A DNA stretch of 64,000 nucleotides, from contig JAWSUS010000003.1 of NCBI GenBank assembly GCA_033549025.1, forward strand, positions 1 to 64,000, in the 5' to 3' direction. The notes under the pieces are model-generated. The model made no database searches, was not told the origin of the DNA, and worked only from the letters and a program-made list of their open reading frames with translations. A program made the position numbers and the translations under genes. This DNA is from Desulfuromonadales bacterium. Its GTDB lineage: Bacteria; Desulfobacterota; Desulfuromonadia; Desulfuromonadales; SZUA-540. This document shows positions 1-64,000 of this stretch, in pieces; positions within the stretch are counted from its first letter, which is position 1; every line of letters begins with the position of its first letter.

Positions 1-69
1 GGTATGCGTTCCAAGTGACACCTCCTATGAGCCTCTTAGGCTAACAGATTGGTGTCCACTTTTTCCAGC

Positions 70-237
70 CTACCTCACGCGCGAGTTCTCATAGATCCAG
101 TCCCGGGCGTCGCTGGCTTCTGCTGCCTTGATGACCCTTTTTAGGCTGTCCTGGTGCTCCAGGGCCGCTTCCCGGTTCTCCAGGGCAAGGTTTCTGCCGA
201 TCTCGAAGCCTCTCTTGTAGTTTTCCTTCTGTTCCAT
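70..237 (-). CDS. Small hypothetical protein (55 aa), paralogue of 473..688
   Basis: Hand-translated as MEQKENYKRGFEIGRNLALENREAALEHQDSLKRVIKAAEASDARDWIYENSRVR*. GGGAGG RBS upstream. Below the ORF-track length cut-off. Confidence 0.65.
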   Translation of the reverse strand: MEQKENYKRGFEIGRNLALENREAALEHQDSLKRVIKAAEASDARDWIYENSRVR

Positions 238-280
238 TCTTCAATTGACCTCCCTTTTTGGTGGTGGTGGTGGTGGAATT

Positions 281-396
281 GCCCTTTTTATAGTGCAAAG
301 CACAGTGTATTGCTAGTAAATAGTTTGGCACCATTTATAGTGCAATTTGGTTCTACAGTGGTTTACTAATAAATCTTTTGGCACTATATATAGTGA
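281..396. promoter_or_regulatory. Three imperfect palindromic sites (GCACTATATATAGTG type) in an AT-rich ~50-bp imperfect duplication
   Basis: GCCCTTTTTATAGTGC 281-296, GCACCATTTATAGTGC 328-343, GCACTATATATAGTGA 381-396. Confidence 0.55.
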
Positions 397-415
397 AAAC
401 GGCTATGTTTTGCCC

Positions 416-453
416 AAAAAAAGAGGGGCCGCACTGCTACGGTCCCCCTTTCC
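416..453 (-). terminator. Rho-independent terminator after ORF 473..688
   Basis: Minus strand AGGGGGACCG-tagcagtg-CGGCCCCTCT followed by a U-tract. Confidence 0.6.
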
Positions 454-472
454 GCCCTCCACCTGCTCTTGC

Positions 473-688
473 CTAGCCGGCAGAATTCAAAACCGAGTCG
501 ATCCCCTCCAGGCACCCTTCCCTTTCCCAGTAGTCGTAGTCCTGCGGGCCGCCGTCTTCCTCCCTTGCGGCCTTCGCCCTCAATAGCGTGTCCTGCCACT
601 GCCGGGCCTTTTCAGGGTTGCCGGTCGCCAGCATTTCCCCGATTCGTCTTCCACAAGTGATTGCCGTTTCTTTTTCCGTCTGTTCCAT
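473..688 (-). CDS. Small hypothetical protein (71 aa)
   Basis: GAAAGGA RBS, downstream terminator, and similarity to 70..237. Confidence 0.65.
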   Translation of the reverse strand: MEQTEKETAITCGRRIGEMLATGNPEKARQWQDTLLRAKAAREEDGGPQDYDYWEREGCLEGIDSVLNSAG

Positions 689-740
689 TGCTCAATTTCC
701 TTTCATTTCAATATGTTGCTGGTTGATTGGCGGGCCTTTT

Positions 741-861
741 TGCTGCCAAACTGCTGCCAAACTGCTGCCAAACTGCTGCCAAACTGCTGCCAAACTGCTG
801 CCAAACTGCTGCCAAACTGCTGCCAATTTGCTGCCAATTTGCTGCCAATTTGCTGCCAATC
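741..861. repeat. 11-bp tandem array, 11 copies of TGCTGCCAA(AC/TT/TC)
   Basis: 7x TGCTGCCAAAC, 3x TGCTGCCAATT, 1x TGCTGCCAATC, immediately downstream of the DotA/TraY stop codon. Confidence 0.97.
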
Positions 862-866
862 TGCTA

Positions 867-3035
867 TCAACTGGATGTCGAAAGTTCGCGGTCTGTCTTG
901 CTGACCTTCGCCTCGTCCTCGCCTGCCCGGCCCCGGGCTTTTCGATCCGCTCCGGCGCCGGGTTCCCCGCCTTCGCTGCCGCCCGACATTGCTTTTTTGG
1001 CTGCTGCACCAGCGCCGCCGCTCATCGGTTTTGTTGCCGCAACGGCAATACCGCGAAGCCGTCCTTCGTCCTGCACCTCGCCTAGATTTTGTTCAAGTTG
1101 ACCGATCCAGCGGATCACTTTTTCCGGAAGATATGTGACCAACCCGAAGATTTTATGGGCAAAAACAACGAAAATTGCACAGAGAATGACGCTTTGAGCA
1201 ATCCAGGTCAGAACTCCAGTCACCCGGCCCGCCTGGACGCTGTTATAGTAAACAAGGAAGCTTTCCCCGATAAAATTTCCGACGACTGCAAAAATGACCA
1301 TAGCAGAGAACAACCCGGCCACCATCAGGGGAGGTCGCGCCAGCACCCCAAACAGCAGCAAATAGCCTTGTCTGCCGTGCTGCCCGGCCATACCCTCCCC
1401 TTCCGGCAGCATGTGTGCGACGGCCCAAAGAGGGGCGGCAAAGAGGGTTTCAACCACCAAAATCAGCCAGCTGATAACGCTGCCGATCCAGAGAACGAAG
1501 GGCAAAAGAGGCAAGTAGAAAGCACAGAACAGGCCGACACCCAGGAGAGTGACAGCGACGGCCCCGACGAGCTGAACAGCGCGGTCAACAACGACTTGCA
1601 AGCCAGATGTTGCGGCATTAGCCCCGCCCAGGGTTATGAGATCCACGACAGGGTTAGAAGCTGCCGCGTCGCCTGCGGCGGTCAGTGCCTGGAGACCGAT
1701 TGCCGCAACCCAGGCGGTTTGCATCCCGCCAATCAGCATATGGCCCCAGTCTGCCAGCGCGGTAATCGGGTCATTTTCTGAGAGCTTCCGCGCCACAAAG
1801 TAGACAGGCCCTTGGCCGTCCAGGCCGATAGCGTCTGTAATAAACTTCGTTGCCCTGACTATCACGGAATCCTCATCAACGCCCTGTTGTGCGGCATTGT
1901 ACCGGGCCTGCCGGGCTTCGCGGGCTTTCGCTTCTGCTGACCACCAAAGTGCATCAAACGCCGGGTCGTTGCTGGAGAAAGAAGCAAGCCGGGCTTGACT
2001 TGCGGGCCTCATCTGAGGCATTCCGCTGGACAAGTCGTGGCTGTAGCCTGAGAACCGGCTGAGAGTCCAGTAATAGGACCCCAGCATCAACCAGCCGTCT
2101 TTCTGGGCCTGCTCGATAAAGCTGTCTAGGCCCTCTTGAAACCGGGGGTTGTTTTGGTTGATGATTTCGCCCAAAACCGGGGTGATCCTCGCCGTGTATT
2201 TGTCCACGGCATTTAAAATAGTGTCCGGGTCCAGTTCACCGGGGGCCGGGACACCATTGTCCTCAAGTTCCTTTTCACTCATGACCGACGCGGCCAGGGT
2301 ATGCGCGGCAGGCTGCAAGGCGCTCAACATGTCAAACATTCCCTGCGCCCGGGCTTGGCAAACGCGGTCCTGGTGGGAGGTGCAAGGAATGATGATTGCG
2401 CCCATTTCTGCGAGTTTTACCGAAGAATCCGCCGGAGGTTCGAAGAAAAGAACGTACTCCGGCCGCTCTGGGGTCGGGTTCGATACCCGGACGATCTGGC
2501 TGAATTCCTGCTGCAGCTTGTAATTCATGTAGCGCTGGGCGGCCATGATCTGGAGCGCCTGCCCGGCTATTTCTTCGGCGTTCTGGCGCAGGGATGGCGG
2601 CGCGGAAACTGTGACCTGGCCGCCGTTGGCCTGGAGGTATGAATAGCCATTCCCTGCCAGGTAGTTGGCAAAAGAAACGGAGTGCCCGACGCAAGCCAAA
2701 ACCACCACCATGAGCATGGAAAGCCCTTTGGCGGAGGGGATCAGCAGGGCGACGCCTACCGCCCCGCGCACGGGGGTCCAGAGGGTTGAGAGCTTGCCCA
2801 AGGGCTTTCCCTCGTGCGCCGTGCCGATGATTCCAATGCTTATCGAGTAGCACAGGACAAGCGTTCCGATGGCTAGGGCAACAACTGACATTGCAGACAA
2901 AAGGGAAATAATCAGGGTTGCCGCTTCGCCGGCAGCGCCGCCGCTTGTGATCTGTCCGAGATTTTCCCAATTCTCGCCAAAAAGGGCTTTTAGCATTGAG
3001 CCGCTGACGTCGCCGGCGGGGATATCTTCAAACAT
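867..3035 (-). CDS. traY: DotA/TraY family conjugative inner-membrane protein (type IVB / MPF-I)
   Basis: N-terminal D-x-S-x-x-x-L-x-x-LFG and GTAHEGKPLGK..LWTPVR motifs; DGWLMLGSYYW; C-terminal YLPLLPFVLW, APLWAVAH.PEGEG, RPPLMVAG and LPEKVIRWIG motifs typical of DotA/TraY. Confidence 0.9.
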   Translation of the reverse strand: MFEDIPAGDVSGSMLKALFGENWENLGQITSGGAAGEAATLIISLLSAMSVVALAIGTLVLCYSISIGIIGTAHEGKPLGKLSTLWTPVRGAVGVALLIPSAKGLSMLMVVVLACVGHSVSFANYLAGNGYSYLQANGGQVTVSAPPSLRQNAEEIAGQALQIMAAQRYMNYKLQQEFSQIVRVSNPTPERPEYVLFFEPPADSSVKLAEMGAIIIPCTSHQDRVCQARAQGMFDMLSALQPAAHTLAASVMSEKELEDNGVPAPGELDPDTILNAVDKYTARITPVLGEIINQNNPRFQEGLDSFIEQAQKDGWLMLGSYYWTLSRFSGYSHDLSSGMPQMRPASQARLASFSSNDPAFDALWWSAEAKAREARQARYNAAQQGVDEDSVIVRATKFITDAIGLDGQGPVYFVARKLSENDPITALADWGHMLIGGMQTAWVAAIGLQALTAAGDAAASNPVVDLITLGGANAATSGLQVVVDRAVQLVGAVAVTLLGVGLFCAFYLPLLPFVLWIGSVISWLILVVETLFAAPLWAVAHMLPEGEGMAGQHGRQGYLLLFGVLARPPLMVAGLFSAMVIFAVVGNFIGESFLVYYNSVQAGRVTGVLTWIAQSVILCAIFVVFAHKIFGLVTYLPEKVIRWIGQLEQNLGEVQDEGRLRGIAVAATKPMSGGAGAAAKKAMSGGSEGGEPGAGADRKARGRAGEDEAKVSKTDRELSTSS

Positions 3036-3037
3036 TT

Positions 3038-3520
3038 TTAGGCCCTCCCCAGAATCCAGTCTTTGAAGAAGAAAAACCGTTCACATTCAAGAACCTGCAC
3101 ACGCCAGTAACGACAGACAACCACGACAATTGACATAAACAGAATCAGGCCCGCGCTGATGATCGGGAATAGAGCGCCGGTTTTGTATCCGAAATACAGG
3201 CCATAGAATGACCCCAGGCCGAAAATGAAATAGATAAAGATCTGAACTTTCATAACCTGGATGACCTTCGGCAACTGCTCCCGCGTGATCCCCCAGTGCT
3301 CCAGGACTTCATCAAAATTGTTCAGGTCTGGCGCTCCGGGGGCGTTCGGGTCGCGGTTAGCATGGAGGCCTTTCAGATGTTGCTTGATCCGGCTTGTCGA
3401 ATTCCTGATGATCTGGTGAGCGTAGCGCCGCTCGTAGGGGTTGACGCCTGCCTTGACGGCCTCGACGTGGCCCCGGGCGAACCATCGAAAGGGTTTTGTG
3501 GTTTTGCTGAAAAATCCCAT
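3038..3520 (-). CDS. IcmV/TraX-like membrane protein
   Basis: 160 aa; FDEVLEHWGIT..L segment, two hydrophobic helices, C-terminal RYWR..L....F.F..W. Directly upstream of dotA/traY, as icmV and traX are. Confidence 0.65.
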   Translation of the reverse strand: MGFFSKTTKPFRWFARGHVEAVKAGVNPYERRYAHQIIRNSTSRIKQHLKGLHANRDPNAPGAPDLNNFDEVLEHWGITREQLPKVIQVMKVQIFIYFIFGLGSFYGLYFGYKTGALFPIISAGLILFMSIVVVVCRYWRVQVLECERFFFFKDWILGRA

Positions 3521-3638
3521 GGTTAGCGCCCTCCGATGTTCTGCAGCAGGCTGAGAAAACCGGCCCCGAAAAAGAAACCCCAGATCCAGCCGCTTGCTTT
3601 GATTTTGAATTCATCGCTAAAAAGTTTTCTTTTCATTG

Positions 3639-3980
3639 TTATTGGTCTCCTTTCAGGGCTGCACAGCATTGACCAGCCTGGTTGCAGTCGCTGTGTTTTT
3701 CATTGATTCGAATAACAGCATCGGTACTGCCTATTTTTGCATGATAGTTTTCAAGGTCTGTCAGCCGTCTGTATTTGCGTTCGATCCTGTCAAGCTGCTT
3801 TCTGAGTACTGTTTCTTTTGTTGAATCGGCTTCAAGTACTGCATCAGCGATTGCGCCTTGAGTTTCGCACATAGCAAGCCCGGTGTTGATCAGTTTGAAT
3901 TGCAGTCTCCGAAACTTATTGTTTGATACGATTACTTGAATGTCACTATCTGGCATTGAATTAAAGCAGGTTCTAAGCAT
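3639..3980 (-). CDS. Hypothetical protein (AT-rich coding sequence)
   Basis: 113-aa ORF with AAGGAG RBS, in the same run as 3986..5353. Confidence 0.55.
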   Translation of the reverse strand: MLRTCFNSMPDSDIQVIVSNNKFRRLQFKLINTGLAMCETQGAIADAVLEADSTKETVLRKQLDRIERKYRRLTDLENYHAKIGSTDAVIRINEKHSDCNQAGQCCAALKGDQ

Positions 3981-3985
3981 GATTG

Positions 3986-4288
3986 TTATTCTCCTTTCTT
4001 GCTGTATTTGTCGACTTGTTTTTGCAATATTTGACGGGCGGCTTCGCTTTTGCTGATCCCGGCCTCCCGGGCCAGACTTTCGAGTTTTTTAAACTGCTTT
4101 TCTGTCAGCTTTATGTCCATTTTCTTGATGATTTCCCCGCGCTCTTTCTTTTTCGAGATCTGCGGTCGGCCCCGGCCCAGCCCTTCGCGCAAAAAATCTG
4201 CGATGTGCCGGCTCTCCCGGGCCGATAGTTCGGCCAAGGAGAGGGAAAGGGCTGCATCCAGGGGGAGGCAGAGGACTTTTTTATTCAC
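3986..4288 (-). CDS. Tandem ribbon-helix-helix (CopG-like) DNA-binding protein; start uncertain (4288 or 4321)
   Basis: C-terminal MDIKLTEKQFKKLESLAREAGISKSEAARQIL fits the RHH pattern; the N-terminal half is a second RHH-like unit. Confidence 0.7.
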   Translation of the reverse strand: MNKKVLCLPLDAALSLSLAELSARESRHIADFLREGLGRGRPQISKKKERGEIIKKMDIKLTEKQFKKLESLAREAGISKSEAARQILQKQVDKYSKKGE

Positions 4289-4880
4289 TTTCTTCACTTT
4301 CTGCAGTCCTTTGTGCATCAAAAATTTTTCTCATATTTTTCAGTTCTTCCGCCCAACCCTCCAGCGTCATCTTCCCCTCATGCGTCCGACGCTTGGTCCG
4401 GTTGTAAATATTTCTGAAAGACTTTAAGTGCTCCTTGAATTCCTCCACCTCTTTTTCAAGCTCAGCAACTCGATTCAACGCCGCGTTGAAAGCCTGCTGC
4501 AGCCCATCCTCGGTCGGCGGAAGCAGATCGTCCTTGCCTGGGATATCCTCCTTGTTGACCTCCATCACGCCCAGTTCGCGGTCTGTTACCTGCATGACCT
4601 TGTAATACCTGACTTCCTTGTCGTTTCCCCTCTTGCTGTAGGCGACGATTTTGGTTCCCATCTCCAGGTAATCCCCTGCCTTGACAGCATCCTTGACCAA
4701 CAAAACGCCACCGCCGTCTCTTTTTTCCAGGAAAGTTCTGTCTAGCCCGCCCTGGATACTCTTATCTTTCCAGACCAATGCGCCCCAGCGTTTGCGGGAC
4801 TGCACGCTGTATCTCGTGTCCAGGAGGTCCAAGGGGTTGTCGATAGTGCCGTCCTCGATTTTCCAGACCATGTATTCCAT
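4281..4880 (-). CDS. Hypothetical protein with C-terminal coiled coil
   Basis: 199-aa ORF with strong AAGGAG RBS. Confidence 0.75.
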   Translation of the reverse strand: MEYMVWKIEDGTIDNPLDLLDTRYSVQSRKRWGALVWKDKSIQGGLDRTFLEKRDGGGVLLVKDAVKAGDYLEMGTKIVAYSKRGNDKEVRYYKVMQVTDRELGVMEVNKEDIPGKDDLLPPTEDGLQQAFNAALNRVAELEKEVEEFKEHLKSFRNIYNRTKRRTHEGKMTLEGWAEELKNMRKIFDAQRTAESEESE

Positions 4881-4939
4881 TTTTCAGTTCTCCTTTTTTG
4901 TTCTGGAGGGGCGAACTCTGCCGCCCCTCCGGTGCTTTT

Positions 4940-5353
4940 TTAAGCGGCTTTTTTTATGCCGCTGATCTGTTGATAGGGCTTATCCCATTGCCCGACGCTG
5001 ATATTGAAATAAAAAGCAGTGTGGAAGTAGTCGGTCATGCTGTCCGACTTGTCGAACCATTCTTGACCCCCTACCGCCTTGCCTGGGGCCGTCCTGATGA
5101 TTTCGACAATCTGATCAAAAAGCTCGGCGTGCTCGCCCAAGTTTTCCGTCCAGTGGTGGTTAATCTGTACGTGCTGATGTTCCTTGTCGTAGTCCGACTT
5201 AAACAAATCACTAAAATCGACAGGGGAGGCCATGATTGAGACATTCACAGAACTATGGTGGTGACGCTGAACAGAAAACTTAAAGTCCTTTCCGAACTTT
5301 TCTTTAAGTGCTTTTCTGATTTCTTTGACTTCCTCTGTGCTGATGTATGCCAT
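4940..5353 (-). CDS. LPD29-like (large polyvalent protein-associated domain) protein
   Basis: EIRKALKEKF..KFSV....SSVNVS and SDSMTDYFHTAFY motifs recalled for LPD29-family proteins of conjugative elements and phages. Confidence 0.7.
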   Translation of the reverse strand: MAYISTEEVKEIRKALKEKFGKDFKFSVQRHHHSSVNVSIMASPVDFSDLFKSDYDKEHQHVQINHHWTENLGEHAELFDQIVEIIRTAPGKAVGGQEWFDKSDSMTDYFHTAFYFNISVGQWDKPYQQISGIKKAA

Positions 5354-5391
5354 TTTTCAGTTCTCCTTTTTGATCTGTTTAAGTTGTCTAT

Positions 5392-5420
5392 ATATTACCC
5401 CTGCCAAAGGTATTTTTCAA
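5392..5420 (-). promoter_or_regulatory. Sigma70-type promoter for the LPD29 to dotA/traY gene run
   Basis: Minus strand TTGAAA-17 bp-TAATAT, ~40 bp upstream of the LPD29 start. Confidence 0.55.
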
Positions 5421-5695
5421 GTAAAAAAATCGTTTTTCTTCTTTTTTTTCAGGTAGTTACGTGTTTGGTTTTAGGGGGTAAAAACCCAACAAAAATAGCA
5501 AGGGTTTTGCTCGGAAAAGAACCGCCTCCGGCAAACCACCACCCCTTCCCCACCCGGTTTTGACTTTGGTTTTGACTTTAAAGAGCAACAGCGACCGGCC
5601 GGGAATCTTTGCGACAGGCGCGTGAGCGCAGGCCCACCGGCCTGTGTGCAACGCAAAGCGTTGTGCATAGGCCGCGGGACTTCTAGCAGAAACCT

Positions 5696-8203
5696 TCAAT
5701 CAAAATCCGGTTCCCAGTCGCTCGCAAGCTCCAATTCAAGCTCCAGTTCTTTTTCTTCAACTTCAGGCTCTGCCGCTGCCTCTTGTCGGGTTTCCAGTTC
5801 CGGTGCGGCTTCCCGGTAATCCAAGCTTGTTTCTTTTTGCTGGGATTTCGCCATTGCCTTCTCCAGTTTTTCCAGGTTTTCAGCCTCAGCGACGATTGAC
5901 CGATCAACATATAAATGGGCGCTGTCTCTGTGCCTCGACATTTGAACGTAGCTCATTTCACGGTTCGTCATTGAGCCGCCGCCCAAGACAAAGGTTTGAC
6001 CGACGGTCACGCCCTGGGCTTTATGCGTCGTGACTGCATAGCCATGGCTTAAATGGCTGTATTTGTCAGAATCGAATTGCACGCGCTCCCCCGAATCCAG
6101 CTTAACCGTCATTCTCCACCCCTCATCCTTACCCGGGATCATCCTTTCCAAGGTTCCCAGAGTTCCGTTTTTGACACCAACCTGTTTGCTGTTCCTCTCA
6201 AAAAGGATTCGGTCTCCTTCCTGAAATTCCAGTTTTCCCCTGCTTTCCGTCTGGATCTCGGCCCCAGGCCCCAGGCGCTTTTCGCTTTTTAAAGTTTCAC
6301 GGGCAAGGGTGTTGAGCTGCTGAACCTCGACCCTTGTTGAAGCAAGCATTAAAGCCTCGGCAGGTCTTGCTTTGTCCCACGCCTGCCGCCAGTCCTGCAC
6401 CATGATTTTCATGGTTTCGGCGCGGTTTTCTCCTATATGCAGGCATCCCCGCTGGGAATACTCACGCAGGGCCTCGGCGGCTCGGCCTGCTGCAAAATGA
6501 TGGGTTGCTTGCACGGCCCAGGCTTCGCGCTGCCGTCTGATCTCAGTCAGTTCAGCAAAGCCGGTTTTGCTAGAAATCGCTTTAAACGCGCCGCCGGCGT
6601 CCACCGGCTGCAGCTGCTTGTCATCGCCGACCAGGACCAGCTTTGCGCCGGATTGCTGGCAGAGGTCTACAAGCCGGGCGGTTTGCCGGCTGCCAACCAT
6701 GCCCGCCTCATCAACGACAAGGACCGACTTGTTGTGAAGCTTCGTTTCGCCTGCCTCGATCTCTGCAAGCAGGGAGTGGATTGTCTGGCTCTTGATGTTG
6801 CTTCCTTCTTCCAGTCCAGCGGCTGCCTTGCCAGCCAGCGCCGCGCCCCGGACTTCATACCCTGACTTTTCCCAGGCTTCGCGGGCTGCGCCCAAGAGAT
6901 AGCTTTTTCCCGCTCCGGCCATGCCGACCAGGGCGCTGACCTGGTTCGGCTTGGCGATAAATTCCAAGGCCGCTGCCTGCTGGTCTGACAGGGTTCTGGA
7001 AGACCGGGCGGCCTCCAGGGCTGCCGGGGTGACAATGTGTGTTGCCCGGGCGGCCATGCTTTCTGCGTTCTGCACCATGTTCCTTTCGATCTGGAGCATT
7101 TCTGCAGTCGTGAAACGTTCTTGTCCGTCTTGGCCGATGAGCCGCACAAGATCAGGGGATTTGTGCAGATCTTCGACAAGGGATTTTATTTCCCTGTAGT
7201 TCATGACCCCCTGGGCTTCGACGGCGACTTTCCGCACCAAGTCTGCTTTTCTAAAAGTTGACTGGCGTTCCGTGAGCTTTAAAAGGATCTCTTCTTTTGT
7301 TGGGCGGGATGGTGGTTCTGTCGCCTGGGCGGCCTTGACTGCCGCCATGTCAAACCCGAACTCCTTGCCCGTGGCTTTCCATTCCTCAAAAAGCTCGCCC
7401 CTGGGCCGGTATTCTTTCTCTTGCCGGGTGTCCAAAGCAGCCACCTGGGCGGCCTTGGCGCCGCTGAATCCTTTTTCCGCAAGCGCCTTCTCGATGGCCT
7501 CTCGGCGCTTACTGAACTCTTTTTCAAGGTCTTTCGGGCTTCCCACGATCCGGAAGGAATCGCCGTCGCGTTCAACTGAGAAGCCCATTTTTTGCATTTC
7601 AGTGGCCAGCTCTGCCCGATAAATAGCGCCGGCCGCCATTTTGTTTTCGAACATCTCCAGAGGCTCTAAAGTCCCAAAGGTGCCGTCTTGCCTGGCGCAT
7701 AGGTTTGCTACCAGCATGTGGGTGTGAAGTTGGGGGTCCTGGGCGCGGCTTGTGCTGTGCTCATAGCCTGCACAGATCAACCCTGCCGGGCGCTCCGCTT
7801 CGGCTCCGCCCTTGCCCCGCCGGGTGACAGCGCAGCCTTCCAGGTGGTCAAGGGCTGCCCTTACCGCACGATCCTGGGCCGCCTGGATCTTCTGCCGGGT
7901 CTCATGATCGGCTTGACTCCAGACCGTCGAAACCGACTTTGGCGCCGAAAAACAGAAGTCCCAGCCGGGGCGGTGATTTTCGCGGCCGGCGCTCTGGACT
8001 AGAGGCACGACGGCGCCCAGGTGGGGGTCATAGCCATTAAACAGGCGCCGATAGTTATCTGAATCGATCTGGCCTGCCAGGTTTAGTGACTGACAGCCTT
8101 GGCCCAACCACTGCCCCGGCGGTTCGCCGCCGGCCTGGTAGTAGTCTTCACTCGCCAGATCTGCCCAATAATCAATGTCTCTGATGATATCAACTGTCAG
8201 CAT
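5696..8203 (-). CDS. MOBF (TrwC-like) relaxase-helicase
   Basis: N-terminal DYW..DYY tyrosines, [27 protein letters not shown] (HUH), FSKRR; RecD-like helicase motifs [35 protein letters not shown]. Confidence 0.95.
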
Positions 8204-10380
8204 TAGAACTCCTCTTCTTCTTGGTCTTCGTCAATGCCCGGCACGGTGTCGGCTGCCGGCGATTTTGGCCCTGATGGGCCGCTCAAAACCCCGCCACCCA
8301 GCGCGGCTAGCTTGGCAATCATGTCGGTCTCTTCCAGTCCCGGCATCATAATTTCCATGACTTCCCCGGCTGCCTCTTCCTGCGCGTCGGCTTCTTCCTC
8401 CTCCGGCTCTGCTGGGTTTTCTTTGGTTTCCTCTGCCGCGCCTGGGGGGAGAAATTCAGGGTCAACCGGCGCGGTCTGCTGGGGTTCTCGTTCTGGTTCG
8501 GGGTCTGGTTTGGGCTTTGGTTTGGGTGCCGGGGCTGGTTTTGCTTCTGGTGCGGCCTGGCTTTGCTCCTGGGCCTGATTTTGTGCAGGGCTTCCCCCTT
8601 CCCCGCCACCAGCCCGTTTCTTTTCTTCTTGCTCCTGCTGCATCTCCCGGTGAAAATCAATGACCTGCTTGGTCTTCCTGCGCTTCGTCCACGCTGCCGG
8701 CTCATCCTCAGAACGAACTATTTTTGCGTCCACCCAGGGCCAGAGCAATTTATAGACGGTTTGGCCACCAGTCAGCAAAAGCCCTTCGACCGCCTTTTGT
8801 TTTTGGCGGTTTCCGAGAGTTGAGAACTCGTCCGGCCGCACGATATATTCATCTTGCTCCTGCCAGCTGTCTTGTCGGCTGTCGCCTGTTGATCCGCCAA
8901 CCCCGCCGCCGGAGTAGCTGGCAACATATTTCCGGGTCTTCTGCTTTCCGCACAATTTTGCAAGAAATTCGGCGGTCTCGACTGCCAGCGCACGGCCCAA
9001 GAAGTAGGTTCCAATATTTGAGGTCCAGTTCTCGGCGGTGTGCTCTCCGTAAACTTCTCTTATTTGCGAAATATTTTGACTGCCGATTATCATCCTGACC
9101 CCTTTCGACCGGCCGACTTCCAGCATTTTTGTTAATGTTGGGACTTTCCCGACTTGTATAATTTCATCGAAGACAAACCAGATTCTTCTGGTTCGTGATT
9201 CAGTCATTGTGGGGCTTGATACAGTCGCACCTACAACTGACATGATGGCTTGAATATAGCTTTGTTCTAGCTGCTTATATCTTTCATTCCCCTGCAGAAT
9301 GATGATTCTATGCTTTGGGTTTTTGTGTTTTTTGTCGGTCAACAACCATTTTCTGATTGAAATGGCAGGTTTTTTATTCCAGGCAGCGGCTAAATCAGAC
9401 ACGGTTGACATGTAGGAACTCAAAACAATCAAAAATGATTGTGAGGTCTTTGTGATTTCTTCGCTTTCGACCAGTCCTGACGCCTCCGGCGTATATTTGT
9501 GAATGATTGATCTGAGGTGCTTGTAACCCTTGGCGATCTCCCTTAGGACGTCCTGCAGGTCCCATTGATCCCTCTCTTTAATCAAATAGACCAGCACAGC
9601 GGTCAGGATCGCCCTCGCTGCATTCGCCCACATCGGGTCTGAGCTGTCTTTGATGAGCGCCTGGGCGAAATTCCGGGCATCCGCAATATTTTGGAGGTCT
9701 TCCGAGATTTTCCACGCCGCGCACCGCTTGTCCCAGGGGGCGAGAATTACCCCATCAAATCGCTGCGTCCATTCGCCTTTGTTGTCGTATATTAATAGTC
9801 TGTCGCCCCGCGCCGCTGCCGCCCGAGTGATGGGAAAAATAAAGGTGGTTTTGCCCGCGCCGCTGCCCCCGACCGCGAAAATATGTTTCGTTTCTCGGTC
9901 CAGACTGATCGGCACCCCGGGGAAGATTTCAATCCCGGCTTCCCCTTTTCCGATCTCTTTTTTCATCTCTTTTTTGAGTGCTTCGACAGCTGTTTCTTCC
10001 TCCTCCAACTGCCGCCCTGCAAGATGTTCGACAGCGGGCTGGGGGGTTGTGAGCCACCAGCCGATCCAGCCCGCCAGGGTAGCCCCCAGGACGCCGACCG
10101 ATGCGGTGGCCTGGGGGGAATAGCAATAAGGCATGGGGAAGCGGGTATAAATGATCTTGAAGCTCCGGGCAGACCCAAAAAGATCGACCCCGGCCAGCCC
10201 CAGGGCTGATTTAAGGATGGCCACGGGCCGCCAGCCGTTTTGCGCAAAAATTGGCAAGTTGCTGATAGCCCAGGCAGCTGCATAGGCCCCCAGGGCCAGC
10301 CCCAGAGCCGCGAAGGTCAGGGAGCATAGGGTTGTGCCTTGTAGGTCTCTGGGTTGTCTCATTACCTTCTTTTTGTCCAT
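8203..10380 (-). CDS. Type IV coupling protein (TrwB/TraD-like)
   Basis: Two N-terminal TM segments, Walker [16 protein letters not shown], Walker B WFVFDE, GRSKG, QNISQI; long acidic Pro/Glu tail. Confidence 0.93.
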
Positions 10381-10404
10381 GGGGCGGGCCTCCTGCTATC
10401 TTTT

Positions 10405-10761
10405 TTAACGGCTTGTCGGGCGCTGCTGGGCGGGTTGCGTGGGTTGCGCGGGCCGTTTCTTTGCGATCTCCAGAGCGAGCGTGTTGCTTTGGCGGACAAT
10501 TTTGTCTTGGCCTTCGGCGAGCAATTTCATCATCTCTGCCAACACCGTGAGCCTTTCGGTCAACAATGTTTCTATGTTGCCGATTCGGTCAGCGGTTCGG
10601 GTTTCGAGTCCGGCGAGGCGGGAATCGAAATTGATCCCTTCCACGCCCTGTCGCCACCCCTGGCGAAGAGCATCAGCTAGGGTAGATCCAGACTTGTTTG
10701 CTTCCTTCTCCAGCAAATCAAAATCAACTTGGTTAAGTCTGACGGTCACTCTTTTTTCCAT
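10405..10761 (-). CDS. RHH relaxosome accessory protein (TrwA/MobC-like)
   Basis: RVTVRLNQVDFDLLEKEANKSGSTLADALR RHH pattern; first gene of the accessory-T4CP-relaxase operon. Confidence 0.75.
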   Translation of the reverse strand: MEKRVTVRLNQVDFDLLEKEANKSGSTLADALRQGWRQGVEGINFDSRLAGLETRTADRIGNIETLLTERLTVLAEMMKLLAEGQDKIVRQSNTLALEIAKKRPAQPTQPAQQRPTSR

Positions 10762-10781
10762 TTTTCATTCTCCTTTTTAGG

Positions 10782-11039
10782 TTGGCTGCCAACGGCAGCG
10801 TTGGCGGCTATTTGGCTGCCAAACACTATTTATGCCTGGCAGCGTTGGCAGCTATTTGGCTGCCAACGTGGTTTTTTGTTTGGCTGCCATTGGCTGCCAA
10901 CGGCACAGGGCCGTTTTTGCACGGGTTTTCGGTTTTGCGCGGTTTCTTTTGGCAGCCAGCGACTAGCAAGGTTGGCTGCCATTGGCACAGCCCTAATTTG
11001 CTGGGCTGTGCTTGGCCGGGCTGCCCTCCTGGCAGCCAA
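10782..11039. repeat. Cluster of ~8 TTGGC(T/A)GCCA(A) palindromic boxes in the oriT region
   Basis: Copies start at 10782, 10812, 10856, 10880, 10890, 10949, 10972 and 11029, plus a 29-bp direct repeat (10794-10822 / 10838-10866). Confidence 0.9.
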
Positions 11040-11043
11040 ATCA

Positions 11044-11072
11044 CACCCGGCTGGGTGAGTCGGGTGTGTAAG
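11044..11072 (+). other. Predicted MOBF oriT, nic between 11067 and 11068
   Basis: CACCC-GGCT-GGGTG hairpin followed by AGTCGGGTGT/GTAAG, resembling the F (GCGTGGGGTGT/GG) and R388 (GGTGCGTATTGTCT/ATAG) nic sites; lies upstream of the trwA-like gene. Confidence 0.65.
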
Positions 11073-11096
11073 AAAAACTATGTCGCCTTTGGGTGG

Positions 11097-11813
11097 TCAA
11101 TATCCCAGCGCCATCCACCAGGCCGGCCCATGAGTGATGTCAGCTACCATGTTGGCGCCGAATCGATCCACTGAGTACGCCTGCCCGCTCGTCGCGCTGG
11201 TGGAGTTCCGATTTGCTGTGACCTGAATGCTCACACATGCAGTCGGGAAAGGGATAGGGAACGGCTTGTATCGAACAGCATTAGTTGTCACCAATCCCCA
11301 TTGAATAATCAGACCATTGGGCAATCGGGTCCAGCCGGCCGCACCAAGGCTGCCCTCGGCCCCTGGCCAGGATGTCCGGGGAACTCCCCCAAGGGTGATG
11401 GACCCGGCCGTCAGGCTGTTGGCCTGGGCTGAATTCAGCCTGGAAGTGCTGGCAGGATTGACATAATAGGAACTGTCTTGCAGATCCCGCATTTCCCCGG
11501 CCAAAATCGACGCTTGGCGGCTCCATCCTGCAGGATCTAGGTAGTAGGAAGGGTTGTCCCTGTCCTGAAAGTAGGACCCCGAAACGACGCCCCCCTGGAC
11601 CTCCCCGGGAGAGTAGACAGACCCGGCAAGGACCTGGCCGCCGGAATACATGGAGCCGGCCTGCACCTGCCCGGCTGCTGTGATTGAGTAGCCATGCAGG
11701 TTCTGGTGCTGGTTTTGCGCAACCCCAGGAGGGGCATAGCTGGTGGAATCAGCGGCAAAAACGGGGAAAGAAGGTAGCAACAAAAGCAGCAGGAAAATTT
11801 TTTTCATTTTCAT
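11097..11813 (-). CDS. Secreted adhesin-like protein with PilV/fibre-like repeats and a phage tail-fibre (gp53-like) C-terminal domain
   Basis: Signal peptide MKMKKIFLLLLLLPSFPVFA; two D..YY(L/V)(D/N)PA..SR repeats; C-terminal GWTRLPNGLIIQWG..FPIPFPTAC..WMALGY. Confidence 0.75.
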   Translation of the reverse strand: MKMKKIFLLLLLLPSFPVFAADSTSYAPPGVAQNQHQNLHGYSITAAGQVQAGSMYSGGQVLAGSVYSPGEVQGGVVSGSYFQDRDNPSYYLDPAGWSRQASILAGEMRDLQDSSYYVNPASTSRLNSAQANSLTAGSITLGGVPRTSWPGAEGSLGAAGWTRLPNGLIIQWGLVTTNAVRYKPFPIPFPTACVSIQVTANRNSTSATSGQAYSVDRFGANMVADITHGPAWWMALGY

Positions 11814-12013
11814 CACCTGATCTCCTTGCACAGAAATAGGCCATCCGCCAAACCCGTAAAGTAATGAAATTCATGGGTTTTACGGGCTTCAAGGGGTGCT
11901 GACCAGAGGATGTTTCTCAGGGTCTTGTAATCTATGTTCAGCCCCAGATGATTGATGGATTCGAGCCAGTCAAGGACTGGCTCTGTGAGGTTTTGTTGAT
12001 TAGTTTCGGGCAT
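11813..12013 (-). CDS. Small hypothetical protein (66 aa)
   Basis: Abuts the upstream stop codon and has a TGATG overlap with the adhesin start; GGGGAGG RBS. Confidence 0.65.
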   Translation of the reverse strand: MPETNQQNLTEPVLDWLESINHLGLNIDYKTLRNILWSAPLEARKTHEFHYFTGLADGLFLCKEIR

Positions 12014-12502
12014 TTATGCCTCCCCTACACGATGAGATATGGCCGCGCCCGGCGCAGAGGTGAGGTCCATGCCCTTGCGCTGGTAATAGTCGGCCAGGCT
12101 TTGCCCACAAGTCGCCCAGCCGGCGGTCGGCTTCATTCGGTCAACTTCCTTTATTTTTTGAAGGATTTGCGCCCGGGTGGCTTTGCCCGAAAAAAACAGC
12201 CGATGCATGGATTGGAAAACCTTGTAGCTGTCAGGGTCGCCCGGGGTGAATCTCTCCCGCGTCCGCTGGGCCTGCTGGCGATCGGCGCGGGCCGCCCCGG
12301 CCTCCCTCACCATCCGCAGAAAAACGATCGGCGCGGGTTGGGAGGTGAAGGTTCTTTCGAGCGTCTTGAGGGCATCTCTCGCATCCTCGGCTGCCTCTCC
12401 TTCCAGATCCTGGGCCAGCCGCTCCCTGGCAGCGCGGGGGTAGTCCCTAGCAAACATCATTTCGATCGTCTTGACCGCTTCCAGTGCGTGTTCTTTCTTC
12501 AT
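12014..12502 (-). CDS. Hypothetical protein, possible replication partner or helicase loader
   Basis: ATGA overlap with the rep gene; position equivalent to lambda P. Function inferred from position only. Confidence 0.6.
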   Translation of the reverse strand: MKKEHALEAVKTIEMMFARDYPRAARERLAQDLEGEAAEDARDALKTLERTFTSQPAPIVFLRMVREAGAARADRQQAQRTRERFTPGDPDSYKVFQSMHRLFFSGKATRAQILQKIKEVDRMKPTAGWATCGQSLADYYQRKGMDLTSAPGAAISHRVGEA

Positions 12503-13371
12503 CTGATCTCTCCTTTCTCGTACAACTCCATGAAGGTTTCGAACGGCTGGGGGCCTTCCCCGCCTTGCTCCTGCTCCTCTTTTCTTTTCCAGCCAGCCAT
12601 CTGCCCTCTGTCTTCCTCAGACAGCCCGCCTTGGTCGATTATTATTCTGTTTTTCGCCTTCCGTGCCCAACCTGTCGGGCTGAACGGAGGGCCACCAGCA
12701 GACCCGTACAGCAAGCCCAGCCGCAGGTATTCCTTTATTTCTTCATCCTTGCTTGCTCCCCCGCCCGGGGTAGGGAAAGGCTGAGATTGATAGGAATCCA
12801 GACCACCACCACCTGACCGCTCATCTCCCTCCCCTGTCTCTTTTTCACCTCCCTCCTTGGTGGTGGTGGTATTCTGGTTTGTTTCAGTTCTGTGTTGAAT
12901 AAGATCTGTGCTGTATATATGGGGGGGTGAACCGTCGCCGGGTGAACCGTCGCCGGGTGAACCGTCGCCGGGTGAACCGTCGCCGGTTGACCCGCCATCT
13001 CCGGGTAACCCGATCATGGGCTTTTCTTCCTTTTTCTTTTCCTTGCCACGCCGCCTTTCTGCATAAAAATCAACATTCTGCGATTCTCCATAGATTTCCG
13101 ACACCCAGTTCCACCCTCCGTTCTGCAGGCGGATTTGCCGCCTTTTGACATACCCGGCACGCTCCAAATTCTCCATGGCCCTCCCCAGCCGGTCTTTCCC
13201 CCACCCCGTTTCTTTTTTGATCTGGCCGGGCCGGAATTCCCAGCCTGGGGGGCGGCTGATAAGCCGCACGAGAAGGCCCAGCTCATCGAGCTGGAGCCGG
13301 GGGTCGCGAAGAGTTTTGACGGGCAGCAGCTCGAACTGGCCAGTCGGTTTTACTATTTTGTAGATCGACAT
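12499..13371 (-). CDS. Phage-type replication initiator with N-terminal winged HTH
   Basis: True start MSIYKIVK at 13371; LRDPRL...GLLVRLISRPPGWEF....IKKETGWGKD...RAMENLERAGYV pattern; internal iteron-like repeats. Confidence 0.75.
   Translation of the reverse strand: MSIYKIVKPTGQFELLPVKTLRDPRLQLDELGLLVRLISRPPGWEFRPGQIKKETGWGKDRLGRAMENLERAGYVKRRQIRLQNGGWNWVSEIYGESQNVDFYAERRRGKEKKKEEKPMIGLPGDGGSTGDGSPGDGSPGDGSPGDGSPPHIYSTDLIQHRTETNQNTTTTKEGGEKETGEGDERSGGGGLDSYQSQPFPTPGGGASKDEEIKEYLRLGLLYGSAGGPPFSPTGWARKAKNRIIIDQGGLSEEDRGQMAGWKRKEEQEQGGEGPQPFETFMELYEKGEIR
12925..12984. repeat. Four perfect 15-bp tandem repeats GGGTGAACCGTCGCC (putative iterons/ori inside rep)
   Basis: Four exact copies plus degenerate copies to ~13012; flanked by an AT-rich tract at 12871-12920. 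Confidence 0.9.
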
Positions 13372-13375
13372 CGCC

Positions 13376-13687
13376 TTACCCCCTTCTTTCCCTGACTTCC
13401 TGGGCCTTGCTCTTTCTTCCCATTTTCCCTTTCCCTGCGGGGCTGCCTTCTGCCTCACCCCCTTCTTCCCCCTCTGGCTGATTTCTCTGGTCCAGCCACA
13501 GCAGCAGGGAGCGGGTAGGGTAAAGGACGGCCCGCCCGCTCTTGATGTACGCTGGCCCCTGTCCTTGACAACCCATGTTTGCCAGCCTCTTTTGAGACAG
13601 CCAGGGGAAATATTTTTGGATTTGCGCCCTGGGGATGACTGGCGGGAATCGATCTTCCAGGTCCAAAAAACTAAACTCTTTCTCCAT
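13376..13687 (-). CDS. Excisionase/AlpA-like HTH protein
   Basis: LSQKRLANMGCQGQGPAYIKSGRAVLYPTRSLLLWL matches the Xis/HTH_17 pattern; GGAGG RBS. Confidence 0.75.
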   Translation of the reverse strand: MEKEFSFLDLEDRFPPVIPRAQIQKYFPWLSQKRLANMGCQGQGPAYIKSGRAVLYPTRSLLLWLDQRNQPEGEEGGEAEGSPAGKGKMGRKSKAQEVRERRG

Positions 13688-13773
13688 CTGTAAACCTCCT
13701 TTTTTCTGCCTTGTTTAACCCAGGATATCCCCCCGCATCCAGAAAAAAAAGAGAGCAAATTTGAGGGTATTTG

Positions 13774-13801
13774 AATTAATTTGACATATGTCAATTTAAT
13801 T
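13774..13801. promoter_or_regulatory. Palindromic operator / back-to-back -35 hexamers between divergent genes
   Basis: AATTAATTTGACATATGTCAATTTAATT with a perfect TTGACATATGTCAA core at 13781-13794. Confidence 0.65.
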
Positions 13802-13844
13802 GGTAAAAAGAAGCCCTGACATATACAAAAGGGGGGGTTGGGGC

Positions 13845-14906
13845 ATGAGAACAAGGGAAGACAAGACGGGGAATCAAAATCAAGCTCTGCCCGCCAAGGC
13901 GGGCCGACCGAAGGGCAGCACGAGAGAACAAACAGCGTCCAAAAAACTAGATTTTTTGAAAACAAGAACCTGGGTTTGGACATCCTCCGCCCGGCTCTCT
14001 GAAGGAGGCGACCAGCCGACAAGCTACAGATTGAGCCGGGCGGCGAACCAGCGCAGGAAAGACGGCTACGGACCGACCCCCGAAGCCTGGGATCGTTGGA
14101 AGAATAAAGAGAGGGGGGTGACACAGGCCACCGTCGAATCCCTCTGGTCAGAGACCAGCGATGCCTTTTCCGTCGGCCCCTGGGTTGGCCCATGGTCCAT
14201 GCTGGCTGAAGGGACGCCCTGCCTTGGCAGCACATTTAAAGAAGACGTCGCGGCCGGCGCGGGGGGATATGTACCCCTGTGGGAGCAGATCAGAGGAAGT
14301 GCTAACCCCAAAGAAGCTTGGAAGAAAATCCCCAAATCGGCATGGGAAGCCTGGGCGCCGCAGCGACCCCTTGGCTTCGGAAAAATCAGCTTCGGAAAAA
14401 TCAGCCTAGCTTTAAAAAATAGCGAACTCATCCCCGGGAAAGACGAATTCAGATCCAGTGTGACCCTACATAATTTTTTGCAGAAAATCGCCAGAGAGAT
14501 CACCGCGCCGGCCTTGCTGGCCCTCGCGGCAAGCCTGTGTTTAGCGCGACTCGAAGGAAGAGAAAAAATATTGTTTTTCGACCCCCGGTTCCAATTCAAC
14601 ACAACGGAACAGTCCTTTAAATATTCACTATCCTCAAAGCAGCGGCCGCGAGTTCTCAACGCCCTCAAGGAGATAGACATCCAGTTCGACGAAATCGCTT
14701 TGATTTCAGGGGAATTTGGGTTAGAACTACTTGATTGCGGCAGCATGACCCTCGACCAGTACAAAAATCACCTGGGCCTTAAAGAGCTGATTGTCGACGC
14801 CCCTAGAAAAGAAGAAGATTGGCGGGCCATTTTCGAGCCACAAATCCCAGGGGTTACAAGGGGAAAAAATGGGACAATTTTGGGACAACGGGAGGAAGAT
14901 TTTTAA
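13845..14906 (+). CDS. Hypothetical protein, possible element regulator
   Basis: 353-aa ORF divergent from the xis-like gene; basic GRPKG N-terminus; no family recognised. Confidence 0.65.
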   Translation: MRTREDKTGNQNQALPAKAGRPKGSTREQTASKKLDFLKTRTWVWTSSARLSEGGDQPTSYRLSRAANQRRKDGYGPTPEAWDRWKNKERGVTQATVESLWSETSDAFSVGPWVGPWSMLAEGTPCLGSTFKEDVAAGAGGYVPLWEQIRGSANPKEAWKKIPKSAWEAWAPQRPLGFGKISFGKISLALKNSELIPGKDEFRSSVTLHNFLQKIAREITAPALLALAASLCLARLEGREKILFFDPRFQFNTTEQSFKYSLSSKQRPRVLNALKEIDIQFDEIALISGEFGLELLDCGSMTLDQYKNHLGLKELIVDAPRKEEDWRAIFEPQIPGVTRGKNGTILGQREEDF

Positions 14907-14969
14907 AAAATCCAGAAACATAACTATTTGTTTTTATTGATTTTAACGTACTAAAAACCCCGGCTCTCT

Positions 14970-15026
14970 GGTCTCAAAAACCGATGGCTTCTGGCCGTGC
15001 CGGTTCGATTCCGGCCTTCGGCACCA
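14970..15026 (+). other. att site: 3' fragment of tRNA-Leu(CAA), anticodon loop to CCA
   Basis: GGT-CTCAAAA-ACC anticodon arm remnant, long variable arm, GCCGG-TTCGATT-CCGGC T arm, CTTCGGCACCA end. The 5' acceptor strand and D arm are absent upstream. Confidence 0.88.
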
Positions 15027-15104
15027 CAGCAAATCAGGGCCGGGAGTACTTCTCCTGGCCTTTTGCATTTCTGAAATCGATCCCTTCAAAAAGGAGACAC
15101 ACCG

Positions 15105-15617
15105 ATGAGCGAAAAGAATCCTGCTGTCCGACTGGAGACTTCCATGGGAGACATCACCCTGGAACTCGACGCCCAAAACGCTCCCAAATCAACCGCCAAT
15201 TTTCTTGAATACGTTAACAGTGGGTTTTATGACGGTACTATTTTTCATCGCGTCATCGACGGCTTCATGATCCAGGGTGGGGGCATGACCGCGGACATGA
15301 AAGAAAAAAAGACCCGCGGACCGATCCGCAATGAAGCCAGCAACGGGCTGAAAAACCTGCGGGGGACGATTGCCATGGCACGCACGCAGGTCGTTGACAG
15401 CGCCACCTGCCAATTCTTTATCAACGTCAAGGACAATGCCTTTTTAGATCACAAGAATGAGACGCCTTCGGGATACGGGTACGCTGTCTTCGGCAAGGTT
15501 ATTGATGGGATGGATATTGTCGATGCCATTCGGCAGGTAGCCACCGGCAACAAAGGGATGCACCAGGATGTCCCCAAAGAAGCGGTCGTCATCAACAAGG
15601 CCAGCGTTGTCGCATAA
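15105..15617 (+). CDS. ppiB: Cyclophilin-type peptidyl-prolyl cis-trans isomerase
   Basis: [41 protein letters not shown]. Confidence 0.95.
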
Positions 15618-15636
15618 AGCAGCACCATCTACTCAC

Positions 15637-15664
15637 AGCCGGGGCACCTCGCCCCGGCTTTCTT
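15637..15664 (+). terminator. Rho-independent terminator
   Basis: AGCCGGGGC-acctc-GCCCCGGCT followed by TTCTT. Confidence 0.7.
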
Positions 15665-15726
15665 ATCTCCACGAACGATAATCCCCCTGACTTCTTAGAG
15701 ATTTTCCGCTGCGGCTGCTATACTTG

Positions 15727-17481
15727 ATGCACAGACATCAAGGAGATGATGCCGTGCACTGGACGCAATTGCTGGACAGGGTTTTTCGAATCTACTACTT
15801 CTTCAAGTTCTACGCCTTTCGTAAAGAGCGCTTGCAGAAGCGGCGCTCGGGGCTCTCGACAGGTTTTGTCGGCATCCAGCTTGACGGTCTCTCCACCAGC
15901 CATCTCAAACAGGCCCTTGAGAAGGGGTATCTTCCCAATATTGAACGACACCTCTCAAGGGGCTACGGGCTAAAACAGTACCAGGCCGGTCTGCCCAGCA
16001 CCACGCCCGCCGCCCAAGCCACCATATTTTACGGCGTTGAGGAAGGCATCCCCGCTTTCCGATGGTTTGATAAAAAATCCGGGCAGTTGTTCAGCTGCAA
16101 CGACATCGACCACGTACAGAAATTCAGAGGGCAGCTGTTCGACGGTCGCTCCGGACTGCTCGAAGGCGGCTCATCCTACTCCAACATTTTAGATGGCGGT
16201 GCCGCCCGCAGCGTCTTCACCGTCTCCTCCCCTCACCCGCAGACCCTCTTCGGTCGCTTTGGCGGCTCTCGCATCCTTCTCCTACTCGTACTTCATCCGC
16301 TGCGCGTCTGTCGGATGATGTTCGCCTCGGTCCTTGAGTATTTCATGGAAATCTATGACCGCTGGCATTTCGCCAAAACCAGGCCCTGGAAGGTGAGTGA
16401 AGGGCTCTTCCCTTTCATCCGCATTTTCTGCAACGTGATTCTTCGCGAACTTCAGACGTTCGGGGTCATTGCCGACATCTATGCCGGAGTCCCCTATATC
16501 TACACAACTTACAGCGGTTATGATGAACTGGCGCACCATTTTGGCCCCGCCTCGCATCAGGCTCTCAAAAATCTCAAGTACACGGACAAGCGCATTGGCG
16601 AAATCATGCGGATGCTGCGCCATGCGCCCGGGGGACGCTATGAACTCATTATCCTCTCCGACCATGGCCAGACGCCGGGCTACCCCTTCCGGGACCGGTT
16701 CGGGGCGACCCTGGGAGAGGCCGTGAGCGCCTTCCTGCGCGAAAACCAGGAGGCTACCGTCTCCAGCGGCCCCCTGGAATTCACCCACCTCCAACTGGGA
16801 TACCTTGAGGAAGAACTGGATAGCCCGAAAGGCTGGCGCCATCAGGTCTACCGTGCCAGTAAAAAGTTTTTTCAGCGTCGCATCAATGCCCTCGTTCCCG
16901 AAACCCTGAAAGTTGACCCGGAGGGTGGTATCGTCATCACCTACTCCAGCTCTTTGGCCCACCTCTACTTGACCGGAACGCCCCAGAGGCTCCATTGGTG
17001 CGAGCTGGAGGCCCAGCAGCCTTTGCTGTTGCAGTTTTTGTCACAACACAAGGGAATTGGGTTTTTCATCGCCAGAGGCAAAGACGGACAGGTCTGCTTC
17101 TTTCACCGCCACGGACGGCTCTGTGCGCAGCCCGACCAAGTCCCTGACCAATCGCAACTGTCTTTCCTGGCCCCTTACGGCGCCCCTGAAAAGATATTTC
17201 CGGAGCTGTGTCGTTTTGCCAATCAGGAGAGTTGCGGGGACCTGATCCTGTTCGGGGCGTACGATGGAAACAGGATCGTCTGTTTTGATGATCAGGTCGG
17301 AGGGCATGGCTCGGTAGGCGGTGAGCAGCTGGAACCCTTTCTCATTCTGCCCAACGGACACCCCCTGCTGACCAGAGAGAATCTGGCCGGCTACCAGTTT
17401 CTTTACCAGGACGTATTTCTGCCGTACCGGGCCAAGGAACCGTTTCAGATAAACTCGGCAGGCGAGAATAGCGTTCGATGA
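15727..17481 (+). CDS. Alkaline phosphatase / nucleotide pyrophosphatase superfamily protein
   Basis: IQLDGLS, LPSTTP, YDELAHHFG, ILSDHG and GGHG metal-binding motifs. Confidence 0.8.
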   Translation: MHRHQGDDAVHWTQLLDRVFRIYYFFKFYAFRKERLQKRRSGLSTGFVGIQLDGLSTSHLKQALEKGYLPNIERHLSRGYGLKQYQAGLPSTTPAAQATIFYGVEEGIPAFRWFDKKSGQLFSCNDIDHVQKFRGQLFDGRSGLLEGGSSYSNILDGGAARSVFTVSSPHPQTLFGRFGGSRILLLLVLHPLRVCRMMFASVLEYFMEIYDRWHFAKTRPWKVSEGLFPFIRIFCNVILRELQTFGVIADIYAGVPYIYTTYSGYDELAHHFGPASHQALKNLKYTDKRIGEIMRMLRHAPGGRYELIILSDHGQTPGYPFRDRFGATLGEAVSAFLRENQEATVSSGPLEFTHLQLGYLEEELDSPKGWRHQVYRASKKFFQRRINALVPETLKVDPEGGIVITYSSSLAHLYLTGTPQRLHWCELEAQQPLLLQFLSQHKGIGFFIARGKDGQVCFFHRHGRLCAQPDQVPDQSQLSFLAPYGAPEKIFPELCRFANQESCGDLILFGAYDGNRIVCFDDQVGGHGSVGGEQLEPFLILPNGHPLLTRENLAGYQFLYQDVFLPYRAKEPFQINSAGENSVR

Positions 17482-17497
17482 CGTGGACTAAGCCACC

Positions 17498-18709
17498 CTA
17501 GGCTTCCTGCTTTACGCTGATGACGTATTTCAGATAGCGCCCCTCCGGGAAGGTGACGGGATAGGGAAAATCGGCTGACTGTCCCGCCAACTTGATTACC
17601 CTGAGCTCGCAACCGCCCTGCAATGCGCCGCGCCTCAATTCCTTGAGATAGTCAGCGACTTCCATCTTCTGCAGATTGGAGGAGGTGATAAGCAGCCCAC
17701 CATCCACCAGGAGACGCGAAGCCAGGGCAACCAGGTCTGAAGTTCCCTTGCGGGTCGTGAACCGGCTTTTGCTGGTGGTGGAAAAGCTGGGGGGATCCAT
17801 GACGATGACATCGTAACTGCGCCCCTGTCGCTCGAGATCCTGCAGAACAGCATAGCAATCGCCGGCAATAAATTCATGCCGCTTGGCGTTGAGGCGATTG
17901 ATGCCGAAATTCTCCCGGGCCCAATCAAGATAGGACTCTGACACATCGACGCTGGTTACTTTGGCCGCATCGGCAACTGCCGCCGCTACGGAAAACGCAC
18001 CCGTGTAGGCAAACAGGTTAAGAACACGCGCCCCCTTGACTCGGCCCATGAGATCGACTCGATTCTCACGCTGATCGAGGAAGAGTCCGGTATTGAGCCC
18101 TTCCCCCAAATCCACCAGGAAATTCAGGCCACTCTCAAGAACAGCCAGTTTCCCCGAGACCGGCTCTCCCCGAAGAAGGCGACTCATTTTTTTATCATCC
18201 CGGCTGGCGGCAAGATTGCGGGTGTCCTGGGGCCGGGGTTTTTCATAAATACCGCGTGGACTGCACAGCTTCTGGAGCACTTCGGACAGTAGCCCCAGAT
18301 AGGGCTTCCAGCCTCCGCAATACAGCTGAATCATGAGATGGTCTTTATACCGATCTACGGTGAGTCCAGGCAGAAAATCGCCTTCGCCGTTGATGAGTCG
18401 AAAGGCATTGGTCCCCTCCAGATCGAGATGGTTCTCACGTAGACGCACAGCTTGGCTGACCCTCATTTCGAGCCAGTTTCGATCCAGCTTCATGGGATGT
18501 CGGGAAAGCAGACGGGCGGTGATGCGATCCCCCGGATCACGCATGGCCGTCCCGACAAACCCGCCGTTCTCATCAACCAGAGCGACAATATCGCCAGCAC
18601 GACCTGTGGCCCACCTTTTGGTGTAGCGGTCCGCAATGACCCACGGGTGCCCCAGTTCAACCATTCTCACTGTTTCGGGTCCTACGATGAACCCAGCGTC
18701 TTTTGCCAC
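17498..18709 (-). CDS. RlmI/RlmK-like class I SAM-dependent rRNA methyltransferase
   Basis: GHPWV PUA domain, RLINGEGDFLPGL, TGLFLDQRENR, LNLFAYTGAFS, DPPSF; GTG start after GGAGG. Confidence 0.88.
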   Translation of the reverse strand: MAKDAGFIVGPETVRMVELGHPWVIADRYTKRWATGRAGDIVALVDENGGFVGTAMRDPGDRITARLLSRHPMKLDRNWLEMRVSQAVRLRENHLDLEGTNAFRLINGEGDFLPGLTVDRYKDHLMIQLYCGGWKPYLGLLSEVLQKLCSPRGIYEKPRPQDTRNLAASRDDKKMSRLLRGEPVSGKLAVLESGLNFLVDLGEGLNTGLFLDQRENRVDLMGRVKGARVLNLFAYTGAFSVAAAVADAAKVTSVDVSESYLDWARENFGINRLNAKRHEFIAGDCYAVLQDLERQGRSYDVIVMDPPSFSTTSKSRFTTRKGTSDLVALASRLLVDGGLLITSSNLQKMEVADYLKELRRGALQGGCELRVIKLAGQSADFPYPVTFPEGRYLKYVISVKQEA

Positions 18710-18866
18710 ATCGCCTCCTGCCCAAAGATCCCTACTGAAACCGGCCTGAATATTTGCGCGACATTGTACTGACATCGCCAGAAGGAGCCAAGGCAATTCT
18801 ACTTCACCAACCCCCATCCATATGCTAGACTTCGGCGCCTGAAGATATGCAGACGAAGGAGAGGAC

Positions 18867-19526
18867 ATGAACGACGCCCCCAAAACATCCGGTGAAATCC
18901 ATATCGAACGACTCATGCAGGAGCTTGATCCCGGCTCGGAACGCTATCGAGTGCTGGATGTGGCTAAACGATTCAAGTCATCCTGGGTTGAATTAGGGGA
19001 GCAGCTGTTGTTGGTCAGTCGCGAAAAACTTTTCAGCCACTGGGGTTATTCCTCCTTTGAGGAATACTGTTCTCGTGAAGTCCGTATTAAAAAACCGACG
19101 GCAGAAAAACTCACGCTGGCTTATCGTTACCTGGAAAAAGAGGAACCGGCACTTCTGGCCCGCAAGGGTGAACTGAAACCCTTGCCCGACTTCCGTTCCA
19201 TCGACCTTCTTCGCCAAGCCCGGGAGGAGCAGAATTTCCCTCCAGAAGAATTCGACGCCCTGCGCACGGCAGTTATCGAGCAGGACCGTAGTCTCCCAAC
19301 CGTTCGCAAGCAGTTTCGGGAAGTTACCAGCGCCAGAAAAGACCCCGACCAAACGCTGGCCGAGAACTGCAAAACGGCCCTAAGCGCAACCCGGCGCCTT
19401 GCCACCATTCTGGGTGAAGTTCCTGACTTGTCCAGTGCGCACGTTGACAACCTGACACAATTAATGACAGATCTTGAAACCCTTCTGGCCACGCTTATGC
19501 CCGCCACCGCGACAGAAGATCCCTAG
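18867..19526 (+). CDS. Hypothetical protein
   Basis: 219-aa ORF with GGAGAGG RBS; WGYSSFEEYC motif. Confidence 0.75.
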   Translation: MNDAPKTSGEIHIERLMQELDPGSERYRVLDVAKRFKSSWVELGEQLLLVSREKLFSHWGYSSFEEYCSREVRIKKPTAEKLTLAYRYLEKEEPALLARKGELKPLPDFRSIDLLRQAREEQNFPPEEFDALRTAVIEQDRSLPTVRKQFREVTSARKDPDQTLAENCKTALSATRRLATILGEVPDLSSAHVDNLTQLMTDLETLLATLMPATATEDP

Positions 19527-19721
19527 CCAAGAGCCGGCCAAACAAGCCTTTTCAAGAGCCTTAGTTCATGCTATTCTCCGCCAAATTTTTGCTTTTCGAA
19601 TAAAATTTCTTTGTTCTCGTGAGGCGAAAATATCTTAACCTGTTAAAGTTTTGAAAAACAAAAAGCGACATCCGTTTTCAGGAAATACTGCCTTCAGATC
19701 ATGCAAAGGGCCGGAAGAACC

Positions 19722-20510
19722 ATGAAAAATAACTTCAAAAACAAGGTAAGAGAGCAGTTTGGCAGAACGGCCGATGGCTATGTCAGGGATCGGGGTTTCG
19801 CCCGAGGAGATGACCTGGCTGAAGCCGACCGCCTCCTCAAGCCAACGCCTGACGACATTCTCCTGGATGTCGCCTGCGGTGGGGGCCATACGGCCCTCTA
19901 CTTCGCCCCCAAAGTTCGCAGCGTTGTCGCTTCCGACCTTACCATGCAGATGCTGAAAAAAGCCCAGGAGTATATCAGCGAGGAAGGTGGGGTCGAAAAT
20001 GTCACCTTTCGTGAAGCGGACGCAGAGGATCTGCCCTTTCCGTCTGGGGCCTTTACTCTTCTCACTTGCCGAATCGCTCCGCACCATTTCCCTGATGTTC
20101 CTCGGGCCGTCAGGGAGTTTTTTCGTGTTCTGCGGCGAGGCGGTCGCATGGTCATCATAGATACCCTGCTGCCGGACGACCCTGAAATCGCTGATTTCTA
20201 CCAAGCCATGGAGAAGATGCGGGACCCGACCCACGTGCAGGCCTATACCCGCTCGCAATGGGTTCAGATGCTTGAAGAAGCCGGATTCACCGTCCATGAA
20301 ACTCTGACGATTCCCAAAACCCACGACTTCCCCGTGTGGGCTAAGCGGGCCGGGCTAGGCAGAACCGGAGTGCAGCAATTGAATAAATTCTTCATTGAAG
20401 CACCGGCTGCCGTACACGACTATTTCCAAATCGAGACTTTTGCAGGCGAAGTCGAGAGCTATACGGATCAGAAAATCCTTCTCTACGCAACCCGCCCCGA
20501 CAAGAAATAG
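19722..20510 (+). CDS. Class I SAM-dependent methyltransferase (UbiE-like, type 11)
   Basis: LLDVACGGGH, DAEDLPF, CRIAPHHFPD, RDPTH. Confidence 0.88.
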   Translation: MKNNFKNKVREQFGRTADGYVRDRGFARGDDLAEADRLLKPTPDDILLDVACGGGHTALYFAPKVRSVVASDLTMQMLKKAQEYISEEGGVENVTFREADAEDLPFPSGAFTLLTCRIAPHHFPDVPRAVREFFRVLRRGGRMVIIDTLLPDDPEIADFYQAMEKMRDPTHVQAYTRSQWVQMLEEAGFTVHETLTIPKTHDFPVWAKRAGLGRTGVQQLNKFFIEAPAAVHDYFQIETFAGEVESYTDQKILLYATRPDKK

Positions 20511-20650
20511 CGTCAGCTCCCACCCAACCCAACCGCCTTCTCCAAGGACCGTCCCTACGGTCCTTTTTTCATTCCCCCAAAAAAACAGGGGGTGTCTTTC
20601 GACACCCCCATGAAATAGCAAGAAAATCAGAAACAGATGTTTCTGACGAA

Positions 20651-21964
20651 TTACTTGATGCCGGCAGCATCCTCCAGCATAGCCGTGGTAACAGACTTGG
20701 GACGCTCGATGGCATAGCCGAGAGCGCGGTCCCAGGTGATGTTGGCCAGGCAGCCAAGAGCACGCCCCACACCGAACAGAACTGTGTAGAAGTCATACTC
20801 GGTGACGCCGTAGTACCACTGGATAACACCGGACTGTGCGTCAACGTTCGGCCAGGGGTTCTTGGCCTTGCCGTGCTTGAGCAGAACGTCGGGAGCTACT
20901 TCGAAGATCATGGAAACCAGCTGGAAGAGCGGGTATTCCTTCAGGCCCGGAGTCTTGAGGCAGAACTCACGCTGGGAAGTGTAGCGGGGATCGGTCTTGC
21001 GCAGAACGGCATGGCCGTAACCGGGGATAACCTGACCGCTGTTGAGGGTGTCCCACAGGGCCTTTTCGAGCTCTTCCTTGGTGGGAACCTTGCCACCCAA
21101 CTTGTCCATGAAATTCTGAGTCCAGGACAGAACTTCCTGGTTGGCCAGACCATGCAGAGGGCCAGCCAGACCGTTGATGCCGGCTGCGTAGGAATAGTAG
21201 GCGTCGGACAGAGCCGAAGCGACCAGGTGAGTCGTATGGGCAGAGACGTTGCCGGACTCGTGGTCGGAGTGCAGGATGAAGTACATGCGGGCAACATCGT
21301 CATAAGGCTTTTCGACGCCCATCATGTGAGCGAAGTTACCGCCCATATCGAGGTTGGGATCAGCAGGAATGTGGGTGTCGCCTTTGTACTTCATGCGGTA
21401 GATGTAGGCCGCGATGGGGCCGAGTTTCGCCATCAGTTCGTTGGCGTCCTCGTACATATCTTCCCAGCAGGTCATCTTGTTGAATTTGCCGGCGGCGTAG
21501 TTCTTGGCGAAGACGGAGTCACGCTGCATGGCAACGATAGCAGCGGAGAACATGGCCATCGGATGGGAGTCGCGAGGAAGAGCCCGCAGCACGTCAATGA
21601 CATAGGCGGGGATCTGGGAGCGCTTCTTCCAGTCAGCCACGACTTCCTTGGTCTGCTCCATGGTGGGAACGTCGCCAGTCAGCAGCATCCACCAGAAACC
21701 CTCGACATAAGGATAGTCGGAACCGGGAACCTTGGGCAGAGCAGCGAAAGTCTCAGGAATGGTCTTGCCACGGAAGCGAATGCCTTCCATGGGATCGAGG
21801 TAAGAAATGTCGGTTACAAGACACTTGATGCCGCGGGCGCCACCAATGGCCTGCGAAATGGTAACATCACCCAGCTTGACATCGCCGAATTCCTTGACGA
21901 GCCGGGTGGTGCGGGGACGGTGCTCTTCGATCTTCTTGCGCAGAGTCTCCTTCAGTGTGGACAT
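20651..21964 (-). CDS. gltA: Citrate synthase, eukaryote-like type
   Basis: HSDHESGNVSAH, GLAGPLHGLANQEV, VIPGYGHAVLRKTDPR, NPWPNVDA, IERPKS. Confidence 0.96.
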   Translation of the reverse strand: MSTLKETLRKKIEEHRPRTTRLVKEFGDVKLGDVTISQAIGGARGIKCLVTDISYLDPMEGIRFRGKTIPETFAALPKVPGSDYPYVEGFWWMLLTGDVPTMEQTKEVVADWKKRSQIPAYVIDVLRALPRDSHPMAMFSAAIVAMQRDSVFAKNYAAGKFNKMTCWEDMYEDANELMAKLGPIAAYIYRMKYKGDTHIPADPNLDMGGNFAHMMGVEKPYDDVARMYFILHSDHESGNVSAHTTHLVASALSDAYYSYAAGINGLAGPLHGLANQEVLSWTQNFMDKLGGKVPTKEELEKALWDTLNSGQVIPGYGHAVLRKTDPRYTSQREFCLKTPGLKEYPLFQLVSMIFEVAPDVLLKHGKAKNPWPNVDAQSGVIQWYYGVTEYDFYTVLFGVGRALGCLANITWDRALGYAIERPKSVTTAMLEDAAGIK

Positions 21965-22292
21965 GTTCTCTCTCCTTTAGTGAAATGAAATGCGATGAAC
22001 CGGACGGTTCACCAACCCAAAAGGCCCCAGACTATTTCAACCAAACCGCCCGAAAGGCGGCAACAATAAACGGAAGAGGTGTTGCGAAAACGAAGATAAG
22101 AAGGGGGCTTCACCCTGCTTTTTCCTTCATTTTCAAAAAATGTTCTAACAAACTCAAGAGGAGGCTGTCAAGCCAATTCTGTATACAGTATGCCGACCAA
22201 GCTAAACACTAGCCCATCTCACTTTGAAGTCAAGAACAGCGCACTGTTTTTTCTTGCTTTCACCAACAGCCATGATAGTATGCCTAAAATTT

Positions 22293-23279
22293 ATGCAAAA
22301 AAACATTTCTTTCTCAAATCTACAATTGAAAAACAATCTGATTCTGGCTCCGATGGCCGGCATCACCGACCTTCCCTACCGTCTCATCATGAAGGAGTTC
22401 GGAGCAGGCCTCGTCTTCACTGAAATGGTGAGCGCCAACGGTCTTATTCGTGACGGGGTGCGGACACGAGAGCTTCTGCGATCGACACCCGAAGAAAGAC
22501 CTCTGGGAATCCAGCTCTTCGCTGATTCACCGGCTGTTCTGGCCCGCGCCGCGGCCATGGTCAGCGAGGATGGTGAACTGATCGACGTCAACATGGGCTG
22601 CCCCGTGAAAAAAGTGGTTCGCTCAGGAGCTGGCAGCGCCTTGTTGCAGAACCCCATTTTGATCGGAAAAATCGTGGCGGCCGTTCGTAAGGCCACCCCC
22701 TTGCCTCTCACGGTCAAAATCCGCTCCGGCTGGGATCAGCAGACCATCAATTACCTTGAGATCGGTCGCATTGCCGAGGAAGAAGGAGCGGACGGCCTGG
22801 TTCTGCACCCGCGAACCCGCAGCCAGGGCTTCAGTGGACACTCGGACTGGCAACACATCCGTCAACTGAAGGAACAATCCCGTATTCCCGTCATCGGCAG
22901 CGGCGACATTTTTTCCGCCGCTGATGCCCTTGACATGCTGGAGACAACGGGCTGCGACGGCATCATGATCGGACGGGGAGGCTATGGCAACCCCTGGCTT
23001 TTCAAGGAAATCGCCGCCGCCCTCGCAGGCGACTTCCTGCCGCCGCCTGCGGCGGAAGAACGTTTGCGGGTTGCCCGCAAGCACCTTGATCTCTATGTTG
23101 ACCTGTTCGGAAACTACAAGGCAGTCATGGATATGCGCAAGCATCTGTGCTGGTATGTCCGCGGCCTCAGCGGCGCGGCACAATTTCGCCAGGCCATTAA
23201 CAAGACGGGAAATCTTGACGACATGAAAGATCTTTTGGAATCTTTTTTAACCGCGAACCCCGAGGGAGCTGCCAGCTGA
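22293..23279 (+). CDS. dusB: tRNA-dihydrouridine synthase B
   Basis: LAPMAGITD, TEMVS, DVNMGCP, TVKIRSGW, HPRT, GIMIGRG. Confidence 0.93.
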   Translation: MQKNISFSNLQLKNNLILAPMAGITDLPYRLIMKEFGAGLVFTEMVSANGLIRDGVRTRELLRSTPEERPLGIQLFADSPAVLARAAAMVSEDGELIDVNMGCPVKKVVRSGAGSALLQNPILIGKIVAAVRKATPLPLTVKIRSGWDQQTINYLEIGRIAEEEGADGLVLHPRTRSQGFSGHSDWQHIRQLKEQSRIPVIGSGDIFSAADALDMLETTGCDGIMIGRGGYGNPWLFKEIAAALAGDFLPPPAAEERLRVARKHLDLYVDLFGNYKAVMDMRKHLCWYVRGLSGAAQFRQAINKTGNLDDMKDLLESFLTANPEGAAS

Positions 23280-23280
23280 T

Positions 23281-24423
23281 ATGGGCCGTGATCCAGGGCC
23301 ACCGGAAGATCTCCAGTTTTACCTTCGCATTCTGGAGAGTATCGACCGGGGCGTCATTGCCATAAACCGTCGCGAGCGGATATCCTTCATCAATCCGGCG
23401 GCTCAGGCCTTTGTCGGGCTCTCGGAGCGACAGGGGGTGGGACGCCACTACGAACAAATCTTTAATGGGCAGCCCGGCGTGATCCGCCTGATTCAAACGG
23501 CCCTGCGCGAAGGAAGGTCGATTTCCGATCACGAGAACATTTTCCTCAACCGGCCCGGCATGTCTTCTCTTCCCGTAAGCCTGTCCTGCGCCCCGATCTT
23601 TACCCCCCAGGGTGAACAGGATGGCGCGGTACTTATCCTCAGGGACCTGAGCCGGGTCAGAGAGCTTGAAGACGCCGTACGACAGACCGACCGACTCGGC
23701 ATGCTGTCGACTCTTGCTGCCGGTCTGGCCCACGAGATAAAAAATCCTCTGGGGGGCATCAAGGGCGCCTCTCAACTTCTGGTCATGGAGCTCCCCGAGG
23801 ATAGTCCTTTGCAGGAATATGCCCGGATCATGACGCGAGAGGCGGAAAGAATCAACCGCATCATCGAAGAACTCATGGACCTGACTTGTCCCCGGTTGCC
23901 TGTGCTTGAAGAAGTGAATCTGGCTCAGGTCATCCGAGACATCGTCATTTTTCAGCAGGAAGCTCAACGAGACAAGAAACTCGACTTTGTCTTGCGACTC
24001 GACCCAAGCATCCCACCCATCCTGGGAGACCGCGATCTGCTAACGCAGCTTTTCTTGAATCTGATCAAGAATGCCGCCGAAGCGATTGATGAAAAGGGCC
24101 GGATTGAAATCACCACCCGAGTCGCGTCGGATTTCCATCTGACCCAGACAGGAACCAGGCCTGTCCCCCTGATTGTGGTGGAAGTGACTGACAATGGCAA
24201 AGGGATAGCCCCTGACCTGGTCGACAAGGTGTTCACTCCTTTTTTCACGACCAAAACCAAAGGGACCGGACTGGGCCTGGCTACCTGCCAGAAAATCGTC
24301 CGACAACATCAGGGATTTCTCAAGGTAGCCAGCACTGCAGGTCAGGGGACCACCTTCTCCGTCTCCCTGCCGTTCATCCGTCAGTCGAAAGACCGGGACG
24401 AGGCGGCAAAAGCGGAAAACTGA
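23281..24423 (+). CDS. ntrB: PAS sensor histidine kinase, NtrB-like
   Basis: AHEIKNPLGGIKGASQLL H-box, PFFTTK, GTGLGL; dusB-ntrB-ntrC synteny. Confidence 0.85.
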   Translation: MGRDPGPPEDLQFYLRILESIDRGVIAINRRERISFINPAAQAFVGLSERQGVGRHYEQIFNGQPGVIRLIQTALREGRSISDHENIFLNRPGMSSLPVSLSCAPIFTPQGEQDGAVLILRDLSRVRELEDAVRQTDRLGMLSTLAAGLAHEIKNPLGGIKGASQLLVMELPEDSPLQEYARIMTREAERINRIIEELMDLTCPRLPVLEEVNLAQVIRDIVIFQQEAQRDKKLDFVLRLDPSIPPILGDRDLLTQLFLNLIKNAAEAIDEKGRIEITTRVASDFHLTQTGTRPVPLIVVEVTDNGKGIAPDLVDKVFTPFFTTKTKGTGLGLATCQKIVRQHQGFLKVASTAGQGTTFSVSLPFIRQSKDRDEAAKAEN

Positions 24424-24481
24424 CTAATATCTTTTCTTTAAAACCAATGACGTTACACATCGACAGATCGGGAGAGCAGCC

Positions 24482-25915
24482 ATGCCCATTCGCCGTATTC
24501 TTGTGGCCGATGATGAAGAAAGTATCCGCTGGGTACTTTCTAAAGCTTTGTCCAAAAAAGGCCTGACGGTCGATCTCGCCGCCGATGGTCAGGAGGCGCT
24601 GACCCTCTTCCGGCAGCATCATTACGACCTGGCCATTCTTGACATTAAAATGCCGGAAATAACCGGCCTGGAACTGCTGTCCCGGTTCCACGCCGAAAAT
24701 CCCGCCACACTGGTCATCATCATGACGGCCGAGAACTCCATGAAAAACGCCGTAGACGCCATGAAGGGGGGCGCCTACGACTATATCACCAAGCCTTTTG
24801 ATCTTGACGCGCTGGACGCCACGATCATGAAGGCGGAAAAAGCTTCGACGGTGACCGACGAGGTGCATCGACTACGGGATGAACTGAAAGACCACTACAA
24901 AGTCGACCGAACCATCATCGGCAAAAGCCGGGCCATGCAGGAAACCTACAAAATCCTCGGCAAAATAGCCCCTTCCGACGTGACGGTCCTCATTACTGGC
25001 GAGAGTGGCACCGGCAAGGAACTAATGGCCCGGGCCATCCATTTCAACAGTTCGCGACTGGGCAAGCCTTTTGTCGCCATCAACTGCGCAGCGATCCCGC
25101 GAGATCTGCTGGAGAGCGAACTTTTCGGCTTTGAGAAGGGGGCTTTTACCGGGGCCGTTGAACGCAAAACCGGCAAATTCGAGCAAGCCAATGGTGGCAC
25201 TATTTTTCTGGATGAAATCGGCGACATGCCGCTGGACCTGCAGGCGAAACTCCTGCGCGTCCTCCAGGAAAAGGAAATCACCCGCATGGGAGGGACCGCG
25301 CCAATTTCAGTCGATGTGCGTATCGTGGCCGCCACGAATCAGGACCTGGGCGCCAGGGTGCAGGCACGTGAATTCCGTGAGGATCTCTTCTACCGTCTCA
25401 ATGTCGTGCCGCTCCACCTGTCCCCCTTGCGGGAAAGAAAAGACGACATTCCTCTTCTCGCCGAGTTTTTCATCAGTCGAAGTCGTGAGGAGTTCGGGGT
25501 GAACACCCAGGGATGTACGGCCGACGCCCTCAGCCTTTTGCAGGGCTACAACTGGCCGGGCAATGTGCGGGAACTAGAAAACGCCATTAAACGGGCAGTC
25601 CTACTGTCACCCGATCCGCTCCTTACCCCTGCCGACTTCTCCTTTCTCGCTCCCGTCGGGCCGGAGGAAGACAACGGCAATTCTCTCGAAACCCTAATCG
25701 CCAATAAATTACGTTCCGCCCTTTCGGAGGTTGAAGTCCATGAACTGAACAATCTCTACGAAATGGTCCTTCATCAGATGGAAAGGCCGCTGATCCGCAT
25801 TGTTCTGGAAAAATGTCGCGGCAACCAGGTAAAGGCCGCCGACATTCTCGGCATCAACCGCAACACGTTGCGAAAAAAGATCCAGACCCTGGAGATCGAC
25901 ATCAAAAAGGACTGA
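24482..25915 (+). CDS. ntrC: Sigma54-dependent response regulator, NtrC-like
   Basis: Receiver domain, GESGTGKE, GAFTGA, Fis-type HTH LGINRNTLRKK. Confidence 0.88.
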   Translation: MPIRRILVADDEESIRWVLSKALSKKGLTVDLAADGQEALTLFRQHHYDLAILDIKMPEITGLELLSRFHAENPATLVIIMTAENSMKNAVDAMKGGAYDYITKPFDLDALDATIMKAEKASTVTDEVHRLRDELKDHYKVDRTIIGKSRAMQETYKILGKIAPSDVTVLITGESGTGKELMARAIHFNSSRLGKPFVAINCAAIPRDLLESELFGFEKGAFTGAVERKTGKFEQANGGTIFLDEIGDMPLDLQAKLLRVLQEKEITRMGGTAPISVDVRIVAATNQDLGARVQAREFREDLFYRLNVVPLHLSPLRERKDDIPLLAEFFISRSREEFGVNTQGCTADALSLLQGYNWPGNVRELENAIKRAVLLSPDPLLTPADFSFLAPVGPEEDNGNSLETLIANKLRSALSEVEVHELNNLYEMVLHQMERPLIRIVLEKCRGNQVKAADILGINRNTLRKKIQTLEIDIKKD

Positions 25916-25932
25916 CCACGACCACTTCCTTA

Positions 25933-25990
25933 TCTCGAAATGCAAACAGCCCCCGGAGAACATGTCTTCGGGGGCTGTTTGCATTTCGAG
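25933..25990. terminator. Long hairpin between convergent ntrC and dnaB
   Basis: TCTCGAAATGCAAACAGCCCC ... GGGGCTGTTTGCATTTCGAGA inverted repeat. Confidence 0.75.
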
Positions 25991-26006
25991 ATGGACTGAG
26001 GATGAC

Positions 26007-27377
26007 CTAGGCGCCATCATCCCTTCTGGTCTGATTTTCAAAACGGGTGTATTCACCGCGAAAGGTCAGATGCACGGTCCCGATGGGACCGTTACGCTGC
26101 TTCCCAATAACAATTTCAGCATCTTTTTCGTGCCCTTTTTCACAGGAATTGTCGCGTTTTTTACACGCTTCGCAGTAAACCGCCTCACGGTAAATAAACA
26201 TGATCACGTCGGCATCCTGCTCGATCGCGCCCGATTCACGCAAATCAGCCATAATAGGACGCTTATCGGTACGATTTTCCAGTGAACGATTGAGCTGGGA
26301 AAGCGCAATGACAGGCACATTAAGTTCCTTGGCCAGCGCTTTAAGCGAGCGAGATATCTCCGATATTTCCTGCTGACGGTTTTCGGCGTTGTGGCCACGC
26401 ATGAGCTGGAGGTAGTCAACCACGATAAGCCCGAGGCCCTTGTCCGCTTTCAAACGGCGGCACTTGGCCCGCAGCTCGAGAATAGAAATGGCAGGGGTGT
26501 CATCGATATAGATGGGGGCTTCACTGAGAAAACCGGCCCCATTGGTAAGTTTGGGCCAGTCTGAATCTCCCAGATGACCAGTGCGCAAACGGCTGGCGTC
26601 GACCTTGGCAATGGAGCAGAGCATCCTCTGCACCAACTGCTCTTTGCTCATTTCCAGAGAAAAGACGATTGCGGGTGTGACGGTCTTGGCGTGGACGGAG
26701 GCATTCTCCACCAGGTTAAGGACAAAAGCGGTCTTCCCCATGGAGGGACGTGCCGCAATGATGATCAGATCCCCACCCTGCAGACCGGCGGTCATCTGAT
26801 CGAGGTCCAGAAAGCCCGTAGGAACGCCGGTGACCAACTCTTTGCGATCGTAGAGCTTCTCTATCGCTTTAAAGGTGTCCTTCAGAATCTCTTTGGTCGA
26901 AAAATAGGATGGCCGGGTCTTCATCCCGGTGATATCGAAAATCGATTTTTCCGCCCAATCGAGGGTAGACTCCATGTCCCCCCCCTCATAGCCGCGGGTA
27001 GCGATTTCGGTAGCCACCTCGATCAGGTGGCGGGCCATGGCTTTTTCTTTGACCAGGCGGCAGTAGTAGGTGATGTTGGCGGCCGTGGGAACGTAATCGA
27101 CCAGGGTGGAGAGGTAACTCCCCCCGCCGACCGCGTCAAGTTCGCCATTTTGCTGAAGAGCGGCGCTGAGAGTAACTAGATCGGCAGGCTCCCCGCGTTC
27201 AGAGAGTTCAATCAGGGTTTTGAATATTTTTCGGTGACTTTCCCGATAAAAGTCTTCAGGAACGAGGATCTCCAGCGCTTTGTTCAGCGCCTGGTTTTCA
27301 AGGAGAATGCCGCCGAGAACAGACATTTCCCCTTCGAGATACTGGGGAGGAAGCCGATGAGACGGTAGTTTATCCAT
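26007..27377 (-). CDS. dnaB: Replicative DNA helicase
   Basis: AARPSMGKT, FSLEM, VDYLQLM, LSQLNR, LRESGAIEQDAD, KQRNGP. Confidence 0.97.
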   Translation of the reverse strand: MDKLPSHRLPPQYLEGEMSVLGGILLENQALNKALEILVPEDFYRESHRKIFKTLIELSERGEPADLVTLSAALQQNGELDAVGGGSYLSTLVDYVPTAANITYYCRLVKEKAMARHLIEVATEIATRGYEGGDMESTLDWAEKSIFDITGMKTRPSYFSTKEILKDTFKAIEKLYDRKELVTGVPTGFLDLDQMTAGLQGGDLIIIAARPSMGKTAFVLNLVENASVHAKTVTPAIVFSLEMSKEQLVQRMLCSIAKVDASRLRTGHLGDSDWPKLTNGAGFLSEAPIYIDDTPAISILELRAKCRRLKADKGLGLIVVDYLQLMRGHNAENRQQEISEISRSLKALAKELNVPVIALSQLNRSLENRTDKRPIMADLRESGAIEQDADVIMFIYREAVYCEACKKRDNSCEKGHEKDAEIVIGKQRNGPIGTVHLTFRGEYTRFENQTRRDDGA

Positions 27378-27459
27378 TCATCAACACCGGGTCGCAGGTG
27401 AAAAGAGAAAAAGAAGAAAGGGGAAGGAACGACTGCTCCCTCCCCTTTTGGAGCGCATT

Positions 27460-27906
27460 TTACTCGGCAGCGACAACGTTGACCTTGATGGTGGCCACAA
27501 CGCCGGCCTGCAGTTTAACAGGCACCTCGTGGGTTCCGAGTGTTTTGATCGGCTCGTCGAGCTGAATCTTTTTGCGATCAATCTCAATCCCGGCTTCCTT
27601 GAGTTTGGCTTCAATTTCCATCGTGGTGACGGCGCCGTAAAGCTTGCCTTCCTCACCGGCCCGGTGGCTGATCACACAGGTGGCCGCCTCAATTTTCCCC
27701 TTAAGGAGATTAGCCGCCTCGGTAATTTTTTCCATCTTGCGAGCCATCTGGCGCTTCTGGTGTTCCAGTTCTTTGATGTTCCGGGTGTTGGCTTCCATGG
27801 CCAGACCATGGGGCACCAGGTAATTGCGGGCATAACCGGGCTTTACTTTAACCATGTCCCCGATATTGCCGAGGTTTTCTACGTTCTCTGTAAGGATGAT
27901 TTCCAT
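27460..27906 (-). CDS. rplI: 50S ribosomal protein L9
   Basis: VKVKPGYARNYLVP, GKLYGAVT. Confidence 0.97.
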   Translation of the reverse strand: MEIILTENVENLGNIGDMVKVKPGYARNYLVPHGLAMEANTRNIKELEHQKRQMARKMEKITEAANLLKGKIEAATCVISHRAGEEGKLYGAVTTMEIEAKLKEAGIEIDRKKIQLDEPIKTLGTHEVPVKLQAGVVATIKVNVVAAE

Positions 27907-27927
27907 CGATCTCCTCCTGAAAAGGAT

Positions 27928-28854
27928 CTACGTTTCTTTAATTTTGGGTTTCCTGAAATCCGCCCATAAATCGAAAATTCCAAAGCCGGTGACAACCATA
28001 GGCAATGGGTTGAGAAAAAAAATGAGAAGATATCCCATAACCCTGAAACCGGTTGAAATATTCTTCCGGATAAAAAAGTAACTGACAATGGCCAATCCCT
28101 GTAAAAAATAGATTGGCAACACAACCGCAAGCAGGTTGAGTGAAACGACGTCGATAAGACCGTCGAACAGCACCACACCAAATCCTCCCCCGATCAGGAT
28201 CCAGACCAGAAGCGGGGACGCCTTCCATAAATGAAAGGGTGGACCGGATATGGCATATCCCCCCCGTGAAAAACGCGAGAGAAGATAAACCAGCAACAGC
28301 AGGATTCCCCAGGTGACCGTGATGGCCAACGCCGGATAGGCCTGCAGAAGAAAGTCCCCCAGACTCCGGAGCACCTGTTCGAGCTCTGCCGTCTGTTGGG
28401 GTGAAACATCAGACTGCTGGTATACCTGCAGGGCCTGATCAACCTCTTTCTGTACATAATCGGCGGCAATCTGTCGAACCGATATTCCTTTGCTGCCCGC
28501 ATAAAATCCGAGGGCCATGGCTGCTAGGACAACCAGGCTCAGAGTCGTAACAATCACAGCCCGGTCCCAGGGCCAGAACCGGCGCAGAAGCAGGGGCAGC
28601 AGAAAGGAAGCCAGGCCAAACTGGAGAAAATAGCCCAGTGCAGTGGCAGGATCGCCGGTAGCGGCCAAGAGAACCGTGGCGGCAGCGACAATACCTCCCC
28701 CCAGCTGTGCCCCAAACCTCATATGCACATAGGCTGCTGGAAACGGCACCAGCAAGGCCAGCAGCACGCCTCCTGCACCCAAAGAGGACGAGACCATCTG
28801 CAACAGAATGGTCAGAACGATACTCCCGAAAAAAAAGAGACCGCGCTGTCCCAT
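27928..28854 (-). CDS. YybS/DUF2232 family membrane protein
   Basis: Polytopic membrane protein with YFLQGLAI and GIFDLWADFRK; located between rpsR and rplI. Confidence 0.85.
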   Translation of the reverse strand: MGQRGLFFFGSIVLTILLQMVSSSLGAGGVLLALLVPFPAAYVHMRFGAQLGGGIVAAATVLLAATGDPATALGYFLQFGLASFLLPLLLRRFWPWDRAVIVTTLSLVVLAAMALGFYAGSKGISVRQIAADYVQKEVDQALQVYQQSDVSPQQTAELEQVLRSLGDFLLQAYPALAITVTWGILLLLVYLLSRFSRGGYAISGPPFHLWKASPLLVWILIGGGFGVVLFDGLIDVVSLNLLAVVLPIYFLQGLAIVSYFFIRKNISTGFRVMGYLLIFFLNPLPMVVTGFGIFDLWADFRKPKIKET

Positions 28855-28880
28855 GTTAACGCTCTCGTCCTGAGGCAACC

Positions 28881-29162
28881 TTAGTCAATGGCATGTCCGG
28901 CGGTGAAGGGCAGCAGTGCGATATTGCGGGCTCGCTTGATGGCCTCGCACACCTTGCGCTGATGCTCGGCGCAGTTGCCGGAAATCCGCCGGGGCACGAT
29001 TTTACCGCGCTCAGAAATGAAATAGCGCAGAGTGCGGATTTCTTTATAGTCGATCTTCATGGTCTTGTCGGCACAGAAGCGGCAGCCCTTGCGACGGACA
29101 AAACGTCTTCTCGGCGCTCCTGCGCCTGCAGGTCTTCTTCCAGCGGGTTTTTCAAAAGCCAT
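28881..29162 (-). CDS. rpsR: 30S ribosomal protein S18
   Basis: [30 protein letters not shown]. Confidence 0.97.
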
Positions 29163-29208
29163 TTGTTATATCCTCCGTATAGATGGTCACGTTGTCGTTT
29201 CGAGAGAT

Positions 29209-29568
29209 TTATTCCGCTTTTTCTTCCTGTTCGACTGCTGCTTCGGCCTCTTGCGCCTCGGCAGGAGCAGAGGCCTCAAACCCCTTTTCCAGGTACACCG
29301 TCTGAAACTTCATGATGTTTTCATCAATCCGCATACGGCGCTCGAACTCCTTGATGACCTCGGGCTGAGCCTCGAATACAGTCAGGACATAACTCCCGCG
29401 GGTTTGTTTCTTGATGGGATAGGCCATTTTCCGGACACCCCATTCATCCACTTTGATGATACTGGCGCCCTGTTCGGTCAGGACTCCCTTGAATTTGTCA
29501 ACGATCGCGGCATAGGCATCACCGGTCGCTTCGGGGTTGACGATGTAGATTGTTTCGTAGGTACGCAT
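29209..29568 (-). CDS. rpsF: 30S ribosomal protein S6
   Basis: MRTYETIYIVNP, WGVRKMAYPIKK. Confidence 0.96.
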   Translation of the reverse strand: MRTYETIYIVNPEATGDAYAAIVDKFKGVLTEQGASIIKVDEWGVRKMAYPIKKQTRGSYVLTVFEAQPEVIKEFERRMRIDENIMKFQTVYLEKGFEASAPAEAQEAEAAVEQEEKAE

Positions 29569-29571
29569 TCG

Positions 29572-29625
29572 TGTTACCTCCTCGTGGGTTAAATAGCCCC
29601 GGCACCAATCCGGAGCAAGGAGCGA
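29572..29625 (-). promoter_or_regulatory. Putative S6:S18 ribosomal protein leader
   Basis: Minus strand CTCCTTGC...CCC..GAGGAGG; the 5' CTCCT can pair with the rpsF SD sequence, as in the described S6:S18-binding leader. Confidence 0.45.
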
Positions 29626-29702
29626 ACGCCACAGCGGCATCCGTTCTTAGACAAATTTGACTTTCTATCACAAATCAAGATTCTTTTCAATCCTTAAGCG
29701 GC

Positions 29703-30797
<1,095 letters not shown>

Positions 30798-30881
30798 GCT
30801 TTGCGTTCTCACTATAAAAGAAGATAGCCGGGAACAGTGTCCCGGCTATCCATGGTTAACCACTGGGCGTATAGCCCCGAT

Positions 30882-32906
30882 TTAGACGAGCAGAGGAGCA
30901 ATGACCAGGGCCACTACGCTCATCAGCTTGATGAGAATGTTCATGGCCGGACCCGAAGTATCTTTGAACGGGTCGCCAACCGTGTCACCGACAACTGCGG
31001 CCTTATGCGCCTCGCCACCTTTTTTCTCACCAGCGAGTTCACCTTTTTCAATGTATTTCTTGGCGTTATCCCAAGCCCCGCCGCCATTGGACATCATCAG
31101 GGCCAGCAGAACACCGGCAACCGTGGCACCAGCCAGCATACCACCGAGGGCCTCGGCACCGAGGGTGAAACCAATGACTACAGGGGCGACAACGGCGACA
31201 ACGCCGGGCAGAATCATCTCTTTCAGGGCCGCGCGAGCAGAAATGTCGACACACTTCTCAGGCTCAGGCTTGACGCCTTCCTTGCCTTCGAGCAGGCCGG
31301 GAATTTCGCGGAACTGGCGGCGGATCTCATCAACCATCTTACCGGCAGCGCGGCCAACGCTCGTCATGGTAAGAGCGCCAATAAAGAAAGGCAGCGCGCC
31401 ACCAATAAGCATCCCGATAACGGTCAAGGGATTGATCAGATTGATTGACGTGAGTCCGACGGTGGTCGCATAGGCCGAGAAAAGGGCCAGAGCCGTCAGG
31501 GCAGCCGAACCGATAGCAAAACCTTTGCCGATGGCAGCCGTGGTGTTGCCGATAGCGTCGAGGCCATCGGTAATCTTGCGCACGTCGGGACCAAGCCCGG
31601 CCATTTCGGAAATACCACCGGCATTGTCGGCGATAGGACCGTAGGCGTCGACGGTCATGGTCACACCGACCGTCGCGAGCATGCCAACAGCGGCGATACC
31701 AATGCCGTAGAGGCCGGCAAAGTAGTTGGCAATAAAAATGCCGACAGCGATGATAATAATGGGTGCTGCGGTGCTCTCGAGGCCGACAGCCAGGCCATGA
31801 ATAATGTTGGTCGCCGGGCCGGTCTTGCTGGCCTCAGCGATGCGAGCGACCGGAGTGGAGGCGGTGTAGTACTCGGTTATCTGACCGATGGCGATGCCAG
31901 CCAGAGTGCCGGCGAGAATCGCCCAGAACACACCGTTAGAGATATGCAGGCCCCTGACGATAAAGAATGCGGCCACAAGGAAACCACCGGCAGCAACGAA
32001 GGTTGTATAGTGCAGGGCCTTGGCGGGATCCATGGATTTGAGAAGCTTCATGGAACCGATGCCGATGACGGAGAAGATCAGGCCGACCATGGCCAGGGCC
32101 AGCGGCAGCAGCATGGCGTTGGCCTGAATGACGCTGAGCTCGACGCCCGGAACCGACAGGTGAGTCAGCAGTTCGGTGCTGGCCGCAGCGGCAATCGCAA
32201 TGGTAGCGATAATGGAACCGACGTAAGATTCAAAAATATCGGCGCCCATGCCGGCCGTGTCGCCGACGCAGTCACCGACGTTGTCAGCAATAACGCCAGG
32301 GTTGCGGGGGTCATCCTCAGGGATGCCGGCCTCAACCTTGCCGACCAGGTCGGCACCGACGTCAGCTGCCTTGGTATAGATGCCGCCGCCCACGCGGGCG
32401 AACAGGGCGATAGAAGAGGCGCCCATGGCGAAACCGTTAATGTAACGGGCGTGCTCAGCATCACCAAACAGAATAAAGGCGATGCCAACACCGACCAGAC
32501 CGAGGGAAGCAACGGACATCCCCATGACGGCGCCGCCGTTGAAGGAGACCTCCAGAGCTTTGGCCTGACCGGACTGGCGAGCGGCCTCGGCCGTGCGCAC
32601 GTTGGCACGGGTGGCAGCCTTCATGCCGATAAAGCCGCAGATCATTGAACAGATCGCGCCACCGAGAAAGGCAAAAGCGGTCTGGGGACCCATGCCGGCA
32701 AAAATAAGGAAGAAAACCAACACGATAAAGATAGCGAGAACCTTGTACTCCCTGCGCAGGAAGGCCATGGCCCCAGCGTGAATCGCTTCAGAAATTTCCT
32801 TCATTTTTTCGTTGCCGACCGGCTGGCCTTTAACCATGCCATACAGCACGATGGCAATGACGAAACCGATCACCCCCAGAATGGGTGCATACATTTGCAG
32901 TTCCAT
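30882..32906 (-). CDS. hppA: Membrane-bound Na+/H+-translocating pyrophosphatase (K+-dependent signature)
   Basis: [40 protein letters not shown]. Confidence 0.95.
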
Positions 32907-32936
32907 GTTGTTTCGTTCCCTCTCTTTCCTCTGATT

Positions 32937-33512
32937 TTAATTGCGAACTTCTCGACTATTGAATTCGTTCATGGCACGCTCAGCCCCCTTTTCGAGAACT
33001 GCCTCCACGGCCATGGCTGCATCTTCAAGTACATCCTCAAGGCTCTGTCGCTCTTTCGCCGAAAAAGGACTGAGCACATAACCGGCGACATCTCCGCCAG
33101 GAGCAGGCCTACCGACACCGATCTTGACCCGGACAAAATCACCTGTGCCCAACACCTGCCGGATATGGCGAATACCGTTGTGACCGCCATGTCCTCCCCC
33201 TCGTTTAATCTTGAGGGCGCCGAAGGGCAGATCGATATCGTCATGGACGACAATCAAATCCCCCGGCTCAACACCGAGGGATTTGCAGGCGGAACCTACG
33301 CTGGCTCCGCTGAGGTTCATAAAGGTTTGGGGGAGAAGCAGGGTAACCTCTTCTCCAGCAACGCGGCCCGTCGCGTAAATCGCCTGGTGACCGCTTTTTT
33401 TCAGGGAGGTGCCGGAGCGCTCAGCGACTTTCTGGACAGCAAGAAAACCGATATTGTGTCTCGTGCCGGCATATTTGCTGCCGGGGTTTCCCAGCCCAGC
33501 CACCAACTTCAA
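32937..33512 (-). CDS. pth: Peptidyl-tRNA hydrolase
   Basis: GLGNPG, TRHNIGF, FMNLSG, HDDID, GGHNG. Confidence 0.97.
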   Translation of the reverse strand: MKLVAGLGNPGSKYAGTRHNIGFLAVQKVAERSGTSLKKSGHQAIYATGRVAGEEVTLLLPQTFMNLSGASVGSACKSLGVEPGDLIVVHDDIDLPFGALKIKRGGGHGGHNGIRHIRQVLGTGDFVRVKIGVGRPAPGGDVAGYVLSPFSAKERQSLEDVLEDAAMAVEAVLEKGAERAMNEFNSREVRN

Positions 33513-33514
33513 GA

Positions 33515-34120
33515 TCAGGCCTCTTCAACCGCCTCTTCAGCAGCACCCTCTTCTTCCTCACTCTTGCGGCCAGTCACGGTGATAACCGTGAAATTGACAT
33601 CGTGAGGCACCTGGATCCCTTCCGAAAGCACGAGGTCTTCAACGTGAAGAACATCACCGATATTCATTTCGGTCACGTCGACCTCAATCGCCGCAGGGAT
33701 CGCCGAGGGGAGGCAGACCACTTCCAATTCGTGGCGGATGACCTGCAGGTTGCCGCCCTCTTTTTCGCCCTTGGATTTTCCGACAGGGTGAACGGGAACC
33801 ATGACATGCGTCTTCTTGCCCATTTCAATGGCTTGAAAATCGGCATGCATCATATCACGACGGATAGGATCAACCTGCAGATCCTTGATGATGACCACCT
33901 TGCCTTCAACCTCCGGTACACCCTTGAGAGAAATGAGGGTATTCCAGCCGGCCTCGGTCGCTATGGCCTCCTGCAGAGCTTTCGGCTCTACCGTCACGGA
34001 ACAGGGTTCCATACCTTTTCCATAGACGACAGCGGGAATCCGCTCCTGCCGGCGAAGGCTACGTGCGCCACCTTTTCCGATTCTTTCACGTGCAGAGACG
34101 ACCAGTTCCGTATTTGCCAT
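33515..34120 (-). CDS. rplY: 50S ribosomal protein L25/Ctc
   Basis: GKGGARSLRR, IPAVVYG, HADF; long Ctc form. Confidence 0.95.
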   Translation of the reverse strand: MANTELVVSARERIGKGGARSLRRQERIPAVVYGKGMEPCSVTVEPKALQEAIATEAGWNTLISLKGVPEVEGKVVIIKDLQVDPIRRDMMHADFQAIEMGKKTHVMVPVHPVGKSKGEKEGGNLQVIRHELEVVCLPSAIPAAIEVDVTEMNIGDVLHVEDLVLSEGIQVPHDVNFTVITVTGRKSEEEEGAAEEAVEEA

Positions 34121-34189
34121 TGATTGTTCCTCCATAAATTTGTGCTGCCAGCTGGCAACCAAACCAACTATCTTGAATTATTGACCTAT

Positions 34190-35131
34190 CTAAATAAACA
34201 ACGAGCTGACTGACTCATCGCCATGGATGCGGCGAATGGATTCAGCCAGTATTTCTGCCACGGAAAGAACGCGCAGCTTCGAGCAGGTCGACAGCTTGTC
34301 CTGAACGGGGATCGTGTTGGTGATCACCACTTCCTCGAGGCAGCTGTCACTGATCCGCTCAAGGGCGGGTCCGGAAAGGACGGCATGAGTGGCACAGGCA
34401 TAGACAGCGGCAGCGCCCTTCTCTTTCAGAGCCTGGGCCGCCTGGCAAAGCGTTCCCGCCGTGTCGATCATATCGTCGACGATAATGCAGGTCTCCCCCT
34501 TGACATCACCAATGATGTGCATAACTTCGGAGACATTGGGCCCGCTGCGACGTTTGTCGATAATGGCCAGACCGGCGTCGAGCCGTTTGGCGTACGCCCT
34601 GGCTCTTTCCGTTCCTCCCGCATCGGGCGACACGACCACCACGCGGCCGGGGAAACGGGCACAGACATCCGCAAGGATAACCGGAGCCGCGTAGAGATGA
34701 TCGACGGGAATATTGAAAAACCCCTGGATCTGACCGGCGTGCAGATCCATCGTCAACACGCGGTCGGCGCCCGCTGTACTGACCAAATCAGCAACGAGCT
34801 TGCTGGTGATCGGGGTCCGCGGCGCGACTTTACGATCCTGGCGGGCATAGCCAAAATAGGGTACAACCGCTGTGATCCTGGCTGCCGATGCCCTCTTGAG
34901 GGCATCCATCATGATCAGAAGCTCCATGATGTTGTGGTTGGACGGCGCACAGGTTGACTGAACGACATAGACGTCCCTGCCGCGCACATTCTCGCCGACC
35001 TCCACCATGATCTCCCCGTCAGAGAAGGTTTTGACCTTGGCGTTGCCCAGAGGTACGGCCAATTGGCCACAGATCTCACGGGCCAAAGGAATATTGGCAT
35101 TGCCGGAAAATATCTTCAGCTTGTCCACCAT
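34190..35131 (-). CDS. prs: Ribose-phosphate pyrophosphokinase
   Basis: [43 protein letters not shown]. Confidence 0.97.
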
Positions 35132-35257
35132 GGACCCCCACCGGTAGCTTGGAAAAAGTTGTAGGCCATGGAAACCCATGACCTAACCGAAAAAAGAAGT
35201 GATATCGGATATCTGAAGCTCTCAAACCGGACAAGGGCCTGAGGCCTGATAGATAAG

Positions 35258-35332
35258 TGGCTGGGGCGCCAGGATTCGAACCTGGGAATGCCGGAATCAA
35301 AATCCGGTGCCTTACCGCTTGGCGACGCCCCA
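35258..35332 (-). tRNA. tRNA-Gln(TTG)
   Basis: TGGGGCGTCGCCAAGCGGTAAGGCACCGGATTTTGATTCCGGCATTCCCAGGTTCGAATCCTGGCGCCCCAGCCA cloverleaf; usual ispE-tRNA-prs position. Confidence 0.97.
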
Positions 35333-35364
35333 TCAAATAAGCAATATCTTTCCCACTGAAACAG

Positions 35365-36210
35365 CTATACAGGCCGAACGGTCTCGGCTCGCCAACCCTG
35401 ATGCTCAAGACGGATTTTTCTGCAGGCCGTTTCAGCCTCCGCCTGGTCGTGAAAGACCCCGAAGACCGTCGGACCGCTACCCGACATCAACACGGCCAGG
35501 GCTCCCAGCTCGGACAGCCGTGATTTGACTAGGCCGACCTCCGGGTACCGCGACAGGGTTACCCGCTCAAGATCATTAACCACAAAAGACTTGAAATCTT
35601 GAGCTGTTTTGGGAAACCCGGGTAATCTATACTCATCCACCAGGCTTGTCAACCCCAAATTTTGATAAACCCAGGCCGTGGAAACAGCCACCCCGGGATT
35701 GACCAATACATACCACACATCAGGCAGGGGCTGCGGAAGAGGTTGCAGAAGATCGCCGATTCCCCGCGCGATTGCCGGCTGCCCATACAGGAAAAACGGC
35801 ACATCGGCCCCCAGAGAAGACCCGATTGACATCAACTCATCGCGAGACAAGCCAGCACCCAACATATCGTTCAATCCCTGCAGCACCGCAGCCGCATCAG
35901 AAGACCCGCCACCGAGGCCAGCCGCCACCGGAATATTCTTCTCAACAACCAGGTCAACACCCCACTCTTTCCCGAGGCGATCGATGAGCACCTCGGCAGC
36001 CCGGGCCGCAATATTTTTGGTGCCCGGCAAAAGGTCGACCCCCGGACAGGATACCCTCACACCCGGCACCTTCGACAGAGACAGCTCAATACGGTCATAC
36101 AGAGAGACGCACTGCATCACCATACACAGATCGTGATAGCCATCCTCGCGCTTACTAAGAACCTGCAGGCGTAAATTAATTTTAGCCGGAGCCAGAAAAA
36201 CCCGCTTCAC
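35365..36210 (-). CDS. ispE: 4-diphosphocytidyl-2-C-methyl-D-erythritol kinase
   Basis: APAKINL, KNIPVAAGLGGGSSDAA, GADVPFF, MSGSGPTVF; GTG start after GGAGG. Confidence 0.95.
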   Translation of the reverse strand: MKRVFLAPAKINLRLQVLSKREDGYHDLCMVMQCVSLYDRIELSLSKVPGVRVSCPGVDLLPGTKNIAARAAEVLIDRLGKEWGVDLVVEKNIPVAAGLGGGSSDAAAVLQGLNDMLGAGLSRDELMSIGSSLGADVPFFLYGQPAIARGIGDLLQPLPQPLPDVWYVLVNPGVAVSTAWVYQNLGLTSLVDEYRLPGFPKTAQDFKSFVVNDLERVTLSRYPEVGLVKSRLSELGALAVLMSGSGPTVFGVFHDQAEAETACRKIRLEHQGWRAETVRPV

Positions 36211-36444
36211 CGCCACCTCCGCAAAAAAACGATTACCTCTTGAGGCACGCATCATTTGCGATGATTCAACAAATGTCAAGCCGCCACTCTCAAAAAAACA
36301 CCAGCCGCAAAGGTCAAAATTGGCCACATTGGCTCTTTTTCGCCAGACAAAACAACGGCCCCGCCCTGAACATCCACGCCACCAAGATCCGTCCACCCTC
36401 GCGACAGAACCACCTGAGCGTAAAATACAAACGCTTTTTTAAAA

Positions 36445-36460
36445 TGGCACAGTAATCGCA
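36445..36460 (+). promoter_or_regulatory. Possible sigma54 (-24/-12) promoter upstream of the TAXI operon
   Basis: TGGCAC-AGTAA-TCGCA versus consensus TGGCAC-N5-TTGCW. Confidence 0.3.
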
Positions 36461-36679
36461 GACGTCTTTCAGCCACATCGGCTTGGCCATCCCCCTCAAA
36501 AGAAGCCTCACAGGGGAAAAACCAGCTCGTTCGCCTGCAGTAAATGATTGCAAAACATCAGTTCCCGTGTATATTTAATCCACCTTGGGGCCCGGCATTT
36601 TATACACGCTTTTTTCGGGTTCCAAGGAACAGAATATTGTTGTTTTATTTAACCCCCAACATTGTACAGGAGGAAAAAC

Positions 36680-37678
36680 ATGATCAAAACAGCAAGACTT
36701 ATGTCCCTCACGCTTTCAGCACTGCTGGTGGCGGCCATGACACTGGTCCCAAACATTGGCCACGCCCAGAAAACCCGCCTGGCTTTCTCCGGCGGCCCTG
36801 ACGGCGGCACCTTCCAGTATTTCTCCAACGGCATGGCCACCCGCCTTTCCAAAACCATCCCGAATGTCGAAGTCTCCAATATGGCTTCGGCCGGTTCCGT
36901 GGAAAACCTCCGCCGCGTTAACTCCGGCGAGGCCGATTTCGGCATTTCCTATTCGGGCGACACCTATCTGGCCCGTACCGGTCAACTGCCCAAAGACACC
37001 CGCAAATACGAGAACGTCCATGCCCTGGCCTATCTTTATGGGGCCCCGGCTCACCTGATCGTGCTTGACGGCAGCGGCATCAACGCCGTCAGCGATCTGG
37101 CTGGCAAGCGCATTGCCGTCGGTGGCGCAGGTTCCGGCGCCGCCGCCTCGGCCCAGCGTTATTTCGAGGCCCTTGGCTTGTGGGATAAGATGAATGTCGA
37201 GTTCATCGGCTACAGCAAGGCCGCCTCGGCTCTCGGCGACAAACTTATCGACGCTATGTGGGTATTTGCCGGCTTCCCCAACTCTTCGGTCATCCAGGCC
37301 GCGGCCAGCAACAAGATCAAGATTCTCAGCCTCTACGAAGCGGGTGAAAAAGGCGGCGCTTTCAAGAAGTATCCCTTCTACTCCCCGGTCACCATCCCCG
37401 CCGGCACCTACAGCGGCATCGACTACGACGTCAAAACCTTTCAGGATTCCGCCCTCTGGGTGGCCGGCAAGCACGTCGACAGCGAAGTCATCTATCAGGT
37501 GACCAAAGACATCTTCACCCCCGAAGGCCTTTCCTACCTGGTTAAAGTGAAGAGCACCGCCAAGGCCATGAGCGTTGAAGGGGCCCTCACCGGCATCGTC
37601 ACCCCGGTTCATGAAGGCGCCGAAAAACTCTGGAAGGAAAAGGGCCTGACCCTGACCCCCGAGCAGACTGCCCGCTAA
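36680..37678 (+). CDS. TAXI family TRAP transporter solute-binding protein
   Basis: Signal peptide, GGPDGGTF, SAGSVEN, IPAGTY, PVHEGA. Confidence 0.92.
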   Translation: MIKTARLMSLTLSALLVAAMTLVPNIGHAQKTRLAFSGGPDGGTFQYFSNGMATRLSKTIPNVEVSNMASAGSVENLRRVNSGEADFGISYSGDTYLARTGQLPKDTRKYENVHALAYLYGAPAHLIVLDGSGINAVSDLAGKRIAVGGAGSGAAASAQRYFEALGLWDKMNVEFIGYSKAASALGDKLIDAMWVFAGFPNSSVIQAAASNKIKILSLYEAGEKGGAFKKYPFYSPVTIPAGTYSGIDYDVKTFQDSALWVAGKHVDSEVIYQVTKDIFTPEGLSYLVKVKSTAKAMSVEGALTGIVTPVHEGAEKLWKEKGLTLTPEQTAR

Positions 37679-37787
37679 TCGCGAGGACACCTGACACATT
37701 ATCTTGACGCAACCACCTGAAAGCGGGGCTGACCATTCGGCCCCGCTTTCCATCTGCCCGCACCCTAGCCTTTTCTAGAGAGCCTGT

Positions 37788-40229
37788 ATGTCGGAAGAAA
37801 AAAACAAAGAACTGGAAGAACTGGAAAATCTGAGCCCAGAGGAACAGGAAAAGCTGAAAAAGCTCATGGAGAAGGACGCCAAGTCCTACCGCTCTCCCAC
37901 GGGCTTTTTCAAAGGGCTGGTAGCCCTGCTGGGCGCGGGCATGGTCATTTTCTATTTTTACACCGCCGGCCTGGCGGCCGTAGCGACTCAGTACCATCGA
38001 GGGGTCTACGTCTTTGCCACCTACGTGCTGGTGTTTCTGCTTTACCCGGCCGGCAAGGTAAAAATCCGCCTCCCCCTTACGGCGGTTCTGTCCATTATCC
38101 TTTCCATGCTGGGGACTGCCCTCCTGTTTTTCTCCGACATGGCGACCTTCCATGCCCGGTTGCTGGAAATAGGCGACCACTACGCCGCTGACGGACTTGG
38201 CGGAGCGATTGCCTCGGCCGCCGGGCTTTGGCAGGTCGGCGTCGGTGCCGTGCTGATTTTCGCCCTGGTCACATTCGGCGACCGCCTCATTATGCGCCGA
38301 TCGGGAAGCAACCCGACGATTTCCGATATCCTCTTCGCCCTGCTCTCAGCAGCCGTGGTCTATTACTGGATGCACGAGTTCGAAAATCTCAATTACCGGG
38401 CCGGAGCGGAAAACGAGCTCGACGCCATGGTCAGCATTGTCGGCGTCTTTCTCTCTCTGGAAGTCTGCCGCCGCGTCCTCGGCTGGTCCATGACCCTCAT
38501 CGGCGTCGGCATGATTGTCTACGGTTATTTCGGCCCCTACTTCCCCGACATGCTCTCGCATCGCGGTTTCGGTATCGAGCGCCTGGCCACGGCTCTCTAC
38601 CTGACCACCAACGGGGTATTCGGCGTCATGGCCAACGTACTGGCCACCTACGTCATTCTCTTTATCTTTTTCGGTGCCTTCCTGCACAAGAGCGGAGCAG
38701 GCAAATTCTTTATCGACCTGCCCCTGGCCATTGCAGGGAACAGCACTGGCGGGCCAGCGAAGGTAGCGGTCATCGCCTCGGCCCTGTTCGGTTCTGTTTC
38801 GGGTAGCGCCATCGCCAACACGGTCTCCACCGGCGCCTTCACCATCCCTCTCATGAAACGAGCGGGATTCAAACCCCACGTGGCCGGCGCCATAGAGCCG
38901 GCCGCTTCCATCGGCGGCATGTTTCTGCCGCCCATTATGGGGGCCGGGGGCTTCCTGATGGCCGAACTGACCAATACCTCCTACGCCACCATCATGATGA
39001 TCGCCGTCTTTCCCGCCCTGCTTTACTTTTTTTCCGTCTTCTGCATGATTCACTTCGAGGCGAAGAAACAAGGGCTCAAGGGCATTCAGGGCGAAGAATT
39101 TCCACACTGGAAGGTCGTGCTCAAGCGTGAATGGTATTTCAGTTTGCCGCTGGTCATCATCACCGTGCTGATGATCATGGGTCGCTCTCCCGGTTATTCC
39201 GCTTTCTGGGCAACGATCTCGTGCGTTGTCATCAGCTGGTTCCGTAAAGAGACCCGCATGGGGATCAAGGAGATCTGGGAGGCCATTCTCACCGGTGCCA
39301 ACAACACCCTGATTATCGGCGCCACCCTCGGGGTTATCGGCATTATCGTCGGCACCATATCCCTCACCGGCATCGGCCTGAAGTTTTCCGATATCATCAT
39401 CTCCATGGCCCAGGGGAACCTCATGATGGCCCTGCTGCTGGTCGGCCTGGCGTCCCTGGTGCTCGGCATGGGGGTACCGGTGACGGCGGCCTACCTGATC
39501 ACTGCCGTACTGGCCGTGCCGCCCCTGGTCGAGATGGGTGTGCCCGTTATTGCCGCGCACATGATCGTCTACTGGCTCAGCCAGGATTCCAACATCACTC
39601 CACCGGTCTGCGTGGCGGCCTACGCCGGCGCCGCCATCGCCGGTTCGGACCCCTGGAAGACCGGATGGACCAGCTTCAAGTTCGCCAAGCTGCTCTATGT
39701 TATGCCGATCCTCTTTGCCTTCACACCGTCGATCCTCTTCCAGGCCAAGCCGATCAACGTCAAGATGCCGGAGATCCACGCCGAAGTCCCCTTTGCCTCC
39801 GTCCTCAAAGTCGACATCAAGGAAGGGGACGAGTTCGTCAAAGGCGACATCCTGGCGACCGTGCTGGTGGAAGACAAGCCGGTGGACATCAAGGCGAAAA
39901 AAGATGGTCGTGTCACCCAGGTCAAGACCTTTGCCGGCGGGCTGGCCAATCCCGGGGACGTGCTGATCGAAGGTGAGATCATCGCGACCAAGACCAAGGT
40001 GTTCTCCTCCTTCTTCTCGGCCGTCCTGGGAACCATCGCCTTCTCATCGCTGACCATGTTCTTCTGGATCCGCCGCACCAGTATCCCCGAATGGCTGATT
40101 CTGGCTGCCGCCACCATCCTGCTTTACTGGCCGACGTTGATTACGGATGCTGTCGGCATCGGCCTGGTGGCCATCGTCTTTATCATGCAGAAGGCTAAAA
40201 ACAAACGGGAACAGGCGCTGGCCGCCTGA
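37788..40229 (+). CDS. TRAP transporter fused permease (4TM/12TM) with inserted biotinyl/lipoyl-like domain
   Basis: GGPAKVAV, SGSAIAN, PPIMGAGGFLMAE, LGMGVP, ITPPVC; soluble beta-rich insert near the C-terminus. Confidence 0.92.
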   Translation: MSEEKNKELEELENLSPEEQEKLKKLMEKDAKSYRSPTGFFKGLVALLGAGMVIFYFYTAGLAAVATQYHRGVYVFATYVLVFLLYPAGKVKIRLPLTAVLSIILSMLGTALLFFSDMATFHARLLEIGDHYAADGLGGAIASAAGLWQVGVGAVLIFALVTFGDRLIMRRSGSNPTISDILFALLSAAVVYYWMHEFENLNYRAGAENELDAMVSIVGVFLSLEVCRRVLGWSMTLIGVGMIVYGYFGPYFPDMLSHRGFGIERLATALYLTTNGVFGVMANVLATYVILFIFFGAFLHKSGAGKFFIDLPLAIAGNSTGGPAKVAVIASALFGSVSGSAIANTVSTGAFTIPLMKRAGFKPHVAGAIEPAASIGGMFLPPIMGAGGFLMAELTNTSYATIMMIAVFPALLYFFSVFCMIHFEAKKQGLKGIQGEEFPHWKVVLKREWYFSLPLVIITVLMIMGRSPGYSAFWATISCVVISWFRKETRMGIKEIWEAILTGANNTLIIGATLGVIGIIVGTISLTGIGLKFSDIIISMAQGNLMMALLLVGLASLVLGMGVPVTAAYLITAVLAVPPLVEMGVPVIAAHMIVYWLSQDSNITPPVCVAAYAGAAIAGSDPWKTGWTSFKFAKLLYVMPILFAFTPSILFQAKPINVKMPEIHAEVPFASVLKVDIKEGDEFVKGDILATVLVEDKPVDIKAKKDGRVTQVKTFAGGLANPGDVLIEGEIIATKTKVFSSFFSAVLGTIAFSSLTMFFWIRRTSIPEWLILAAATILLYWPTLITDAVGIGLVAIVFIMQKAKNKREQALAA

Positions 40230-40252
40230 ACCGCTGTCTCGCGAGGAACACC

Positions 40253-40702
40253 ATGAAAAGCATCAAGAAAATACTCTATGCGACCGATTTTTCGGAAAGT
40301 GCCGACGATGCGGCGGAATATGCACTAACTCTGGCCAAACTGGCAGGAGCCACCGTGCATGTCCTGCATGTTATCGGCGAATTGATGGACAGTCGCAAAA
40401 GCCAGATTCAGCCCGAAGCCTTTGCCATGCTGGAAAAGAATGTGGAGGTGCAGACGGTCAAGGAGATGGAGGACTTCTGTCAAAGCCGCTTCGGGGAGCA
40501 GATTCCCTATACGTCGGAAGTGGTCATCGGCACGCCCTTTCAGCAGATTATCGAAAAGGCCAAGGCTGTCAGCGCCGATCTGATCGTCATGGGCACCCAC
40601 GGGCGGACCGGCATCGAACATGTCATTGTGGGCAGCACCGCTGAAAGAGTGGTCAGACGCTCGAAAATCCCTGTTCTCACGGTACAGCAGCAGGCGAACT
40701 GA
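40253..40702 (+). CDS. Universal stress protein
   Basis: KILYATDFS, DLIVMGTHGRTG, GSTAERVVR. Confidence 0.93.
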   Translation: MKSIKKILYATDFSESADDAAEYALTLAKLAGATVHVLHVIGELMDSRKSQIQPEAFAMLEKNVEVQTVKEMEDFCQSRFGEQIPYTSEVVIGTPFQQIIEKAKAVSADLIVMGTHGRTGIEHVIVGSTAERVVRRSKIPVLTVQQQAN

Positions 40703-40731
40703 CTTACCCACAGTCCCGGAGGAATTCGGCC

Positions 40732-41709
40732 ATGAGCAAGCGTTTTTTTTACCTATGCATTCTTTTTATTCCGCTTTTAGCCGCCCTGCCCGCCAGCCTG
40801 GCCCTGGCCGCCCCCCCGCAGGTTCGCCTGGTGAGCGGCCCGGCTGGGGGAACTTTTGATGTGGTGGGAGACACGATCACCCGGCTGATCAATGAAAAAA
40901 GTGGCGAGATGGCCGTCAGCCGCAGCATCTCCGCCGGCTCGGTGGAAAACCTGCGCCGCCTCAGCTCCGGCGAGGCCGATCTCGGCATTGTCTACGCCGG
41001 CGATCTCTTCCTGGCCCAGCAGGGACGTTTGCCCTACGATGCCCGCACCTATGACAATGTGCTGCCCGCCGCCTATCTCTACAGCGCCCCAGCCCAGATG
41101 CTGGTACGCCAGGACAGCGACATCGAAACGGTAGAAGATCTGGCCGGCAAGCGCGTGGCCATCGGCGGGCCAGGCTCAGGCGCCGCCGCTGCCGCCCAGC
41201 TCTACCTGACCAGCATCGGCCTGTGGGACCGCATCCGCCCCGACTACACCGGCTATCAGGAGGCGGTCTCCGCCCTGGCGCACCGGTATATCGACGCCAT
41301 CTGGCTCTTCGCCGCTCTGCCCACGCCGGCAGCGACGCACGCAGCCGAAGCTTTTCCCGTGCGCCTGCTCGACCTTCAGGGGGCGGGAGACGCCTCGGGC
41401 TTCTTTACCGCTTACCCCTTTTTCGCACCGACCGTCATTCCGGCGGGAACCTATCCAGGTCTTGATCGTGATGTTTCGACCTTTTCGGATCGCGCCCTGC
41501 TGGCGGCCGGAGCCCAGGTACCCGAGGAAGCCGTACGCGAAGTTTTACGAAAAGTCTTTTCCGCTGAAGGCCTGGAGAGGCTGGGAGAGAGGGAGCCGAG
41601 CCTGGCCAACCTGAACAAACAGCAAGGCGTGCAGGCCAGGGTAACGCCGCTGCATCCCGGAGCCAGGATTTTCTGGAAAGAACAAGGTCTGCAGATACCG
41701 GCCCCTTGA
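40732..41709 (+). CDS. Second TAXI family solute-binding protein
   Basis: Paralogue of 36680..37678 (SAGSVENLRR, GSGAAA, IPAGTY, PLHPGA). Confidence 0.9.
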   Translation: MSKRFFYLCILFIPLLAALPASLALAAPPQVRLVSGPAGGTFDVVGDTITRLINEKSGEMAVSRSISAGSVENLRRLSSGEADLGIVYAGDLFLAQQGRLPYDARTYDNVLPAAYLYSAPAQMLVRQDSDIETVEDLAGKRVAIGGPGSGAAAAAQLYLTSIGLWDRIRPDYTGYQEAVSALAHRYIDAIWLFAALPTPAATHAAEAFPVRLLDLQGAGDASGFFTAYPFFAPTVIPAGTYPGLDRDVSTFSDRALLAAGAQVPEEAVREVLRKVFSAEGLERLGEREPSLANLNKQQGVQARVTPLHPGARIFWKEQGLQIPAP

Positions 41710-41729
41710 TTCTGTTGAAGGGGACATTC

Positions 41730-42125
41730 TCACTCCCAGCGCCCGTTCGAGCGCTGGCGCAGGGCAATGACTTCAACGCGACCCTGGTCGTTGATAAAGG
41801 AACTCAGCAGCCAGCTGACCAGGCTGATAATCAGCGACCCCAGCAGAGCTGAACCGAAACCACGGACATAAAAGCCCGAGATGACCCCGGAAACCATCAT
41901 CAACAGCAGGGCATTGATCACGAAGGTGAACAGGCCCAGGGTCAGAATATTGATCGGCAGAGTGAGCAACAGCAGGATGGGCCGCAGCAGGGCGTTGAGA
42001 ATCCCCAAAGTGGCCGCCGCAAAAAAAGCCGCCGCAAAGCCGCTGGCCGCGATGCCCTCAATCAGGTAGGAGGCGGCCAGAATAGCCAGAGTCAGAATCA
42101 ACCAGCGCAGCAACAATCCTTTCAT
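41730..42125 (-). CDS. YvlD-like 4-TM membrane protein (phage holin family IV)
   Basis: LNALLRPILLLLTLPINILTLGLFTFVINA motif. Confidence 0.88.
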   Translation of the reverse strand: MKGLLLRWLILTLAILAASYLIEGIAASGFAAAFFAAATLGILNALLRPILLLLTLPINILTLGLFTFVINALLLMMVSGVISGFYVRGFGSALLGSLIISLVSWLLSSFINDQGRVEVIALRQRSNGRWE

Positions 42126-42251
42126 AATATCCCCTTTTCAGTCTGGGCCGGCTTTGCAGAAAGCCGGCCTTGTTTTATTATTGGAATCGACGGGCGATTA
42201 TTCCACCGGACCCCTTGTCTGAACCTGTTTCATTTTAGCGGGAGGAGAGCC

Positions 42252-42818
42252 ATGCAGCAACTGATCGAACGCCTTCGCCGGGATGCCCGCACCCTCGGCG
42301 GCCATCTTGTTAAAGTGGACGGCTTCCTCAATCACCAGGTGGACACCGCCCTGCTCGCCCAGGCCGGGCAGCACCTCGCCCGTTTTTTTGCCTCGGCAGA
42401 AATCAGTAAAATCGTCACGGCCGAGGCCAGCGGCATCGTTCCGGCTTTCGCCACGGCTCAGGCTCTCAATATCCCCTTCATCTATGCCCGCAAGAGCCGC
42501 CCCCTCACCATGGCCGACAACCCGCTGTGTGCCGGTGTCACCAGCCGCACCCGGGGTGGCGCTGCCGAACTCTTTCTGTCCCGGGAATATCTGGGCCCGG
42601 GGGATCGCGTCCTGGTGATCGACGATTTTCTCGGCAGCGGTCAGACCGCCGCCGCCCTGGGCCAGATGGTGCAGCAGAGCGGCGCCAGCCTGTGCGCCTT
42701 CGCTTTTCTGGTTGAAAAAGTGTACGAAAGAGGCCGTCTCACCTTGGCGGATTTTCGCCTCCCGGTAAAAACCCTGGCGCGGCTCGACCTCACCGACAGC
42801 GTTGTCAGGATATCCTGA
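42252..42818 (+). CDS. xpt: Xanthine phosphoribosyltransferase
   Basis: KVDGFLNHQVD, TAEASGI, VIDDFLGSG. Confidence 0.9.
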   Translation: MQQLIERLRRDARTLGGHLVKVDGFLNHQVDTALLAQAGQHLARFFASAEISKIVTAEASGIVPAFATAQALNIPFIYARKSRPLTMADNPLCAGVTSRTRGGAAELFLSREYLGPGDRVLVIDDFLGSGQTAAALGQMVQQSGASLCAFAFLVEKVYERGRLTLADFRLPVKTLARLDLTDSVVRIS

Positions 42819-42840
42819 CAACGCCTGGGCGGAGTGGCAC

Positions 42841-43758
42841 ATGGAAGACGATCGCACCCACATAGTCCTGCAAAAGGACGGCCGCCGGTTCGGCCTCAGC
42901 GAGTTTGGTGCGCCTACGGGAAAGCCTCTCTTCTATTTCCACGGCTTTCCCGGCTCTCGCCTGGAGGCCCGGCTTGTCCATGAAGTGGCGCGCAGACAGC
43001 ATATCCGCCTCATCGCCGTCGACAGACCGGGCTATGGCCAATCGTCCTACCAACCCCACAGACGGCTTGCGCACTGGCCACGGGATATCGCCGCGATTGC
43101 CGATATCCTCGAACTGGACAGATTCAGCGTGCTTGGCGTTTCGGGCGGCGCCCCCTATGCGGTGGCCTGTGCTCGTTTCATGCCGGAACGCCTTATTTCA
43201 ACGGGAATTGTCTGCGGTCTCGCGCCCTTGGACGAGGCGGATTTATTGGGACGGCTCAAAGGGCGGGACCGCCGTTTCGTCTGGCTTAAAAAACTGCCGC
43301 GCCCTCTTTATCGTCTGCCCCTGCTATTGGCGGGGATGGCGGCAAGGCGACGGCCCCAGCGCCTGCTGCGCCTGATCGCCCGGACGCTGCCCCCCTGTGA
43401 TCGGGCAGTGATAACGGACGGCGAGATTGGCCCGCTGCTGGCCAGTTCTTTGCGTGAAGCCTTCAGCCAAGGCAATGCCGGCGCTTTTGCCGACCTCCTT
43501 TTGTATGGCGAACCCTGGGACTTCGCCCTGGAAGAGATCCGCACCCCGGTTCTGCTCTGGCACGGCGAAAGGGATACGGTCGTCCCCTGCGCCATGGGAC
43601 ACTTTCTGGCCGAAAAAATTCCCGACTGCAAGGGGATTTTTCTAGCGGACGAAGGGCATTTTTCCCTGCCACTCCTGCAGGCGGAAGCGATTCTGACGGG
43701 GCTGATGAATCAGGACGATTTGCCGGCGGCTGACAATACCGGGCCGGCCAGGGGGTAG
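42841..43758 (+). CDS. Alpha/beta hydrolase
   Basis: FHGFPGSR, DRPGYG, GVSGG nucleophile elbow, WHGERD, EGH. Confidence 0.9.
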   Translation: MEDDRTHIVLQKDGRRFGLSEFGAPTGKPLFYFHGFPGSRLEARLVHEVARRQHIRLIAVDRPGYGQSSYQPHRRLAHWPRDIAAIADILELDRFSVLGVSGGAPYAVACARFMPERLISTGIVCGLAPLDEADLLGRLKGRDRRFVWLKKLPRPLYRLPLLLAGMAARRRPQRLLRLIARTLPPCDRAVITDGEIGPLLASSLREAFSQGNAGAFADLLLYGEPWDFALEEIRTPVLLWHGERDTVVPCAMGHFLAEKIPDCKGIFLADEGHFSLPLLQAEAILTGLMNQDDLPAADNTGPARG

Positions 43759-44885
43759 GAGGCGGTGAAGAGGGTGCCTGTTTCGGCGGAACTGGCGAAA
43801 TGGACCGTGCCGCCCAGGTAATTGCTGAGCAGTTTCATACTGTAGGTGCCCAGCCCCCGTGAGCCCCCCTTGGTGGAGAAGGAGCGCTGGAAAATACCGG
43901 CCTTGGCCTCCGGTGACAGCACCCCGGGGTTGTGCACACAGAAGACGATGCGCTCTTCGTCGCCCCGGCATCCCAGGGTGACCCGTTCCCCGACGGGGCA
44001 GGCCTCCAGGGCGTTCTTGAGCATGTTGCCCAGCACGCGGCCGAGCAAAGTCTGGTCGCTGGTCATAAGAAGATCTGCCGCAGCGGAGTCGACCGTCAAT
44101 TCCCTGCCGGCGGCCACTTCGTGCCGACGATAAATCTCGGCCAAATTTTCCACAAGAGCGAGACTGGAGAAGGATTCCACATCCAGCGCCAATTCCCCCG
44201 ACTCGGCCGCCGCCAGGGCTCGCTGGGCCTCGATCTCGTCAATGGTCTGCTCAGCGGCCAACTGGATCAGGTCGAAAATCCGCTCTTGCTGTCCCGGATC
44301 GCAGACACGCAGATGTTCGGCAAACCCCTTGATGCTCCCGACCACGTTCAAAACGTCATGGAAGAACATGCGTTCCAGAAAGGCGCGGCGCTTTTCATGA
44401 CTGACATCCGCCAGCGCGAAGACCGAAAAAGTCTCTTCCTGAAAGGTCAGCGGCGTGGCGCGGACCAGCAGATCAAGGGCCTCCATCCGACCGTCAAGCT
44501 GACGGGAAATGCGGAACTCCCGCTCAGCCGCCTCCCCGGCCAAGGCGCTCAGCACGGCCAGGGCGGCACCGCAGCTATGGCACATGGGGCCGTCGCCGCA
44601 GCCCTGCCCGCTGGTTGCGACCCGCACGCACCGTAAGGCCTCGCCGGGACGAAGCCCCCGCAGGGTTTCGACATCACACACGCCGACAAGATCGAGGAGA
44701 GGTTTGTTGGCGTAGACGATCTGCCGCTGGTCGTTGACGATGGCTACCACCGTGGGCAAGGCGTCCAGCAGGTGGCGGGACAGGAACTCGTCCGAGAAAT
44801 AGCGCGCTTGCCGCGACAGCACATCCTCGCCCGACCGTCCATCGGCATTGGGGGCCGAAAAAGCTTTCTCAGAGATTAACGTCAC
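43710..44885 (-). CDS. PAS-domain sensor histidine kinase
   Basis: FFHDVLN H-box, NMLKNALEA, FSTKG..RGLGTY. Confidence 0.85.
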   Translation of the reverse strand: MTLISEKAFSAPNADGRSGEDVLSRQARYFSDEFLSRHLLDALPTVVAIVNDQRQIVYANKPLLDLVGVCDVETLRGLRPGEALRCVRVATSGQGCGDGPMCHSCGAALAVLSALAGEAAEREFRISRQLDGRMEALDLLVRATPLTFQEETFSVFALADVSHEKRRAFLERMFFHDVLNVVGSIKGFAEHLRVCDPGQQERIFDLIQLAAEQTIDEIEAQRALAAAESGELALDVESFSSLALVENLAEIYRRHEVAAGRELTVDSAAADLLMTSDQTLLGRVLGNMLKNALEACPVGERVTLGCRGDEERIVFCVHNPGVLSPEAKAGIFQRSFSTKGGSRGLGTYSMKLLSNYLGGTVHFASSAETGTLFTASYPLAGPVLSAAGKSS

Positions 44886-44964
44886 AAATAGGCCTCCCTC
44901 CCCAAGTCATAGGCCACTATTTGAACATGACAGGCGGATTAAAAGCAAGAGAGGCGGCAGGCGA

Positions 44965-45663
44965 TCACTGACGCAAGTGAAATCGCAGACGGCGCGAGGC
45001 GACTTCGACCAGATCCCCTTCTTTCAGAGGGCTATCTTCCGTCACGCTGCGACCGTTGATTTTCAGACGAAGGCGACCCTCCCCCGGCGACAGGGTATAA
45101 CCATCCTTGCCCCGCAGGATGTAGCCCCCGACCTTGGGAGCAAACCAGCCCTTCAAGGGGATGTCGGCGCCGGCATCCTTGCCCATGACGGTCAGCGAGC
45201 GGGTCAGTTCAAACTCCCCTTCCCCGCCCGCGCGGCCAACCTCGGTCAGAACGCCGAGGGGGCAGCCCGACAGTTCCATCCGGTCAAGCGCCTCCCGATG
45301 CTGCCGTGTTTCCAGTACCATGGTCTTGTCCATGTCCAGTTCCCGCAGGGCAGTACCGGAGGAGACATTTTCGCCCTCTTCGATCATGAAGACGAGGGTG
45401 TGCTTGCCGATCGTGACCGCGTCATCCGGCTTGAGACCCCAGCGCGTTATTTTCCGGCCATTCACAAAGGTTCCGTTGGTGCTGTTGAGGTCTTCGATAA
45501 AGTAGTGCCCCAACTGATTTTCCACCCGGGCGTGAAAACTCGAAACGGCCAGGTTGTCGATCTGCAGATCGTTCTCCAGGTTTCGTCCGATCGTCAACTG
45601 TTCCTTGTCCGTATCAACGACTTTGAGAACCTTGTCGTTGAATTTGAGTAGAATTCTGAGCAT
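44965..45663 (-). CDS. Double FHA domain protein
   Basis: IGR..NDLQIDNLAVSSFHA and DLNSTNGTFVNG; second degenerate FHA at the C-terminus. Confidence 0.9.
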   Translation of the reverse strand: MLRILLKFNDKVLKVVDTDKEQLTIGRNLENDLQIDNLAVSSFHARVENQLGHYFIEDLNSTNGTFVNGRKITRWGLKPDDAVTIGKHTLVFMIEEGENVSSGTALRELDMDKTMVLETRQHREALDRMELSGCPLGVLTEVGRAGGEGEFELTRSLTVMGKDAGADIPLKGWFAPKVGGYILRGKDGYTLSPGEGRLRLKINGRSVTEDSPLKEGDLVEVASRRLRFHLRQ

Positions 45664-45667
45664 TCCC

Positions 45668-46456
45668 TTATTCCCTCCTCAATCGTGGCAGCCGTTCCGT
45701 GAAGAAGCGGCTGATGCCGTTGGGCTGACAAAAAAGCAGCACGGCGGTGATATTGTCCTTTCCCCCGGCGGCATTGGCGGCATCGACCAGGCGGGCGCAG
45801 GCGGTGCGCGGGTCGTCCGTCGACAGGACCAGAGACAGGATGGTTTCGTCCTCAAGCATGTCGGTAAGACCGTCGGTACACAGCAGGTATCGATCCCCCT
45901 CTTGAATGGTGTGCGAAGCGACAGAGACCTCTGTATTCGGGAAAGATCCCAGGGCCCGGGTCAGCACATGACGATGGGGTGATAGAGTCGCATCGGCCGG
46001 CGAGATCAACCCCTGGAGAACCTGCTCGTGGACCAGCGTGTGATCCTCGGTCAAGGGTTCACTATTTCCGCCACGCATCCGGTAGAGCCGGCTGTCGCCG
46101 ACATGGGCGACGGTCAGCCGCTCGCCCTGAATCCAGGCGGTCACCAGGGTGCAGCCCATCCCTCGCCAGCCCGGGTTGTCGCGGGCTTCGCGTGAAACCG
46201 CCTCGTCAGCGGCCAGCAGGGCTTTTCGCAGTACCTCGTCCGCCGAAAGGTCGACAAAGGTCCTGTCGCGGGCCAAGTCCTCCACGAATTTCTGCACTTC
46301 ACGCACCGCGAGACTGCTGGCCACCTCACCGGCCGCATAGCCGCCCATGCCATCGGCCACGACAAAGAGGCCCTGATCGGGGCAAAGGATGAAGCTGTCC
46401 TCGTTGTTTTCGCGAAGCAGCCCCTGATCGGTCTGTCCCCAAGAGAGGAGGCGCAT
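45668..46456 (-). CDS. PP2C-family Ser/Thr phosphatase (Stp1-like)
   Basis: RENNED, VADGMGG, HVGDSR, LCTDGL, GGKDNIT. Confidence 0.93.
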   Translation of the reverse strand: MRLLSWGQTDQGLLRENNEDSFILCPDQGLFVVADGMGGYAAGEVASSLAVREVQKFVEDLARDRTFVDLSADEVLRKALLAADEAVSREARDNPGWRGMGCTLVTAWIQGERLTVAHVGDSRLYRMRGGNSEPLTEDHTLVHEQVLQGLISPADATLSPHRHVLTRALGSFPNTEVSVASHTIQEGDRYLLCTDGLTDMLEDETILSLVLSTDDPRTACARLVDAANAAGGKDNITAVLLFCQPNGISRFFTERLPRLRRE

Positions 46457-46459
46457 CGG

Positions 46460-49000
46460 TCATCCTGTCTCCTGCAGGCAGTCCTGCAGGTGCTTTAAAA
46501 CCTGTCCGGCTTTGGCATAACGCCGGGTCTGGGCTTTGGTCAGAAGTTTCTCGACTATCGGCAGGCAGCACGCCGGCACGTCGGGTGCGATTTCCCGCAA
46601 GGGAGTATAGGTGCCGTTGGCAATGGTGAACATGAGGGCGCCGAGGCTGTCTCCCCGGAAAGGCTTTTCACCGCTGAGCAGTTCGTATAACACAACCCCC
46701 AGTGAAAAGAGATCGGAGCGGCCATCCACCTTCTTGCCGGCCACCTGCTCGGGAGACATGTAGCTGGGCGTACCGAGGATGACTCCCGTCTGCGTCCGGG
46801 AGTTCGGCACCAGGCGGGCAATGCCGAAATCCGTGACTTTGACCTGGCCACTGCTCGTGAGCATGATGTTGCCGGGCTTGATATCGCGGTGGACGACTTC
46901 GTGCTCGTGAGCGTATTCGAGCGCGGCGGCCACCTTGGAGACAATGCGGAGCACCTCGGCCGGGCCTAGCAGGCGTCCTTTCTGGCAGTGCCGGCTCAAA
47001 TCCCCGCCCTCCAGCAGTTCCATGGCCATGTAGGCCATATCATGGTCCTCACCCACATCGTATATGGTGACGATATTGGGGTGGTTGAGACGACCGGCGG
47101 CTTCCGCCTCGCGAAAAAAGCGCTCCTTGACCTCGGCCAGTTTTTCCGGCTCGATCGCGGCGTAGCTGAGGGTCTTGATGGCCACTTCACGGTTGATTCG
47201 GGGATCCCGGCCCAGATAGACGGTCCCCATGGCCCCCTGCCCCAGTTCCCGCAGCACCTCGTAGCGTCCCAAAGTCGGTGTTATCGCGCCGGGATCAAGA
47301 ACCAGGGTCGACTCCTGTTTGCCGTTGGCGCCGAAACTGACCGGAGACGTCCCCTGGCGCAGCTTTGCCAGCCGGGCGGCAACATCCCTGAATTTTCCCT
47401 GTCGTGCGATGTGTTCGTAAACCGTGACGGCTTTAGGAAACATTCTCTTACGCTCAAAATCAAGGCCAAGATGATAGAGCAACTCCCGCACGGAAGGATC
47501 ACGGGGCGGACAGGCAATGAATTTTTCCAAAGCCAGATCGAGCATTCCCTGCCCCTGGAAGGCTACCCCCTGCAGTTTGTTGGCAATCGTCTTCTCGCTG
47601 TGCTCCCGGGTGACAGCCAGCCAGCGAAAAAACCCAAGAAACGCAAAACCGGCCACCGCAAAGCAGGTCGCGGAGAGGGGCGACACCCAATAGCCGAGTG
47701 ACACCAGTAGGGCGCTGCTCAGGGCGTACCAGGTTGCCAGAAAAATGGTCAGAATCACAGCCCCCATGCGCAGGCTGATGCGGGGCAGAACCAGAAGCAG
47801 AAAGAAGCCGAAGTAGAAAAGAACCGCCACCTCCAGCCCCCACCCCCAGGGGGGGATAGACAGGGTCGCCCCCGCCAGAATCGTCGTCACCGCCCGGGCG
47901 CCAAGGTAAACGGCCGGCAGCTGCTCCCCGCCGGGCCCAGTCAGCAAAGTGGCGGTCTCGGGGGCCGAAAGACCGATGAGAACGGTCTTACCCTGCAAGG
48001 CCCCTGGAGAGATCTCCCCGGCCAGGAGGCGCGCAGCGGAGAAGACCGCCACCGCGTCCCCAGTGGAGTCCGGGTGAAGCAGCAGACGGAAACCCGGGTC
48101 CGTGGGGATGCGCACCGCGTTCATTTCGAGCCCGAAAAAATCGCGTCGGTCATCCACTATCTTCCATTTTGATGGAGGTGCCCCCAAAGAGACGGCGGCC
48201 AAACTCAAGGGCAACGAGGGGACAAAACGGTCGCCAACCGCGACAAAGAGGGGCGTTTTTCTGACCGATCCGTCTTCATCGGGCAGCACAAGCGAATGAC
48301 CAAGGGCCGCAGCGGCGCTGGCCAGGGGCGTGTAGGGCGAAACGATCGCCGTAGGCCGGGGCAGAGGAGTGGCCATGGCGGCAAGCGGATGACGCAGAGT
48401 TCCCAAAAGAGCGGGCAGATCCATGGTCATGTCGGGGGCGGCTAGGGTCCAGGGGGGGTGACCCGCCAAAGGAATCGCCGGACGGGCTTCGTCGGTAGAA
48501 AACTCGCAGAGCACGGGCAGAACGACTTTGCCGGCCGCCAGGGCGCGCGCCAGGGCCGCATCGCCATGCAGATCTGTCTCGATCTGCTCAAGGGAAACGG
48601 CCAGCCTCTCGTCGGTCGCTGAAATCGCCGACGCATTCGCGGAGAGAACCTGCTTCTTCAGTTCTCGAACCCGCTCCAGGGCCGGCACGGCCTCCGGATA
48701 GTTCAGTGGAAGATAGATCCCGATGGCACGGACCTTTTGCGCCGTCAGGCGTTCCACCAGGTGAGCCAGAACACTGCGCGGCCAGGGCCAGGCTCCCAGT
48801 TCGGCCAGGCTGTCCCGATCAATGGTCACAACGGCAACCTGCCCGCTGGCCGGGGCGGTTCGATAACGGCTGAGAGCGTCCAACAGGGGATAGTCCAGAC
48901 GACGCAGCTGAGGGGCGTTAAACAGAATGGCCGCCAGAACCAGCAGCAGAAGGAGCAGTCCGGCAAACCAGGGGGCAAAAATGCGACGAGATAGCATCAT
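46460..49000 (-). CDS. CHASE2-domain membrane Ser/Thr protein kinase
   Basis: ID..SL..LGAWPWPRS and PDEDGSVR (CHASE2); 3 TM; kinase motifs LGQGAMG, VAIK, HRDIKPGN, DFG, GTPSYMSPEQ. Confidence 0.92.
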   Translation of the reverse strand: MMLSRRIFAPWFAGLLLLLLVLAAILFNAPQLRRLDYPLLDALSRYRTAPASGQVAVVTIDRDSLAELGAWPWPRSVLAHLVERLTAQKVRAIGIYLPLNYPEAVPALERVRELKKQVLSANASAISATDERLAVSLEQIETDLHGDAALARALAAGKVVLPVLCEFSTDEARPAIPLAGHPPWTLAAPDMTMDLPALLGTLRHPLAAMATPLPRPTAIVSPYTPLASAAAALGHSLVLPDEDGSVRKTPLFVAVGDRFVPSLPLSLAAVSLGAPPSKWKIVDDRRDFFGLEMNAVRIPTDPGFRLLLHPDSTGDAVAVFSAARLLAGEISPGALQGKTVLIGLSAPETATLLTGPGGEQLPAVYLGARAVTTILAGATLSIPPWGWGLEVAVLFYFGFFLLLVLPRISLRMGAVILTIFLATWYALSSALLVSLGYWVSPLSATCFAVAGFAFLGFFRWLAVTREHSEKTIANKLQGVAFQGQGMLDLALEKFIACPPRDPSVRELLYHLGLDFERKRMFPKAVTVYEHIARQGKFRDVAARLAKLRQGTSPVSFGANGKQESTLVLDPGAITPTLGRYEVLRELGQGAMGTVYLGRDPRINREVAIKTLSYAAIEPEKLAEVKERFFREAEAAGRLNHPNIVTIYDVGEDHDMAYMAMELLEGGDLSRHCQKGRLLGPAEVLRIVSKVAAALEYAHEHEVVHRDIKPGNIMLTSSGQVKVTDFGIARLVPNSRTQTGVILGTPSYMSPEQVAGKKVDGRSDLFSLGVVLYELLSGEKPFRGDSLGALMFTIANGTYTPLREIAPDVPACCLPIVEKLLTKAQTRRYAKAGQVLKHLQDCLQETG

Positions 49001-49244
49001 GAAGTCATCCGGGGGAACAGGGACCTGAGGGCAGTCGGTATGTTCTAGCAAATTGCGTTCCACTGTGCACGGATGATGATCGCCGAATCGCCGACGGCCC
49101 CACGTGGTGGGTGACGCGGGGGAAACGCGAAAGGCGGCAGGTCCTGTGAAGGTCCTGCCGCCTGCCCTGTAGTAGGCCCAGGCCACGGGGGGAGAGACAA
49201 AAAAAGTCACCCATCACCTCCCCCGGCGCACGGGGAGCGGGATT

Positions 49245-51662
49245 TCAGCTTTTGTCGTTTTTATCGGCGTCTTTGCCCGCAGAAAACCGACGGAGCTGTT
49301 CAGCCATATCGCGCAGGCGCTTATCCACCAGAAAATTCACTGTCCCTTCCGGCCAACTGCCGTCATCCAGCAGCTCGCCGGCCGGCACACCCGTGAGGAT
49401 TTCGATCCCTTCGTCGATGGTGGACACCGACCAGATGCTGAATTTTCCTTCACGCACGGCGGCAATGACCTCATCGTGCAGCATGAGGTTCTTTCGATTC
49501 TGCACCGGGATGATCACCCCCTGCTCCCCCGTCAGGCCCTTGGCTTTGCAGACGGCAAAAAACCCTTCGATCTTTTCGTTGACCCCGCCGATAGGCTGGA
49601 TCTGCCCGCGCTGGTTGACCGAGCCCGTCACGGCGATGCCCTGGCGAAGGGGCAGGCGGGAGAGGGAGGAGAGCAGGCCGTAGAGTTCGGCGGAAGAGGC
49701 GCTGTCCCCCTCCACCCCGGCGTAGGACTGCTCGAAGCCGATGGAAGCGGCAAAAGACAGGGGCTTGTCCTGGGCAAAGCGCTCGCCGAAAAAGCCGGTC
49801 AGAATCAGCACCCCTTTATCGTGAATGGGGCCGGAAAGTTTGACCTCCCGTTCGATATTGACCACCCCTCCCTTGCCCAGATAGGTCCGCACGGTCAGGC
49901 GTGAAGGTTTGCCGAAGGAGTAGTCACCCAGCAGATAGACGGAGAGGCCGTTGACCTGCCCGACCACTTCGCCCTCGGTATCGACCAGTATAGTGCCATC
50001 CTCGATGAATTCCTGCAGGCGCTCCTCGGTCTTGTTGGAGCGGTACACCTTGGCATCCACCGCCAGCTGCACATGGCTGCCATCCACGGTGGCACTTCCC
50101 TGTTGACCCGCATAGAAAGAGGCCTCCCGGATGATGTCCGCCAGGTCGATGAAGCGCGACGACAGGCGGTTCTGATCCTCGATGAGCCGGGCGGCGTACT
50201 CCACCACCCGCGCCACCCCGGCCGGCTTGAAGGGGAGCAGGTCCTCGTCCCGGCAGTGCGTCGCCACGAAGAGAGCGTACTGCTGCACGTTCTCCCAGGT
50301 GTTTTTCATCATGCGGTCGAAGTCGGCCTTCACCTTGAACAGCTTGCGGAAATCAGGATCGAGCTGGTAGAGGAGATAGTAGAGCATGGGGGTGCCGATG
50401 AGGATGATCTTGCAGTCGAGGGGGATGGGTTGCGGCTTGAGGGACACGGTGGAGATCAGGCGGTACTGCTCCATCAGATCCTCGATCTTGACCTCCTTGT
50501 TGCGGATGCAGCGCTTGAGGGCTTCGTAGGAGAAGAGATTGATCAGCACCTCGCGGCAGTCGAGAATGAGATAGCCGCCGTTGGCGCGATGAATGGCGCC
50601 GGGCTTGACCATGGTGAAATTGGTGGAGGCATTGCCCATCTGGATAATGTGTTCGATGCGGCCGAAGAGATTGAAGTACGTGGGGTTGGCTTCGTAGACG
50701 ACAGGCGAGCCTTTCTGTTCGCTGTTGTCGATAAACAGGTTCACCTTGTAGCGCTCGAAGACAGACTCCTGATCGTTGCCCTTCATGCCGGGGAGCATGA
50801 TCTGCGGCCCCTGGCTGGGACGGAAAGCGTCGATGTGTTCGAGGATATCCTTCTTGCAGTGGGCAAAGTGCTCGAGCACCTTTTCATACTTGCCGTACTT
50901 CTCTTCGAGCTCGTCGAAGAGATGACCGATGGCGGCCATCAGCACATCTTTTTCCATTTCTTCGGTGGCCGCCCGCAATTTCTTTTCCAGCTCCCGCACC
51001 CGCCGCAGCACCTCGTTGAGCTGCTCCTGCAGCACCTCTCCCTTTTTTTCGAGACTCGCCCGGTCCTTTTCGGAGAGCTCCTCGTATTCCTGCTGTGAGA
51101 TGGGATGACCGTCCTGGGTGGGCACCAGCACCAGTCCGCTCACGGTCCGCTGCAAAATGAAGCCTTCTTCGTTGACCTTCTCTTCCAGGGTCTGAAAGAG
51201 CTTCTTGTGGCGTTCCTGGGATTGGGCGGCCAGGCGGTTCTTATGCTGCTCATATTCTTTGCTTTCAAAGATCTTGGGGATCTCCTCCGCCAGCCGGCCG
51301 ATAAGGCTGTCGACATCTTTCTGCAGCTCCTTGCCCTGTCCGGCCGGCAGACGCAGATAGGCGGGTCTGGCCCCGTCAGCGAAATCGTAGAGATAGCACC
51401 AGTCGTCCGGCACCGGCTCGCCGGCGGCCCGCGACTTGAGCATCTTCTTGATGGTGGAAGAGCGACCGGTGCCCGGTTCTCCAAGAATGAAAATATTGAA
51501 GCCGCTGTCCCCTATCCCCAGCCCGAATTCGATGGCTGTCAGGGCCCGATCCTGACCGATGGTTCCTTCCAGACAGGAGATGTCGCGGGTCGTGGTAAAT
51601 TCGAATTGGGCCGGATCGCAACGCCACGTCAGTTCCTCTGGAGCCAGTCGATGGGTATCCAC
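49245..51662 (-). CDS. Lon-like protease (LonC / AAA_32 type)
   Basis: IGQDRA, degenerate Walker A GEPGTGRS, HRANGGYL, catalytic GDSAS and GGVNEKIEGFF. Confidence 0.9.
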   Translation of the reverse strand: MDTHRLAPEELTWRCDPAQFEFTTTRDISCLEGTIGQDRALTAIEFGLGIGDSGFNIFILGEPGTGRSSTIKKMLKSRAAGEPVPDDWCYLYDFADGARPAYLRLPAGQGKELQKDVDSLIGRLAEEIPKIFESKEYEQHKNRLAAQSQERHKKLFQTLEEKVNEEGFILQRTVSGLVLVPTQDGHPISQQEYEELSEKDRASLEKKGEVLQEQLNEVLRRVRELEKKLRAATEEMEKDVLMAAIGHLFDELEEKYGKYEKVLEHFAHCKKDILEHIDAFRPSQGPQIMLPGMKGNDQESVFERYKVNLFIDNSEQKGSPVVYEANPTYFNLFGRIEHIIQMGNASTNFTMVKPGAIHRANGGYLILDCREVLINLFSYEALKRCIRNKEVKIEDLMEQYRLISTVSLKPQPIPLDCKIILIGTPMLYYLLYQLDPDFRKLFKVKADFDRMMKNTWENVQQYALFVATHCRDEDLLPFKPAGVARVVEYAARLIEDQNRLSSRFIDLADIIREASFYAGQQGSATVDGSHVQLAVDAKVYRSNKTEERLQEFIEDGTILVDTEGEVVGQVNGLSVYLLGDYSFGKPSRLTVRTYLGKGGVVNIEREVKLSGPIHDKGVLILTGFFGERFAQDKPLSFAASIGFEQSYAGVEGDSASSAELYGLLSSLSRLPLRQGIAVTGSVNQRGQIQPIGGVNEKIEGFFAVCKAKGLTGEQGVIIPVQNRKNLMLHDEVIAAVREGKFSIWSVSTIDEGIEILTGVPAGELLDDGSWPEGTVNFLVDKRLRDMAEQLRRFSAGKDADKNDKS

Positions 51663-51866
51663 TTTTGTCTCCCTCGTTTCAGGTTGGATAAATTCAACGT
51701 TTTCAGTGATTTTGACCTACTCCTGAAGTGTAGCAGCCAGCGGCCGGATCACAAGCCGCTGGCCGAGACCGCGCGTTTGTCGCGGAAAAGAGAACCCGGC
51801 GCATTGATCCCTGCCGTTCAGCAGGTATCCTTGTGGTTGGACATCCGACGCGCAGAAGGAGAAACC

Positions 51867-53951
51867 ATGGATAACCAGTACGTACGCTACACGGTAGAGG
51901 ACGGCATCGCCCGCGTCACTTTGGATTCCCCCGAGGGGAAGGTGAACCTCCTCAATGAAGAATTCCTCCAGGCCCTGGAACAGGTCGCCCTGGAACTGGA
52001 GCGGGATGAGGACCTCCGCGGGGCCATTATCCAAAGCGCCAAAGAGGCGGGCTTTATTGCCGGCGCCGACATCGGCAGTTTCACCAAGGTCACCTCCGCC
52101 GCCGAAGGGGCGGAGCTCGCCCGGCGGGGTCAGGAGATTCTCGACCTTTGGGCCGAGCTGCCCATCCCCACCGTCGCCGCCATCCACGGCCATTGTCTGG
52201 GAGGCGGGACAGAATTCGCCCTCGCCTGCACCAGCCGCGTCCTGGCCGAAGGTGCCCATCTGGCCCTGCCGGAAATAAAGCTGGGCATTCTCCCCGGTTT
52301 TGGCGGCACCCAGCGGCTGCCCCGTCTGGTCGGGCTGAGCAACGCCCTCGACCTCATTCTCAGCGGTCGCACCCTGTCGGCGACCAAGGCTCTGGACATG
52401 GGGTTGGCGGACGACTGCGTGGCGCCGACGGAACTGCAGAGCGCCGCCCTGGCCCTAGTGGAGAGGCTGGCGCAGGAGGGGGAACTGCCGCCATCCCAAA
52501 AGGACAGCGTCCGCACCTGGATGCTGGAGAGAAACCCCCTCGGGCGCGCGGCGCTCTTTCACCAGGCCCGTCAAAAGGTACTGGAAGAGACGGGCGGTCA
52601 TTATCCTGCCCCCCTGAAGGCGCTGGAGGTCATCAAACAGAGCTGGAACCTTCCCCTGGACCGTGGCCTTGAGCTGGAAGCCCAGGCTCTCGGCGAGCTG
52701 ATCGTCACCGAGGAATGCCGCAATCTGGTCCACGTCTTCTTTCTCAGCCAGCGCCCCAAAAAAGCCGGCGCTCCCCCCGGGACAGCCCGAAAGGTCGGGC
52801 AGGTCGGCGTTGTCGGCGCCGGCGTCATGGGCGCCGAAATCGCCCACCTTATGGTAGAGAAAGGGCTGGAGGTCACCCTGACGGACATCCGGCAGGAATC
52901 CGTCGACAAAGGACTGGCCCGGGCCCGGGAACTTTTCGGGCGCAAAAAGGCCGCCGAGGCACAGATCAACGAAAAGATGGCGCGGCTGAGCGGGCAGGTG
53001 GGCTACCAGGGCTTTTCCAAAATGGATCTGGTGGTTGAAGCCGTGGTTGAGAACATGGACATCAAGCAGTCCGTCCTGAAGGAGCTTGAAACGGTCCTCC
53101 CCACCCAGGCCCTCTTCGCCACCAACACCTCGGCCCTGTCGGTCACCGAACTGCAGAAGGTGGCCGAATACCCCGGCCGGGTGGCCGGCCTGCATTTTTT
53201 CAACCCGGTGCACCGCATGCCCCTGGTCGAGATCATTAAAGGACAGCACACCGAGGACGATACCCTCGCCACCCTGTTCGAAGCGGCCACACGGCTGGGC
53301 AAAACACCCATCCTGGTCGCCGATTCCCCCGGCTTTCTGGTCAATCGACTGCTGGGCGCCTACCTGAATGAGGCCTGCCTCCTCGCCGCCGCCGGAGTCA
53401 AGTGGACCTCTGTTGACAGACTGGCCAAAAAATTCGGGCTGCCTATGGGCCCCTTCCGACTCATCGACGAGGTCGGCATCGACGTGGCCTTCGAGGTCGG
53501 CAAAACCCTCGCCGAAGCCTTTCCTTATCTGCATCGCAGCCCCCTGCTCGATGAGGTCGCCAGCCGGGACCTTCTTGGCAAGAAGGGAGGCAAAGGATTC
53601 TATCTCTATGAGGCCGGCCAGGATCCCAAGCCCAACGAGGAGGTGAGCCCCATGGTCAATCTCTCCGCCGATCGGGAGGCTACTCAGGCTGACCTGCGCC
53701 GGCTGCTGCTCTTGATGGTCAACGAGGCAGGCCGCTGTCTTGATGAAAAGATTGTCGCTGGTCCCGAGGACATCGACACGGGCATGATCTTCGGCACCGG
53801 CTTCCCCCCCTTCACCGGCGGACTGTGCCGCTGGGCCGACCAGGAGGGGCTGCGGCGCCTCTTCCTGGAACTGACCGACCTGGAAGGGATTCTGGGGGAC
53901 CGCTTCGATCCCTGTGATTTCCTGAAAACCCACGAGCGCTTCTATCCCTGA
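51867..53951 (+). CDS. fadJ: Multifunctional enoyl-CoA hydratase / 3-hydroxyacyl-CoA dehydrogenase (FadJ/FadB-like)
   Basis: True start MDNQYVRY; FIAGADI, CLGGGTE, PGFGGTQRLPR, GAGVMG, TNTS, HFFNP, PMGPF. Confidence 0.88.
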   Translation: MDNQYVRYTVEDGIARVTLDSPEGKVNLLNEEFLQALEQVALELERDEDLRGAIIQSAKEAGFIAGADIGSFTKVTSAAEGAELARRGQEILDLWAELPIPTVAAIHGHCLGGGTEFALACTSRVLAEGAHLALPEIKLGILPGFGGTQRLPRLVGLSNALDLILSGRTLSATKALDMGLADDCVAPTELQSAALALVERLAQEGELPPSQKDSVRTWMLERNPLGRAALFHQARQKVLEETGGHYPAPLKALEVIKQSWNLPLDRGLELEAQALGELIVTEECRNLVHVFFLSQRPKKAGAPPGTARKVGQVGVVGAGVMGAEIAHLMVEKGLEVTLTDIRQESVDKGLARARELFGRKKAAEAQINEKMARLSGQVGYQGFSKMDLVVEAVVENMDIKQSVLKELETVLPTQALFATNTSALSVTELQKVAEYPGRVAGLHFFNPVHRMPLVEIIKGQHTEDDTLATLFEAATRLGKTPILVADSPGFLVNRLLGAYLNEACLLAAAGVKWTSVDRLAKKFGLPMGPFRLIDEVGIDVAFEVGKTLAEAFPYLHRSPLLDEVASRDLLGKKGGKGFYLYEAGQDPKPNEEVSPMVNLSADREATQADLRRLLLLMVNEAGRCLDEKIVAGPEDIDTGMIFGTGFPPFTGGLCRWADQEGLRRLFLELTDLEGILGDRFDPCDFLKTHERFYP

Positions 53952-54004
53952 GGGAAGGTTCACCTTCCACCGGGGAAAACGCCCCTACAAGAGGAGAATT
54001 CACC

Positions 54005-54391
54005 ATGAATCTGCACGACTATTTTGAAAACACCAAGGGCACGGGCATCCTTTCCACCGCGGACGACCAAGGCCGGGTCGACTGCGCCATCTATGCCCGC
54101 CCTCACGTCATGGACGACGGGAGCCTGGCGATGATCATGCTCGACCGACTCAGTCACCACAACCTGCAGTCGAACCCGCACGCCGCCTACATGTTCATCG
54201 AAGACGGTCCGGGCTACCGGGGCAAGAGGCTCTTTCTGACCAAGGTGCGCGAAGAGACCGACTCGCCCCTGATTGAAACCCTCAGCCGCCGCTACCCCGG
54301 CAAGCAGGACGATTTGCCGAAAACCCGCTATCTGGTTATTTTCCGGCTTGACAAGGAATTGCCCCTGATCGGATCAGGCCAGAGCGCCTGA
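54005..54391 (+). CDS. Pyridoxamine 5'-phosphate oxidase-like FMN-binding protein
   Basis: GILSTAD..G, NLQSNPHAA split-barrel pattern. Confidence 0.8.
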   Translation: MNLHDYFENTKGTGILSTADDQGRVDCAIYARPHVMDDGSLAMIMLDRLSHHNLQSNPHAAYMFIEDGPGYRGKRLFLTKVREETDSPLIETLSRRYPGKQDDLPKTRYLVIFRLDKELPLIGSGQSA

Positions 54392-54409
54392 TCCCCTGGA
54401 GACACCTGC

Positions 54410-55903
54410 ATGCTCACACAACGCGCCAGCGGCATCCTTCTGCACCCCACCTCCCTGCCGGGGCGATTTGGCCTCGGCAGTTTGGGCAAGGAAGCCCGCC
54501 GCTTCATCGACTTTCTGGCCGACAGCCAGCAGAGCGTCTGGCAGATTCTCCCCCTCGGCCCGACGGGGTACGGAGACTCACCCTATAACGCCCTGTCCGC
54601 TTTTGCCGGCAACACCCTCCTTATCGATCTGGACGAACTCGTTGCCCACGGGGATCTCGACACCGCCGACCTCCAGGGGATTGATTTTGAGGAAGGGGCC
54701 GCCCACTTCGAGCAGGTCCACGCTCTCAAGGAGAGGCTGCTGCGCAAAGGCGCGGCCACTTTTTTTCGGCGGGGCGGGACCGAACGCGCCAGCGCCTTTG
54801 ACCGCTTCAGTCAAGAGCAGGGCTATTGGCTGCACGACTATGCCCTTTTCAAGGCGCTGAGAGACCACTTTCAGCACAAGAGCTGGAACCAGTGGCCGGA
54901 AGCATTGCGGCGGCGCCAGGGGCAGGCGCTGGATTCCTGGAGTGAAGACCTGAGTGAGCCGATTGCCGTCGAGAAATACGCCCAATTCGTCTTCTTCGAG
55001 CAGTGGTTTGCCCTCAAAGAATACGCCAACAAGCGCGGGGTGCGGATTATGGGGGACATCCCTATCTTCGTCGCCTTTGATTCCGCCGACGTCTGGACCA
55101 ATTCCCAGCTTTTCTATCTGGATGAACACCAGCATCCGACCCTGGTTGCCGGCGTCCCTCCCGACTATTTCAGCGCAACCGGCCAGCGGTGGGGAAATCC
55201 CCTCTACAACTGGGAGCGCCTGCAGGAGCAGGATTTTTCCTGGTGGCTGGCGCGCTTCGGCTGGAACCTGACCCTGACCGACCTGGTGCGCATCGACCAC
55301 TTTCGCGGCTTCGAATCGTACTGGGCCATCCCCGCCGCGGATAAAACCGCCGTCGGCGGTCAGTGGCAGCCCGCGGCCGGCCGCCAGCTCTTCCAGGCGC
55401 TGCAGGCGGCTTTTGGCCCGCCCCCCCTTATCGCCGAGGATCTGGGGGTCATCACCCCGGAAGTAGAAGCCCTGCGGGACGACTTCGGTTTTCCCGGCAT
55501 GAAGATCCTGCAGTTCGCCTTCGGTTCAGGCCCGCAGAATCCCTACCTCCCCCACAACCTCACCCGGAACTGCGTCGTCTACACCGGCACCCACGACAAC
55601 AACACCACTCTCGGCTGGTGGAAGGCCCTGACAACGGCTGAAAAAAACGCCGTGAAAAACTATCTGGGGAGCAGCCTGCGCGCCATGCCCTGGGATCTGA
55701 TCCGCTGCGCACTGGCGAGCGTCGCGGGGCTGTGCGTGCTGCCCATGCAGGATATCCTCGGTCTTGACGCCTCAGCCCGCATGAACACCCCCGGCACCAG
55801 CCGGGGCAACTGGAGCTGGCGTTATCGCGGTGCAGAGCTGACGGCGGATAAAAGCGAGACCCTGGCAGAGATGACCCGACTCTACGGGCGCGCCCCCTTG
55901 TGA
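54410..55903 (+). CDS. malQ: 4-alpha-glucanotransferase (amylomaltase)
   Basis: GILLHPTSLP, WQILPLGP, RIDHFRGF, AEDLG, YTGTHDN, RMNTPG. Confidence 0.96.
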   Translation: MLTQRASGILLHPTSLPGRFGLGSLGKEARRFIDFLADSQQSVWQILPLGPTGYGDSPYNALSAFAGNTLLIDLDELVAHGDLDTADLQGIDFEEGAAHFEQVHALKERLLRKGAATFFRRGGTERASAFDRFSQEQGYWLHDYALFKALRDHFQHKSWNQWPEALRRRQGQALDSWSEDLSEPIAVEKYAQFVFFEQWFALKEYANKRGVRIMGDIPIFVAFDSADVWTNSQLFYLDEHQHPTLVAGVPPDYFSATGQRWGNPLYNWERLQEQDFSWWLARFGWNLTLTDLVRIDHFRGFESYWAIPAADKTAVGGQWQPAAGRQLFQALQAAFGPPPLIAEDLGVITPEVEALRDDFGFPGMKILQFAFGSGPQNPYLPHNLTRNCVVYTGTHDNNTTLGWWKALTTAEKNAVKNYLGSSLRAMPWDLIRCALASVAGLCVLPMQDILGLDASARMNTPGTSRGNWSWRYRGAELTADKSETLAEMTRLYGRAPL

Positions 55904-56079
55904 ACAAATGAGCTGTCCCGGCTGTGCATATGAACAGGGCCCAAAGGTGCGCTTAAACGATTTTATACCTGCCGGCTTGTGTATGGACAAACACTTATGG
56001 TAGATTCTCGCGAGTGTATTCATTAACAACCTGGAACTGCGGACGGTGGAACCGCCCGACCAACCCCTGGAGGATCTCC

Positions 56080-56844
56080 GTGAAAAAGACTCGTATTCTG
56101 CTGTTGTCCATTGCTGTAATGGCCCTGTTGGCCGCCGGCTGCAAGAACCAGAACAGCGAAACTCCCGCTGCCAGCCAACAACCCGCCGCGGCCCCGCAGG
56201 CCGAAGCCCAACAGGCTGCCGGCAAGTCCGGTACCGTCGTTGAAACCATGAACGCCGCCGGCTACACCTATGTTCAGGTCGACACCGGCAGTGAAAAGAT
56301 CTGGGCGGCCGCACCCGAATTTGCCGTCAAGGTCGGTGATGCCGTGGTCGTGCCCGAAGGCATGCCGATGGAAAACTACCACAGCAAAACCCTGGATCGG
56401 AACTTTGACCTCGTCTATTTCGTCGACGGCGTCCTTGTCGGCGGCGCTGCCCAGGCAGCCTCCCAGGAGGGTATGCCTGCCGGTCATCCCGACGTTCGCT
56501 CGCAGGCGCCTGCCGCCGACATCGACCTCAGCGGCATCACCAAGGCCGAAGGCGGTCAGACGGTGGCCGAAGTCTATGCAGCCAAGGCCGATCTGGCCGG
56601 CAAAACCGTCAACGTCCGGGGCAAAGTGGTTAAATTCAGCCCCCAGATCATGGGTAAGAACTGGATCCACCTGCAGGATGGCTCCGGTGCCGAAGGGACC
56701 AATGACCTGACCATCACCACCGCGGAGACCGCAAACGTGGGCGACACCGTCCTGATCAGCGGAGCCCTGGCGGTGGACAAGGATTTCGGCTATGGCTATC
56801 AATATGCCGTGATCGTTGAGGACGCCAAGGTTACCGTGGAGTAA
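56080..56844 (+). CDS. Lipoprotein with two OB-fold-like domains (NrfJ-like)
   Basis: LAAGC lipobox; GTVVETMNAAGYTY, IMGKNWIHLQDG, DFGYGY. Confidence 0.75.
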   Translation: MKKTRILLLSIAVMALLAAGCKNQNSETPAASQQPAAAPQAEAQQAAGKSGTVVETMNAAGYTYVQVDTGSEKIWAAAPEFAVKVGDAVVVPEGMPMENYHSKTLDRNFDLVYFVDGVLVGGAAQAASQEGMPAGHPDVRSQAPAADIDLSGITKAEGGQTVAEVYAAKADLAGKTVNVRGKVVKFSPQIMGKNWIHLQDGSGAEGTNDLTITTAETANVGDTVLISGALAVDKDFGYGYQYAVIVEDAKVTVE

Positions 56845-56865
56845 GCATCCTCACCAACCGAGCAC

Positions 56866-56906
56866 AAAAAAACGCCCCGAGCCAATAACGGCCGGGGCGT
56901 TTTTTT
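56866..56906. terminator. Bidirectional rho-independent terminator
   Basis: A7-CGCCCCG...CGGGGCG-T7 between convergent genes. Confidence 0.8.
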
Positions 56907-56929
56907 GTGCAGGCAGAGCGGTATGTGCA

Positions 56930-58771
56930 TCAGGAGGGTGTGCGCGACCGGTGCAAAAAGGCATGCACCTCTTCCGCCACCTGGCGCGGCAGACCGGGGA
57001 CCTCCTGCAGCTGTTCGAGTGTGGCTTCGCGGATCTTTTTCAGGCTGCCGAAGTGTTTCAACAGCAGCTGGCGCCTGGCCTTTCCCACCCCAGGCACCTC
57101 ATCCAGAGTGGAGCGAAGCGTAGCTTTTTTGCGCACCTTGCGATGATGCGTGATGGCGAAGCGGTGGGCCTCGTCCCGCAGCCGCTCCAGCATGAAGAGG
57201 GCAGCGCCGCCCTGCCGCAGCAGGACGGGGTTTTTCCTCCCCGGCCGAAAAAATCGTTCCTCGCTGCGCTCCACCGCCTTGCCTCGTACGTTGCTGATTA
57301 CCCGGCTCTTGGCAATGCCGGCGATATCGATGCGCTCCTGCAGCCCCAGCTCATCGAGAACCGCCGAGAGCACGGCCAGCTGCCCTTTGCCGCCGTCAAT
57401 CAGGATAAAATCCGGCAGTTCTCCTTCTTCCAGCCCCCGGCTGAGGCGACGGTGCACCACTTCGCGCAGGGAAGCGTAGTCATCCGCTCCCTCGACGGTG
57501 CGGATGCGGAAGTGACGGTAGGCCTCGCTGGCCGGTTCGCCATCGATAGCGACGACCATGCTTCCCACGCTGAAACTTCCCTGCACGTTGGAAATATCGA
57601 AGCATTCCATACGCTGCGGCAACCGGCTCAGCTGCAGGCGGTCGCGAATCTCTTCCAGCACCCGCTCCCGCGCCTCGCGCCGGCTGCCCCTCTCCCGAAA
57701 AGCCTCCAGGGCGTTACGCCCCGCCATCTCCACCAGGGCCCGCCGGTCGCCGCGCTGCGGTGCCGCCAAAGCCACTTTTTTGCCCTTGCGATCGCCCAGC
57801 CACTCGGAGAGGGTATCGCTGTCCGCCGGCAGAAATGGCAAGAGAACCGCGTCGGGAATGAGAATATCCCGCCCGTAGAATTCCTGCAGGAAGGAGGAGA
57901 GGAGCTCATCGTCATCCATCCGCCACTCCAGATTATAGCTGCGGCGGTCAATGAGTTTACCCTGGCGGATGAAGAGGACGGCCAGCTCGACTTCCCCCCC
58001 TTCGCGGTGCAGGCCGAAAATATCCTGGTCGCCGCCGCCGGCATCCCATACTTTCTGGCGCTCCACCGTCTCCTCGATGGCCCGGACCTGGTCCCGCAGG
58101 CGGGCGGCTTCCTCAAAGCGCAGGGCGGCCGAAGCGTCCCGCATGCGCTGGCGGATCATGTCGATCACCTCGGTTTCCCGCCCCGACAGCAGGGAAACCA
58201 CACCACGCACCAGGCGGTTGTACTCTTCGGCACTGATATGACCGTGACAGGGCGCGCTGCATTGGCCGATCTGGTAGAACAGACAGGGCCGTCGGCGCCG
58301 ACGGCAGAGTTCCATGGGATAGTGGCGCAGGGGAAAGATGCGATAGATCTCCTTCAGGGTTTCGCGCACAGCCGAGGAAGACGAGAAAGGACCAAAATAG
58401 AGGGCGCCGTCACGTTTGACCCGGCGCACCACCTGCAGAAAGGGGAATTCCTCCCGCAGGTCCAAGCGCAGGGAAACATAGGTCTTGTCGTCCCGCAGGT
58501 TGATGTTGTAGCGGGGGCGGTGTTTCTTGATCAGGGTATTTTCAAGAATCAGGGCCTCTTTTTCCGTATCCGTCACAATGGTCTCGATGCTATCGACCTT
58601 GTTCATCAGAAAGCGGATATGGGCGCGGCCGTCACCCTCCCGGGAAAAATAGCTGCGCAGGCGGGCGCGCAGGTTCTTGGCCTTGCCCACATAGAGGACC
58701 GCGCCGCCGGCCTCCTTCATGAGGTAGACGCCGGACGCGGTGGGATATTTTTTCAGGTCGACGTCCTGCAT
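56930..58771 (-). CDS. uvrC: Excinuclease ABC subunit C
   Basis: GVY..YVGKAKNLR GIY-YIG domain, ECFDIS, IDGGKGQ, RDEAHRFA, HhH. Confidence 0.97.
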   Translation of the reverse strand: MQDVDLKKYPTASGVYLMKEAGGAVLYVGKAKNLRARLRSYFSREGDGRAHIRFLMNKVDSIETIVTDTEKEALILENTLIKKHRPRYNINLRDDKTYVSLRLDLREEFPFLQVVRRVKRDGALYFGPFSSSSAVRETLKEIYRIFPLRHYPMELCRRRRRPCLFYQIGQCSAPCHGHISAEEYNRLVRGVVSLLSGRETEVIDMIRQRMRDASAALRFEEAARLRDQVRAIEETVERQKVWDAGGGDQDIFGLHREGGEVELAVLFIRQGKLIDRRSYNLEWRMDDDELLSSFLQEFYGRDILIPDAVLLPFLPADSDTLSEWLGDRKGKKVALAAPQRGDRRALVEMAGRNALEAFRERGSRREARERVLEEIRDRLQLSRLPQRMECFDISNVQGSFSVGSMVVAIDGEPASEAYRHFRIRTVEGADDYASLREVVHRRLSRGLEEGELPDFILIDGGKGQLAVLSAVLDELGLQERIDIAGIAKSRVISNVRGKAVERSEERFFRPGRKNPVLLRQGGAALFMLERLRDEAHRFAITHHRKVRKKATLRSTLDEVPGVGKARRQLLLKHFGSLKKIREATLEQLQEVPGLPRQVAEEVHAFLHRSRTPS

Positions 58772-58836
58772 GACCGACTCTCCGCCGATAAAAAAAGCCA
58801 GGGAAACCCTGGCTGGTCTGTGCTGAGGGCGGCCTG

Positions 58837-59352
58837 TTATCCGGCCAGCCCGAGATGGTCGTTTTCAATTTCGATAAAAGCCTTGAGAACCTCGCGAACC
58901 CCCTCCTCGCCGGCATCCTCGAGAAACTTGGAGTAGACCTTGGACAGACGCGTCTGGCGCTTGCCGGCCTCGATCCTATTTTCTTTGTGGGAGGGAGAAC
59001 AGGAGCCCGTATCGCGCAGTTCTTCGGGTACGGGCAAATCAAGCATGCGGCAGACGATTTCGGCATGGCGGGCTTCCTGGGCCGCCATGGCGGCAAAGAG
59101 CGCGGCGCCTTCTTCATCATCGGCCACTTTTGAAGCCCCCCGGTAGAATTGGCTGTTGTCCACCTGCTGGGCCAGGGCTTTCTGAAGAGCCTCGCGGCTC
59201 TTGTCTGACAGTTCGGCAATGGCATTTGGCTCATAGGCCTCAGCCGGTACTATGTATTCCTGACGGGCCCCGCAGAAAGGGCAGTGCATGGGCCGGACCG
59301 ATTCGAGGCACGGCTCGGTGCATATTCTGCAGCGAAAAACATCCATGGGCAA
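58837..59352 (-). CDS. Rubredoxin-like / ferritin-like (rubrerythrin family) protein
   Basis: CRIC..CPFCGA, then FY..EARH..ENDH di-iron pattern. Confidence 0.8.
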   Translation of the reverse strand: MPMDVFRCRICTEPCLESVRPMHCPFCGARQEYIVPAEAYEPNAIAELSDKSREALQKALAQQVDNSQFYRGASKVADDEEGAALFAAMAAQEARHAEIVCRMLDLPVPEELRDTGSCSPSHKENRIEAGKRQTRLSKVYSKFLEDAGEEGVREVLKAFIEIENDHLGLAG

Positions 59353-59558
59353 ACCTCCTTCAAGCAGGGCGCAGAATATCAGGGGGCCGATGGGCTGTCA
59401 ACACAAGGGCCAAAGCAAAAGAATCCCCTCAAAACGGTTTTTGGGTTAGCCATCGTTTTTATTGGTTTTTATCGGGACAACTGCTATACTGACACGCTGT
59501 TTTAGCCGTAACGGAACTGGGAGGTTCCAGCAACCAAAGCCTGTTTAGGGAGCATATC

Positions 59559-60101
59559 GTGAATCCGCTGTGGGGCAATATTTTTCGTAAAAAATCCGAG
59601 GAAGAGTCCCTGGCCTACCTGCTGGGCACCATCCCCCTGTTTACCGATCTCAACGGGCGGGAGATCCGTCTGCTCGAATCCCTCGTCCACATCCGCCACT
59701 ACGATGCCGGCGAGACGATTTTTAACGAAGGCGATCCGGGCAGCGGTCTCTACATCATACGGTCCGGCCGCGTTCGCATTTTCCACCCATCCCCGTCGGG
59801 GCAGGAGGAGGAAGTAACGGTTCTCGGCCCGGGCGATTTTTTCGGCGAAACGACCCTCACCGCTCCGGCCAGCAGGACCGCTTCAGCCCGGGCGCTGGAA
59901 AATGCCGAACTGGTCGGGCTTTTTCGCGCTGACCTGATGGAGGTGATCCCCAAGAATCTCGGCCTGGCCAACAAAATCCTCATGGGACTGACCCGCTGTA
60001 TCAGTGAGAGGCTTCACAGCGCCAGCCATGAAATCCGTCGTCTCAAAGCCCAGCTCGAATCTTCCGCCAAAGAGCGTGAATCGACAGGGTTGCCCGAATG
60101 A
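59559..60101 (+). CDS. Cyclic nucleotide-binding domain protein
   Basis: IFNEGDPG, LYIIRSG, GDFFGE, RTASARA. Confidence 0.9.
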   Translation: MNPLWGNIFRKKSEEESLAYLLGTIPLFTDLNGREIRLLESLVHIRHYDAGETIFNEGDPGSGLYIIRSGRVRIFHPSPSGQEEEVTVLGPGDFFGETTLTAPASRTASARALENAELVGLFRADLMEVIPKNLGLANKILMGLTRCISERLHSASHEIRRLKAQLESSAKERESTGLPE

Positions 60102-61222
60102 CTGACTCCAGAAAACTGACCCGCCCGCAAATCGTTCTGCTCTACCTGGTGCTGACGGCCGGCATCGCCAGCGGCCTGGCCATCTTTTCCTCGGCCACCA
60201 ACGTCTTCGGCCTGCTGAGAACGGCGACGGCCGGCCTGATTCTTCCTCTGCTGCTGGCCATGATCACCGCCTTTCTGCTCGACCCCCTGGTCAAATACAT
60301 CGAGAGGGATCACATCAGCCGGACGTTCAGCATTTTCGTCGTCTACCTGCTTATATCCTCGGCCCTTTACCTGGCCGCCAGCTGGCTGGTCCCCCAATGG
60401 GTGGATATGTGGAACTCGCTGCGGGCAGACATTCCACGCTATGCCGGCAACCTCGTTGCCTTTGTGAAAGAGGTGCAGCTGGGCCTGCAGGCCCGCTTGC
60501 CCATGATCCAGGGCTACGAATTTACCAGCAAAGCCCGCGACCTGATCGAAGGGGCCGTCGGCTACCTGCTGGTACAGACCCCCAAATCGGCCCTCCGCCT
60601 GGGCAGTCTGCTGATCCTGGTGCCGCTCTTTTCCTTTTTTTTCCTGCGCGACGGCCGCAAGATTCTGCGCTCCACGATTTCTCTGGCCCCCAACCGCCAG
60701 TTTGAAATGCTGCACGATCTCTCCTTTCATATCAGCCAGCAGATGGCCCACTTCATCCGCGGGCGCATTCTCGAGGCCTTTATCGTCGGCGTCGTGGTGG
60801 CCGTGGGACTGTCCTTCACCGACATCCGCTATGCCCCTCTGCTGGGCCTCTTCGCCGGGGTCACTAACCTGGTGCCCTATATCGGCCCCATCGTCGGCAT
60901 GATTCCCGGCCTGCTCATCGCCTTGACCGACCTCGGCATGGGCGGCCAGTTCTGGTGGATCGTCATGGTCTATGTCCTGATTGCGCAGGTGATCGTCGAC
61001 AATTTCATCCTCATCCCCATTCTCATCTCCCGCGTATCCAACCTTCACCCCCTCTGGGTCCTGCTGGCCATCATCATGGGCGGCAAACTCTACGGAGTTC
61101 TGGGCATGATTATCGGGGTACCCATCGCCAGCATCATCAAAATCGCGATTCTGGAGACGCGCCATTATCGCCGGACGTTCCAGCTGCCCGAACAGATCGC
61201 CGAACCCGACCGCCATCACTGA
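60098..61222 (+). CDS. AI-2E family transporter
   Basis: AFLLDPLV, FFFLRDG, VPYIGP, LHPLWV, GMIIGVP. Confidence 0.9.
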   Translation: MTDSRKLTRPQIVLLYLVLTAGIASGLAIFSSATNVFGLLRTATAGLILPLLLAMITAFLLDPLVKYIERDHISRTFSIFVVYLLISSALYLAASWLVPQWVDMWNSLRADIPRYAGNLVAFVKEVQLGLQARLPMIQGYEFTSKARDLIEGAVGYLLVQTPKSALRLGSLLILVPLFSFFFLRDGRKILRSTISLAPNRQFEMLHDLSFHISQQMAHFIRGRILEAFIVGVVVAVGLSFTDIRYAPLLGLFAGVTNLVPYIGPIVGMIPGLLIALTDLGMGGQFWWIVMVYVLIAQVIVDNFILIPILISRVSNLHPLWVLLAIIMGGKLYGVLGMIIGVPIASIIKIAILETRHYRRTFQLPEQIAEPDRHH

Positions 61223-61340
61223 CGCCCCCTGACCATCGCCGGAGCCCTGCGGGACACCCCGGCGCCAGCCGCGTCGGCTTGACTTTGGCGTATCGTATAC
61301 ACCATACTGCCCCCATTCTCCCTTAAACAACGTGGTTTCG

Positions 61341-63320
61341 ATGAGCAAGTACCTTTTCGGTTTCGTCAAAAACCTCAGGCTTCGCCCGAAAATGCTGGTG
61401 ATCGTGCTGCCGGTGGTCCTCATCCCGATTTTCATTGTGGGGGCGCTCATCGGTGTGACCGCGACCAAACAGGCCTATCGCGGCATCACCCAGACGAGCA
61501 TGGATGACCTCGACCATATGGCGGGCTTCACACTCGACCTGCTCAACTCCCACTACCAGCAATTCCAGGTCTACAAGCAGGACAAACGCAAGTCCTTCAC
61601 CGAAGACCTGGGGGTGCTCACCGACTTCGCCTACAACCTCGTTGAAACCCAGCATCAGCAGTATCGCAATGGCACCCTCACTTTGGAGCAGGCCAAGGCG
61701 GAAGCCAAAAAGGCCCTGAAAAAAACCAGCGTGGGAGAAACGGGCTATATCTACGCCATCACCACAGCGGGTGACCTCAAGGTCCATGTTGCCCGGGAGG
61801 GGGAGAACATCATTGATGAACAGGACGAATGCGGCCGTTATTTCATCCGCGAGATGACGGAAAACGCCCTCCGCTCCCAAACGGACGAAGTTCAGTTCAT
61901 CACCTACCCTTGGCGCAACGAAATCCTCGGGGACACGGCTCCCCGTCGCAAAATCGCCGCCTACCGCTATTTTCGCGAATGGGACTGGATCATCGCCGTC
62001 AGCAGCTACCTCGACGAAACCTACGAAGACCTGGCCTTTGAAACCCGCTCCCTCGAAGAGCTTAAAGACAAGCTGAAAAGCAAGAAGGTCGGCAAAACCG
62101 GCTATATCTTCTGCATGGACAGTGAAGGGGAATTCACCGTACACCCTGAAGCGGAGGGGCAGAACCACTTCGATGCCGTGGATTCGGCAGGAAATCACTT
62201 TCTGCAGGAGATGATCGAAAAGAAAAACGGCTGGATCCGCTACCCCTGGCTGAACCCGGGAGAGGCCAGCCCGCGCATGAAAATTGTGCGCTACGTCTAC
62301 TTTGCTCCCTGGGACTGGATTGTGGGCGTCGGCTCCTACGAAGACGAATTCTACCAGGAGGCCAATCTCATCAAATGGCGCATCGTCACCGCCATGCTGC
62401 TGCTGCCGCTTTTCGTGGGCCTGGCGGCTGTCATCCTGATTTTTCTGGCCTCGAAAATTTTGACGGAGCCCATCAACCACATGATCGAGGTCATTCGTCA
62501 GGTCAAGCAGGGCCGGCTCGATGTGCAGATGCAGGTAGAAACTCGGGACGAACTGGGAGAACTGGCCACCACCTTCAACCGCATGACCGGCATCATCAAG
62601 CGCAATCAGGAAATGGAAGCCGCCTTGGCCCAGCAGGGCAAAATGGCCTCCCTTGGAATCCTCTCTTCCGGAGTGGCTCACGAAATCAACAACCCTCTGG
62701 GCGTCATTCTGGGTTATGCCAGCTATATGGAAGGCAAGATCCCGCCGGAAGATCCCAATTATAAGTACATCCACGAGATCAAACGGGAGAGCAAGCGCTG
62801 TAAAAAGATCGTTCAGGATCTCCTGAGCTATGCGCGAACGCCCAAACCGACCCTGGAAGAGACGGACATCAACGACCTGCTCACCCAGATCACCGACTTT
62901 GCCGCCAATCACACGGACATGCACCATGTTTCCGTCGTCTGCGATTTTGCCAGGGATCTCCCCCGCATACCTGTCGACGGCGATCAGATGCGGCAGGTGG
63001 CCATCAACCTGATTCTCAACGCCGGCCCCGCCATGGCAGAAGGCGGACAGCTGGTCGTCGGCACCCGGCTGGGGGATGACGGTTATCTTCACATCACTTT
63101 CCGTGACAATGGCTGCGGCATCCCGCCCGAAAATGTGGAGAAGATCTTTGAACCGTTCTTCACCACCAAGGCAAGAGGCACCGGCCTGGGCCTCGCCATC
63201 ACCAAGCAGATCATCGAGCAGCACCAAGGCAAGATCACACTTGAAAGCACGGTTGGCGAAGGAACCACCGTCACTGTCCTGCTGCCCGTGACCCAAGAGG
63301 AAAACTCCTATGGCTTCTAA
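61341..63320 (+). CDS. Cache-domain/HAMP sensor histidine kinase
   Basis: Two Cache units (GYIY..VH, WDWII), [32 protein letters not shown]. Confidence 0.92.
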
Positions 63321-64000
63321 ACGCATCATGCTGATTGATAACGAAGAAGGCCTCTGCCGGATGATGGAGGCCATCCTGACCGACAACGGCTACGCGGCCA
63401 AAGCCTATACGCGCTCTTTTGAAGCGGTAGAAGAATTCAAGGGCTCCGACTGGGATCTGGTTATCAGCGATGTCAAAATGCCGGGCATGGACGGACTGGA
63501 AGTACTGCAGCGCATCAAGGAAAAATCACCCTCCACCCCCGTTATCATGATCACCGCCTTTGCCACCGTCGAGATGTCTATTCAGGCCCTGCGGCGGGGG
63601 GCCTACGATATTCTGACGAAGCCCTTCGAGCCCGAGGAACTTCTCTACCGGGTCAAAAATGCCCTCAAGCAGACCGAGCTCTTTGAAGAGAATCAGGAGC
63701 TGCGCAAAGAGCTGGTGGGCAAGTTCCGCTTTGACAATATCATCGGCGCCACCACCGGCCTGCGGCCTCTCATGGAGACGGTGGAAAAGATCGCCATCCG
63801 CGACACCTCCGTGCTCATTACCGGCGAGTCGGGTACGGGCAAGGAGCTGATCGCCCAGGCCATTCATTACAACAGCCCTCGCCGCGACAAGCGTTTTCTC
63901 GCCATCAACTGTGGCGCCCTGCCCGAGTCCCTGCTCGAAAGCGAACTCTTCGGCTACAAAAAAGGCGCCTTCACGGGCGCGACGGAGAACCGGCAGGGAC
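63310..64000 (+). CDS. Sigma54-dependent response regulator (runs off the window end)
   Basis: Hand-read [14 protein letters not shown].., DVKMPGMDG, GESGTGKE, GAFTGA. Confidence 0.9.
   Translation, partial: MASKRIMLIDNEEGLCRMMEAILTDNGYAAKAYTRSFEAVEEFKGSDWDLVISDVKMPGMDGLEVLQRIKEKSPSTPVIMITAFATVEMSIQALRRGAYDILTKPFEPEELLYRVKNALKQTELFEENQELRKELVGKFRFDNIIGATTGLRPLMETVEKIAIRDTSVLITGESGTGKELIAQAIHYNSPRRDKRFLAINCGALPESLLESELFGYKKGAFTGATENRQG

Follow-up and report, generated by a model that had tools for sequence, protein, structure and literature searches.

Why a bacterium from sediment should carry two genes of a type IVB (MPF-I) conjugation channel, traX and traY (icmV and dotA), beside a MOBF relaxase and with no mating machine around them is the question raised by the left end of the window, which is the whole stretch of 64,000 nucleotides analysed here, from a contig (C3) of a member of the Desulfuromonadales. 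The original prediction saw in this locus a new class of satellite, integrated in a tRNA-Leu gene, which carries only this channel pair together with its own adhesin and reshapes the machine of a helper in the manner of SGI1.

The element measures about 18.9 kb and extends from an intact tRNA-Leu(CAA) gene on another contig, C44, to an exact 64-bp repeat in the window, and the predicted integration in tRNA-Leu is borne out by the presence of both att sites (Table 1). The two contigs meet in an insertion sequence of 1277 bp, which we take to be IS3-like; the right end of C44 and the left end of C3 are the only pair of contig ends with a matching 3-bp duplication. Past it, C44 holds an MT-A70 methyltransferase, a BglII-like restriction endonuclease and the integrase, followed by the intact tRNA-Leu. 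The integrase expected of an integrated element thus exists but sits outside the window, and the sequence to the left, where a full MPF-I set would have pointed to an ordinary integrative conjugative element (ICE), comprises only the integrase and the restriction-modification pair. A sister copy, intact and with the same gene order but different restriction-modification cargo, is present in a closed genome (G189), and two congeners (G190 and G188) have an empty tRNA-Leu site. Between the window and G189, dN/dS ranges from 0.05 to 0.16 across five core genes, reading frames are intact and ribosome-binding sites are present; the integrase stands at 0.047. No circle joint was found in the contigs of 4 sequencing runs compared with the G189 copy, and one empty-site joint, in run X3, comes from a diverged organism. 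The 71-aa ORF at the left end was considered as an ExcA-like membrane protein and ruled out for want of a hydrophobic segment.

Table 1. Features of the element in the window, with the evidence for each
Feature	Position	Strand	Evidence
Insertion sequence end	1..77	.	1277-bp IS, collapsed repeat = contig C65, within element
ORF, 71 aa	473..688	-	96% identical in G189; no hydrophobic segment
Tandem 11-mer	741..865	+	11.4 copies (15.4 in G189); directly downstream of traY
DotA/TraY, VirB6-class central channel subunit of type IVB (MPF-I), 722 aa, intact	867..3035	-	TIGR04346
TraX/IcmV-like membrane protein, 160 aa	3038..3520	-	weak NF033887 / NF038219 matches
Four small ORFs (113 aa; RHH/CopG 111 aa; 199 aa; LPD29-domain 137 aa)	3639..5353	-	all kept in G189
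MOBF relaxase with C-terminal helicase, 835 aa	5696..8203	-	PF08751 268.8 bits, NF041492 233.5 bits
TrwB/TraD-type coupling protein, 725 aa	8203..10380	-	PF10412 240 bits
RHH relaxosome accessory protein (probable, putative)	10405..10761	-	position; no family match
oriT (probable)	10762..11090	.	eight 9-bp boxes, hairpin and nick-like motif
Sec-exported (predicted), pilin-less fibre adhesin	11097..11807	-	PF21882
66-aa protein	11813..12013	-	homologues in two full MPF-I loci, immediately 5' of dotH, and in related IMEs
ORF after rep, 162 aa	12014..12502	-	83% identical in G189
Phage-type replication initiator-like HTH protein (rep), ~290 aa	12499..13371	-	PHROG 4707 E 7e-9
Excisionase / DNA-binding protein (probable, putative)	13376..13687	-	89% in G189, 50% in G180; no family match
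ORF, divergent, candidate regulator, 353 aa	13845..14906	+	no family match; 95% identical in G189
attR	14970..15033	+	64-bp exact repeat, tRNA-Leu(CAA) 3' part; 100% to C44:4182-4245

The mobilisation module can be recognised in most of its predicted parts. The relaxase combines a TrwC domain with a helicase, as is characteristic of MOBF, and the coupling protein had no match by tblastn to two queries of the DotL/TrbC type. The oriT-like region contains eight of the 64 matches of a 9-bp box in the genome (10783-11038), then a hairpin and a 15-bp nick-like motif (11054-11068), which is unique in the genome and common to the window, G189 and G180. The neighbouring protein, which we take to be the RHH accessory factor from its position and resemblance, is the part of the module that lacks a family match; in G189, divergence of its N-terminus goes along with that of the oriT boxes. 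Of the phage-like replication and excision module, rep matches phage initiators, has a ribosome-binding site and a homologue in G180, and most likely starts at 13371, but the adjacent gene is only presumably an excisionase, again by position and resemblance.

The assignment of the channel pair was correct. TraY is full length and scores 369.6 bits against TIGR04346 (cut-off 100), its sole match in a sequence-profile search of the PDB is DotA (9ngy, E 8.5e-97), and DotA is also the top Foldseek match (E 4e-10) of a low-confidence AlphaFold model (pLDDT 58.8), used as a check of the fold only. TraX is homologous to the gene preceding traY in full MPF-I plasmids, and a profile search with it matches genes of numerous complete MPF-I loci, at 68 bits in the best case. 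Against G189, dN/dS is 0.079 for traX and 0.061 for traY (dS 0.43), the latter indicating strong purifying selection, and only 20 substitutions separate the two traY copies, with no sign of fast, arms-race-like change. The nearest TraY from a full MPF-I system is about 32% identical, and neither a TraW/IcmX partner nor ExcA was found in the element. A third gene traces to MPF-I loci, namely that of the 66-aa protein, which belongs to no Pfam or PHROG family and gave no significant plasmid match as a single query; the element's type IVB content, said to be TraX and TraY only, has to be extended by this gene; beyond these three, no gene of the MPF-I core or of a pilus was found in it.

Beyond traX and traY, the element contains none of the core genes sought (DotO/TraU, DotB/TraJ, DotG, DotH, DotI, DotC, DotD, DotL/DotM), and neither does the host genome, apart from cross-matches to pilus-type ATPases; the TraJ/DotB matches in the host all fall below the cut-off and were taken to be pilus or secretion ATPases. 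The same queries did match control loci by tblastn. Family searches of the host for DotG, DotI and DotH were blank and, because the DotI and DotH family controls matched nowhere, the absence of MPF-I is based on tblastn with its control loci and on DotO. The host has neither VirB4 over the cut-off nor TraC-F, the complete MPF-I helper locus envisaged for it was not found, and the four lone-traY hosts searched yielded no helper and no conjugative ATPase. By gene content the element is therefore not a self-transmissible MPF-I ICE and, having a relaxase and an oriT without a complete mating-pair system, it is very probably an integrative mobilisable element (IME).

The adhesin is, as predicted, a fibre protein of secreted type, made of a signal peptide, a conserved N-terminus, stalk repeats and a variable gp53-like head. 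Its modelled form is a predicted homotrimer (trimer score 0.82 vs 0.00 for the best control), and all five aligned family members have a signal-peptide-like N-terminus. With PilV, the adhesin at the tip of type IVb thin pili (Shufflon_N, PF04917), it may share the layout of a fibre stalk and a variable C-terminal head, and its stalk repeats match the PilV of G128 (E 5e-13), the sole DotO genome among the 233 of the order that were searched; in these 233, the adhesin alignment matches three genomes, the two element carriers and G128 through PilV. Its identification as PilV was nevertheless rejected, as the G128 protein has a class III prepilin signal and Shufflon_N and the adhesin has neither, carrying a Sec-type signal instead, and as two of the three PilVs tested are unmatched, that of pDsulf-L2-2 included. 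The stalk repeat and the head occur in phage-type fibres too. Heads differ between the window and G189 copies. None of the other lone-traY loci examined has the gene, a metagenome scan returned a single contig of 1.3 kb, on which a third copy lies between the same neighbours, and Atlas searches gave only leads scoring below 0.9. The adhesin may act in mating, a role to which we give rather less than even weight.

Lone traY genes occur well beyond this element. A scan of genome contigs with the single TraY protein gave no relative, whereas a tighter alignment did. In the order, TraY exceeds the cut-off in 6 of 233 genomes, as against one for DotO; lone traY is commoner there than full systems, and lies in two further att-bounded islands (G057 and G180). 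Among 80 GTDB loci, nine have lone traY beside a relaxase and/or a TrwB-type protein, the coupling protein being its direct neighbour in seven of these nine and on pGEV872.3. It is found on all seven small plasmids read whole, which were picked for their small size, and is paired repeatedly with MOBF, MOBQ and MOBP relaxases; in G057 and several small plasmids no coupling protein was detected. The author-assigned label of lone or full system changes at least seven times (five forced by starred branches) on a quick TraY tree with long branches, from which L125 and L090 were left out as having no long ORF. To judge from these sequences, lone traY beside a relaxase arose several times. The order also holds broken traY pieces (G074, G078, G080 and a second site in G189) and sister IMEs with the coupling protein and MOBF relaxase but without traY (G215, G159 and G212), and VirB4 is present in G215.

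Taken together, the element probably exploits an MPF-I helper, and the best reading, drawn by analogy and held at slightly better than even confidence, is that of an SGI1-like hitchhiker which swaps in its own TraY and thereby escapes exclusion. On the entry of an MPF-I plasmid or ICE, the element would excise and probably replicate, its MOBF relaxase would nick its own oriT, and its own coupling protein would carry the DNA to the helper's machine, where TraX and TraY would replace, or mix with, the central channel subunit. With TraY swapped, ExcA in recipients that already carry the helper would cease to block transfer, and/or the pore would favour the island; more weakly, the exported PilV-like trimer may add a recipient-binding head. 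On the donor side, ExcA has TraY as its partner (PMC4416936, in part; PMC12282955), and DotA forms the central pentamer (bioRxiv 10.1101/2025.06.23.660953), both of which support this reading, as do the completeness of the element with its intact sister and the empty sites, the constraint on traY at a level like that of the integrase, the three MPF-I-derived genes with the adhesin match in the sole DotO genome, and the recurrence of lone traY with its repeated label changes. It is weakened by the lack of a helper in the four hosts and the rarity of DotO, by the low identity to full-system TraYs, which leaves the fit with any known helper open to doubt, by the failure to find TraW/IcmX or ExcA in the element, in contrast to the VirB5-Eex-VirB6 set of GIsul2, by the traY-less sister IMEs and the VirB4 of G215, by the two unmatched PilVs and the phage-type fibres that share the adhesin's stalk repeat and head, and by the quality of the tree and the absence of an excised circle in the contigs examined; the few traY substitutions show none of the rapid change to which an exclusion arms race might lead. 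The predicted SGI1-like strategy hence survives as the best explanation, but subunit swap and exclusion escape come from analogy only.

The usual partners of MOBF relaxases are helpers of the MPF-T or MPF-F type. The island's relaxase and coupling protein could use such helpers here, with traX, traY and the adhesin as accessories serving outside island transfer, and the traY-less sisters, one in a genome with VirB4, and the rarity of MPF-I in the order would fit; we hold this improbable, given that three MPF-I-derived genes and a PilV-like stalk share a 19-kb element, that lone traY is repeatedly paired with relaxases of three types, and that the host is without VirB4 over the cut-off or TraC-F too. 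Somewhat less probable still is a minimal device in need of no helper, in which a TraY pentamer and the coupling protein would borrow host envelope parts (e.g. the type IVa pilus secretin) and the adhesin would provide contact. It would account for hosts without a conjugative ATPase and for lone traY outnumbering full systems, but hosts without a helper are expected for IMEs anyway, and the element encodes no outer-membrane or ATPase part. Moreover, assembly of the DotA-IcmX channel in Legionella requires DotG (bioRxiv 10.1101/2025.06.23.660953).

A decayed remnant of an MPF-I ICE, which the insertion sequence within the window copy and the broken traY pieces elsewhere might suggest, is largely refuted and very improbable: frames, ribosome-binding sites and purifying selection are maintained, the G189 gene order is identical, both att sites are present, and the MOBF/TrwB module differs from MPF-I's own. 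Lone traY recurs as well, and the synteny is no one-off. We give the least credence to a phage satellite bringing its own tail fibre; the integrase and initiator are of phage type and the head matches tail-fibre families, but the family's N-termini look like signal peptides, the relaxase, oriT and coupling module is full, and no packaging or capsid genes were seen in the element. An MPF-I helper might also be used for another purpose, TraY and TraX adapting the TrwB-type coupling protein to the MPF-I pore or jamming the helper's transfer. The frequent adjacency of lone traY and that protein, the use of DotL/TrbC with DotM by MPF-I systems themselves and the high conservation of traY between sisters all agree with this, yet we consider it unlikely, if the likeliest of the alternatives, in view of the lone-traY loci in which a coupling protein went undetected and of the SGI1 counterpart, for which experiments point to exclusion escape (PMC5704250, in part).

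The hitchhiker with its own TraY has close parallels. In SGI1, TraN, TraG and TraH remodel the IncA/C MPF-F machine, and in GIsul2 and an IncP island a reshaping of the helper pore has been proposed for TrbJ-TrbK-TrbL (VirB5, Eex and VirB6) of MPF-T (PMC5704250, in part). With SGI1 the element shares integration, an adhesion-type protein, a VirB6-class subunit of the kind that entry exclusion targets on the donor side and, as inferred here, helper dependence (PMC5704250, in part). It differs in having MPF-I TraY with TraX, a PilV-like fibre in place of TraN, a tRNA-Leu site, and a MOBF relaxase and TrwB-type protein where SGI1 has no canonical relaxase or coupling protein, and in being known from sequence alone (PMC5704250, in part); no TraN/TraG/TraH families occur among the scanned ORFs. 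A VirB6 homologue on a small IME is common to it, GIsul2 and the IncP island, and the IncP island too has its own relaxase, but no VirB5/TraW or ExcA was found in the element, which also encodes a coupling protein (PMC5704250, in part). Its VirB6 analogue is of MPF-I only, with no match to the TrbJ-TrbK-TrbL families. The order and family of traX-traY are those of the traX-traY-excA cassette of IncI1, IncL and IncM plasmids, whose genes diverge together between exclusion groups, but the element, which is not self-transmissible, is without excA, traW and other tra/trb genes (PMC4416936, in part). As in MobC-type IMEs and mobilisable plasmids that themselves encode a VirD4, the helper's coupling protein would be replaced, the differences being MOBF instead of MOBC and the added channel subunit (PMC5704250, in part).

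Pore refitting is thus a known strategy, on record for MPF-F and suggested for MPF-T, with IMEs that carry VirB6-class subunits (PMC5704250, in part), which makes the term new satellite class too strong; nor are the adhesin and traY class traits, the one being missing from the other lone-traY loci that were inspected and the other dispensed with by persisting sister IMEs. A literature search of titles and abstract openings, mainly of open-access papers, found no MPF-I hitchhiker with a lone traY. A wider reading, which we put forward tentatively and with less confidence than the adhesin's role in mating, is that such hitchhikers of MPF-I form a widespread group, not yet described, which has evolved repeatedly and takes in islands as well as small plasmids whose relaxases are MOBF, MOBQ or MOBP; its members would acquire traY in order to remodel the central channel of the helper. 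The present member would be the most extreme, exchanging not only the channel but also the coupling protein and the tip that binds the recipient; for the tip it would use an exported trimer that derives from PilV, lacks the pilin part and has a head swapped from copy to copy.

If the hitchhiker reading is true, the refitting of pores by hitchhikers, tested in MPF-F and proposed in MPF-T, would reach the third big Gram-negative conjugation class, and the pilin-less adhesin would be a new route for a satellite to choose its recipients. It may also explain why many small plasmids at present classed as non-mobilisable, some of them with resistance genes, carry a lone DotA/TraY, and natural, interchangeable TraY variants would offer a handle on the assembly of the type IVB central channel and on ExcA recognition.

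The window opens at base 1 of its contig (C3), in a genome of 78 contigs rated 100% complete, with the other end of the insertion sequence (IS) that terminates a second contig, C44. When five upstream and five downstream IS neighbours were compared, a matching 3-bp duplication was found at this junction for C44 and C3 only; among the remaining neighbours, two other pairs match mutually and two ends per side are unmatched. The C44-IS-C3 join inferred from these sequences would give an element of about 18.9 kb, running from the intact tRNA-Leu(CAA) on C44 to an exact repeat of its 3' part in the window. The missing left part was traced back to the tRNA, past which lie genes for a tyrosine integrase, a BglII-like endonuclease and an MT-A70 methylase, and then the IS at the end of C44. 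The closed genome G189 holds a sister element without interruption at the same tRNA, with 18.3 kb between repeats and a different restriction-modification pair, and the empty site is present in G190 and G188. On the other side, upstream of the tRNA, a second integrase and a nucleotidyltransferase pair (L032:434-3538) form a separate island, presumably with a ParD/ParE-like pair as well.

Features of the element in the window
Feature	Position	Remarks
Tandem 11-mer	741-865	after traY
DotA/TraY	867-3035	TIGR04346 369.6 bits (cut-off 100); sole such gene in the genome
TraX-like ORF	3038-3520	weak score against TraX; G189 orthologue weak against TraX and IcmV
LPD29 gene	4940-5353	
MOBF relaxase-helicase	5696-8203	
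TrwB/TraD-type coupling protein	8203-10380	
Repeated oriT box	10783-11038	
Adhesin	11097-11807	signal-peptide-like start, conserved mature N-terminus, stalk repeats (variable number), variable head, here Gp53-like
66-aa ORF	11813-12013	homologues in MPF-I loci and related IMEs
attR	14970-15033	repeat of tRNA-Leu(CAA) 3' part

All reading frames named in the original prediction are there and intact. A decayed, one-off remnant is contradicted by the uninterrupted copy in G189, by purine-rich leaders at all ten gene starts checked, and by low dN/dS between the two copies: 0.061 for traY (dS 0.43), 0.079 for traX, 0.047 for the integrase, 0.10 for the coupling protein and 0.16 for the relaxase. 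The LPD29 gene is identical in DNA to its G189 copy despite dS of 0.2-0.6 in its neighbours, which suggests recent exchange between copies of the element. The oriT region combines a hairpin with a 15-bp motif that also occurs in G189 and G180 and has no second copy in the genome, in a layout resembling MOBF nick sites; each element has its own repeated box, adjoining a diverged RHH-like gene. The tandem 11-mer resembles the box of this copy, yet G189 retains the same unit with a different box; it is possibly an iteron-like or regulatory array.

The only PDB match of the TraY alignment is DotA, and a 97%-identical TraY is assigned by its source to a Desulfuromonas species. The profile of the TraX-like ORF and its G189 orthologue finds matches in many full MPF-I loci, the best (68 bits) on a Desulfosarcina plasmid, where the matching gene precedes traY. 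A set of 32 queries taken from MPF-I loci of Desulfobacterota, and 24 further queries, all of which matched the control loci, detected nothing but traX and traY in the element. The full gene set of an ordinary conjugative element was not found there; nor were TraW/IcmX or ExcA. A complete MPF-I locus elsewhere in the host, for which the original prediction had called, was not found either: the genome less 9,464 bases yielded only ATPases under the TraJ cut-off and M23 peptidases, and neither VirB4 over the cut-off nor TraC-F. DotO, found in one of the 233 genomes of the order (G128), was detected in none of the four lone-traY hosts.

The statement that the element carries only TraX/TraY held in that no further core MPF-I gene was found, and failed in that the 66-aa ORF, which has no known family, is a third gene shared with MPF-I loci. 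Homologues immediately precede traY in G057 and G180, and dotH in G128 (E 4e-13) and pDsulf-L2-2 (E 1.5e-7); another occurs in a traY-less sister IME of G215, a genome with VirB4. On the opposing side of the argument, related coupling protein-MOBF IMEs of G215, G159 and G212 lack traY, which makes the gene an accessory within a wider IME family; in SGI1, traNGH are likewise reported as dispensable (PMC5704250).

TraY exceeded the cut-off in six of 233 genomes of the order, G128 alone having a full MPF-I system. Besides the window's genome and G189, these include G057 (MOBQ relaxase, 61-bp repeat at tRNA-Leu(TAA)), G180 (order xis-rep-coupling protein-MOBF-traY, 19-bp repeat) and G074 (a fragment behind an IS). 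Among 80 GTDB traY loci, 43 had at least three other MPF-I matches, 13 had one or two and 24 none; a relaxase and/or TrwB-type protein adjoins traY in nine of these 24, representing about six lineages with G180 and its near-copies included; short contigs make up many of the remaining 15. On seven plasmids of 19-39 kb, chosen for small size and each read whole, traY has no MPF-I company beyond traX or an ExcA-like gene, with relaxases clearly MOBP in three, weakly matched in one and none recognised in three. When 52 TraY proteins were placed on a quick tree, the lone/full label had to change at least seven times, five of them forced by starred branches; lone traY thus originated, or full systems disappeared, on several occasions. 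The G057 gene is sister to the full-system gene of G128; no close full-system relative of the window's TraY was found.

G189 has a second, truncated traY, 65% identical to the C-terminal part of the window's TraY; defence genes with AbiJ domains lie in the same region (L022:5549-10802). The 43-kb Klebsiella plasmid CP110760.1 (L151:4774-9028) combines traY with a gene annotated as type IV major pilin, and the 16 kb of it that were read gave no further MPF-I match; it may be a hitchhiker that supplies its pilin itself. Lone traY also occurs on small enterobacterial plasmids, linear and circular (NZ_CP039280.1, L194:6823-12792; L195), that have no recognised relaxase, the Salmonella one carrying flagellin and a flagellin repressor too. 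Two lone-traY plasmids encode an M23 peptidase (L038:4743-5882; L042:29518-30636) with a relative in a full MPF-I locus of Xanthomonas, and rumen Desulfovibrio bins hold divergent lone traY genes among housekeeping-like neighbours with no relaxase seen nearby (L128:9977-12208; L133:4098-6224).

The adhesins of the window and G189 are only 49% identical, in a mosaic pattern. As a trimer the protein scored 0.82 against 0.00 for the best control, with partner pLDDT of at least 85 and 90% of contacts agreeing between runs; 20 of 30 solved pairs and one of 23 single chains attained the score mark, whose calibration is only approximate for this job, and the pass may be explained by likeness to solved fibres. 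The adhesin alignment matches three of 233 order genomes, the third of which, G128, has there a PilV with prepilin and Shufflon_N domains next to pilM; two other PilVs gave no match, and the adhesin was not detected in the other lone-traY loci. The G128 PilV (L140:3-2303; >767 aa, about 14 stalk repeats) is unusually long for its family. These comparisons give the adhesin a PilV-like stalk and layout, but incorporation into a pilus as a pilin subunit is excluded; similar parts also occur in phage fibres.

Donor TraY is described as the partner of recipient ExcA, traX-traY-excA diverging jointly between exclusion groups (PMC4416936), and exclusion partners are described as VirB6 homologues (PMC12282955). 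DotA is reported as a central pentamer with IcmX, requiring DotG (bioRxiv 10.1101/2025.06.23.660953; PMC12857230). SGI1 is reported to disable exclusion through TraG replacement, a strategy also proposed for GIsul2 and an IncP island (PMC5704250). By analogy, an MPF-I helper would enter the host, the element would excise and be nicked, and its own coupling protein would deliver the DNA, while TraX/TraY would be substituted into the helper, exclusion thereby being escaped, and the adhesin would guide contact. We regard this whole course, from helper entry through adhesin-guided contact, as moderately probable; that TraX/TraY instead adapt the helper to a foreign coupling protein, or jam it, seems unlikely. 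No MPF-I case of such a hitchhiker was found in the literature searched, in which subscription journals are sparsely represented. The element is an IME, one whose mode of action is probably that of SGI1 although it stands outside the SGI1 family, as it does outside that of GIsul2; it is real, selected and recurrent.

Follow-up and report, generated by a model that had tools for sequence, protein, structure and literature searches.

A likely secreted adhesin with a phage tail-fibre-like tip on a tRNA-Leu mobilisable island and its predicted docking on the short PilV of conjugative pili

In a Desulfuromonadales bacterium, a gene next to a likely origin of transfer (11097..11813, minus strand) encodes a 238-aa protein, P0001, which starts like an exported protein and ends like the tip of a phage tail fibre. 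What could such a protein do for the mobile element that carries it? A sequence-only reading of the window, that is, the whole stretch of 64,000 nucleotides analysed here, had suggested a phage receptor-binding module repurposed either as a PilV-like recipient-recognition tip or as a surface decoy. We examined the gene, the island around it, its relatives and its possible partner.

The reading frame spans 238 codons without an internal stop (11100-11813, minus strand) and is closed by a stop codon at 11097-11099. The ATG at 11813 is preceded, at a distance of 8 nt, by AGGAG; a GTG at 11831, upstream of that ATG, is a possible alternative start. Residues 1-20 (11754..11813, minus strand) are a likely Sec signal peptide with a basic part (MKMKK), a hydrophobic part (IFLLLLLLP) and a V-x-A cleavage pattern (SFPVFA/AD), and hydropathy of the N-terminus peaks at 2.77 in 11-residue windows. 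Pattern, hydropathy and homologue alignment together bear out the signal-peptide-like start described by the sequence-only reading, and fit a cleavable Sec signal peptide on a protein without a pilin domain. The same reading had reported no prepilin N-terminus, and this agrees with our scans: the N-terminus holds neither a lipobox nor a prepilin motif, N_methyl (PF07963) had no match in the Pfam scan, and the Shufflon_N pilin domain (PF04917) had none in P0001 at E 0.1. We infer that P0001 is cleaved before ADST, because the V-x-A pattern stands there and homologues display the same motif after their hydrophobic stretch.

The remaining parts of the protein are all encoded on the minus strand of the same frame. 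Residues 21-37 (ADSTSYAPPGVAQNQHQ; 11703..11753) form a mature N-terminal peptide that is conserved while the rest of the protein varies and that makes up the interface in the complex model described below, in which the C-terminal domain of PilV is its predicted partner. A stalk of Gly-rich short repeats follows (residues ~47-82; 11568..11675), and then two fibre repeats of the form D-x-x-x-x-x-YY-x-[DN]-PA-x-x-SR (residues 84-125; 11439..11564). Both kinds of repeat had been recognised before. The two Tyr-Tyr repeats (DRDNPSYYLDPAGWSR and DLQDSSYYVNPASTSR) recur with a 26-residue period, but the second one reads D-x-x-YY and not D-x-x-x-YY, as had been written. Ahead of the variable tip lies a conserved joint, S-I-T-L-G-G...W-P (11364..11438), which was delimited by comparison with G189, a genome of the same genus; a 73-bp stretch of the joint region is 84% identical between the two, and the surrounding DNA is unalignable.

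The tip (residues 163-238; 11100..11327) is a gp53-like domain, as had been proposed: PF21882 (Gp53-like_C) matched with its whole profile covered, at E 2.8e-16 and 60.3 bits against a cut-off of 24.9. The tip also matches PHROG tail-fibre families and, by sequence, the solved fibres AP22 gp53 (4mtm) and R2-pyocin / R-pyocin (6ct8/6cxb). P0001 shares the tip domain of these fibres but not their virion-attachment region, in place of which it has the signal and docking peptides. An AlphaFold2 monomer of mature P0001 reached a pLDDT of 52.8, and Foldseek gave no meaningful match with that model; an ESM Atlas search with residues 21-150 returned best scores of 0.84, which serve as leads only.

The gene belongs to an integrated element, the right part of which occupies window 1-15033. 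This part ends in attR (14970..15033, plus strand), where 64 bp from the 3' part of tRNA-Leu(CAA) are present as a second copy. The full tRNA-Leu(CAA), followed by an integrase, lies on contig C44. One end of C44 overlaps an IS contig present in multiple copies, and this contig in turn overlaps window 1-77; the join is not unique. On the minus strand, the genes run in the order possible xis, rep, a 162-aa ORF, adhesin, oriT, RHH protein, coupling protein, MOBF relaxase, small ORFs, TraX-like protein and DotA/TraY. Upstream of the adhesin are a possible excisionase-like HTH protein (xis; 13376..13687; weak PF12728, E 0.076), a phage-type replication initiator (12499..13434; PHROG match, with four internal 15-bp iterons at 12926-12985) and the 162-aa ORF, a possible replication accessory with no family match (12014..12502). 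Beyond oriT are an RHH relaxosome accessory protein (10405..10761; weak PF01402, with a counterpart in the island of genome G180 that passes the cut-off), a TrwB-type coupling protein (8203..10380; PF10412, 240 bits) and a MOBF (TrwC) relaxase-helicase (5696..8203; PF08751, NF041492). These are followed by a possible TraX/IcmV-like protein (3038..3520), for which the match is weak (E 0.011, below cut-off) and the position before traY lends support, and by a DotA/TraY family protein (867..3035; TIGR04346, 369.6 bits against a cut-off of 100). All these genes lie on the minus strand.

Pfam and NCBIfam scans, the complete G189 copy included, found no mating-pair or pilus genes beyond TraY and the weak TraX-like match. 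With its att duplication, integrase, oriT, relaxase and incomplete mating-pair system, the element answers to the description of an integrative mobilisable element: it is a ~18-kb tRNA-Leu-integrated MOBF mobilisable element with its own TraY/TraX and without a pilus. At its right end, divergent from xis-rep, stands a 368-aa ORF (13800-14906, plus strand) that is 95% identical in G189 and has no match in Pfam, NCBIfam or PHROGs; it is possibly a regulator. A 29-bp direct repeat (4870-4898 and 5343-5371) marks the starts of the LPD29 gene and of a 199-aa gene.

That the adhesin gene neighbours an oriT, as the sequence-only reading held, is well supported. The likely nic region (11044..11072, plus strand) consists of a hairpin, CACCC-GGCT-GGGTG, followed by AG-TCGGGTGT, a layout paralleled by the nic site of R388, where a hairpin is followed by ten bases (PMC4814116). 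The 14-mer at 11054-11067 occurs only once in the 3.39-Mb genome and is kept in three related elements, namely those of G189, locus L013 and the distant G180 island; between the window and G189 a core of ~40 bp (11053-11094) is kept. From this layout we estimate the nick at 11067/11068, and the adhesin gene would therefore enter the recipient first. Next to the nic region are eight copies of TGGC(T/A)GCCA iterons (10774..11041), likely sites for the adjacent RHH protein. In G189, TGTGCACA repeats take the place of these iterons and the RHH protein is 52% identical. The RHH gene and its presumed binding repeats have thus been swapped together (window 10405-11041 versus L008:16088-16760) while the nic core was kept, which reads as a natural specificity switch in the relaxosome if the presumed sites are those of the RHH protein.

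Comparison with related islands indicated which parts of the adhesin are kept. In G189 the whole element lies on one contig, with about 18.4 kb between both att copies, and comprises an integrase (317/327 identical to that on C44), a methylase-restriction pair and then the genes of the window in unchanged order. Most proteins are 79-100% identical between the two, as against 52% for RHH and 43% for the adhesin, and the iterons differ. Per 100 bp, the identity of the RHH-oriT-adhesin block is 0.34-0.70, against 0.73-0.83 on the flanks. The three island copies (P0001, P0002, P0003) all have an open frame and an identical 9-residue peptide, while their stalks and tips differ. Repeats are missing from P0002, and P0003 is 43% identical to P0001 over the aligned part, compared with 83-97% for the flanking genes. 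The comparison of homologues for swapped C-termini proposed by the sequence-only reading thus came out positive: the adhesin has a variable C-terminal segment that differs among island copies, and for which a role in recognition may be supposed. PF21882 did not match the tip of P0003, which has a similar starting motif and may for that reason be a diverged version of the same fold and not a new domain.

The island of G180 has xis, rep, the oriT core, RHH, coupling protein, MOBF (62%) and TraY, and no adhesin gene in the corresponding slot. The adhesin is thus dispensable for this island type and, since the same oriT core is there without such a gene, its closeness to oriT is probably incidental. 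Other differences concern cargo: different restriction-modification genes lie behind the same integrase (C44:5412-6665 versus L008:3585-5401), an NgoMIV-like pair in G189 and another nuclease-methylase-like pair in the host. In L097 (9490-9830), a long low-complexity tract of 9-bp tandem repeats fills the slot held by the adhesin in the window's island. Islands with MOBF, their own coupling protein and DotA/TraY, and no other type IVB genes, belong to at least 2 families within the order, as seen from window 867-3520 and G180:C6 58000-72000, the latter with a different integrase and near smpB. Partial traY fragments also occur outside intact islands (G189:C1:1147373-1147711; G074:C107; G080:C18).

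Relatives of the adhesin fall into a large fibre background and a small group with the same start. Tyr-Tyr repeats are widespread as a fibre module: they were found in 442 representatives at E 0.001 and are common in long fibre proteins. By a crude filter, 100 of 152 repeat proteins had no hydrophobic start (median 1,511 aa), 48 had one and 4 were prepilin-like; judged by this filter (48/152), it is nothing unusual for proteins with such repeats to start with a signal peptide. A further set of Tyr-Tyr-repeat signal-peptide proteins (P0004, P0008, P0014, P0042, P0055 and others) starts with W-T-x-P-x-x-x-P-P-x-x-N.

The key feature, absent from the sequence-only reading, is the mature N-terminal peptide ADSTSYAPP. 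It is common to P0001-P0003, P0080 and P0143, with P0030 and the truncated P0124 being related. Three of the ADSTSYAPP proteins are island copies. A pattern scan of metagenomes gave 2 loci only, and the subfamily accordingly counts the three copies on islands, the one in a pil operon and three more proteins, P0080, P0124 and P0030, that came with no genomic context. Across 17 aligned peptides, mature position 6 is Tyr or Phe in 14. Searches elsewhere were negative: genome contigs searched with family alignment A2 gave 43 pattern matches, none confirmed; viral contigs searched with alignment A3 gave 34 matches and no confirmed relative; plasmids searched with P0003 gave no match. The N-terminal profile A4, run on 401 genomes of the phylum, had a strong match in the host only and two weak ones (E 0.0015 and 0.008).

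The pil operon is that of locus L012. Its P0143 shares ADSTSYAPPGV-x-QN and the PF21882 tip with P0001. The gene for P0143 closes the operon pilN-O-P-Q-R-S-(ATPase)-M-V and starts 19 bp behind the gene for a PilV of 386 aa. The nearest non-island relative of P0001 is therefore encoded directly behind pilV in a pil operon. P0143 and the collar-tipped relatives described below are in or with type IVb pil operons; the window copy is outside any. Elsewhere the Tyr-Tyr module is part of PilV itself, the repeats being fused inside a long PilV (L011; G128). From their sequences, fused and split PilV tips appear to be versions of one tip. The sequence-only reading had named homologues confined to prophage tail operons as the result that would speak against it; instead, the nearest ones are found in islands and in a pil operon behind pilV. 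The adhesin gene seems to have come most recently from a conjugative pil operon rather than from a prophage.

We then asked whether the peptide could bind PilV. The model of the L012 PilV (pLDDT 77) had CofB/TcpB at Foldseek ranks 1-6, with E-values of 0.004-0.03 and none at E 0.001. Residues 294-386 of the model aligned with the C-terminal half of TcpB (6mic) at Z 7.8 (rmsd 2.9, 89 aligned, tied rank 1), a middling match, and with H-type lectins at Z 4.8-4.9; among solved sequences, the PilV profile did not match CofB/TcpB. The C-terminal domain of PilV has the same fold as the gp53 tip (Z 4.5). In CofB and TcpB, a C-terminal domain trimer binds the N-terminal peptide of the secreted proteins CofJ and TcpF, respectively (PMC6048534, PMC9565799).

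A complex model of three PilV chains (205-386) with three mature 1-36 peptides of P0001 scored 0.82, versus 0.00 for the best of 3 controls. The score mark is reached by 116/157 solved pairs and 2/215 mismatched pairs, a calibration only roughly valid for a multimer with its own alignments. Runs agreed in at least 90% of contacts, and partner pLDDT was at least 56. In the model, peptide residues 1-17 lie on PilV 304-384, shared between two subunits. This score may reflect the solved look-alikes CofB-CofJ and TcpB-TcpF. We consider it very probable that P0001 docks on short PilV through its N-terminal peptide. The earlier idea of a PilV-like tip is thereby modified: the protein is predicted to dock on PilV via its first ~17 mature residues and is not itself a PilV.

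The arrangement seen in L012 recurs at other short-PilV loci. With 36 short PilVs as queries, 79 loci were retrieved, of which 38 had near full-length matches. We filtered neighbouring genes for a signal peptide plus D[SAG]T[ST][YF]xP. The filter matched at 13/38 full-length short-PilV loci, in 10 of them directly after pilV, and at none of the 41 other PilV loci; in the 3.39-Mb host genome, the gene of P0001 was its only match. Eight of the ten pilV-adjacent genes encode a phage tail-collar domain and two had no Pfam match, and all five short-PilV genomes without an adhesin nearby had one elsewhere. The collar-fused PilVs P0168, P0180 and P0187 do not have the C-terminal domain found in short PilVs.

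A 401-genome sample of another order, of sulfate-reducers, gave a similar picture. All 27 new top loci displayed signal peptide, peptide and collar; 17 of them are beside pilV, and six repeat genomes already in the set. The short-PilV profile matched 63/401 genomes. Both genes were present in 53 genomes, a peptide-including match only in 2, PilV only in 10 and neither in 336, after 13 collar-only matches, 11 of them without PilV, had been set aside. Hence 53 of the 55 genomes with a signal-peptide, peptide and tail-collar gene (55 by profile match, partly inspected) also carry short PilV. These counts concern collar-tipped relatives that have only the short peptide in common with P0001, and kin genomes among them are not independent; motif and profile counts are also partly circular, because the filter was written from hits and profiles A5/A8 were built from the same elements. 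Open frames of ~600 aa from this search were considered as fusions and ruled out, the adhesin ORFs being separate.

In G632 (C6 ~91600-95000; L160:7600-11000; L115, L119), four partial C-terminal cassettes, inverted and with a repeat in common, come after a secreted gene, and a tyrosine recombinase adjoins the array. This arrangement probably represents a shufflon that works on the gene of the secreted adhesin and not on pilV. Partial cassettes also occur in G629 near 624400-627500. Meanwhile, in Cupriavidus/Ralstonia (L055, L057-L065, L067, L068, L070, L071, L075, L076, L088), PilVs of ~415 aa are followed by a gene for a signal-peptide protein starting Q-L-x-x-[FY]-P-A-P-P-M-T-V-A-[DN]-C, with a polyproline linker and variable C-termini; those scanned had no Pfam match. 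These proteins are possibly a second socket-and-plug class.

Based on these findings, we consider it likely that the fibre adhesin is exported and docks on the short PilV tip of a helper, and that the island thereby re-tips the helper pilus for its own recipient specificity. Once a helper that has both a short PilV and an MPF-I machine arrives in the cell, the island would excise and replicate. The adhesin would be exported to the periplasm and trimerise, and its first ~17 mature residues would lodge, 3:3, in clefts of the trimer that short PilV forms at the end of a conjugative type IVb pilus, as the model predicts. Extension of the pilus would then carry the adhesin out through the PilN secretin, and the adhesin's tip would bind a recipient surface glycan. 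By supplying this adhesin and its own TraY/TraX, the island may compete with the helper's tip and favour its own transfer. PilV is known for its role in recipient choice (PMC9045228, PMC12282955), and TraY is the donor-side partner or target of MPF-I entry exclusion (PMC12282955).

The search for a helper found none, PilV being absent from the host genome. Among 233 genomes of the host's order, the PilV profile had 1 match, of the long fused type on a truncated contig (G128), and 6 passed the TraY cut-off; the TraY of G128 is 26% identical to that of the island. DotA/TraY was found in 0/10 short-PilV genomes tested, with the control likewise giving no match, and several short-PilV loci lie beside TrbI/VirB10. 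Adhesin and TraY may accordingly serve different helpers.

Other explanations share part of this evidence. Docked on PilV or released, the adhesin might chiefly act against the helper, displacing the helper's adhesin, closing receptors on the surface of its own host to incoming pili or phages, and so suppressing helper transfer or superinfection. The predicted docking on PilV would be the same in that case, and with a nick at 11067/11068 the gene would enter the recipient first, facing oriT as in a leading-region layout (PMC12282955). We regard this as unlikely: a pure competitor needs the peptide alone, whereas the three island copies keep whole, differing tips, and an island TraY, as the donor-side partner of entry exclusion, fits the promotion of transfer. 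Of the two roles first suggested for the receptor-binding module, the recipient-recognition tip gained support and the surface decoy found no positive evidence. It is very unlikely that the island took the gene over from a pil operon, next to its oriT, as neutral cargo that now serves no purpose. Its absence from the G180 island, the lack of PilV in the host and the exchange of the RHH-oriT-adhesin block as a unit would suit such cargo, but 3/3 close island copies maintain an open frame and the identical 9-residue peptide despite heavy divergence elsewhere.

Further possibilities concern how, or whether, the protein meets a pilus. As a pilin-less subunit it could co-assemble with PilV into a mixed trimer, or it could dock on a chromosomal pilus of the host, which has several pilus ATPases. 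By eye, the stretch that follows the peptide in P0003/P0143 looks similar to the beginning of the stalk in the long L011 PilV, and the shared fold of gp53 tip and PilV C-terminal domain points the same way; against this, the model puts residues 1-17 alone on the PilV C-terminal domain, and the distribution of the family tracks short PilV, which makes both variants highly improbable. Descent as a prophage tail-fibre remnant would account for the PF21882 and PHROG tail-fibre matches and for the phage-type rep upstream, yet it is hardly credible given the signal-peptide-like start and L012. The nearest relatives are in islands or a pil operon, with none confirmed in viral contigs, and no structural phage gene was detected among 16 island ORFs scanned with Pfam/NCBIfam (7 also against PHROGs), in agreement with the earlier remark that such genes are missing nearby.

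Docking of the adhesin on the helper's PilV would be closest to the CofJ-CofB (ETEC CFA/III) and TcpF-TcpB (Vibrio cholerae TCP) pairs, in which the secreted protein is encoded in the pilus operon and its flexible N-terminal peptide, which has an aromatic residue at its centre, sits in clefts between H-type-lectin-like minor-pilin domains (PMC6048534, PMC9565799). TcpF binds 3:3, and the predicted P0001-PilV interface is of the same kind. The differences are that the binding is predicted here, that the pilus is a conjugative one (PilV, Shufflon_N), that the tip is of phage-fibre type and not a colonisation factor, and that P0001 is encoded on a mobile island without a pilus. The peptide motifs also differ, D-S-T-S-Y-x-P-P here as opposed to FxxxYxSxS and SxGGAFT in those systems. 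The PilV shufflons of R64 and TP114 likewise place a variable C-terminal tip for recipient recognition on a type IVb pilus (PMC9045228, PMC12282955). There the variable tip is part of PilV, whereas P0001 is a separate exchangeable polypeptide with no prepilin start and no Shufflon_N. The secreted relative in G632 has a shufflon-like cassette array, as in I-complex plasmids.

A phage tail domain has already been proposed as the recipient-specificity module of a conjugative pilus by Milman et al. (PMC9881135), who described PilV-tail collar fusions; such fusions were recovered here (P0168, P0180, P0187). PilV-collar fusions and the notion of a phage tip put to a new use have thus been published before. 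Their PilV-collar is a single fused chain, while P0001 is a split, signal-peptide form on a pilus-less island. SGI1, with TraN_S/TraG_S/TraH_S, is a mobilisable island that remodels its helper with a few mating-apparatus subunits, including an entry-exclusion partner and a mating-pair protein (PMC5389848). SGI1 acts on MPF-F (IncA/C) and lacks a relaxase of the kind found here, whereas the window island encodes a MOBF relaxase and its own coupling protein, along with DotA/TraY (MPF-I) and the adhesin; remodelling of the helper is demonstrated for SGI1 and would be expected by analogy for the window island. In the literature that we covered, with most subscription papers and supplements outside its scope, we found no split, peptide-docked adhesin for a conjugative PilV, nor an island carrying one. 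So far, recipient choice in pilus-assisted conjugation has been ascribed to the C-terminus of PilV itself.

Beyond this island, we lean slightly towards the view that many conjugative type IVb pili have a two-part tip into which islands plug their own adhesin, the family of the window island being a counterpart of SGI1 for type IVB (MPF-I) conjugation. Short PilV would be the socket, and a secreted, phage-fibre-tipped adhesin would be the plug, inserted via its short N-terminal peptide. Because such a tip is detachable, parasitic islands could supply their own plug and redirect the helper pilus to recipients of their choice. If true, a detachable tip would explain why so many short PilVs lack an obvious variable end although their annotation reads 'shufflon tip adhesin'. 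It would also extend CofJ/TcpF docking from gut colonisation pili to DNA-transfer pili, and it would give the parasites of mobile elements a simple route to hijack host range.
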